Position numbers and translations under genes: made by a program
Assembly (NCBI RefSeq): GCF_000463155.2
Contig: NZ_AWFZ01000016.1
Coordinates: 811 to 32,810, forward strand
Reading direction: 5' to 3'
Source: Siccibacter turicensis LMG 23730
Lineage (GTDB): Bacteria; Pseudomonadota; Gammaproteobacteria; Enterobacterales; Enterobacteriaceae
DNA length: 32,000 bases
The notes under the pieces: model-generated
The model's input: the letters and a program-made list of their open reading frames with translations, nothing else
The model's database searches: none
Told to the model about the DNA's origin: nothing
Shown: in pieces, positions 1 through 32,000 of the stretch
How positions within the stretch are numbered: the stretch's first letter is position 1
Layout of the letters: the number at the start of each line of letters is the position of its first letter

Positions 1-4
1 ACCT

Positions 5-589
5 GTGAAACTTTCTATTAAGGCCGACCGCAGTAAGCAGTTAGCCTGGGCCTTTATCGGACTTGGCAGCTTCTGTTTTCTGAGTGTCGCGGGAAATGTG
101 TTATCCGGTTCTCTGGCATGGCATTTCGCTACTACCCAGAAAACCATCACCACGCCCATGACTTTTAATCAGCCGTTTATCTCTGATGCAAGTTCAGCTG
201 ACTCTGCCGGGATGACAATGTTCGCAACCTCGTTTGCTTACTGGCGTCTGAACGTCAGTCCGGAAACCATCGATAACGCCCACAAAATCCTTCTGAGTTT
301 TGTGCCAGCGGAGTCCCGCGACAAGCTTAAAAAGGCGCTGGACATCGAGGCTGAACGCATCAAAAAGTCCGGCATCACCTCCCGACTTCAAATCCGCGAA
401 ATCCGCGTAATTGATACCGGGGTCGTGGACATCAGCACCACACTGTCCACTTCAACCACCAACGGCAACATCACCACCCCCCTGAAAGACCAGAGTAAAA
501 CCTTCCGGCTAAAAATGAGTTATGAGAGCGGCCTTATTCGCCTCCGGGACTTCTCAGAACTCGTGCCGGTCACCACCCCCACTAACTGA
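5..589 (+). CDS. traE: F-type conjugative transfer protein TraE (pilus assembly); the start may lie at GTG 5 or upstream of the window
   Basis: The frame is open to the window edge. The 194 aa from GTG 5 have an N-terminal TM segment (AWAFIGLGSFCFLSVAGNVL). The core TPMTFNQPF...FAYWRLNVSPETID is colinear with F TraE (TPMAFNAPF...IALRLNVSSETVD, 188 aa) as I recall it. The gene lies directly upstream of traK, as in F. Confidence 0.9.
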   Translation: MKLSIKADRSKQLAWAFIGLGSFCFLSVAGNVLSGSLAWHFATTQKTITTPMTFNQPFISDASSADSAGMTMFATSFAYWRLNVSPETIDNAHKILLSFVPAESRDKLKKALDIEAERIKKSGITSRLQIREIRVIDTGVVDISTTLSTSTTNGNITTPLKDQSKTFRLKMSYESGLIRLRDFSELVPVTTPTN

Positions 590-600
590 CAGGACTGCCC

Positions 601-1341
601 ATGAAACGTCGCATTTCACCGGCAGCTGCTGCTGTGTTAATGGCAACAGGGTTATTCACAGGCGGCCTTCGGGCCGCCACCGCCCCTGCCGCCATACCGT
701 TTGAGAACGATGCCACCATTAACGTCGCACTCAGCAACACCAACCCCAACAAAATTATCGTTGAAGGGGAAATGGTAACCAGCATCAGCGGCCCATCAGG
801 TGCCTACGACCAGCCACAAACAACACCCGACGGAGCCGTGATTCTGGCCCCCCTCGTCGGCACCGACTTCACCGTATTTGTGCAAACCGCCAAAGGCGCC
901 GCCATCAGCCTTAACGTGAAGCCAAAGCCCGGTAGCGGTCGCACGCTGCGCCTTACCCCGCTCTCTGCTCCGGCCCGTAAAAATGACGACGCGAAAGCGT
1001 GGGAAGAAGGCCAGAGTTATGAAAAAACGCTCGTCACACTTTCCCGCGCCGTGGCGCGTGGCGAAGTCCCGGACGAGTACGAGGAATACCCGGTCAGTCG
1101 CATGCCGGCTTTTAATCCGGGCGTCTCCGTTCGCCTTACACCGGAGCGTCAGTTTGTTGGCTCTCACCTGCGCATCGTGCGTTTTCGCATGACGAACCCC
1201 GGCTACATCACTGCAAGCCTTCGGGAAAAAGACTTCTGGCGTAAGGGTGTGCGTGCCGTGATGCTTTCACAAAACGAGCTGTATGCAGGCGGTGAAGGGT
1301 TTGTCTGGGTCATCTTCTCGGACGGAGCGCCGCAGTCATGA
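601..1341 (+). CDS. traK: F-type T4SS secretin-like periplasmic/outer-membrane protein TraK
   Basis: ATG 601 is preceded by AGGA at 591-594. The 246 aa product has a signal peptide. NVALSNTNPN and RAVMLSQ...VWVIFSDG parallel F TraK (ISNTSPN, RAVMFSQ...VYVIRDG). Position between traE and traB fits. Confidence 0.9.
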   Translation: MKRRISPAAAAVLMATGLFTGGLRAATAPAAIPFENDATINVALSNTNPNKIIVEGEMVTSISGPSGAYDQPQTTPDGAVILAPLVGTDFTVFVQTAKGAAISLNVKPKPGSGRTLRLTPLSAPARKNDDAKAWEEGQSYEKTLVTLSRAVARGEVPDEYEEYPVSRMPAFNPGVSVRLTPERQFVGSHLRIVRFRMTNPGYITASLREKDFWRKGVRAVMLSQNELYAGGEGFVWVIFSDGAPQS

Positions 1342-2762
1342 GCCTGAACATCAACGTCACGACTCGTCGTAATCAGTTTCTCATCCTGCTGGGCGTCATC
1401 CTTGTCGCCGGCACCGCTGCCGGTGCTGTTGCTATCTGGGGCGATGAAAGCAGCCAGGGCAAACAAGCTGCTGCCACCACGCCCACGCCGAACATGACCG
1501 GCGTCGTTACCTCAGCTTTTGAGGAGCAGGTGAATCAGTCAGCACTGGCGCAACAGCAGGCTAAAACGTCTGCACTGGAAAATCAGATGACGCAGCTCGC
1601 GCAACTGATTAACCAGAACAAGACCACAACCGAACAGCAGCTGCAGAAAAAGGATGCTGAAATTCAGCGCCTGAGCGAGCAGCTGCAACAGAGCAGGGCA
1701 GGCAGCAACCCACCCACCGGACAGCAGACACCACCTGCTGTCACGGATGGAACACCACTCCCGGGTCCGGTTGCTGCCGGCCAGGCACGTCCTCCCGAAT
1801 ACACCATCACCCCCTCATCCACCATGCCGGCCGCCACCGGTGCAGTGAACATGAATCAGGGTGCCGGGTTCTATCCGGGCGGCTCCGGCCATCGCATTAC
1901 CGGCGGGCTTTCCACCACCACGTTTAACTATGAAAGCCTGCAAAAGAAGAAAGCCACTAAGCTCCCGTGGATACCCTCCGGCTCATTTTCCGACGCCATC
2001 CTGATTGAAGGCGCCGACGCGAACGCCAGCGTGACCGGTCAGCAGAACAGCCGCCCCGTGACTATCCGTCTGCAGGGGAAGGTTCAGATGCCGAACAACC
2101 ATGAGTACGACATGGACGGGTGCTTTGTGGTCGGGGAAATCTGGGGGGATATCTCCAGTGAACGCGGTGAGGTGCGAACCAGAAGCGTCAGCTGTGTGCT
2201 GAAAAGTGGCAAGCACGTGGACATGGATTTTGAAGGTCATGTCAGCTATCAGGGCAAAGGCGGCATCAAGGGCACACCGGTCATGCGTAACGGCAAGATT
2301 GTCGGATATGCCGGGGCAGCAGGCCTGCTGTCAGGCTTTGGTGAGGGCATTAAGTCCGCCGCCACGCCATCAGTCGGTCTGGGCGCTACCGCCGACGTCA
2401 GTGCCAGCGATGTGTTCGGTCAGGGTCTGGGAGGCGGTGCCAGCAAGGCCGCAGATACTCTCAGCCAGTACTGGATTAAACGCGCAGAGCAGTACCACCC
2501 GGTTATCGATATCGGCGCGGGTAACCGTGTGACCGTCGTGTTCCAGAAAGGCTTCCGGCTTGAAACACTGGAAGACGCAGAGGACGCGAAGGCACAGGAG
2601 GCCGCGCAGAAAGGGGGCGATAACGGTGCACAGGCCACAGCTGCCAGCCAGCCCATTCCGGCCGGCGCAGGCACAACCACGACCGCGCAGCTGGGTAACA
2701 TCGATCCGGATGAAGTCCTGAAACGCGCCAGCGAGCTGCGCCTCGGCGACGCCATCAACTAA
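1338..2762 (+). CDS. traB: F-type T4SS inner-membrane/periplasm-spanning protein TraB (VirB10-like)
   Basis: ATGA overlap with the traK stop. The 474 aa product has an N-terminal TM, a Gln-rich coiled coil and a Pro-rich linker. The C-terminal blocks IPSGSFSDAILIEGADANASVTG, GIKGTPVMRNGKI and YWIKRAEQYHPVIDIGAGN closely match recalled F TraB. Confidence 0.95.
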   Translation: MSLNINVTTRRNQFLILLGVILVAGTAAGAVAIWGDESSQGKQAAATTPTPNMTGVVTSAFEEQVNQSALAQQQAKTSALENQMTQLAQLINQNKTTTEQQLQKKDAEIQRLSEQLQQSRAGSNPPTGQQTPPAVTDGTPLPGPVAAGQARPPEYTITPSSTMPAATGAVNMNQGAGFYPGGSGHRITGGLSTTTFNYESLQKKKATKLPWIPSGSFSDAILIEGADANASVTGQQNSRPVTIRLQGKVQMPNNHEYDMDGCFVVGEIWGDISSERGEVRTRSVSCVLKSGKHVDMDFEGHVSYQGKGGIKGTPVMRNGKIVGYAGAAGLLSGFGEGIKSAATPSVGLGATADVSASDVFGQGLGGGASKAADTLSQYWIKRAEQYHPVIDIGAGNRVTVVFQKGFRLETLEDAEDAKAQEAAQKGGDNGAQATAASQPIPAGAGTTTTAQLGNIDPDEVLKRASELRLGDAIN

Positions 2763-2817
2763 TCCTGATTTATTCCCCGACTCATTTCCTTACCTTACTC
2801 TATTCCCGGAGATATCC

Positions 2818-3387
2818 ATGAAACCTTTACTGGGTGCTGCACTGCTGTGCAGCGTTCTGACCGGCTGCGCCGGTATGAACAGCGATTTCGACTGCAACAA
2901 AACCGCCACGGACCAGTGCCTGACTACGGCAGAGGCCAACAAGCTTGCCGCGCAGGGCAAAAGTCTTGATGAACTGGCCGTTGAGAAAACCTCAAAAAAG
3001 CCTGCGGGTGAAACCCTGCCGGCACTGCGTAACTCAGCGCCGATGGTGAATCCTTCCCGTCCCGTCTCTGTGGCAGCAACCGGTTCTGCATCGTCCGGCA
3101 CCCTTGCCCCGCGACCGCTCTATACCCCGCCGGCTACAACCTCCGCGTTAACCAGCCGCCCGGCAAACCCGGCACCGCGTCCGGTAACGGTCGCAGCCCC
3201 GGTTAAACCGGTGAACGACACGGGGCGCGTGAATGCCCTGCGCGTTCCGGATGCCACGCAGCGGCTGTGGATAGCGCCCTGGGTTGATACCGATGACAAC
3301 TTTCATCAGCCCTCTGTGGTCGAGTTCGTGAAGAACAAATCGCACTGGGATGAAGGGTTCCGCGTGATTCAGGAGGGAGGCGAGTGA
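2818..3387 (+). CDS. traV: Outer-membrane lipoprotein TraV
   Basis: SD GGAGA lies upstream. The signal peptide ends in the lipobox LTGC. FDCN...DQC after the lipid Cys parallels F TraV FECN...DTC. A Pro-rich middle and the position before traC also fit. Confidence 0.9.
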   Translation: MKPLLGAALLCSVLTGCAGMNSDFDCNKTATDQCLTTAEANKLAAQGKSLDELAVEKTSKKPAGETLPALRNSAPMVNPSRPVSVAATGSASSGTLAPRPLYTPPATTSALTSRPANPAPRPVTVAAPVKPVNDTGRVNALRVPDATQRLWIAPWVDTDDNFHQPSVVEFVKNKSHWDEGFRVIQEGGE

Positions 3388-3623
3388 AAAAGGCCGTACA
3401 GCTTTCACGTCGGGCACGGGAGGCCCGCAACTGGCAGGGAGGCTGCCGTTTTCCGGAAGAAAGCGGTCTGGCCGACTTAACCCTTATCGTCGCCGGTCTT
3501 CCGCATGAGTCGGGAAGCCGGGGACGAGCCAGTGACCTTTATGATGCCGGGCGCGAGCGCCGGCTTGAACTTATCCGTGACATTGCCGGGCGCATGCAGT
3601 CAGGCATGAGGACCAAACCATGA
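3384..3623 (+). CDS. Hypothetical 79 aa protein in the traR position
   Basis: GTG start overlaps the traV stop (GTGA) and the stop overlaps the traC ATG (ATGA). The ORF therefore exactly fills the traV-traC gap. I recognise no domain. It has only one Cys, so it is not a DksA/TraR-type zinc finger. Confidence 0.5.
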   Translation: MKKAVQLSRRAREARNWQGGCRFPEESGLADLTLIVAGLPHESGSRGRASDLYDAGRERRLELIRDIAGRMQSGMRTKP

Positions 3624-6232
3624 GTAGTGTTCTCGACAGTGTACTCGGGCTGCTGGGCAGCCGGAGTGAAAAGGACGGGGCGCGAACAGCAAAAGCAAAT
3701 CTCGAACAGACCTGGGATTATCCGTCCCTGACCGCCGCGCTGCCGTGGCGTTACTACGATGATGCCAGCGACCTGTTTATCAATGCCGGTACCGCCGGAT
3801 TTATCCTTGAAGCCGCGCCGCTGCCCGGCGCCAATGAGCAGGTGATCGCCGCGCTTGATGACATGCTGCGCAAAAAATTGCCGCGCAAAACGCCGGTGAC
3901 GGTCATCCTCACCGCCAGTAAGTGTGTGGGCGAGCGTATCGAGCAGGGTGTCAGTACCGATATGTGGAAAGGGGAGATGGCCCCGCACCTGAATAAAATC
4001 ACTCAGGCGTTCTGGCAGAAGTCCGCGCTGAAGGGTTTCTCCAACAAGCGCGACCTGCCGCTGTACCTGCGCAACTACCGCGTGTTCATTGTTTACGGCA
4101 AGCCGGTGAAGCGCCTCACGCAGCAGGTGATGGATGAGCTTATCCAGCTGCGCAACACCATCCGCGTTTCGCTCGATGCTGCCCGTATCGAAAGCCGTAA
4201 TGCCGGCGTGAATGAGTTCCTGTCGGTGATGCGCGAGCTGATGAATTACCGTCATGACCAGGTGATGCCGGCAAGCCGGGAGTACAACGAAGACGAGCAC
4301 CTGAACCGCCAGGTGGTTGAGCAGGGCATTGATGTGAAGGTCCGCCCGTCTCATATCCGTCTGGAAGTGCCGGAAAGCGTGACGGAGAGCAGCACCGGCA
4401 CAACCCGCATACCTGCCTCGGCATGTCGTATCGTGAACATGCAGCTCAGCAAAAACCCGACCCGCTTCGCACTGTGGCAGGGGGCCGATAATCTGCAGAA
4501 CCTGCGCTTCCCGGACCTCGGTATTCCGTGTCCGTTTATGCTGACTTTCACGGTTGAGCTTGAGGAGCAGACCAGCAGTCAGGGCGAGGCGAACCGCAAA
4601 TACTTCGATCTGCAGAAGAAAGCGAGCAGCGCCTATGCCCAGCTGTTCCCGCAGACGAAACGCGCGGCTGAAGAGTGGAGCCGGTTGCGTGAGCAACTGG
4701 GCACCAACGAAACCGCGCTGTGCCGCTACTACCTGAACCTGACGCTGTTCACCCCTGATAACGACCAGGAGTCGCTCTCCTGTGAACTGGCCGCAGTCAA
4801 CGTGTTCCGTAAAAACGAGCTGGAGATGACGACCATCCAGTTCCAGCAGATGCGTAACTGGCTGGCCGGCTTCCCCTTCGTGATGCAGGAAGGGATGTGG
4901 GATGACCTGAAAATGACCGGGGCCACGCTGCGCGGCAAAAGCATGAACGCGGTAAACCTCATGCCGGTGGTTGGCGAGCGCCAGCTCTCGTACCGCGGTA
5001 TGCCGCTGCCGACCTACCGCAACCAGGTCGCGTTTTTTGACATGTTCGGTGAGGAGAACGGCAGCACCAACTTCAATATTGCCGTGACCGGTACCTCCGG
5101 GGCCGGTAAGTCGTTCCTGACGCAGGGCATACTGCGCGACGTGCTGAACGCCGGCGGCTTCGCCTGGGTTATCGACATGGGCGACAGCTACAAGAACTAC
5201 TGTCATCAGGCCGGTGGGGTGTATCTCGACGGAGCAGCGTTGCGCTTTAATCCCTTCTCGAACGTGAAGGACATCAACATGTCGGCAGAAGGGATTGTGC
5301 GGTTGCTGACGGTACTGGCGAGTCCGTCTGAGCCACTCGATGCCGTCTGCGAAGCCATTCTGCAGAAAGCGGTGATGTATGCCTGGGAGCAGAAAGGCGC
5401 ACGTGCCCGTATTGATGACGTGCATGCCTTCCTGACCAGTGAGGAAGTGCATGCCAGTTTCCAGGACAAGCCGACCATTATTGCGCGCCTGGCTGAGCTG
5501 GCCATGCTGCTGGAAACCTACTGTAGCACCGGCCCGGACGGGGAGTACTTCAATGCCGATACGCCGACGCTCGACGGCGAGACGCGCTTTGCGGTGCTGG
5601 AGTTGCTGAGCCTTGAAGGTAAACCGAAGCTGCTGAGCGCGATTCTGTTCTCCCTCATCCTGGCGATTCAGGAAAAGATGTACCACAGCCCGCGTAGCCT
5701 GAAAAAAGTCTGCATTATCGATGAAGCATGGCGTCTGCTGGGTGGCTCTAACCCGCATGCCGCAAAGTTTATCGAGACCGGCTACCGTACCGTGCGCCGT
5801 CACCGCGGCTCATTCGTCACCATCACGCAGGGTATCAAGGACTTCACCGCCAGTACCCAGGCGGAAGCGGCGTGGAACAACAGCTCCACCAAAATCACCC
5901 TGCTGCAGGACGCGAAAGCCTTCAAACAATACCTCGCCGACAACCCCGATCAGTTCTCGGATATGGAAAAGGAAGTCATCAAATACTTCCAGCCGGCACG
6001 TGCGTCCGGGTTCAGCTCCCTGTTGATTTCCGCAGGGGAGCACAGCTCATTCCACCGGCTGTTTGTAGATCCGGTGACGCGGGCAATGTTCAGTTCGCGC
6101 GGTGAGGATTTTGCCTTTATGCAGGAAGCCCAGAAAGCCGGGGCAACCGCTGAAGAAGCCGCGTACCTGCTGGCGCAGAAAGAATTCGGGGGCGAGCTGG
6201 AGGAGCTGGAAGAATGGGTGAGCGCAGCATGA
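3620..6232 (+). CDS. traC: F-type T4SS ATPase TraC (VirB4 family)
   Basis: 870 aa with Walker A GTSGAGKS and Walker B-like VCIIDEAW. Many blocks are colinear with recalled F TraC (YRNQVAFFD, GGVYLDG..LRFNPF, ARIDDV, GYRT.RRH.G...ITQ, HRLFVDP..RAM). Confidence 0.97.
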   Translation: MSSVLDSVLGLLGSRSEKDGARTAKANLEQTWDYPSLTAALPWRYYDDASDLFINAGTAGFILEAAPLPGANEQVIAALDDMLRKKLPRKTPVTVILTASKCVGERIEQGVSTDMWKGEMAPHLNKITQAFWQKSALKGFSNKRDLPLYLRNYRVFIVYGKPVKRLTQQVMDELIQLRNTIRVSLDAARIESRNAGVNEFLSVMRELMNYRHDQVMPASREYNEDEHLNRQVVEQGIDVKVRPSHIRLEVPESVTESSTGTTRIPASACRIVNMQLSKNPTRFALWQGADNLQNLRFPDLGIPCPFMLTFTVELEEQTSSQGEANRKYFDLQKKASSAYAQLFPQTKRAAEEWSRLREQLGTNETALCRYYLNLTLFTPDNDQESLSCELAAVNVFRKNELEMTTIQFQQMRNWLAGFPFVMQEGMWDDLKMTGATLRGKSMNAVNLMPVVGERQLSYRGMPLPTYRNQVAFFDMFGEENGSTNFNIAVTGTSGAGKSFLTQGILRDVLNAGGFAWVIDMGDSYKNYCHQAGGVYLDGAALRFNPFSNVKDINMSAEGIVRLLTVLASPSEPLDAVCEAILQKAVMYAWEQKGARARIDDVHAFLTSEEVHASFQDKPTIIARLAELAMLLETYCSTGPDGEYFNADTPTLDGETRFAVLELLSLEGKPKLLSAILFSLILAIQEKMYHSPRSLKKVCIIDEAWRLLGGSNPHAAKFIETGYRTVRRHRGSFVTITQGIKDFTASTQAEAAWNNSSTKITLLQDAKAFKQYLADNPDQFSDMEKEVIKYFQPARASGFSSLLISAGEHSSFHRLFVDPVTRAMFSSRGEDFAFMQEAQKAGATAEEAAYLLAQKEFGGELEELEEWVSAA

Positions 6233-6639
6233 AAAAACAGGATGATAATTACAGCACACAGACAGTACGGGACGGGGTCACCCTGACCGCCCGCCTTCAG
6301 TCATGGGGGTTACTGCTCCTGGGCATGCTGGCTGCCGTGGTGGCGATGGTGGCAGTCAGCATTATCACCGTTCACCTCAGTACGCCGCGGATCGTGTCTT
6401 TCGATATGAAAGGGACGATGGATATGTTTATCCAGCAAACCCTGCAGCAGAAGCTGACTGAGGACCAGTCGAAAGTCCTGATGCAGCGCTTTAATACCGC
6501 GCTGACGGACAGCCTGACGGCATGGCAGGCCGAGCATAACGTGGTCATTCTGGTAGCTCCGGCGGTCGTCAGCACCCAGCCGGATATCACGGGCGATATC
6601 CGCAGTGACATTGCGCAGAAGATGAAGGGGGGCCAGTGA
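6229..6639 (+). CDS. trbI: TrbI, inner-membrane pilus retraction/assembly accessory protein
   Basis: ATG 6229 overlaps the traC stop (ATGA); an alternative in-frame ATG lies at 6214. It has a single TM. FNTALTDSLTAWQAEHNVVILVAPAVV...PDITGDIRSDIAQKM parallels F TrbI (FNTALEASLQAWQQKHHAVILVSPAVV..PDITREIQQDIAHRM). Confidence 0.88.
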   Translation: MKKQDDNYSTQTVRDGVTLTARLQSWGLLLLGMLAAVVAMVAVSIITVHLSTPRIVSFDMKGTMDMFIQQTLQQKLTEDQSKVLMQRFNTALTDSLTAWQAEHNVVILVAPAVVSTQPDITGDIRSDIAQKMKGGQ

Positions 6640-7271
6640 ACACACCCCTGAAACTTGCAACGCTGGCGGCCGTTCTGCTGTCGGCCAGTGTCAGCGCGAA
6701 AGACCTCGGTACCTGGGGGAATCTGTTTGAGCCGGCAGAACAGGACATGCTGGCTTTCATTCAGGGACGTCTGAAATCGATGGAGCAAAGCGGAGAGCTG
6801 GGGCGGCTGCAGAGCGAAGCCATCGAGCGTGTGAAGCGTAACGCGGTGCGACCGCAGCCGGTGGCTGGCATCAGCCCTGCCGTGAAGTACCGCACGTTCA
6901 GTTATGACCCCACCTTCATCGTCAACGAAACCATTACCGATATGAAAGGAAACATCATCGCCCGCAAGGGCGATCGGGTTAATCCATTCGATAAGGTGCC
7001 GTTCAGTCAGACCCTCTATTTTATCGACGGTGATAACCGCGATGAACTGACGTGGATGAAGCAGCAGCTGAGCGCGACGACGAATTTCAAGGTCATTCTG
7101 GTGAAGGGCAACATCAAGGACACCAGTGATGCCCTCGATGAGCGTATCTACTTCGACCAGGCCGGTGTGCTGACCACGAAGTTTGGTATCGAACATACCC
7201 CCGCGCGCGTGAGTCGTGACGATCGCGTCCTGAAAATTGAGGAAATTCCTGCCACAGGAGCAAAAAAATGA
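6636..7271 (+). CDS. traW: Periplasmic pilus-assembly protein TraW
   Basis: GTG start overlaps the trbI stop (GTGA). The 211 aa product has a signal peptide (F TraW is about 210 aa). Position between trbI and traU-side genes fits. The family call rests mainly on size, synteny and general resemblance. Confidence 0.85.
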   Translation: MNTPLKLATLAAVLLSASVSAKDLGTWGNLFEPAEQDMLAFIQGRLKSMEQSGELGRLQSEAIERVKRNAVRPQPVAGISPAVKYRTFSYDPTFIVNETITDMKGNIIARKGDRVNPFDKVPFSQTLYFIDGDNRDELTWMKQQLSATTNFKVILVKGNIKDTSDALDERIYFDQAGVLTTKFGIEHTPARVSRDDRVLKIEEIPATGAKK

Positions 7272-7564
7272 ACAGTGCTGAAATGAACACCACGTCGTCA
7301 CGCAGCTGCGGCTTCAGAAAGGAAAGCATGAGCAGCCGCGGGCACCGGCTCAAAGACCTGTATCCGGAGATGGAGTCATGGGGCGCCAGTTTTCTGGCTC
7401 GCGTCTGGCTCGCTTTCACCCGGACGAACGGGCGAAAGGCTGATGTGCCTGAGCAGCGCGACGAAGCATTCCCGGAATACGTGGTGCAGACGCTGATGGA
7501 CATGGCCGCAGCACGCGATCCGAAATGCAGACCGGTGATGCTCGTCAGCAGTGTGGGGGAATGA
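7268..7564 (+). CDS. Hypothetical small soluble protein, paralogue 1 of a tandem pair (98 aa; alternative start ATG 7328 gives 78 aa)
   Basis: ATG overlaps the traW stop (ATGA). The internal ATG 7328 has AAGGA upstream. It shares LxDxYPE..W........W...........DxP..RD..F...........M with the next ORF (see findings). No TM or signal peptide. Confidence 0.6.
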   Translation: MNSAEMNTTSSRSCGFRKESMSSRGHRLKDLYPEMESWGASFLARVWLAFTRTNGRKADVPEQRDEAFPEYVVQTLMDMAAARDPKCRPVMLVSSVGE

Positions 7565-7567
7565 GTT

Positions 7568-7792
7568 ATGCAAAAAGAGCCTCAAACGCAGCGTGTCAGG
7601 GAAAAGCTGCTGCGTGATATCTACCCTGAACTGGCCGCCTGGGATGGCGACTGTGTTCTGGCTGCATGGTCAGTTTATCGCGGTCTGAGCCGGAAAAGTG
7701 ACGATCTGCCGGCGGCGCGTGATGACGGATTCATACGCTTTATAACGGGCAGCATGCAGGCCATGCTGGGCGAGGTAGCAGCATGGAGCTGA
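7568..7792 (+). CDS. Hypothetical small soluble protein, paralogue 2 of the tandem pair (74 aa)
   Basis: ATG lies 3 nt after the previous stop. In my hand alignment, 13 of 52 positions are identical to the preceding ORF without gaps. Confidence 0.6.
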   Translation: MQKEPQTQRVREKLLRDIYPELAAWDGDCVLAAWSVYRGLSRKSDDLPAARDDGFIRFITGSMQAMLGEVAAWS

Positions 7793-7893
7793 TCCACCTC
7801 TCTCTTTGTCTGGTTTCTCCCGGCCTGTTCCTTACGCTTGCCATGACGCTGTTTCTGGCCATGCTGCTGGTTGCCCTCGGCACGGCTGAATGA
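7783..7893 (+). CDS. Possible 36 aa hydrophobic micro-protein (MELIHLSLCLVSPGLFLTLAMTLFLAMLLVALGTAE)
   Basis: It is not in the ORF track because it is too short. ATG 7783 is preceded by GAGG at 7772-7775 (7 nt spacing) and overlaps the end of the 74 aa ORF by 10 nt. It would form a single predicted TM helix. Confidence 0.35.
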   Translation: MELIHLSLCLVSPGLFLTLAMTLFLAMLLVALGTAE

Positions 7894-7996
7894 CCAGCCG
7901 CCCCGTCTCTCAGGATGTTCGGTGCTCACTCTGCTGCGCGCCGCCTCAGCCTGACAGCCGGACCGGCTCCCAATAACACCTTAGGTTCAACCTCCT

Positions 7997-8206
7997 GTGA
8001 AAAAAGACCCTGAACGCAAAAGGGCGCAGAAGAAGAACATTACCTCCACGCGCCTCGATGACGAGGCTGTCGCCCAGATGACCCGGATACTGAGTGACAA
8101 CCCGCTCTACACGCGTGCCCTTGTTCTTCGCGGCGCTATCGAGGCGCTGTACCGCCTTCCAAAGGACCAGCGCGAGGCGATTATCCGCGCGGCTGCCGAA
8201 CACTGA
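7997..8206 (+). CDS. Putative ribbon-helix-helix (CopG/Arc/MetJ-like) DNA-binding protein, 69 aa
   Basis: GTG start with only a weak SD (AGGT, 10 nt upstream). A basic N-terminus (KKDPERKRAQKK) is followed by a short beta-strand-like NITSTRLDDE and two helices (AVAQMTRIL..., ALVLRGAIEALYRL). It follows about 100 nt of non-coding DNA inside the operon. Confidence 0.5.
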   Translation: MKKDPERKRAQKKNITSTRLDDEAVAQMTRILSDNPLYTRALVLRGAIEALYRLPKDQREAIIRAAAEH

Positions 8207-8275
8207 TATCTGTTTTCCCCTTCTTCGCCCTCCCGCCTGCCGGTGGCCGTGGCATTCCCTTATAAGGACTCAAAC

Positions 8276-8617
8276 ATGACACAACCTGAGATTTTCAGGC
8301 GGGTGACGGTTGCCCGCGACGCGAACGGATACTGGACTCACCCGGACTATTTCACGCCCGCCGAAGACCGGGAATATGGCAGGCCGGGTGAGTTTGAGGC
8401 CTGGCTGAAGGAACACAATCTGCACTACGCCATGAGCTGGATGGAGAACGAAGCCATCGGGGCGGTGAAAACCGCGTATGAGCGTGGCGAGGACAATATC
8501 AGCGGCTGGATACCGGTGATGCCTGCCGGCGACGGCTGGTTTATCGGCTCTATTCATGACACGGAGGACGGTCCGGTGTGCATCTGGCTGAAGGAGTTGC
8601 CATGCGCCGCACGCTGA
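8276..8617 (+). CDS. Hypothetical acidic Trp-rich protein, 113 aa (the ORF track extends it to GTG 8243)
   Basis: ATG 8276 has AAGGA 7 nt upstream. My hand count gives about 19 D/E versus about 10 K/R, and 6 Trp. No TM. The 3' end overlaps the traU start by 16 nt. I recognise no family. Confidence 0.6.
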   Translation: MTQPEIFRRVTVARDANGYWTHPDYFTPAEDREYGRPGEFEAWLKEHNLHYAMSWMENEAIGAVKTAYERGEDNISGWIPVMPAGDGWFIGSIHDTEDGPVCIWLKELPCAAR

Positions 8618-9603
8618 GGCTACTTATCCTGCTCGGCGCCATGCTGATCCCGATGATGGTCACCAGCTCACCGGCGCGCGCCGCCGATGCGGGCGATGGC
8701 CGTTGGGTTAACCCCATCTCAGACGTGTGCTGGAAATGTCTCTTTCCGATGACACTTGGCAACATTCAGCTGGCGTCAGGGCCGCAAAAAGATACCAACA
8801 ACCCCTCAATGCCGATTCAAATCTGCCCGATGGGCGTGCTCTACCGCCTCGGGCTGGCCATCGGCTTCTGGGAGCCGATGGCGATGGTGGATGTGACTCG
8901 CGAGCCGGGCGTGATGGTGAACATGGGGGGCTTCAAAATCGACTTGGGCCGGACCGGAACCGGCACGGCTGGTCAGAGTGACCGCCCGGCAGCCGGCACG
9001 TTCTATCACGTTCACTGGTACAAGTACCCGCTGATTTTCTGGCTCAACATCATCACAAGCCTCGGCTGTCTGCAGACCGGTGATATGGATATTGCCTATC
9101 TGTCGGAGGTGGACCCGTTGTGGAATGACAGCACGCTCTCAATGCTCATCAACCCGGAAGCGGCCCTGTTCGGCAACCTGATAGCCCAGGCGGCCTGTGC
9201 TGCTGATGCGGCGGCCAGTTCTGCTGGTCTGCCGCTGTCTCCACTGTTCTGGTGTGCCGGCTCACAGGGGTCGTATTACCCGTTGACCGGGTATACCAGT
9301 GGCGAGTTTTCTCCGCTGGAGTCCTCACTGCTGGTCAGTGAGCGCATGGCATTCAAGATGCACCGCGAGGGACTGGTCTGGAACTCTGTAGGTGCGGACA
9401 CCGCCGTGTGTCACCAGTATCCATCCCCGATCATCCCTAAAGAGCGCTGGCGATACCAGATGGTCAATATGTATCCGGAAACGAATAACTGCCATCCATT
9501 CGGTGCCAGTACCCAGATGTGGGGTACCGGGCACAACTCTCCGCAGTCGAAGAAAAACTTCGGTTACCTGTTCTGGCGCAAAAGAAACTGTGTATTCCTG
9601 TGA
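8602..9603 (+). CDS. traU: Periplasmic pilus-assembly/DNA-transfer protein TraU
   Basis: ATG 8602 has AAGGAG at 8591-8596; the track start at 8578 is less likely. Near-colinear match to recalled F TraU (VNPI.D.CW.C.FP, NPSMPIQICP, FYHVHWYKYPL..WLNIITSLGCL..GDMDIAYLSE.DP, LLVSERMAFK.HR, YPSPI.PKERWRYQMVNMYP, KKNFGYL.WRKRNCVFL). Confidence 0.97.
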   Translation: MRRTLRLLILLGAMLIPMMVTSSPARAADAGDGRWVNPISDVCWKCLFPMTLGNIQLASGPQKDTNNPSMPIQICPMGVLYRLGLAIGFWEPMAMVDVTREPGVMVNMGGFKIDLGRTGTGTAGQSDRPAAGTFYHVHWYKYPLIFWLNIITSLGCLQTGDMDIAYLSEVDPLWNDSTLSMLINPEAALFGNLIAQAACAADAAASSAGLPLSPLFWCAGSQGSYYPLTGYTSGEFSPLESSLLVSERMAFKMHREGLVWNSVGADTAVCHQYPSPIIPKERWRYQMVNMYPETNNCHPFGASTQMWGTGHNSPQSKKNFGYLFWRKRNCVFL

Positions 9604-9611
9604 GGCTTATC

Positions 9612-10229
9612 ATGAAAAACACCTTATCTCAGGCGTTGCTTCTTAGCGGCCTGATTGCCTGCACGACGGCGGTGGCCGCCAGCGAGCAGGCCGATGTATC
9701 CGGGCGCGACATGAACTGGATGAAGCAGCAGCAGGACGCGCTGCAGGAATTTAAGGACGCCATGCGTGGCCAGACAGTTCAGCTGCCGGCAGCACAGCAG
9801 GATGTGATCAGTCGGCTCCAGCAGGATATGGCGCGTCAGCAGCGCGGTCAGGGCGGCGAAAAGGAAACGTTTCCTGCCATCTACTTTGTCAGCCTCGGTA
9901 TTCCGCGCGAGGGACTGTTACCCATGCTGCAGGACGCAAAACGCTTTAACGTGCCCGCCACTCTGCGCGGGCTGGTAAACAACGACATGCGCCAGACGGC
10001 GTCGGCGATGTTCGAGCTGGCCAAAGAAGATAAAAACGTCGGTGTGCAGATTGATCCGACCCTCTTCAATGAGTACGGCATCACTGCCGTACCTGCAGTG
10101 GTGGTGACCTGTCCGGGAAACTTCGATGTTATCCGCGGGAGCCTGCCGCTGAAGCAGGCGCTGGAGAAGGTGGCAGAGAAAGGTGACTGCGCAGCAACCG
10201 CGCGCCGGCTGCTGGAGGCGGCACAATGA
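9612..10229 (+). CDS. trbC: Periplasmic pilus-assembly protein TrbC
   Basis: ATG 9612 has GAGG at 9602-9605; the upstream part of the track ORF overlaps traU. It has a signal peptide. IYFVSLGIPREGL..ML....RFNVPATLRGLVNND...TA and GVQIDPTLF..YGI..VPA.VV parallel F TrbC. Confidence 0.9.
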   Translation: MKNTLSQALLLSGLIACTTAVAASEQADVSGRDMNWMKQQQDALQEFKDAMRGQTVQLPAAQQDVISRLQQDMARQQRGQGGEKETFPAIYFVSLGIPREGLLPMLQDAKRFNVPATLRGLVNNDMRQTASAMFELAKEDKNVGVQIDPTLFNEYGITAVPAVVVTCPGNFDVIRGSLPLKQALEKVAEKGDCAATARRLLEAAQ

Positions 10230-12073
10230 AAAAGGCACTCTTTTTAGTCCCGCTGCTGCTCTCAACACTCGTTTATGCCGGCACCAATGATGATGCGTTT
10301 AACGCCGGCGCAAGCTTTGGTAAGGGAAATGCCGCACAGGGAACCGGCAGCCTCAAAAATCCCGGAACCGTGACCGGAGACATTCCCGGTTATACCGCTA
10401 ACCCGCCGCAGAGCGGTTACTACAACGGCCCGGACGGCGGGGATGGCGGCCTGACGAATAAGGGGCAGGCCGCACTCGGGAACAGTGAAGCCGGTCAGGC
10501 GGTCATCGACTCCGGCATTAAAAACCCGCTGCCGGTTATCGATCCAAATGCCCCTTTTATCACTATCGGGAAGAACGCGGAGAGCAATGCCGGCTCGATC
10601 GTGGACGGCACGAACAGCCAGTGTACGCAGACCAACGTATCGAAATCCGTGTTTGAGAAATACAGCTGCAGCCGTGATCTGGCGCTTAACCAGACCTGTG
10701 TGCGCACGGGCCAGGCGGACGGTACTTACACGTCCACCGACTCGATTAAAGAGGTGAAAATAAGTTCCACCAGTATGACATGGTCCGGATATCAACATGA
10801 TTCCACTCAGGCTTTCTGGACTGTGCCGGGTGGCATGGGCGGGGAAATTATTTCAGGCTCCGTCAGCGTATATCACCGGTACTGGGATTCTAATCAGCGG
10901 ATATACGTTTTTGGTAGCAGTGTCAGCGAAAACTCGGGGACCTGGGAATTTAACCCTAAATACACCCTGACAGAAGGGGAGCGAGTTCGTTTTTCTATTG
11001 GTTATATGGATTCGCCTGCAGCAAATGCCAACAGTCATAACAACGGCAATATCAGCTTTGTGATGACGTTGAAAGTGCGTGTTAAAGACAAAAAGTTCAC
11101 CCCGAAAGTAACCTGGTCTACCAGCTGCCCGTCAGGCAGTCCGGATGGTAAGAAGCTGAGTACCACCTGCACGGCAGGAGCCGGTAATAAACAGGTAGTG
11201 AAAGACGGTACGTCCTACAGCGTCTACAGCGACTGCTGGCAGTATAAGGATGTGTATCAACTGAGCGCTGGCACTAACGGCACCTGTAGCAAGCTTATGA
11301 GTAACGCCGCCTGTACCAAAACCGGCTCGGTGTGCAGCGAGAAGACCAACGGCTCCTGCACACATCAGGATGAAACATGGGAATGCCAGAAAGTCTACAA
11401 CTCGGGCGGTCTGCTGTGTGGCGGGCAATATTTCTGCAAGACCGGTGACTGCAGCGACACCACCGGCGCGGGCGACAGTGGGTTTGATACCGCCGTGGCC
11501 AAACTCGCCGGGCTGGCATCTGCGGCAGCGGATGTCACGGAAGACCAGATTAACGTCAAAGCCTTCACAGGCGACAAGATGAGCTGCCGTAAGGCGTTCG
11601 CGGGATTCTCAAACTGCTGTAAAGACTCCGGCTGGGGATCTGATGCCGGCCTTGCTGCCTGCAACGATGACGAGCTTGCCCTGGGCAAAGCGAAAGCCAA
11701 GAAAGTGACGGTCAGTGTGGGTGAGCGCTGCGATAAAGAAGTGCTTGGCGTATGTATGCAGAAGAGTCAGGTGTACTGCGTATTCCAGGGCAAGCTGGCC
11801 CGTATCATCCAGGAGCAGGGACGTCGTGACCAGCTGAAGGTCAACTTCGGTAGTGGAAAAAGCCCTAATTGCCGTGGCATTACCGTGGATGAGTTGCAAA
11901 AAATCGACTTCGACCGCATCAACTTCTCTGACTTCTACGAAGACCTGATGAACAGCCAGAAAATCCCTAACACGGCCACGATGACGAAACTGGTCAAGGA
12001 TCGTATTGCGGGACAGGTTAAGCAGCAACAGATGCAGCAGCAGCTGAACCAGCAGAGCGGGGCGGCAAAATGA
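10226..12073 (+). CDS. traN: Outer-membrane mating-pair stabilisation protein TraN
   Basis: ATGA overlap with the trbC stop. The 615 aa product (F TraN is about 600 aa) has a signal peptide and a Cys-rich C-terminal half (CSEKTNGSC..C..C..C..., CCKDSGWG, CVFQGKLARIIQEQGR) typical of TraN. Position before traF fits. Confidence 0.92.
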   Translation: MKKALFLVPLLLSTLVYAGTNDDAFNAGASFGKGNAAQGTGSLKNPGTVTGDIPGYTANPPQSGYYNGPDGGDGGLTNKGQAALGNSEAGQAVIDSGIKNPLPVIDPNAPFITIGKNAESNAGSIVDGTNSQCTQTNVSKSVFEKYSCSRDLALNQTCVRTGQADGTYTSTDSIKEVKISSTSMTWSGYQHDSTQAFWTVPGGMGGEIISGSVSVYHRYWDSNQRIYVFGSSVSENSGTWEFNPKYTLTEGERVRFSIGYMDSPAANANSHNNGNISFVMTLKVRVKDKKFTPKVTWSTSCPSGSPDGKKLSTTCTAGAGNKQVVKDGTSYSVYSDCWQYKDVYQLSAGTNGTCSKLMSNAACTKTGSVCSEKTNGSCTHQDETWECQKVYNSGGLLCGGQYFCKTGDCSDTTGAGDSGFDTAVAKLAGLASAAADVTEDQINVKAFTGDKMSCRKAFAGFSNCCKDSGWGSDAGLAACNDDELALGKAKAKKVTVSVGERCDKEVLGVCMQKSQVYCVFQGKLARIIQEQGRRDQLKVNFGSGKSPNCRGITVDELQKIDFDRINFSDFYEDLMNSQKIPNTATMTKLVKDRIAGQVKQQQMQQQLNQQSGAAK

Positions 12074-12855
12074 AACGGCTGATGACTGTGCTTCTCCTGG
12101 CGGTCAGCGTGCAGAGCGTGGCTGAAGAAATCGTGACACCGGCACCACCCTTTACCGGGTGGTCCTGGTACAACGAACCGAAAAAGCCACCCACGCCGCC
12201 GGACCGGAAGAAAAAACCTGCACCGGCACAGCCGGCCATCCCGGACTTCAGTCAGATGACGGCAGTGGAACAGGCTAAAGTGCTCAAGCAGTACACCGCA
12301 GAGGCGCTTAACCGCGCCATTCTCTATCCCACGGCGGAAAACACCGCCACCTTCCTGAAGTGGCAGAAGTTCTGGACCGACCGCGGCTCGGCGTTCAGTC
12401 AGTCCTTTGCGGTCGCGCAGCTGCGTAACCCGGAGCTGGATTACAACCTTGAGTTCCCGCACTACAACAGCACGGCCCCGCTGGTACAGAGTCGCGATCA
12501 GAAGCAGCGCGAAAAGGCTATCAGCCAGCTGTCACAGCAGTACGGTCTGTTTTACTTCTACCGGGGCAGTGACCCTATCGATGCACAGATGGCCGGTGTT
12601 GTTGCGGATTTTGCGAAAACCAACCGCATCTCGCTTATCCCGGTCTCGGTGGACGGGCAGGTGGCGCAGGCGCTACCCGACAGTCGCCCGGACAGTGGAC
12701 AGCTTAAGTCGATGGGCGTGAGCCACTTCCCGGCGTTGTTCCTGGTCGATCCGCGCAGCAAAAGCTTCAAGCCGCTGGCCTACGGGTTTATGACCCAGGA
12801 TGACCTGGCCAAGCGCTTCCTGAACGTCTCAACTGGATTTAAACCTAACTTCTGA
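12070..12855 (+). CDS. traF: Periplasmic thioredoxin-fold protein TraF (no catalytic cysteines)
   Basis: ATGA overlap with the traN stop. It has a signal peptide and the thioredoxin-like core YGLFYFYRGSDPID...FPALFLVDP. The mature protein has no Cys at all, as in F TraF. Confidence 0.9.
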   Translation: MKRLMTVLLLAVSVQSVAEEIVTPAPPFTGWSWYNEPKKPPTPPDRKKKPAPAQPAIPDFSQMTAVEQAKVLKQYTAEALNRAILYPTAENTATFLKWQKFWTDRGSAFSQSFAVAQLRNPELDYNLEFPHYNSTAPLVQSRDQKQREKAISQLSQQYGLFYFYRGSDPIDAQMAGVVADFAKTNRISLIPVSVDGQVAQALPDSRPDSGQLKSMGVSHFPALFLVDPRSKSFKPLAYGFMTQDDLAKRFLNVSTGFKPNF

Positions 12856-12864
12856 GGTGATGTT

Positions 12865-13311
12865 ATGCCGTCACAGAGTAAATATCGTTCCGTTGTTTTC
12901 GTGGCGAAAGGGGCCCTTTTCGCGTTCGTCACCGTGCCAGCCCGTATGCTGTTCCTGCTTTTGCTTTTCCTGTTTGTAAGCGGCTCGCCCGCCGGCGAGT
13001 TTATTGCCACTGCCCGGGAGCTTACAGGAGGTGCACCGCCAGACCAGGTCTGGGTGTGCGGCACCAACGTTGAACAGTTCACAGAGGATCGTCCTGAAAG
13101 TGTTTTAACAAAACGACCCTGTCTCCCGGTGCAGGTGGATGCTGAGAGGTTCGCGGCAGACGTTGATCACGAAATCATCCGGGGCTGGCTGTATTTAGGC
13201 GTATTCAGTTTTCTTGTCTACTTTCTGCGCTTTTCACCTGACATCTCCGGGCCGCTCCAGAGCATACTGGCTCGTATTAAATTTGCTTTCTCAAGGAGTA
13301 TGAAATCATGA
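12865..13311 (+). CDS. Hypothetical membrane protein, 148 aa (trbA/artA position)
   Basis: Two hydrophobic segments (FAFVTVPARMLFLLLLFLFV; GWLYLGVFSFLVYFL). It fills the gap between traF and the next ORF, and its stop overlaps the next ATG (ATGA). I recognise no family. Confidence 0.5.
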   Translation: MPSQSKYRSVVFVAKGALFAFVTVPARMLFLLLLFLFVSGSPAGEFIATARELTGGAPPDQVWVCGTNVEQFTEDRPESVLTKRPCLPVQVDAERFAADVDHEIIRGWLYLGVFSFLVYFLRFSPDISGPLQSILARIKFAFSRSMKS

Positions 13312-13526
13312 AATCATTATCATCCGTGGTACTGCTCTTTTTCTGGGGTATGGTGATTTTCAGCGTCAGTGAGATGATCCCCGTCTGGCCACACTTCACC
13401 GAGCAGATGCTTCGCTATACCACGATGGCAATGTGGCTGTGCGCGGTGGTGCTTGTCTTGCGGGATGTCTGGAGCAGCTGGCGCCACGTAAAAGCCACTG
13501 ATGTGGAGGGGCACCGTGAAGTGTAA
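13308..13526 (+). CDS. Small two-TM inner-membrane protein, 72 aa, TraQ-like by position and topology
   Basis: ATGA overlap with the previous stop. It has two TM helices. The second helix plus basic tail (AVVLVLRDVWSSWRHV) loosely resembles F TraQ. This is a positional analogy only. Confidence 0.45.
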   Translation: MKSLSSVVLLFFWGMVIFSVSEMIPVWPHFTEQMLRYTTMAMWLCAVVLVLRDVWSSWRHVKATDVEGHREV

Positions 13527-14121
13527 GACGTTCGTTTCTCTCACCCTGCTTTTCCCGCTCATGGCGTGCGCCGGTGTTCGTGAAGAACTGGCCGCGATGG
13601 AGGCCGGAAAAAGTCCGTCTCCTTATTCCGCCGCGCCGGCAGGCGCACCGGACACCCCGCCGGTGATGCAAAATCTGATGTCCCTGCCGGATGGCCGGCG
13701 GGCAGACATGAAGGATTACGCCGTGGTGCTGTTCATGCAGTCCCACTGTCAGTACAGCGCGAAGTTTGACCCGGTACTCAAGGGCTGGGCAGACGGGCAC
13801 GGTATCAAAGTGTATCCCTACACGCTCGATGGCGGCGGGGATGCGGCCTATCCCACACCGCTTGTCCCGCGTAAAACGGACCCGGCAGCGCCGCTGGCCG
13901 ATGAAATTATGACGTTCTTTGGCAACGGGCTGCCGATTGCCACCCCGACAGCGTTCATGGTTAACGTGAACACCCTGAAAGCCTATCCGCTGACGCAGGG
14001 TGTTATGGAAATCCCGGCGCTGGAAAACCGCTACGCCAGCCTGATTCAGGCAGATATGGACCAGATCGACCCGCAGCTGCTTCCGCCGATGCCGGCAAAC
14101 GCCCAGGTCACCACGCAGTAA
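13501..14121 (+). CDS. trbB: Periplasmic thioredoxin-fold protein TrbB (DsbC-like) with a CXXS active site
   Basis: AVVLFMQSHCQYSAKFDPVLKGWADGHGIKVYPYTLDGGGDAAYP aligns with recalled F TrbB VVLFMQGHCPYCHQFDPVLKQLAQQYGFSVFSYTLDGQGDTAFP. The start is ATG 13501 or GTG 13516. It has a signal peptide with a possible lipobox (LMAC). Confidence 0.88.
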   Translation: MWRGTVKCKTFVSLTLLFPLMACAGVREELAAMEAGKSPSPYSAAPAGAPDTPPVMQNLMSLPDGRRADMKDYAVVLFMQSHCQYSAKFDPVLKGWADGHGIKVYPYTLDGGGDAAYPTPLVPRKTDPAAPLADEIMTFFGNGLPIATPTAFMVNVNTLKAYPLTQGVMEIPALENRYASLIQADMDQIDPQLLPPMPANAQVTTQ

Positions 14122-14138
14122 TCCTTACGGAAACCCTC

Positions 14139-14408
14139 ATGACTACTAACACGTATGCGTTATCGCGTTCCGAACGCGCATGGCTGATGACAGCGCTGGC
14201 CTTTCTCGTCTCTGCCATGTTTTACCGCCAGCTCGCCTCCCGGGTCGTCAGTGGCCAGCCCGGCGACGTCCTGACCAGTATGCTGCAGAACATGCCGGTA
14301 CTGATGATGATTTGCCTGTGCGGTGGGTTCATGCTCACCGCTGTCGGGCATTACGCGGTGCGACAGACCTTTGTGAAGCCAGCCTCACATGGGGTGGCTC
14401 ATGATTAA
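14139..14408 (+). CDS. Hypothetical small membrane protein, 89 aa (trbJ/trbF position)
   Basis: Two hydrophobic segments. It lies between trbB and traH as trbJ/trbF do in F. The stop overlaps the traH start region (ATGATTAA). Confidence 0.5.
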   Translation: MTTNTYALSRSERAWLMTALAFLVSAMFYRQLASRVVSGQPGDVLTSMLQNMPVLMMICLCGGFMLTAVGHYAVRQTFVKPASHGVAHD

Positions 14409-15765
14409 ATCGCTTCTTGTTGCCGGCACGGTATTCCTTACCGGGCTGGCTGCCCTGCCGGCACAGGCTGATGTGAACAGCGACCTGAACGGCTTCTTTG
14501 GCAGCCTGGGGTACAGCGGTAACGTTACCCAGGCACAGGCCTGGCAGGGACAGGCGGCCGGGTACTACACCGGTGGCTCGGTATACCTGCGCAACCCCGT
14601 GAAAAGCGTGCAGCTTATCTCGATGCAGCTTCCGTCCCTGAACGCCGGCTGCGGTGGCATCGACGCCTATCTCGGCTCGTTTAGTATGATTTCCGGGGAA
14701 GAAATTCAGCGCTTCGTTAAGCAGATCATGAGTAATGCCGCTGGTTATGCATTTGATCTGGCGCTGCAGACAATGGTGCCGGAGCTGAAGCAGGCGAAAG
14801 ACTTTCTGCAGAAGCTGGCCAACGACGTGAACTCCATGAACATGAGTTCGTGTCAGGCGGCGCAGGGAATTATCGGCGGGCTTTGGCCGGTATCACAGGT
14901 ATCTAACCAGAAAATCTGCCAGGACATTGCCGGCGAAACCAACATGTTTGCTGACTGGGCTGCATCGCGTCAGGGCTGTACGGTCGGCGGGCAGGGGGAC
15001 AAGGTTACCGATAAAGCCGGCGAGGAGCAGAAGGATCAGGTGCTGAAGAACAAGAACCTTATCTGGGACGCCCTCTCCCGCAACCGCCTGTTCGACAGTA
15101 ACCGGCAACTCAAGGAGCTGGTGATGAGTACGGTCGGCTCCATCATCTTTAACAAAGACGGCGACGTAACCATTCTCACCCCGCTGGTTGATAACCGCGA
15201 CCTGGTGAAAGTCCTGATGCGCGGTGGTACCGCCAAAGTCTACGGCTGTGATGAGGACACAGTGTGCCTGACGCCGGTGGTGGTCAGCATCAACATCTCT
15301 GAAAGCAACGCGCTGGTGACACTGGTGAAAAACCTGATGCTGTCCATGCAGTCGAAGCTGGTTGATGACAAGGCGCTGACTGAGCAGGAGAAGGGCTTTG
15401 TGAACACCACATCGGTGCCGGTGCTCAAATACCTGACCAACGCCCAGAGTATGGGGATGAGCGCGACCTACCTGATTCAGGTGGCCGACTTTATCGCCCA
15501 GGACCTGATGATCCAGTACCTGCAGGAGCTGGTAAAACAGGCCAGCCTGTCCCTTGCCGGCAAAAACTTCCCCGAGGAAGCCGCGGCGAAACTGCGCGAC
15601 AACATCATTCACGCGCAGGGGCTGCTGGCTGACATGAAACTGCAGTCTGCAGCAGACCAGAACGCCCTCGATGGTATCGATCGCAACATGCAGTACCTGC
15701 AACAGCAGGTTTCGACCATCGTATCCGGCTCCTACCAGAGCAACTACCAGTGGGGTAACCCGTAA
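14401..15765 (+). CDS. traH: Periplasmic pilus-assembly protein TraH
   Basis: ATG 14401; an alternative ATG lies at 14389. Extensive colinearity with recalled F TraH (ADVNSD.N.FF, WQGQAAGY..GGS.Y.R, LISM.LP..NAGCGGIDAYLGSFS.I.GE..QRFVKQIMSNAAGY.FDLALQT.VPE.K.AKDFLQK, SSCQAAQGIIGGL, CQDIAGE.N.FADWAASRQGCTVGG). Confidence 0.97.
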   Translation: MIKSLLVAGTVFLTGLAALPAQADVNSDLNGFFGSLGYSGNVTQAQAWQGQAAGYYTGGSVYLRNPVKSVQLISMQLPSLNAGCGGIDAYLGSFSMISGEEIQRFVKQIMSNAAGYAFDLALQTMVPELKQAKDFLQKLANDVNSMNMSSCQAAQGIIGGLWPVSQVSNQKICQDIAGETNMFADWAASRQGCTVGGQGDKVTDKAGEEQKDQVLKNKNLIWDALSRNRLFDSNRQLKELVMSTVGSIIFNKDGDVTILTPLVDNRDLVKVLMRGGTAKVYGCDEDTVCLTPVVVSINISESNALVTLVKNLMLSMQSKLVDDKALTEQEKGFVNTTSVPVLKYLTNAQSMGMSATYLIQVADFIAQDLMIQYLQELVKQASLSLAGKNFPEEAAAKLRDNIIHAQGLLADMKLQSAADQNALDGIDRNMQYLQQQVSTIVSGSYQSNYQWGNP

Positions 15766-18700
15766 TGCTTGAGGTCTACACAATCTATGGTGGCGGGATG
15801 TGGAAAACGGCTTTCGATGCCGTAGTCACCTTATTCGGGACCAGCACCTGGGGAACGCTGCTGCGTATGGCCGGCACGTTCTCAATACTCGGGGTGCTGG
15901 CCACATTCGTCAAAGGGCGCAACCCGATGGTGTTCATCCAGTGGCTGGCACTGTTCATGCTGTTTACCAGTGTGCTGGTCGTGCCTAAGCGCTCGGTACA
16001 GATAATTGATATCACCGACCGGGCGCAGGTGTGGGTGGTCGATAACGTGCCGGTGGGGCTTGCTGGCATCGCATCCCTGACAACCAGTATCGGTTACAAC
16101 ATGGCGTCCCTCTACGACATGGTTATGGCCCGGCCAGACTCGGTGACCTACACCAAAACCGGGATGTTGTTCGGCTCCCAGCTGGTTGCGGAAAGCAGTG
16201 ATTTCCGTACCCAGAACCCGGAGCTGGCGCAGATGCTGCCCGACTACGTGGAAAACTGTGTTATCGGGGATATCCTGCTCAATCACAAGTACACCGTAAA
16301 TGAGCTGATGAACTCAACCGATCCGCTCACGCTTATCACCGATAACCCCAGCCCGCTGCGCGGTATCTACAAAACCGATACCTATACCCGTCAGTTCCTG
16401 ACCTGCCGTGAGGCGGCCACGCAGATCCGCACGCTGGCCAACCTTGACAGTCAGCTGGGTGGGGCATCGTTCCAGCGGCTGGCCAGCAAGGTTTTCGGCA
16501 CGCGTATGAATGGTACGGCGCTACTCAGTCAGTCGATGGGTGAAAGTTACGGGTTCTTTTATGCAGGTGGTCTGACCGCGTCGCAGATCATGAAGAACAA
16601 CATCACCAACAGCGCCATTCAGCAGGGTATCCGGGGATTTGCGGCACGTTCTTCTGACACGGCAAACCTGGTGAATCTGGCAGTGGAGAACTCTGCCACA
16701 AAACAGCGTCTGAGCTGGGCCGCGGGCAGTGCGCTGGCAACGCGTCAGCTGCCTTTCGCGCAGTCCCTGCTGATGCTCATTATGGTGTGCCTGTTCCCGC
16801 TGGTTATCACGCTTGCGGCGGCAAACCACTCCATCTTTGGCCTCAATACGCTGAAGCTTTATATCTGCGGGTTTATCTACTTCCAGATGTGGCCGATCAT
16901 GTTCTCCATCCTGAACTTTGCCTCCACCTACTGGCTGCAGACGAAAACAGGCGGCACGCCACTGGTGCTGGCCAACAAGGATGTGGTTGCCCTGCAGCAC
17001 TCTGATGTTGCCAACCTCGCCGGGTACATGTCGCTCTCTATCCCGGTACTTGCCGCAGTGTTGACCAAAGGGGCTGCGGCGATTGGTTCCCAGGTGGCAG
17101 GCAGCGTGTTCAGTTCGGCTGCGTTTGGTTCAGCAGGTGTGGCCGCCACTACCGCCGACGGTAACTGGTCGTTTAACAATATGTCGATGGATAACGTTCA
17201 TCAGAACAAGCTCGATACCAACCTCTCGCAGCGTCAGGGGCAGCAGACCTGGCAGGCTGACAACGGCTCCACCCATACTGTCACCGCCAGCGGCATGAAC
17301 GTTATTGACGGCTCGGGCGCGATGTCGAATCTGCCGGTGAACATGAAGCTCAGTCAGCTGGCCAGCAGCGGATTCCAGGAGCAGGCGCGGCTGTCGCAGG
17401 TACAGGCCCAGTCCTCCCTTGATGGCTATAACCACAGCGTGACAAGCGGATGGTCCCAGTTGTCCCAGCTTTCACACTCAAGCGGCAGCAGTGACAACCT
17501 GACGCAGGGCAGTGATAACAGCCAGGCCACTAATGCCACCCGCGGGGCCAGCATGATGATGTCGGCCGCAGAGAGCTATGCGAAAGCTAATAATGTTTCC
17601 ACGCAGCAGGCTTATAACGAGCTGATGGATATCAGTAACCAGGGTAGTTTGAGTGCCGGAGCAAAAGTCACTGGTGGTGCCGGATTCAATATCGGGTTTG
17701 CGAAAGTCGGGGGAGAACTATCCGCAGGCGCGGACGTTCGACACACCACTGGCAGCTCACGAGGCGTGCAGGACGTTAACTCTAGTACAAATGACCATCG
17801 TCATGACCAGAACAGTCAGGCTGTTAATGACTTCAGACGTGGCATGGATATGGTTTCCAGCACCCGTATTACAGATGCCGGTAGTCACTCTGATAATGTT
17901 GCCACCAATGACGTGCAGCAGTTCGCCGCCACACTTAACGATGCGAAAAGCCAGTATCATCAGTACACAACCAGCTCCACACAAAGTGATGAGTACAGCC
18001 GTATGGCCACAATGGCGCAGAACCAGAGTGCCAGCCTTGATACGAACTATACGCAGGAGTTTGTGGACTGGGCATCAAACAAGTACGGCGATAAAGCGCA
18101 GAGTGTTCTCACCAGTGCACCGTCAGCCCGGGAAGCCGCAATGGAATTCGTTGATGAGCGCCTGAAACCTGAAATTATGGGTGACTACCAGCAGGGCCGG
18201 AGCGAGCTGCGCAGTGGTGATGATCATAACGTGTTTGCGGGACAGAGCGTTGCAGAGGCCAGTCCGGTATCCGGCACAACCTCAGTTAACTCGAATGTGG
18301 CACATCGGGGCACAGTAGCTGATGAATCTTCAGGGCGAACAGCTGAGCGTGAGCAAACGTCGGCACTGATGGGTAACAGCGCAATCGTTCCTCAGAGTCT
18401 GAGCGGACCAAGAGGAAATGGTGCTCGGGGTGGTAATGACCGGCCTGTTTATGATGGTGATAACCTTCAGCGCGCCATGACATCTGATTTCAGGAACAAC
18501 CAGGCTGCAATAAAAACGCAGGCTGGACAGGAATTCCCGGCAAACAGTGACATCGCTGCACGCGTGGCAGAACAAAGATCTGAAAACGCGCAGAATATCA
18601 ACAATTCTGCTGGGGAAATCGACAAAAAACAATCCACTGTTCAGGCATCCAGTGATATTCTTAAAGATGAAAACAGTAACTCTCATGGTAAATTCGCCGT

Positions 18701-18806
18701 AGGGCGTAAAGAACATGAAATTGATCAGCAAATGCCAGTTATAGATAGTAGTGAGAAAGATAAGCTTAAAGACCAGCTGGCAGAGCTAAGGAAAAAAACT
18801 GGGTAG
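15765..18806 (+). CDS. traG: Polytopic inner-membrane protein TraG (F-type; pilus assembly N-domain, mating-pair stabilisation/entry-exclusion target C-domain)
   Basis: TAATG overlap with the traH stop. The 1013 aa product has multiple N-terminal TM segments followed by a long hydrophilic Ser/Gln/Asn-rich C-terminal half. Position before the exclusion genes is as in F (F TraG is about 940 aa). Confidence 0.9.
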   Translation: MLEVYTIYGGGMWKTAFDAVVTLFGTSTWGTLLRMAGTFSILGVLATFVKGRNPMVFIQWLALFMLFTSVLVVPKRSVQIIDITDRAQVWVVDNVPVGLAGIASLTTSIGYNMASLYDMVMARPDSVTYTKTGMLFGSQLVAESSDFRTQNPELAQMLPDYVENCVIGDILLNHKYTVNELMNSTDPLTLITDNPSPLRGIYKTDTYTRQFLTCREAATQIRTLANLDSQLGGASFQRLASKVFGTRMNGTALLSQSMGESYGFFYAGGLTASQIMKNNITNSAIQQGIRGFAARSSDTANLVNLAVENSATKQRLSWAAGSALATRQLPFAQSLLMLIMVCLFPLVITLAAANHSIFGLNTLKLYICGFIYFQMWPIMFSILNFASTYWLQTKTGGTPLVLANKDVVALQHSDVANLAGYMSLSIPVLAAVLTKGAAAIGSQVAGSVFSSAAFGSAGVAATTADGNWSFNNMSMDNVHQNKLDTNLSQRQGQQTWQADNGSTHTVTASGMNVIDGSGAMSNLPVNMKLSQLASSGFQEQARLSQVQAQSSLDGYNHSVTSGWSQLSQLSHSSGSSDNLTQGSDNSQATNATRGASMMMSAAESYAKANNVSTQQAYNELMDISNQGSLSAGAKVTGGAGFNIGFAKVGGELSAGADVRHTTGSSRGVQDVNSSTNDHRHDQNSQAVNDFRRGMDMVSSTRITDAGSHSDNVATNDVQQFAATLNDAKSQYHQYTTSSTQSDEYSRMATMAQNQSASLDTNYTQEFVDWASNKYGDKAQSVLTSAPSAREAAMEFVDERLKPEIMGDYQQGRSELRSGDDHNVFAGQSVAEASPVSGTTSVNSNVAHRGTVADESSGRTAEREQTSALMGNSAIVPQSLSGPRGNGARGGNDRPVYDGDNLQRAMTSDFRNNQAAIKTQAGQEFPANSDIAARVAEQRSENAQNINNSAGEIDKKQSTVQASSDILKDENSNSHGKFAVGRKEHEIDQQMPVIDSSEKDKLKDQLAELRKKTG

Positions 18807-18815
18807 GGGTGGGTT

Positions 18816-19553
18816 ATGAAAGTGGGAATGTTAACAAAGTCATTATATGCGCCGATCCTGTTATTATATTTTTGCGCGCCAATATATCATGATGTAATGG
18901 CATTTTCTGCAAACTATGATTTTACAGATTGGGTGATGTTAGGAGTCATATATGGCATTGGAACAATGTTTTCATTCCCATTACTTTATCTTCTATTCAA
19001 ACTAGAGCCGAAGCTTACTTCTTGCCGCGGTACAGGCATGCGTGCTGGTGCATGCTTGTTACTACTAATAGGGTGCATTGCTTTGTTTTGGAATGTCTCG
19101 GGGTTATTCTATGCCTCATTGCTAGTCGCAATTCTTTGCTCATTTTTTATTATGTTCTTGTGGCGTAGTGATCTAAATGCGAACGCTAAGATTTACAAAG
19201 AAAATCATACAGGCGCTATGTATGCAGTGAAGAATGGCAAGAGCAGGCTTTTAAATGTAAATGAAGTTACGCATGTTACTGCTCTGGTCGATGCTGGTAA
19301 ATTGCACATACATGAGTATGTCGGTGATTTCAACGCAGGTTCGTCTATCGCATCATCGCCGACGTTTGATAACGCTTCATTACATTCAGGTGTTAATTTA
19401 GACTCATCCTCAACTAACTATGTTAACCCCTCAACAGGATTACCTATGTCTGGGGGAATGTCAGGGTTAGACATTTCAGGTAACACTTGGGGTACAAGCT
19501 TCAACGACCCCGCTAATAATGGAACCTCTTATGACCCTAACCGTGGTTACTGA
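18816..19553 (+). CDS. Putative entry-exclusion inner-membrane protein (traS position), 245 aa with an extra soluble C-terminal domain
   Basis: Located between traG and traT. It has about 4 TM segments in the first 120 aa, then a 125 aa hydrophilic Asn/Ser/Gly-rich tail. It is strongly AT-rich: the 60-nt line starting at 18841 is 22/60 G+C. TraS proteins are not sequence-conserved, so the call is positional. Confidence 0.6.
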   Translation: MKVGMLTKSLYAPILLLYFCAPIYHDVMAFSANYDFTDWVMLGVIYGIGTMFSFPLLYLLFKLEPKLTSCRGTGMRAGACLLLLIGCIALFWNVSGLFYASLLVAILCSFFIMFLWRSDLNANAKIYKENHTGAMYAVKNGKSRLLNVNEVTHVTALVDAGKLHIHEYVGDFNAGSSIASSPTFDNASLHSGVNLDSSSTNYVNPSTGLPMSGGMSGLDISGNTWGTSFNDPANNGTSYDPNRGY

Positions 19554-19623
19554 TTAGTATGAGTAAGACTATCAGCAATTAAGATTCAATGTGTAAATAG
19601 ACCTATCAAAGTAGCTCCTCGTT

Positions 19624-19652
19624 GGGTTAATCCTCTGGATTAACCCTTTTTT
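19624..19652 (+). terminator. Strong rho-independent terminator-like hairpin between the traS-like gene and traT
   Basis: A perfect 10-bp stem GGGTTAATCC (19624-19633) / GGATTAACCC (19637-19646) has a 3-nt loop and is followed by TTTTTT (19647-19652). The T-tract is on the + strand only. Confidence 0.7.
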
Positions 19653-19669
19653 ATACCCACAGGAAAATT

Positions 19670-20401
19670 ATGAAACTCAACAAAATCGTTGTTGCGGGCA
19701 TCGTTGCGTCTGTATTCGTTCTCTCAGGTTGTGGCGCTATGTCTACCGCTGTTAAAAAACGAAACCTTGATGTTAAAACACAGATGAGTGAAACCATCTG
19801 GCTTGAGCCGTCATCTGAGAAAAGCGTGTATATCCAGGTGCGTAATACCTCGGACAAGGATATGTCCGGTCTGCAGGGGCAAATTGCCAAAGAGCTGTCA
19901 TCAAAAGGATACCGTGTGACTGGTTCGCCGGACGAAGCGTATTTCTGGGTACAGGCAAACGTCCTGAAAGCAGAGAAAATGGATCTGCGCCAGTCGCAGG
20001 GATTCCTCAGCAGCGGTTATGAAGGCGCTATTACCGGCGCGGCGCTCGGCGCAGGTATCACCGCGTATAACTCAACCTCTGCCGGCGCCACGCTGGGCGT
20101 TGGTCTGGCCACCGGTCTGATTGGCATAGCCGCTGACGCAATGGTGGAAGACATTAACTATACGATGGTGACCGATCTGCAGATTTCTGAGCGCAGCAAG
20201 GCCAGTGTCACGACCGACAATGTGGCCGCGCTGAAACAGGGCTCCTCCGGCGTTAAGCTGCAGACCAGCAGCGAGCAGGGGAATCGCATGAAGTACCAGA
20301 CCCGCGTGGTTTCAAATGCCAACAAGGTGAACCTCAAGTTTGAAGAGGCCAAACCGGTGCTAGAAGCCCAGCTGGCCCGTTCAGTAGCCGGCATTCTGTA
20401 A
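19670..20401 (+). CDS. traT: Outer-membrane lipoprotein TraT (surface exclusion / serum resistance)
   Basis: 243 aa with lipobox LSGC. It is near-identical in long blocks to recalled F TraT ([111 protein letters not shown]). Confidence 0.98.
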
Positions 20402-20407
20402 TACCCC

Positions 20408-20428
20408 AGGGCTGTATTGCGCAGCCCT
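20408..20428 (+). terminator. Weak hairpin just downstream of the traT stop
   Basis: 7-bp stem AGGGCTG (20408-20414) / CAGCCCT (20422-20428) with a 7-nt loop, followed by ATCTATTTC. The T-tract is poor. Confidence 0.3.
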
Positions 20429-20517
20429 ATCTATTTCACTTCATCGGCCCGTACTGAAACCCGGCATATTTCTGCAAGTGGGGTGAGTACGCGGTAACTG
20501 TTAATACAGTGATATTT

Positions 20518-20564
20518 CGCTTCCTCACAGGGACTCGCTCTGCGTGTCCCTGTTTGCGGCGAGC
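20518..20564. repeat. Copy A of a CGCTTCCTC...TTGCGGCGAGC motif (ColE1-ori-proximal-like; possible single-strand initiation signal)
   Basis: CGCTTCCTCACAGGGACTCGCTCTGCGTGTCCCTGTTTGCGGCGAGC lies in the traT-traD intergenic region. It contains an internal 7-bp hairpin, CAGGGAC (20528-20534) / GTCCCTG (20546-20552). It is related to copy B at 29401-29452. Confidence 0.5.
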
Positions 20565-20630
20565 GCTTCCCTCTTATTTTTTTCCGCCACTGACCTAGAC
20601 CAGTGGTGCGATGACTGCTGGATAACATCT

Positions 20631-23078
20631 ATGAGCTTTGCAGGAAAAAACCTTACTCAGGGCGGGCAGATGACCGCCTACCGCTGGCGCATGTTCTTAC
20701 AGGTAAACAACTGGATTGGCTTCTGGGTGTTCGTCCTGTTCTTCGCGCTGGCGGCGATTATTTTTGTATGGCGTGTGCCACAGGAGGTTATGGAAAACGG
20801 TGCCTGGTACTGGTTTTCTGACTTCAACAGCAGCTTTATCGATCTGATGCCCAAAGGTGGCAAGCAGTACAACATCCATTACTACTACGCACCTGGGAAC
20901 GTCACCTACACACTGAAAATGACGCTGGCGCAGATGCATGCCGATCCGTACATGAAAGTCATGGGGGAGCGCTTTCTGACGCAGCTGCAGATGGCCACAC
21001 TGGTCAGCAGCATCTTCAGTTTCGGCGTGTTTCTGGCCATCGCTGTCTATATCGCCCGGATAGGCAGGCGCGAGAGTGAGGATGAGTATATTTCCGGCAT
21101 GCTGCTCACCGAGAAGCCCGCGGAAGTGAATGCGCTGCTGCGCAAAAACGGCGAGCTGTCAGATTTACGCGTGGGTGACCTGCATATGGTACAGCGTGCG
21201 GAGGTGATGAATTTCCTCATCCACGGCACCATTGGCGTAGGTAAATCCACCCTCATTCGCTGGCTGCTGCAGCACATTCGCAAACGTGGCGACAGGGCCA
21301 TTATTTACGACTCGGGCTGCACCTTTACCGAAACCCATTACAACCCCGCCACCGATATCATTCTCAACCCCCATGACGAACGCTGTGCTAACTGGCATCT
21401 GTGGGGGGAGTGCGTCGATGCCGTCGATTTCGACAACATGGCCTCAAGCCTGATACCGGTTGAAGGGGACTCCGATCCGTTCTGGGTCTCCAGTTCGCGG
21501 ACCATCTTTGCAGACCTGGCAATCCGTATGTCAGCCGACCCTGAACGCAGCATCGAGAAATTCCTGAAAACGCTGCTGTCGCTCGATATGAAAAGCCTGC
21601 GCGAGTATCTGGCCAACACCCCGTCCGCCAACCTGGTGGAAGAAAAAATCGAAAAAACCGCCATCTCGATCCGCTCAGTGGTGACCAACTATGCCAAAGC
21701 CCTGCGTTACCTGCAGGGGCTGGATGATGGTGTGAAGCCCCCGTTCACCATTCGCGAATGGATGACCACGCCGGCGTATGACAACAGCTGGCTGTTTATC
21801 TCCACTCAGGCACGTCACCGAAAAAGCGTGCGCCCCCTGATATCCCTGTGGGTATCACTGGCCACGCTCATGCTGCAGTCGATGGGGGAAAACAGCGACC
21901 GCCGTGTGTGGTTCATTTTTGATGAAATCCCGAGTCTGCAGCGCATCCCGGAGTTTAACGAAACCCTGGCGGAAGGCCGTAAATTTGGCGGCTGTTTTGT
22001 ACTGGGCGTACAGAACATGGCGCAGCTGGTTCACGTCTACGGTCGTGAGCTGGCCAAAAGCATCTTTGACCTGCTGAACACCCGTATGTATGGCCGTTCC
22101 CCCAGTTCTGAGATGGCAAAACTGGTTGAGGAGGAGCTGGGGAATCAGCGCCGCAAGGAGATACGTGAGCAGAACAGCTACGGTCTGGACCAGGTGCGCG
22201 ACGGTATCTCACTTGGTAAGGACAAGGTGAATAATCCAGTCGTGGATTACGAGCAGATCATGCAGCTGCCGAACCTGAGTTTCTATGTGCGCCTGCCGGG
22301 CGAATACCCGGTGGTGCGGCTGAAGCTGAAATTCCGTAAGCAGGCCAAACCTAATGTCGGCCTGATTGAGCGCAATATCCGCGACGCACTCAGCCCTGAG
22401 CTGGAAAAACTGGTGCTGGAAAACGAGCGAGCCAGTGCCGCTGCCGGGGTTAACTTCCCGACTGGTGATGAGTCACTGGAGCGCCGTGATACTACTGCGG
22501 CAGAAAGCAGCGTCACTCTGTCATCAGAGATGCTCCGCCCTGCCACGTCGAACGAGCCACGGTCCTCTACAGGCACATCCAGCGCGCCGTTAATGACAAC
22601 CGTTGAGAAACCGGCTCCGGCTCATGAAGCTCAACCCCCGACTGCTGTAACCCAGCCGGCACAATCTGTCTGGCCACAGCAAACCCCATCACCTGCAAAG
22701 CCTGTTTCTCCGTCGCGGCCACTGACCGGCGCGGCGCGGCTTTCCGCGTCCGATACCGCCAGTCTGGATGCACTCGACCGGCTCAAAAAGTCCCGACGCA
22801 GGGTGCAGGCCGAAGGCAGTGATGAAACCGATGCTGCCGCAACAGATGGCGGGGAGTCGCTGAATCTGGAGATGGACGTGGCTGAACTGGCAGACGGCGG
22901 GTTGCAGCTGACCACTGCCGGCACAGACCGCACAGATGACGACGTACCGGAGCATCACCGCGCCAGCCGGCGCATGGCTCAGGAAGAAGAAAACATTCTG
23001 CGTCACCGGGAGCACGACGATCCGGGATATGACGCTGATTACGCACGCTACTACGACGACGGAGAACTTGAAAGATGA
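20631..23078 (+). CDS. traD: Type IV coupling protein TraD (FtsK/SpoIIIE-like ATPase)
   Basis: The true start is ATG 20631 (MSFAGKNLTQGGQM versus F TraD MSFNAKDMTQGGQI); the track start at 20544 is an upstream extension. Walker A GTIGVGKST and Walker B-like VWFIFDE are present. ANLVEEKIEKTAISIRSV.TNY, EARKFGGC and a Pro/Gln-rich region followed by an acidic C-terminal tail match F. Confidence 0.97.
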   Translation: MSFAGKNLTQGGQMTAYRWRMFLQVNNWIGFWVFVLFFALAAIIFVWRVPQEVMENGAWYWFSDFNSSFIDLMPKGGKQYNIHYYYAPGNVTYTLKMTLAQMHADPYMKVMGERFLTQLQMATLVSSIFSFGVFLAIAVYIARIGRRESEDEYISGMLLTEKPAEVNALLRKNGELSDLRVGDLHMVQRAEVMNFLIHGTIGVGKSTLIRWLLQHIRKRGDRAIIYDSGCTFTETHYNPATDIILNPHDERCANWHLWGECVDAVDFDNMASSLIPVEGDSDPFWVSSSRTIFADLAIRMSADPERSIEKFLKTLLSLDMKSLREYLANTPSANLVEEKIEKTAISIRSVVTNYAKALRYLQGLDDGVKPPFTIREWMTTPAYDNSWLFISTQARHRKSVRPLISLWVSLATLMLQSMGENSDRRVWFIFDEIPSLQRIPEFNETLAEGRKFGGCFVLGVQNMAQLVHVYGRELAKSIFDLLNTRMYGRSPSSEMAKLVEEELGNQRRKEIREQNSYGLDQVRDGISLGKDKVNNPVVDYEQIMQLPNLSFYVRLPGEYPVVRLKLKFRKQAKPNVGLIERNIRDALSPELEKLVLENERASAAAGVNFPTGDESLERRDTTAAESSVTLSSEMLRPATSNEPRSSTGTSSAPLMTTVEKPAPAHEAQPPTAVTQPAQSVWPQQTPSPAKPVSPSRPLTGAARLSASDTASLDALDRLKKSRRRVQAEGSDETDAAATDGGESLNLEMDVAELADGGLQLTTAGTDRTDDDVPEHHRASRRMAQEEENILRHREHDDPGYDADYARYYDDGELER

Positions 23079-26000
23079 TGTCAGTCGCACCGGTAGCCTC
23101 GGCCGGCACAGCCGCAGGCTACTACAGCAATGCCGATAACTACTATTTTCTGGGCAGCCTACAGAGCCTTTGGATCGGTGAGGGTGCCCGTGAGCTGGGA
23201 CTGGAGGGAAATGTCCGCGGGGACGATCTCACTGCGGTACTGGAGGGCCGTCTGCCGGACGGCTCCCGTCTCGGTAAGGAGATGAACGGGATTCACGTTC
23301 ACCGTCCGGGACACGACCTGACCTTTTCTGCACCCAAAAGCGTGTCCATTCTGGCGCTGATTGGCGGTGACAAGGACATGCTGGAAGCGCACGACCACGC
23401 TGTGCGTGTTGCGGCCGGCTATGTAGAAAAGCTTATCTCCGCGCGCGACACAAAAGACGGGGTCACCTCCATTATCCAGACAGGCAAAATGGTGGCTGCT
23501 GCCTATACCCATGACACGTCGCGTAACCTTGACCCGCAGCTGCACACACACCTGCTGATCGCAAACATGACGGAGCTGAACGGTAAATGGAAGGCGCTGG
23601 CCACGGATTACATCCACGACGCCGGCTTTATCGAGACGGTAATGAAAATGCAGGTCACGCTCGGAAAAATTTATCGCGGCGCACTCCGTGAGCGCGTGGA
23701 AGCGCTGGGCCATGACGTGGAGACGGTCGGTAAGCACGGCATGTGGGAAATTAAAGGCGTGCCGGAAGACGTCCGCGAAGAGTATTCCTCACGCGGTCGG
23801 GAAATTCAGGGGGCAATTGGAGCTGAAGCCACATTGCGCAGCCGTGATGTGGCCGCCAAAGATACCCGACGCGCTAAAGTTGACCCCTCACGTCTGCGTC
23901 TTATGGAGCGCTGGCAGACCCAGATGAAGGAAAAGGGCTTCGACCTTAAAGGGTATATGGAAAGCGTCTCCCCCCGCGAGGATCGTGAAACGCGTTATCC
24001 GGAGCCGGTGCCGCCAGCGCCAGTCGAAAAAAACGGGCCGGGTATCACGCGGGAAAACGAGAACATCCCGGAAGTTGCCGCCCGGCCTGAGCGTGCACCT
24101 GACACGCCGGCAGCGCCCCGCAGCGATCGTGAAGTACCTGAGCCGTCACCGGCAATGCCAGGCGATCACAACCGGCACGACCTTACTCCGTCACACGATA
24201 AACAGCCTGAACCTGCCCCCCGGTCGGTGCCGGAACCACGTACTCCTGTTGCGGATAAGCCCGCCCCGGCATTACGTCAGGAAGTGCTGGACGCCGTAAA
24301 AATGGCCGTGTCGCAACTCAGTGACAGCAAAACCCGCTTCACCTGGGGAGAGCTGATGCTCACGACCACCGAGTTCAGTGACAAGCTTCCGGATATGAAA
24401 GAAGTGAAGCAGGCCATTGATGCCTCGCTGAAGGAGGGGCTTATTATCCCGCTGGACAGTGAAAAGGGCGTGTTCACATCCCGTATTCACCTGCTCGATG
24501 AGCTGTCCATCCAGGCGCTGAGTCAGGAGCACATCAGGGCGGGCAGCGTGGTGAGCTTTACCCGGCCAGAGCTGTACGCCCCTGCCTCGCTTGAAGTGGT
24601 CGAGCAAGACAGCCTGGTGCTGATGAATGCACCCGGCGGTGTTGCCGGTATCCGGGGGCTGACTTCACAGATTGCCGGTATCGCCATCGGTCACGGGCGC
24701 GAGGTAAGCGTGCTCGCCAGTTCAGCCGAACGCGCCACATCGCTTGCGAAAGACGAGACCCTGCGTGAGCGGCTTATCAGTCGCCAGCATGTCGTGAGCG
24801 GGGAATTCAGCCTGAAGCCCCAGAGCACGCTCATCATCGAAGGGGCGGAACGTCTGGGACTTAAGGAGACACTGGTGCTGCTCGGCGAGGCGCGGGTGAA
24901 AGACGCACAGCTGGTCTTTCTGGACAGTGCCGGTCGCCAGGCCAACGGGAACGCCATGTCGGTGCTGGAGTCTGCCGGCGTACCACGCAGCCGTCGCACC
25001 GAGCCGTCTCCCGGGCTGGAAACGGACGTGGTGAGCATCCCGGACAAACGTAACCGCTACGAGGCGCTGGCCAACCGCTTTGCTGAGCTGAGCGCCGGCA
25101 GTGAGCCGGTAACGGCGGTGGTCATCGGGCAGCGAGAGCAGAAGCAGCTGACGGGGCTTATCCGGGATGCGCTGCAGAACGCAGGACAGCTTGAGCGTGA
25201 CGGTGTCACGGTGGAAGCCCGCTCGCCGGTCTGGCTTGACGGCAAAACCCGGCGTATGCCTGGCTCGTACCGCAGCGGACAGGTTCTGGAGGACCGCAGC
25301 GATGCGCGTGAAACGCGGCATTACGTAATCGACCGGGTACATGAGGATACACGCATGCTGTCACTCATCGACGGCGATGGCGTGGTGGTTCGCCAGAAAA
25401 TCAGCAGCCTGACCGCCGACTGGCGTCTGTATAACAGTGAAAACATCAGCGTGGCAGAGGGTGAAAAACTGCTGGCCGTTGCCGGTGATAAAGCCGCCGG
25501 CCTGAAAGCCAAAGATCGCCTGCAGGTGACCGGCGTGAGCGACAGGGGTATCGAAGTGGTACGCGACGGTAAACCTCTGGTACTGCCTGCTGACCGCCCG
25601 CTCTATATCACCCACGGGTATGTGGCCGCTCCCGGCGGGCGGGATAATGACAACGGCACGGTACTGGCCGCGCTTAACAGCCGGGATATTACCGCCCGCA
25701 CCATGAATTCCCTAGCCCAGTCCGGGCAGCGTGCAGAAGTGTTTACCGCCGAAGCACAGGACCGGGCTGAAGCCCGCCTTCAGCGTATGACAGACCTCAG
25801 CTCACCCGTACAGCTGGTTCGCCGGCTCAGTGGTCAGGAGGACGTGTCACAGGCCGTTGGCACACTGCAGCAGGGCGTGAAAAGTGACGCCGCGCTTGCC
25901 GTGCACCGCGCCATCGCGGATCAGCGGTCGGTGGTGTTCAGCGAGCTGAAGCTTGTCGAGGCTGCGCAGGGTTTCCACCCGGATATGGTGGCGGTCGGGC

Positions 26001-28513
26001 GCGAAGTCAGCGCAATGGTGAAAAACGGTGACCTGATCACCGTTCCCAACCGCGGCGAGCCGCTGCTGGTCTCGCGGGCAACCTGGGAAATGGAGAAAGC
26101 CATTCTGCGTACCATTGAGGCTGGAAAAGACACTCAGGAGCCGCTGATGGAGCAGGTTGACCCGAAACTGCTTAATGGCCTGACGTCAGGACAGAAACAG
26201 TCAGCGATGCTCGTACTCGGCAGCCGGGATCAGTTCACCGGTATTCAGGGTTACGCCGGGGTGGGTAAAACCACGCAGGTGGGGGCGGTTAAGGCGGCAA
26301 TCGAGACCCTGCCGGCAGATGTCCGGCCGGAACTGCGCGGGCTGGCGCCGACACACCAGGCGGTTAAGGAGCTGAAGGACGTGGGCATGGTGGCCCAGAC
26401 GGCAAAATCGTTCATCGTTGAGCATGATCAGCTGGTCGCGGCCGGCCAGAAACCTGATTACCGTAACCAGGTGTTCCTGATTGATGAATCCTCAATGCTG
26501 GGTAACCAGGACACCGCGGCCGCGTATCAGGCGATACAGGCCGGCGGAGGACGCGCGGTCTCGATGGGCGATATCGATCAGTTTGAGTCAGTGGACGCCG
26601 GTGCACCCTTTAAGCTCATGCAGGAGCGCAGCCCGATGGACGTGGCCATCATGAAACAGATCGTGCGACAGAAGGACAGTAACCTGAAAGACGCCGTCCA
26701 CGACATTATCGATAACCGTATCGATGCCGCCTTGCGGCGCATTGAAAGCCAGCCGACAGACAAAGTGGACCGGATCAGTGATGCTCCGGTCCCCCCTTCC
26801 GGCCTGACAGAAACCGGCGATCCGGTAAACGACATCGTGGCGGACTGGGCGGGCCGGACACCGGCGGCGCGCGCCCGGACCATTATCATCACCCAGCTTA
26901 ACAAGGACCGGCAGGCGGTTAACCAGGGTATTTATCACAGCCTGGCAAAAGAGGGCTCGCTGGGACGGGAGGAAGTGACGGTGCCGGTACTGGAGAAAAT
27001 CAGCCGCACCCGTCACGAGTTCAACAAAACCGCGCCCTGGCAGAAAGGTATGGTGGTGAAACGGGGTGAGCGGTATCAGGATGTGATTGCCGTTGACCGG
27101 AACGGCTCACTCATCACGGTTCGGGATGAGAATGGCGATCTGGGGATGTATTCCCCCCGAGAGTTGCTGACGAACGATGTGCAGCTTTTCACCCGCGCGA
27201 AGATACCGGTGCGTACCGGGACAGAGCTGCGTTTCACTGCCACTGATCGTGAGCAGGGGCAGACCGCTAATCAGCGGTACACCGTAGATACCATCAGGGA
27301 AAACGGCGAAATGGTGCTGCGGGGCGCTGCCGGCACAAAGGTCATCAACCCGAATGAAGTCCGGGCCGAGCAGCATATCGATTATGCCTGGGCCGTGACC
27401 GGTTACGGCGCGCAGGGGGCCAGTAGTGATTATGTCATCTCACTCGAAGGTACCGATGGTGGCCGCCGCAATTTGGCCACGCAGCGGGCGTTTTATATCT
27501 CCACATCGCGTGCCAAAGAGCATGTGCAAATCTATACCGATGGCAGGGAAAAATGGATACAGCGGGTTAAAAGCGGGGAGTACGAAGACAAGACCGCGCA
27601 TGACGCTCTGAAGCCGGAAACCGAACGTAAACAGGCGAAGGCAATCTGGGCGATGGGCCAGCCGGTGAGTAAAACCGCCATTGGCAGGGCATGGTCCCGT
27701 CATCAGGACATGGGCAGCAGCAACCTGACTGCCCGTATCATCCCGGCTACCCGTCGTTTTCCGGAGCCATCACTGGCGCTGCCGTTGTATGACAACAATG
27801 GTAAAAGTGCCGGTCTGGCGCTGGTTTCTCTCGTGGCCAGTAATGAAGGCCGGCTGACGCAGGGGGATGTGCGTATGGTGGCCACACAGGGCGCGCGTGC
27901 AGCTGTACTGCAGCGCAGCCAGACCGGTCATACACATGTCGTGAAAGACATGGCTGAAGCACTGAGAGTCGCACGTGACCATCCCAGAGACGGAGTGGTG
28001 TGGCAGACCAGTGAGCAGGATGTCTCCGGACAGCTGATGAAAATTACTAAGGGTACAGATCAGCTGGCAGAACAGCGCCGGGCACAGAGCATTATTCAGG
28101 AGGTACCAGAAATCCGCTTGCCGGCAGACGTGCAAAAGGATGCCGAGAACGCGGTGGCACAAAAAGCTCAGGAGGCGCTGCAGCAGGAGCGTGAGAGGGA
28201 ACAAACCGACGCCAGCCGGATTATTCGTGACGCCCTGTCACTGCCGGATGCAGCCAGAAGCCGCGAAGAGGGACTTAACGCCGCGGCTGAGACGGTATCC
28301 CGTGGCATGGCTGACCGGACGCCGGAAAACATCAGGCTTCCGGATGACCCGGAGATCACGCGTAACCAGAGTGAGCTACAACGCGCTAGACAGGTGCAGC
28401 AAGACCTTTCCACACAGCAGGAGAATATCCGCCTGCCGGACACCGGCGAACGCGGGCGCGCCATCGAGCGCGATGAACCCACCCCCGTACAACATATCCA
28501 GAAAGAACGCTAA
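23075..28513 (+). CDS. traI: Relaxase/DNA helicase I TraI (MOB-F)
   Basis: ATGA overlap with the traD stop. 1812 aa. The N-terminus MMSVAPVASAGTAAGYYSNADNYYF carries the catalytic Tyr pair, and the metal triad is HDTSRNLDPQLHTHLLIAN. Helicase Walker A is GYAGVGKTT and Walker B is VFLIDESSM. The protein is colinear with recalled F TraI throughout (HIDYAWA.TGYGAQGAS, GRKYP-like RRFPEP..ALP..D.NGKSAG). Confidence 0.98.
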   Translation: MMSVAPVASAGTAAGYYSNADNYYFLGSLQSLWIGEGARELGLEGNVRGDDLTAVLEGRLPDGSRLGKEMNGIHVHRPGHDLTFSAPKSVSILALIGGDKDMLEAHDHAVRVAAGYVEKLISARDTKDGVTSIIQTGKMVAAAYTHDTSRNLDPQLHTHLLIANMTELNGKWKALATDYIHDAGFIETVMKMQVTLGKIYRGALRERVEALGHDVETVGKHGMWEIKGVPEDVREEYSSRGREIQGAIGAEATLRSRDVAAKDTRRAKVDPSRLRLMERWQTQMKEKGFDLKGYMESVSPREDRETRYPEPVPPAPVEKNGPGITRENENIPEVAARPERAPDTPAAPRSDREVPEPSPAMPGDHNRHDLTPSHDKQPEPAPRSVPEPRTPVADKPAPALRQEVLDAVKMAVSQLSDSKTRFTWGELMLTTTEFSDKLPDMKEVKQAIDASLKEGLIIPLDSEKGVFTSRIHLLDELSIQALSQEHIRAGSVVSFTRPELYAPASLEVVEQDSLVLMNAPGGVAGIRGLTSQIAGIAIGHGREVSVLASSAERATSLAKDETLRERLISRQHVVSGEFSLKPQSTLIIEGAERLGLKETLVLLGEARVKDAQLVFLDSAGRQANGNAMSVLESAGVPRSRRTEPSPGLETDVVSIPDKRNRYEALANRFAELSAGSEPVTAVVIGQREQKQLTGLIRDALQNAGQLERDGVTVEARSPVWLDGKTRRMPGSYRSGQVLEDRSDARETRHYVIDRVHEDTRMLSLIDGDGVVVRQKISSLTADWRLYNSENISVAEGEKLLAVAGDKAAGLKAKDRLQVTGVSDRGIEVVRDGKPLVLPADRPLYITHGYVAAPGGRDNDNGTVLAALNSRDITARTMNSLAQSGQRAEVFTAEAQDRAEARLQRMTDLSSPVQLVRRLSGQEDVSQAVGTLQQGVKSDAALAVHRAIADQRSVVFSELKLVEAAQGFHPDMVAVGREVSAMVKNGDLITVPNRGEPLLVSRATWEMEKAILRTIEAGKDTQEPLMEQVDPKLLNGLTSGQKQSAMLVLGSRDQFTGIQGYAGVGKTTQVGAVKAAIETLPADVRPELRGLAPTHQAVKELKDVGMVAQTAKSFIVEHDQLVAAGQKPDYRNQVFLIDESSMLGNQDTAAAYQAIQAGGGRAVSMGDIDQFESVDAGAPFKLMQERSPMDVAIMKQIVRQKDSNLKDAVHDIIDNRIDAALRRIESQPTDKVDRISDAPVPPSGLTETGDPVNDIVADWAGRTPAARARTIIITQLNKDRQAVNQGIYHSLAKEGSLGREEVTVPVLEKISRTRHEFNKTAPWQKGMVVKRGERYQDVIAVDRNGSLITVRDENGDLGMYSPRELLTNDVQLFTRAKIPVRTGTELRFTATDREQGQTANQRYTVDTIRENGEMVLRGAAGTKVINPNEVRAEQHIDYAWAVTGYGAQGASSDYVISLEGTDGGRRNLATQRAFYISTSRAKEHVQIYTDGREKWIQRVKSGEYEDKTAHDALKPETERKQAKAIWAMGQPVSKTAIGRAWSRHQDMGSSNLTARIIPATRRFPEPSLALPLYDNNGKSAGLALVSLVASNEGRLTQGDVRMVATQGARAAVLQRSQTGHTHVVKDMAEALRVARDHPRDGVVWQTSEQDVSGQLMKITKGTDQLAEQRRAQSIIQEVPEIRLPADVQKDAENAVAQKAQEALQQEREREQTDASRIIRDALSLPDAARSREEGLNAAAETVSRGMADRTPENIRLPDDPEITRNQSELQRARQVQQDLSTQQENIRLPDTGERGRAIERDEPTPVQHIQKER

Positions 28514-28529
28514 CCACAGGAACCTGAAC

Positions 28530-29312
28530 ATGCTGATTAAAACAGTTATTGCCACAGTAGTTACAACATACATTGGGTTTTCTTCCATTGCCCTCGCATC
28601 GACACCGGCGCCGGTATTCACGCCTGAGCAGGAAGCCCGGATTGGTGAGCTGGCCGAAGCGTACCTGCTGGAACACCCGGAAATACTGGTGCAGGTCAGC
28701 CAGAAGCTGCAGGCGCAGCAGACCGCCCGGCAGCAGATGGGGTTTGCCCTGAACGTCATGGAACATCAGGAGGCATTGCTCAATGACCCTGACACGCCGG
28801 TAACAGGTCCGAAGGAGGCAAAGGTGGCAGTAATCGAATTCTTTGATTACCAGTGTGTCTTCTGCAGCCGACTGGCACCGGCGATGGAAGACGTGATGAA
28901 AGCCAGCCCCGACACACGTTTTGTGTTCAAGGAATGGCCCATTTTTGCGCAGCGCTGGGAAAACTCACAAAAAGCAGCCGAGCGCGGTGTGGCTATCTGG
29001 AAAGAAAAAGGCGCGGAGGCTTACCTGACATATCACAGCGGCATCTACCACACCGGACATAGCGAAGGCGAGCTGACAGAACTGGACATTAAAACCGCCA
29101 GCGCAGCTGCCGGGTACACCCCTGTTAAGCAACTGGTGATGACTTCTGCTCTGGATAAGACGAACGCGCTGGCTCAGGCTCTTGGCCTGACCGGTACGCC
29201 AGGTCTGATTGTAATGCCGGTAAAAAATGCCACCCCGGAAAAAATTACGGTGTTCCCTGGCCTTGCTACGGCCGAACAGATCCTGTCTGCGATTGATAAA
29301 GCCAGCAATTAA
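28530..29312 (+). CDS. Periplasmic DsbA-family thiol:disulfide oxidoreductase with an N-terminal helical extension (ScsC/Com1-like architecture)
   Basis: ATG 28530 lies 17 nt after the traI stop; the upstream 130 codons of the track ORF overlap traI out of frame. It has a signal peptide. The thioredoxin motif is EFFDYQCVFCSRL (CVFC at 28854-28865). The cis-Pro region GTPGLIV lies near the C-terminus. Confidence 0.85.
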   Translation: MLIKTVIATVVTTYIGFSSIALASTPAPVFTPEQEARIGELAEAYLLEHPEILVQVSQKLQAQQTARQQMGFALNVMEHQEALLNDPDTPVTGPKEAKVAVIEFFDYQCVFCSRLAPAMEDVMKASPDTRFVFKEWPIFAQRWENSQKAAERGVAIWKEKGAEAYLTYHSGIYHTGHSEGELTELDIKTASAAAGYTPVKQLVMTSALDKTNALAQALGLTGTPGLIVMPVKNATPEKITVFPGLATAEQILSAIDKASN

Positions 29313-29368
29313 GTAACAGAAAGTCGTACTTATCCGCCAGAAAGTATCCTTCTCTTCACCTTTCCTGA

Positions 29369-29400
29369 GGCCGCACTCGCATGTGGCCCCAGCTTTATTA
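29369..29400 (+). terminator. Possible terminator of the tra operon
   Basis: 7-bp stem GGCCGCA (29369-29375) / TGTGGCC (29382-29388) including one G-U pair, with a 6-nt loop, followed by CCAGCTTTATTA. Confidence 0.3.
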
Positions 29401-29452
29401 CGCTTCCTCGCCAGTTCGCTCGCTGTCGCTCGGTCTCATGGTTGCGGCGAGC
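29401..29452. repeat. Copy B of the CGCTTCCTC...TTGCGGCGAGC motif
   Basis: CGCTTCCTCGCCAGTTCGCTCGCTGTCGCTCGGTCTCATGGTTGCGGCGAGC is in the same orientation as copy A, 8883 nt downstream. It strongly resembles the segment CGCTTCCTCGCTCACTGACTCGCTGCGCTCGGTCGTTCGGCTGCGGCGAGC that I recall next to the pMB1/ColE1 origin in pBR322/pUC vectors. Confidence 0.55.
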
Positions 29453-29475
29453 ATATGCATAAAAGGAGAATGTGT

Positions 29476-29940
29476 TCAGGACTTAAACAGCCGGCCATCA
29501 AAATCAAAGGGCACTGTGACTGCGTTACTCACTACCTTTCTGAGACCTGGATAATGAGGATTTATAAGGAAGTTGTGTTCAACAGGTAATATAGCGCTGG
29601 GAACCGCGAGCGCGAGTGCATTACCCTCCTTGATCCATATATCACCTATTGTTCGGACGTTATCAGGGGAGATTGGTGCATCCCAGTTTCGTGGCAAGGC
29701 TTCAATATCTAATACTTCAATAAGAGAGTCCGGGACGTCAATCGTTAGTAAGGTATATTTACCTAATCCGGGCGCCTCATGCATATGTACCAGCACTTCC
29801 AGAACTGCCAGAGATGCGCTACCAGTAGCGTATACCATCGCAGTACCTTCATGATTCCACCGTCCGCCATAATCGCGAGCGCCACTGCCGGTCCACGCCT
29901 CGGAGGCATAGCGTGTTTTTGTTAAGCGAAACAGCTTCAC
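29476..29940 (-). CDS. RES-domain toxin (ParT/MbcT family, NAD+-targeting) of a type II toxin-antitoxin pair
   Basis: 154 aa with a GTG start. The R-E-S signature is spaced correctly (GGRWN; SASLAVLEVLVH; AVPSAILP). GTGA overlap with the upstream antitoxin stop. Confidence 0.88.
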   Translation of the reverse strand: MKLFRLTKTRYASEAWTGSGARDYGGRWNHEGTAMVYATGSASLAVLEVLVHMHEAPGLGKYTLLTIDVPDSLIEVLDIEALPRNWDAPISPDNVRTIGDIWIKEGNALALAVPSAILPVEHNFLINPHYPGLRKVVSNAVTVPFDFDGRLFKS

Positions 29941-30380
29941 GAAAAGACGCCATGCTCGAGCCGGTTTATAAGTTTCAGCACTTCGAACGCACCAGCTTCA
30001 GAAGAAAGTAAATCAGCAGGTTTTTCCCATCCAAGTCCTCGAACAGGCTCATTCAGCCATTTCAGCGCGGCACCCTTGTCACCTTCAAACATCTCTACAG
30101 CCCGATCCATAACCCGTATCAGACGTACAAGACGTTCACTTTGTTCAGCAGTAAAACGGGCTTTGCTACTACGATTGAACGTTGTGCCAGGTATACCGGT
30201 CATATGACGTAATTCTGTTTTAGAAATGTTGGTCCATCTGGTGATTCGTTCAGCAACATCACCTTCAAGCCCTTCTTCAATCTGAGCTAGAAGTCCGAGG
30301 CCGTCACCACTGCTGAGGCCAGCGAACTGCCAGAGACGTTGTTGTTGCTTAGAAGCCAGAGTAGGGGAGTAGACTTTCAT
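29937..30380 (-). CDS. Xre-like/DUF2384 antitoxin (ParS/MbcA family) cognate to the RES toxin
   Basis: Start is ATG 30380 with GGAGG 5 nt upstream; the track start at 30392 overlaps that SD. The HTH-like N-half (ELRHMTGIPGTTFNR) and C-terminal block (A.KWLNEP...LG...P.DLL.S..G...V...L.R.E.G) are typical of antitoxins paired with RES toxins. Confidence 0.85.
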   Translation of the reverse strand: MKVYSPTLASKQQQRLWQFAGLSSGDGLGLLAQIEEGLEGDVAERITRWTNISKTELRHMTGIPGTTFNRSSKARFTAEQSERLVRLIRVMDRAVEMFEGDKGAALKWLNEPVRGLGWEKPADLLSSEAGAFEVLKLINRLEHGVFS

Positions 30381-30388
30381 AAATACCT

Positions 30389-30472
30389 CCATTTGGTCAT
30401 AATTTTACGTCCAAATGGTACAAAAAGAAAGGTTGCTACTATAACTTTGCGGTTACTACCATAGTCAAAGTT
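30389..30472 (-). promoter_or_regulatory. Putative promoter and two operator-like palindromes of the Xre-RES operon
   Basis: Read on the - strand, TTGACT (30468-30463) is followed by 19 nt and then TATAGT (30443-30438). The inverted repeat AACTTTG (30443-30449) / CAAAGTT (30466-30472) brackets the spacer. A perfect 8-bp inverted repeat CCATTTGG (30389-30396) / CCAAATGG (30411-30418) overlaps the SD. Confidence 0.35.
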
Positions 30473-30818
30473 AAGCTCAGACCTCCGGAGAAGGGCAAAA
30501 CTCAAATGTCTGCTTTGTGCCAGAAGCGGACGTTGCAAGGCACATAATGGTTCATTAAATGGCAGGGAATAAAGCAGGACAAGGCTTACATATGTCCTGT
30601 TCTGAGCGCATTTCTGTCCTGATGCATTCGCGGCGTGGGCCGCCGCCGGACTTTCCGCGCCGCTGGCCCTGCTGCACGTGCTGGAAAAAGACGGCCATCC
30701 GACCGTCTCTGACCTGAGCGGCAGCATTAGCATCGTCAGCATAGAACTGCTGACCGAAGAACTCGTGCGGGTTGATGTGTTCCCATCTCCAGCGGAGATA
30801 GATGGGTAAACCTCGCCG

Positions 30819-31676
30819 TTAAATAACGCCGTTAAAACGCATAACTTCGATAACGACCAGTCCGATGGCAAGAGCGCTAGTCGCAAACAGCAAGTAATCG
30901 CGCAGTCCTGCACGTTTTAACCGAGACGTCTTCTCTAATTCGCTGACCCGCGCTGCGATGCCTGTTGCGACGTTTTCCTGCAAGGTCAGCTTGTCCATCA
31001 GTAAGGCCAACTGTTGCTGGTACTGATCCGCCTGCTCTTCAAGGGCCAGAGCCAGCTTCCCTGACTGTTGCCCTTGCTCCTGCTGCTGTCGCTCGAATTT
31101 TGGGACAATCTGCTCCAGGAGGGCAAGCTGTGTTGCGTGCTCATCCTGACTTGCCTGCAAACGTTGAAGCATCTCCTCCTGCTGCCAGCTCAATGACTGT
31201 AACCGGTTAATCTCCTTTTCATGTTCCTCGACACGCTGTGCCTGTTCCAGTTTATCTTCCACCTGGGATTTCAGATGTTCAAGAATAGCCAGTGAGTTTT
31301 CACGGCTGCTGAGATCCAGCATCGTGTCGTTGTGTTTCAAGTCTCGAATCGTATTCATTAACGCCAGATGAAACTCTTTCAGCACGACATTTTTTTCTGA
31401 CTGGATTTGTAATAAACACTCGATCACTTCTTGGGTGATATTCAGACTACCACCCAGGCTTGCAATCATCGTAGCTAAGTCAGTGTCATTTCTCGAGGTG
31501 AGACTGCCACCCCAACGCGCCAAAAAACCCCGATTATTAAAGTTATCTGCCGCTTTTTGTATCCCTTTACTTCTCTCTTGTTCCTCTTTCAGCTTTTTGC
31601 CTATTTCGTGAAGATTTTTTTTGAAACTGGCGATGCTGGAGCCTTTGTTATTCTCAACAATCGTGACAACCGTCAT
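30819..31676 (-). CDS. Hypothetical tail-anchored coiled-coil protein, 285 aa
   Basis: ATG 31676 lies 1 nt after the upstream gene's stop (TAATATG); the track start at 31712 overlaps that gene. It has a long Gln/Glu/Leu-rich heptad-like region (LEQAQRVEEHEKEINRLQ...QLALLMDKLTLQENV) and a single C-terminal TM (DYLLFATSALAIGLVVIEVM). It is AT-rich. I recognise no family. Confidence 0.65.
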   Translation of the reverse strand: MTVVTIVENNKGSSIASFKKNLHEIGKKLKEEQERSKGIQKAADNFNNRGFLARWGGSLTSRNDTDLATMIASLGGSLNITQEVIECLLQIQSEKNVVLKEFHLALMNTIRDLKHNDTMLDLSSRENSLAILEHLKSQVEDKLEQAQRVEEHEKEINRLQSLSWQQEEMLQRLQASQDEHATQLALLEQIVPKFERQQQEQGQQSGKLALALEEQADQYQQQLALLMDKLTLQENVATGIAARVSELEKTSRLKRAGLRDYLLFATSALAIGLVVIEVMRFNGVI

Positions 31677-31677
31677 A

Positions 31678-32000
31678 TTAATGCGCTCCCAGCTTTTTAA
31701 TCTCTTCGGCAAGAGAGAAGCGAGTCAGTCTGATTACATCATTGTTCAGTTCTGCCGTATGCTCCCGGGTTTCACTCATCAGATTCACCGTGCTACCTGC
31801 ATATTTTTGCAGTTCAGCCACCATACCCACACTAGTTTCATGGTTAGCAATCAACTGCTGGAAAGCCTCCCGTCCTTCTGAGATATAGGCAGGTTCCGTT
31901 GAGAGTATCAGGCTGACGGCTTTAGGGACGATATCGGCCAAAAGGTAGCTGCTCAGCCCAAATCCCATCGCGCACAGGGAGGCAGAAATATAAGGGGCAA
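31678..32000 (-). CDS. Hypothetical protein, C-terminal part only (the frame is open to the window end)
   Basis: The reading frame continues without a stop from 31968 to position 32000 (..APYISASLCAMGFGLSSYLL.., hydrophobic), followed by a soluble helical tail. It is tightly coupled to the downstream coiled-coil gene. Confidence 0.55.
   Translation of the reverse strand, partial: APYISASLCAMGFGLSSYLLADIVPKAVSLILSTEPAYISEGREAFQQLIANHETSVGMVAELQKYAGSTVNLMSETREHTAELNNDVIRLTRFSLAEEIKKLGAH

Follow-up and report, generated by a model that had tools for sequence, protein, structure and literature searches.

Organisation of the traW-traU junction

The window (the whole stretch of DNA that was analysed, 32,000 nt from Siccibacter turicensis LMG 23730) carries five ORFs and a conserved hairpin between the transfer genes traW and traU (Table 1). 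The block is stitched into the operon at both ends, as a preliminary description of this DNA had claimed: the traW stop codon and the ORF1 start codon share ATGA at 7268-7271, and the end of ORF5 overlaps the start of traU by 16 nt at 8602-8617. All five ORFs of that description were found at the junction, with one correction. The start of ORF5 was placed at the ATG at 8276, which has AAGGA upstream and from which the homologues align; the GTG at 8243 is not the start. ORF4 and ORF5 are separated by 69 nt. The hydrophobic character of ORF3 and the acidic, tryptophan-rich character of ORF5, both read earlier from the sequence, were borne out (Table 1). The stretch of about 100 nt that had been described as non-coding DNA is indeed non-coding, but it is not empty, as it contains the hairpin.

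Table 1. Features at the traW-traU junction, in positions of the window
Feature	Position	Strand	Length and properties
traW (5' flank)	6636-7271	+	NCBIfam TraW E 1e-90; TrbI/TraW by NCBIfam and Pfam
ORF1	7268-7564	+	98 aa
ORF2	7568-7792	+	74 aa
ORF3	7783-7893	+	36 aa, GRAVY +1.76
Gap before ORF4	7894-7996		103 nt
Hairpin	7898-7966	-	69 nt, inside the gap 7894-7996
ORF4	7997-8206	+	69 aa, GTG start, pI 10
ORF5	8276-8617	+	113 aa, pI 4.75, 6 Trp
traU (3' flank)	8602-9603	+	NCBIfam TraU E 4e-183; TraU/TrbC by NCBIfam and Pfam

Coding status and expression

The G+C content of the ORFs (0.57-0.60) and their GC3 (0.57-0.74) lay inside the range of the backbone, as had been supposed. With the 87% identical locus L006 as the reference, dN/dS was 0.16 for ORF1, 0.29 for ORF2, 0.33 for ORF3 and 0.10 for both ORF4 and ORF5, the last value being equal to that of TraW. 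For ORF3 the off-frames gave values of 1.4 and 2.1, compared with 0.33 in frame. Judged by these comparisons, all five ORFs look coding, and the block is under purifying selection.

A scan of positions 6500-9000 detected no sigma-70-like promoter, and no terminator- or promoter-like site was found on the coding strand within the block. The genes of the block are therefore probably co-expressed with the pilus-assembly proteins, as part of a predicted transcript shared with the pilus-assembly genes. In the lineage of the window, ORF4 has no canonical Shine-Dalgarno sequence.

Distribution and synteny of the module

A survey of the traW-traU junction across plasmids, as proposed in the preliminary description, located relatives of ORF1/ORF2, ORF4 and ORF5 at this junction in approximately 160 PLSDB plasmids from Enterobacter, Citrobacter, Kosakonia and others, where they are always annotated as hypothetical. 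The ORF1 family was present in 159 PLSDB plasmids (270 places) and the ORF4 family in 212, with identical genus counts for the two families (Enterobacter 114, Citrobacter 19, Kosakonia 8, etc.) except for 52 Serratia plasmids. In the latter, ORF4 lies immediately upstream of traD and overlaps it. In the relatives, traW is followed by an optional ORF of ~120-130 aa, one or two ORF1-family proteins, a membrane-anchored protein of ~340-380 aa, the hairpin (in one branch only), ORF4, ORF5 and traU. The same four families keep their order in plasmids in which TraW is just 67-77% identical. The block is therefore old in the lineage, and the view that it is not a recent foreign insertion was upheld. 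The lineage of the window has two ORF1-family copies and is missing the body of the ~340-aa protein. On gene content and order, the block is a trimmed local copy of a module carried by ~160 Enterobacter-type F-like plasmids.

The junction had been called non-canonical, which is correct when F is the yardstick; within this plasmid lineage the arrangement is the typical one. The finding that would have counted against the preliminary description, namely ordinary, annotated Tra/Trb accessory genes conserved here in a described lineage, was made in part: the ORFs are conserved in a lineage (159 and 212 records), but their only annotation is as hypothetical proteins, and no paper was found on this lineage's traW-traU junction genes, the hairpin motif or ISShdy1.

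Variation in gene content among close relatives raises the alternative that the block is neutral or selfish cargo in a permissive junction, riding on tra transcription and adding nothing to transfer. Additional genes of 124 aa and 113 aa occur at the junction in L007-L010, ORF5 is missing from L053, the large protein is deleted here, and a duplicated traW 3' end in Kosakonia represents a recombination scar. Identity to L006 is mosaic (70-98%), and all of the cargo genes are uncharacterised. This alternative is nevertheless rather improbable, given that dN/dS of ORF4 and ORF5 is the same as that of TraW, that the order of the four families has been kept despite the divergence of TraW, and that the ORF1 and ORF4 families have identical genus counts. 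The module is partially dispensable, as seen from the lost 340-aa protein, the L053 junction and the extra genes that come and go, and this also fits neutral cargo.

Family searches, ORF1, ORF2 and ORF3

None of the five ORFs had a Tra/Trb match in NCBIfam or Pfam at E<=1, whereas the flanking genes gave strong matches to TrbI, TraW, TraU and TrbC. No NCBIfam or Pfam match was obtained for any of the ORFs, and none can be assigned to a known Tra/Trb family, as had been stated. Searches of PHROGs with all five ORFs returned only PHROG 1372, for ORF5, and no ORF matched the PADLOC models of known defence families or the Pfam models of known anti-restriction families (ArdA, ArdC, KlcA, etc.), which leaves room for an anti-defence function of an undescribed kind. 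Profile searches of the PDB with the ORF1 and ORF5 families gave nothing real. Fold comparison of AlphaFold models was run for two of the ORFs, ORF1 and ORF5, and neither had a PDB match. Taken together, the family, fold and literature comparisons produced no match pointing to a function for the block proteins. The translocated and anti-defence roles suggested in the preliminary description are conjectural.

ORF1 and ORF2 had been described as paralogous, and this was supported by blastp (E 1e-8, 25% identity). The ORF1 family is a small family of three-helix proteins restricted to the traW-traU junction, with just 13 representative clusters among 1.84 billion proteins. The AF2 model of ORF1 has a three-helix core at residues 21-83 (pLDDT about 85); its best hit among PDB folds was AcrIE3, at a meaningless E of 5.6. 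Most members of the family end in W-[R/K/Q] in the alignment. ORF2, ending in ...AAWS, keeps the family-conserved tryptophan next to the C-terminus and is the more canonical member, while the C-terminus of ORF1 has diverged.

ORF3 occupies the slot that is filled in relatives by the ~340-380-aa protein with an N-terminal transmembrane segment, which was found in L001, L002, L014, L050, L052 and L053. At its start ORF3 shares 10 nt with the ORF before it, as does the large gene in L002 and L014 (overlap sequence ATGGAGCTGA at ORF3 and ATGGCGCTAA in L002). Sequence similarity between ORF3 and the large protein was not significant. The positional evidence is good, and ORF3 is probably a leftover membrane-anchor stub of the ~340-aa protein. 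ORF1 and ORF2 would be partners of the lost membrane protein. No signal peptide or transmembrane segment was predicted in ORF1, ORF2, ORF4 or ORF5.

In a second alternative, the block encodes dedicated machinery accessory proteins of the donor envelope, involved in pilus assembly, mating-pair stabilisation or exclusion, analogous to the small trb genes of F and unrelated to host defence. All relatives examined have the membrane protein of ~340 aa at the junction, it and ORF3 are both membrane-anchored, and translation of the block is coupled to that of traW and traU. F-type tra operons are also the sole setting in which the ORF1 and ORF4 families were seen, at fixed positions there, either between periplasmic pilus-assembly genes or before traD. 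An envelope role is harder to reconcile with four ORFs that have neither a signal peptide nor a transmembrane segment, with a basic ORF4 that fits a DNA-binding protein, and with an ORF5 found commonly in phages and away from tra operons. The flanking transfer genes are furthermore intact and highly conserved here, although the membrane protein is gone. On balance this alternative is doubtful, while being the more serious of the two considered so far.

ORF4 and ORF5

In every context examined, the ORF4 family lies inside an F-type tra operon. The preliminary description had labelled ORF4 a ribbon-helix-helix (RHH) protein. The sequence pattern (strand-like ITSTRLD, first helix, conserved turn NPLY..S, second helix VLRGA(I/L)LAL) is compatible with that label, but the profile comparisons did not bear it out. 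None of 40 family members matched an RHH Pfam model at E<=1. A profile search of the PDB with the family gave nothing real; its sole RHH-like entry was MazE4 (E 0.26), and matches to protein A repeats were rejected as spurious. When the ORF4 alignment was compared by hhalign with nine RHH sequences, P was 0.041 and the probability 1.3%. The same comparison, which was not significant, placed residues 15-41 of ORF4 over the strand-helix-turn part of Arc. ORF4 is thus a possible RHH protein. It may be a small, basic protein that binds DNA and is specific to tra operons of the F type, with a part in plasmid DNA processing or regulation; this role is given somewhat less than even odds.

ORF5 was assigned to PHROG 1372, an uncharacterised family, with E 5.8e-39 (residues 5-108 on profile positions 56-156). 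Its family was found in 2042 plasmids and 82 phages, including lambdoid, Burkholderia and Pseudomonas phages, and relatives away from tra operons occur in pKpQIL and in one phage-plasmid. Fourteen residues are invariant in the family. ORF5 is an acidic, Trp-rich alpha/beta protein (AF2 model, pLDDT 80). In BFVD the model matched only uncharacterised phage proteins, and the only domain fusions of ORF5 relatives were to a crAss001_48-related domain, which is likewise uncharacterised.

The arrangement of a small, basic, putative DNA-binding protein directly upstream of a protein of ~110 aa, both of them highly conserved, resembles a plasmid-stabilising type II toxin-antitoxin pair in which an RHH antitoxin precedes the toxin. 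This explanation was rejected as hardly credible because the two families do not co-occur. The ORF5 family is present in 2042 plasmids and 82 phages compared with 212 plasmids for ORF4; ORF4 is found without ORF5 in Serratia and L053, and ORF5 without ORF4 in pKpQIL and the phage-plasmid. In addition, the 69-nt gap leaves the two genes uncoupled, and neither matched a toxin or antitoxin family.

A conserved hairpin in the gap

The hairpin consists of a stem of ~17 bp closing a nearly invariant apex of 33 nt (plus strand TGTTCGGTGCTCACTCTGCTGCGCGCCGCCTCA). The stem is GC-rich and varies between copies with compensating changes. In an alignment of 39 distinct copies, paired cells amounted to 86.5%, compared with 34-48% when slid. 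Twenty pairs had changed on both sides, and the observed level of covariation was reached in 0 of 500 shuffles; the covariation therefore proves the hairpin structure. Mismatches of the A.C type (43) outnumbered those of the G.T type (11), and the minus strand had the more stable folding energy in all three comparisons. The mismatch pattern and the folding energy suggest that the functional single strand is the minus strand. The minus strand is the tra template strand and would therefore be the transferred strand, as judged from the F paradigm and from the orientation that the hairpin shares with the leading-region genes in F-like plasmids of E. coli.

Copies were found in 308 plasmids, 248 of which are conjugative, and, among 50,697 phage records, in three that belong to a single phage. 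One copy is chromosomal; it is part of a conjugative element and adjoins a T4 coupling protein and ArdC. The hairpin usually occurs once per replicon, and the window has one copy (CM match E 3e-19). Two independent copies adjoin IS110-family transposase genes. Rfam 15 gave no match to the hairpin at E<=1 in the window and none at gathering score in 11 loci with copies; in L020, only noise was obtained at E<=10. By its conservation and distribution, the hairpin is an undescribed, strongly conserved element typical of conjugative elements.

Several identities were considered for the hairpin and rejected. It was not detected in the terminator scan, and the flanks of the 39 copies have no consistent T-run on either strand, which excludes an intrinsic terminator. 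A sigma-70 promoter was excluded as there is no such site in 6500-9000. The core motif, on both strands, is absent from the Frpo/ssi sequences in the supplement of PMC11541004, and Frpo-like -35/-10 hexamers in the stem were dismissed, the stem being GC-rich and differing freely in sequence between copies. An IS110 bridge or seek RNA is unlikely because the variable part is the paired stem, not the loop, and most copies have no nearby transposase. The core resembles the nic site of F (TGT..GGTGCT), but only over a short length and on the wrong strand. A 28-aa micro-ORF at 7890-7976 (VRCSLCCAPPQ) was also discarded, with an in-frame stop in L007 and no start codon in L012. It had looked coding, as all its differences from the E. 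coli copy were synonymous, a pattern that the hairpin explains.

The position of the hairpin in the block's only sizeable non-coding gap, directly upstream of ORF4, might indicate an internal promoter and operator, with ORF4 autoregulating an ORF4-ORF5-traU sub-operon, which would be the regulatory sub-circuit suggested in the preliminary description. The gap does hold a conserved structured element, and identity to L006 rises at the hairpin from 70-78% to >90%. Against a sub-operon, the scan of 6500-9000 gave no sigma-70-like site, the gap upstream of ORF4 is just 27 nt and without a hairpin in several lineages, and ORF4 is missing from many of the places in which the hairpin occurs. Kosakonia, Serratia and L050-L053 still have ORF4 but lack the hairpin, and no ORF4 homologue was found close to hairpins elsewhere. 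A dedicated ORF4 site was ruled out, since each is found without the other, and the sub-operon is considered very unlikely.

Interpretation

Three features had escaped the preliminary description: the hairpin in the gap, the position of ORF3 in the slot of a ~340-aa membrane protein, and the membership of ORF5 in a large phage and plasmid family. The reading preferred here, with a probability of roughly 0.6, is that the block is a local, trimmed version of an old accessory module of one F-type tra clade, comprising Enterobacter, Citrobacter, Kosakonia, Leclercia and Siccibacter-like plasmids, and is expressed with transfer. Its products would be non-structural accessory factors for transfer or establishment, not parts of the T4SS. 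For ORF5, a member of a generic phage and plasmid family, the leading candidate role, though one of low probability, would be to bind a host factor, as in takeover of the host or anti-defence. The hairpin would be a separate element tied to conjugative elements. There is about an even chance that it acts as ssDNA on the transferred strand, where it could serve as a roadblock or as a site for priming or protein binding.

A bolder, joint reading would make the hairpin a new class of cis-acting ssDNA element of conjugative plasmids and ICEs and the module a donor-expressed establishment kit. The element would be read on the transferred strand, for instance to prime complementary-strand synthesis, as a programmed roadblock or for docking. 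In the kit, proteins of the ORF5 and ORF1 types would be produced alongside the T4SS and would target host factors in or on the recipient, and expression in the donor would bypass the timing problem of last-entering genes. This combination is speculative and is regarded as unlikely.

The F-like clade with this module spreads resistance in Enterobacter and its relatives. An uncharacterised, conserved set of proteins inside a transfer operon could reveal new accessory steps of conjugation or host-manipulation functions. The hairpin has strong covariation and a bias towards conjugative elements, and it is in no library of RNA or DNA motifs; if the reading is true, it would be a second ssDNA-element class unrelated to Frpo, directly testable with existing single-cell conjugation assays.

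Comparison with known systems

The F tra operon is interspersed with small non-essential trb/art genes (trbA, artA, trbE, trbJ, trbF and others), and in F itself nothing is known to lie between traW and traU. Like the trb/art genes, the block consists of short, lineage-variable ORFs between essential pilus-assembly genes, probably co-transcribed, often translationally coupled and mostly without an assigned function. Its ORFs have no sequence relationship to any Trb/Tra model, and the module differs by its conserved internal order and by a family that is common in phages (ORF5). With the RHH proteins (TraY, the TraM N-domain, TrwA, CopG and Arc), ORF4 shares its small size and basic nature and may share the strand-helix-turn-helix pattern; in hhalign its register is that of Arc, CopG and NikR, at a non-significant probability of 1.3%. 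Against this, none of 40 members of its family matches an RHH Pfam model, and the PDB profile search gave no real match.

Recent work has shown that plasmid establishment is controlled by ssDNA elements, Frpo among them. Anti-defence islands of plasmid leading regions carry Frpo/ssi ssDNA promoters (Samuel et al. 2024, PMC11541004; Couturier et al. 2023, PMC9849209). The block shares with these islands small, uncharacterised and often acidic proteins on conjugative plasmids, the probable use of the T-strand as template, and an accompanying long hairpin that, in the case of the block, may act on ssDNA. The same hairpin family is found in F-like leading regions, beside a DNA methylase and an antirestriction gene. 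The block instead lies within the last-transferred tra operon, and its hairpin differs from Frpo/ssi in having no shared sequence (PMC11541004 supplement), no -35/-10 boxes, and a conserved apex on a variable stem.

STAXI and EFASI (Rfam), which are thought to act as ssDNA or RNA, are likewise conserved, covarying intergenic structures of enterobacterial plasmids and islands. In L029 and L042 they lie no more than a few kb from copies of the hairpin, but they differ from it in sequence and structure. REP/BIME and integron attC hairpins are dispersed extragenic palindromes, as is the hairpin described here, and are known targets of the IS1111/IS110 family. Conservation in REP and attC is found in the stem or the base. 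The hairpin differs in that its apex is conserved while the stem is free to vary, and in being almost confined to conjugative elements, usually as a single copy per replicon.

Organisation and coding status of the traW-traU block

Family models identified a complete F-type transfer region in the window, with the gene order TraE, K, B, V, C, TrbI, TraW, the five-ORF block, TraU, TrbC, TraN, TraF, TrbB, TraH, TraG, TraS-like, TraT, TraD and TraI. As described beforehand from the sequence alone, the block was joined to traW by an ATGA overlap and to traU by a 16-nt overlap. The proposed paralogy of ORF1 and ORF2 was supported (E 1e-8), ORF5 was acidic and Trp-rich, and the GC and GC3 of the block lay inside the backbone range. 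The ORF5 start was assigned to the ATG rather than to the GTG at 8243, because homologues start at this ATG, as do the genes predicted in relatives (Table).

Table. Features of the Siccibacter turicensis window, with dN/dS computed against L006, an approximately 87%-identical relative
Feature	Position in window	dN/dS	Remarks
traW	6636-7271	0.10	5' flank of block
ORF1	7268-7564	0.16	
ORF2	7568-7792	0.29	
ORF3	7783-7893	0.33	strongly hydrophobic; two off-frames 1.4 and 2.1
ORF3-ORF4 gap			103 nt
28-aa frame	7890-7976		spans hairpin; contains DVRCSLCCAPPQP
Hairpin	7898-7966		minus strand favoured
Hairpin core	7916-7948		TGTTCGGTGCTCACTCTGCTGCGCGCCGCCTCA
ORF4	7997-8206	0.10	basic, pI 10
ORF5	ATG start 8276	0.10	113 aa; AAGGA ahead of start; pI 4.75, six Trp
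traU	8602-9603	0.04	3' flank of block
traF-trbB slot	12865-13311		148-aa ORF
TraS-like gene	18816-19553		entry exclusion
DsbA/ScsC-like ORF	28140-29312		thioredoxin-fold protein; domains in second half
RES toxin and Xre-family antitoxin pair	29476-30392		minus strand

All five ORFs behaved as coding sequence, as judged from the dN/dS values and, for ORF3, from the contrast with its off-frames. Neutral cargo was considered an unlikely explanation of the block. The synonymous divergence from L006 was 0.13 for ORF4 and 0.26 for ORF5 (window 7997-8617 against L006 6001-6614), and was far higher, at 0.5-0.8, for traW, ORF1-3 and traU. The hairpin in the ORF3-ORF4 gap marked the exact point at which identity between the two sequences climbed from 70-78% to more than 90%. 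These values point either to recent exchange of the ORF4-ORF5 segment or to additional constraint on it; the whole tra region was mosaic relative to L006 (identity 70-98%).

A site scan of the coding strand detected no promoter-like or terminator-like site within the block, and an internal regulatory circuit was regarded as a very improbable reading.

The TraS-like gene had a GC of 0.41 and a GC3 of 0.38, both much below the backbone, with a weak Pfam TraS match limited to the C-terminus, and looks exchanged. A further variable slot separates traF from trbB; its ORF had no family match and a lower GC3 (0.56) and was missing from L006, which carried a 72-aa ORF instead, with 0% identity to the window over approximately 12.9-13.3 kb. 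A DsbA/ScsC-like ORF was located 3' of traI and was followed by the RES-Xre pair.

Protein families of the block

The preliminary description had assigned none of the five ORFs to a known Tra/Trb family, and no Pfam, NCBIfam or PADLOC match was obtained for any of them. The ORF1 family comprised 13 clusters among 1.84 billion representatives, and its alignment contained the conserved motifs LYPE..W and RDE.FP. The AF2 model of ORF1 was a three-helix bundle, for which no match was found in the PDB.

ORF4 had been called a ribbon-helix-helix protein. Its family alignments displayed an (I/T)S.VR.D segment, a helix, an NPLY..S turn and a VLRGA.LAL helix, which is what a protein of this type looks like at the sequence level. 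The pattern thus fits, but the Pfam scan gave no ribbon-helix-helix match for any of 40 family members, the profile search of the PDB was empty, and hhalign against known ribbon-helix-helix sequences, although in register, was not significant (P 0.04). A toxin-antitoxin pair formed by ORF4 and ORF5 was rejected as extremely improbable.

ORF5 was a member of PHROG 1372 (E 6e-39), a family in which 14 residues are invariant, among them four Trp, His94 and Cys102. A metal site might be formed by His22 together with His94 and Cys102. It was present in 2042 plasmids and 82 phages, from Escherichia to Burkholderia and Vibrio. The AF2 model (pLDDT 80) matched uncharacterised phage proteins only and no solved structure, and the fusion partners of the family gave no functional hint. 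Two relatives were located outside tra operons. In pKpQIL-531 (L003 2160-2468), the relative was flanked by a DUF2726 gene and a phospholipase D gene, next to repA; in a Shigella phage-plasmid (L004 4995-5306), its neighbours were early genes of the ead/Ea22-like, DUF551 and DUF4752 types.

The junction in related plasmids

The window was absent from PLSDB, where the best match was 78% identical. The same five ORFs were present on contigs approximately 87% identical to the window, and the ORF4 protein common to these contigs has an NCBI record under Siccibacter turicensis. Relatives of ORF1/2, ORF4 and ORF5 occupied the same junction in Kosakonia and Enterobacter plasmids, every one annotated as "hypothetical protein". 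As the genes are already public under this label and the arrangement, by sequence comparison, is typical of its lineage, the block represents lineage-specific accessory genes in tra operons.

By tblastn against PLSDB, the ORF1 family was found at 270 places in 159 plasmids, usually with two copies per plasmid, and the ORF4 family in 212 plasmids. The genus counts of the two families matched (among others, Enterobacter 114, Citrobacter 19, Kosakonia 8 and Escherichia 6), with the exception of 52 Serratia plasmids in which the ORF4 relative was directly upstream of traD and overlapped it. In 43-kb F-type plasmids of Serratia marcescens (L005 4995-5204), the relative was flanked by a 176-aa hypothetical gene and by traD, whose start it overlapped, so that the tra gene to which the ORF4 family is coupled differs between lineages.

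Further contexts gave a canonical order of traW, a 120-130-aa ORF, an ORF1-like gene, a gene for a 335-381-aa protein with an N-terminal transmembrane segment, ORF4, ORF5 and traU. The large protein was present at the junction in every relative examined and was missing from the window lineage. The start of ORF3 is at the place equivalent to the start of the large gene, with a 10-nt overlap with the upstream ORF (ATGGAGCTGA in the window, ATGGCGCTAA in L002), as at the large-gene start in the comparison loci L002 and L014. This makes ORF3 a probable remnant of the membrane anchor of the large protein, although its sequence similarity to that protein was not significant. That the block encodes envelope accessory proteins was considered rather unlikely. 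The other junction genes of relatives likewise gave no hint of function.

These comparisons indicate that the junction is plastic: close relatives carried extra 124-aa and 113-aa genes, and ORF5 was missing from L053. In Kosakonia pKrDSM107547 (L001 4955-5080), a second, incomplete copy of the traW 3' end (TraW residues 163-204, 71% identical) lay 360 nt beyond the genuine traW, on its downstream side; it is a scar of recombination at this junction.

A conserved hairpin in the ORF3-ORF4 gap

The length of about 100 nt previously given for the gap was correct, but the gap was not empty, as it contained a conserved hairpin. The core (33-45 nt) was approximately 90% identical in 308 plasmids, 248 of them conjugative, and was annotated in none of them; it was also present in 32 species-representative genome stretches. 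The hairpin was detected in 102 of 5426 complete E. coli genomes and, among 50,697 phage records, in Sodalis phiSG1 only.

Thirty-nine distinct copies, including window 7898-7966, L012 2983-3051 and L020 5340-5408, were aligned without gaps. A stem of approximately 17 bp, free to differ in sequence between copies while retaining complementarity, closes an invariant 33-nt apex. In this alignment 86.5% of cells were paired, compared with 34-48% in slid controls, both sides had changed in 20 of the 27 pairs, and the covariation score was reached by none of 500 shuffles.

The hairpin had no Rfam match, was not among known Frpo/ssi sequences, and was not found as a terminator or sigma-70 promoter by the site scan. 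The 28-aa frame spanning it differed from an E. coli copy by synonymous changes only; it was rejected as a gene, since L007 has a stop codon within the frame and L012 lacks a start codon, and the conservation of the apex accounts for the coding signal that it seemed to show.

R1, the covariance model of the hairpin, matched a single copy per locus and nothing in those Kosakonia or Serratia loci that were searched, and the gap before ORF4 in L050 and L053 is only 27 nt and leaves no room for it. A hairpin tied to ORF4 was accordingly discarded. In E. coli F-like plasmids the hairpin belonged to the distal part of the leading region and had the same orientation as a DNA methylase gene and an antirestriction gene, and one chromosomal copy, in a conjugative element, adjoined a coupling protein and ArdC. 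In the Pantoea F-type plasmid L015 it was just after the equivalent DsbA gene, which is not the case in the window.

ISShdy1-like IS110-family transposase genes were observed near two independent copies (L012 2311-2686, L049 5698-6714 and L013 3145-3990), 287-316 nt upstream or approximately 80 nt downstream. Elements of this family may target the hairpin preferentially, by analogy with IS1111 elements, for which REP and attC are preferred targets.

Overall interpretation

Every observed occurrence of the ORF1/2 and ORF4 families lay within an F-type tra operon. On the best reading, the block is an ancient and partly degraded accessory module carried by one F-type tra-operon clade, probably co-expressed with the pilus-assembly genes and made up of the ORF1/2 and ORF4 families, the large-protein stub, the generic mobile-element family of ORF5 and an independent conjugative-element hairpin. 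In the favoured mechanism, its proteins would be accessory transfer or establishment factors, with ORF4 acting on DNA and ORF5 on a host factor.

The hairpin, apparently undescribed and directly testable, is the most original result, and in the same mechanism would act as single-stranded DNA. Its mismatches were 43 A.C against 11 G.T. The inner pair 41-47 (G-C 23, A-T 10, A.C 6, G.T 0) implies that wobble intermediates exist on the minus strand only, and the minus strand folded 3-5 kcal/mol better in all three copies compared. Mismatches and folding energies alike point to the minus strand as the functional one. At this position it is the template of the tra genes, and in the F paradigm the template strand of the tra genes is the transferred strand.
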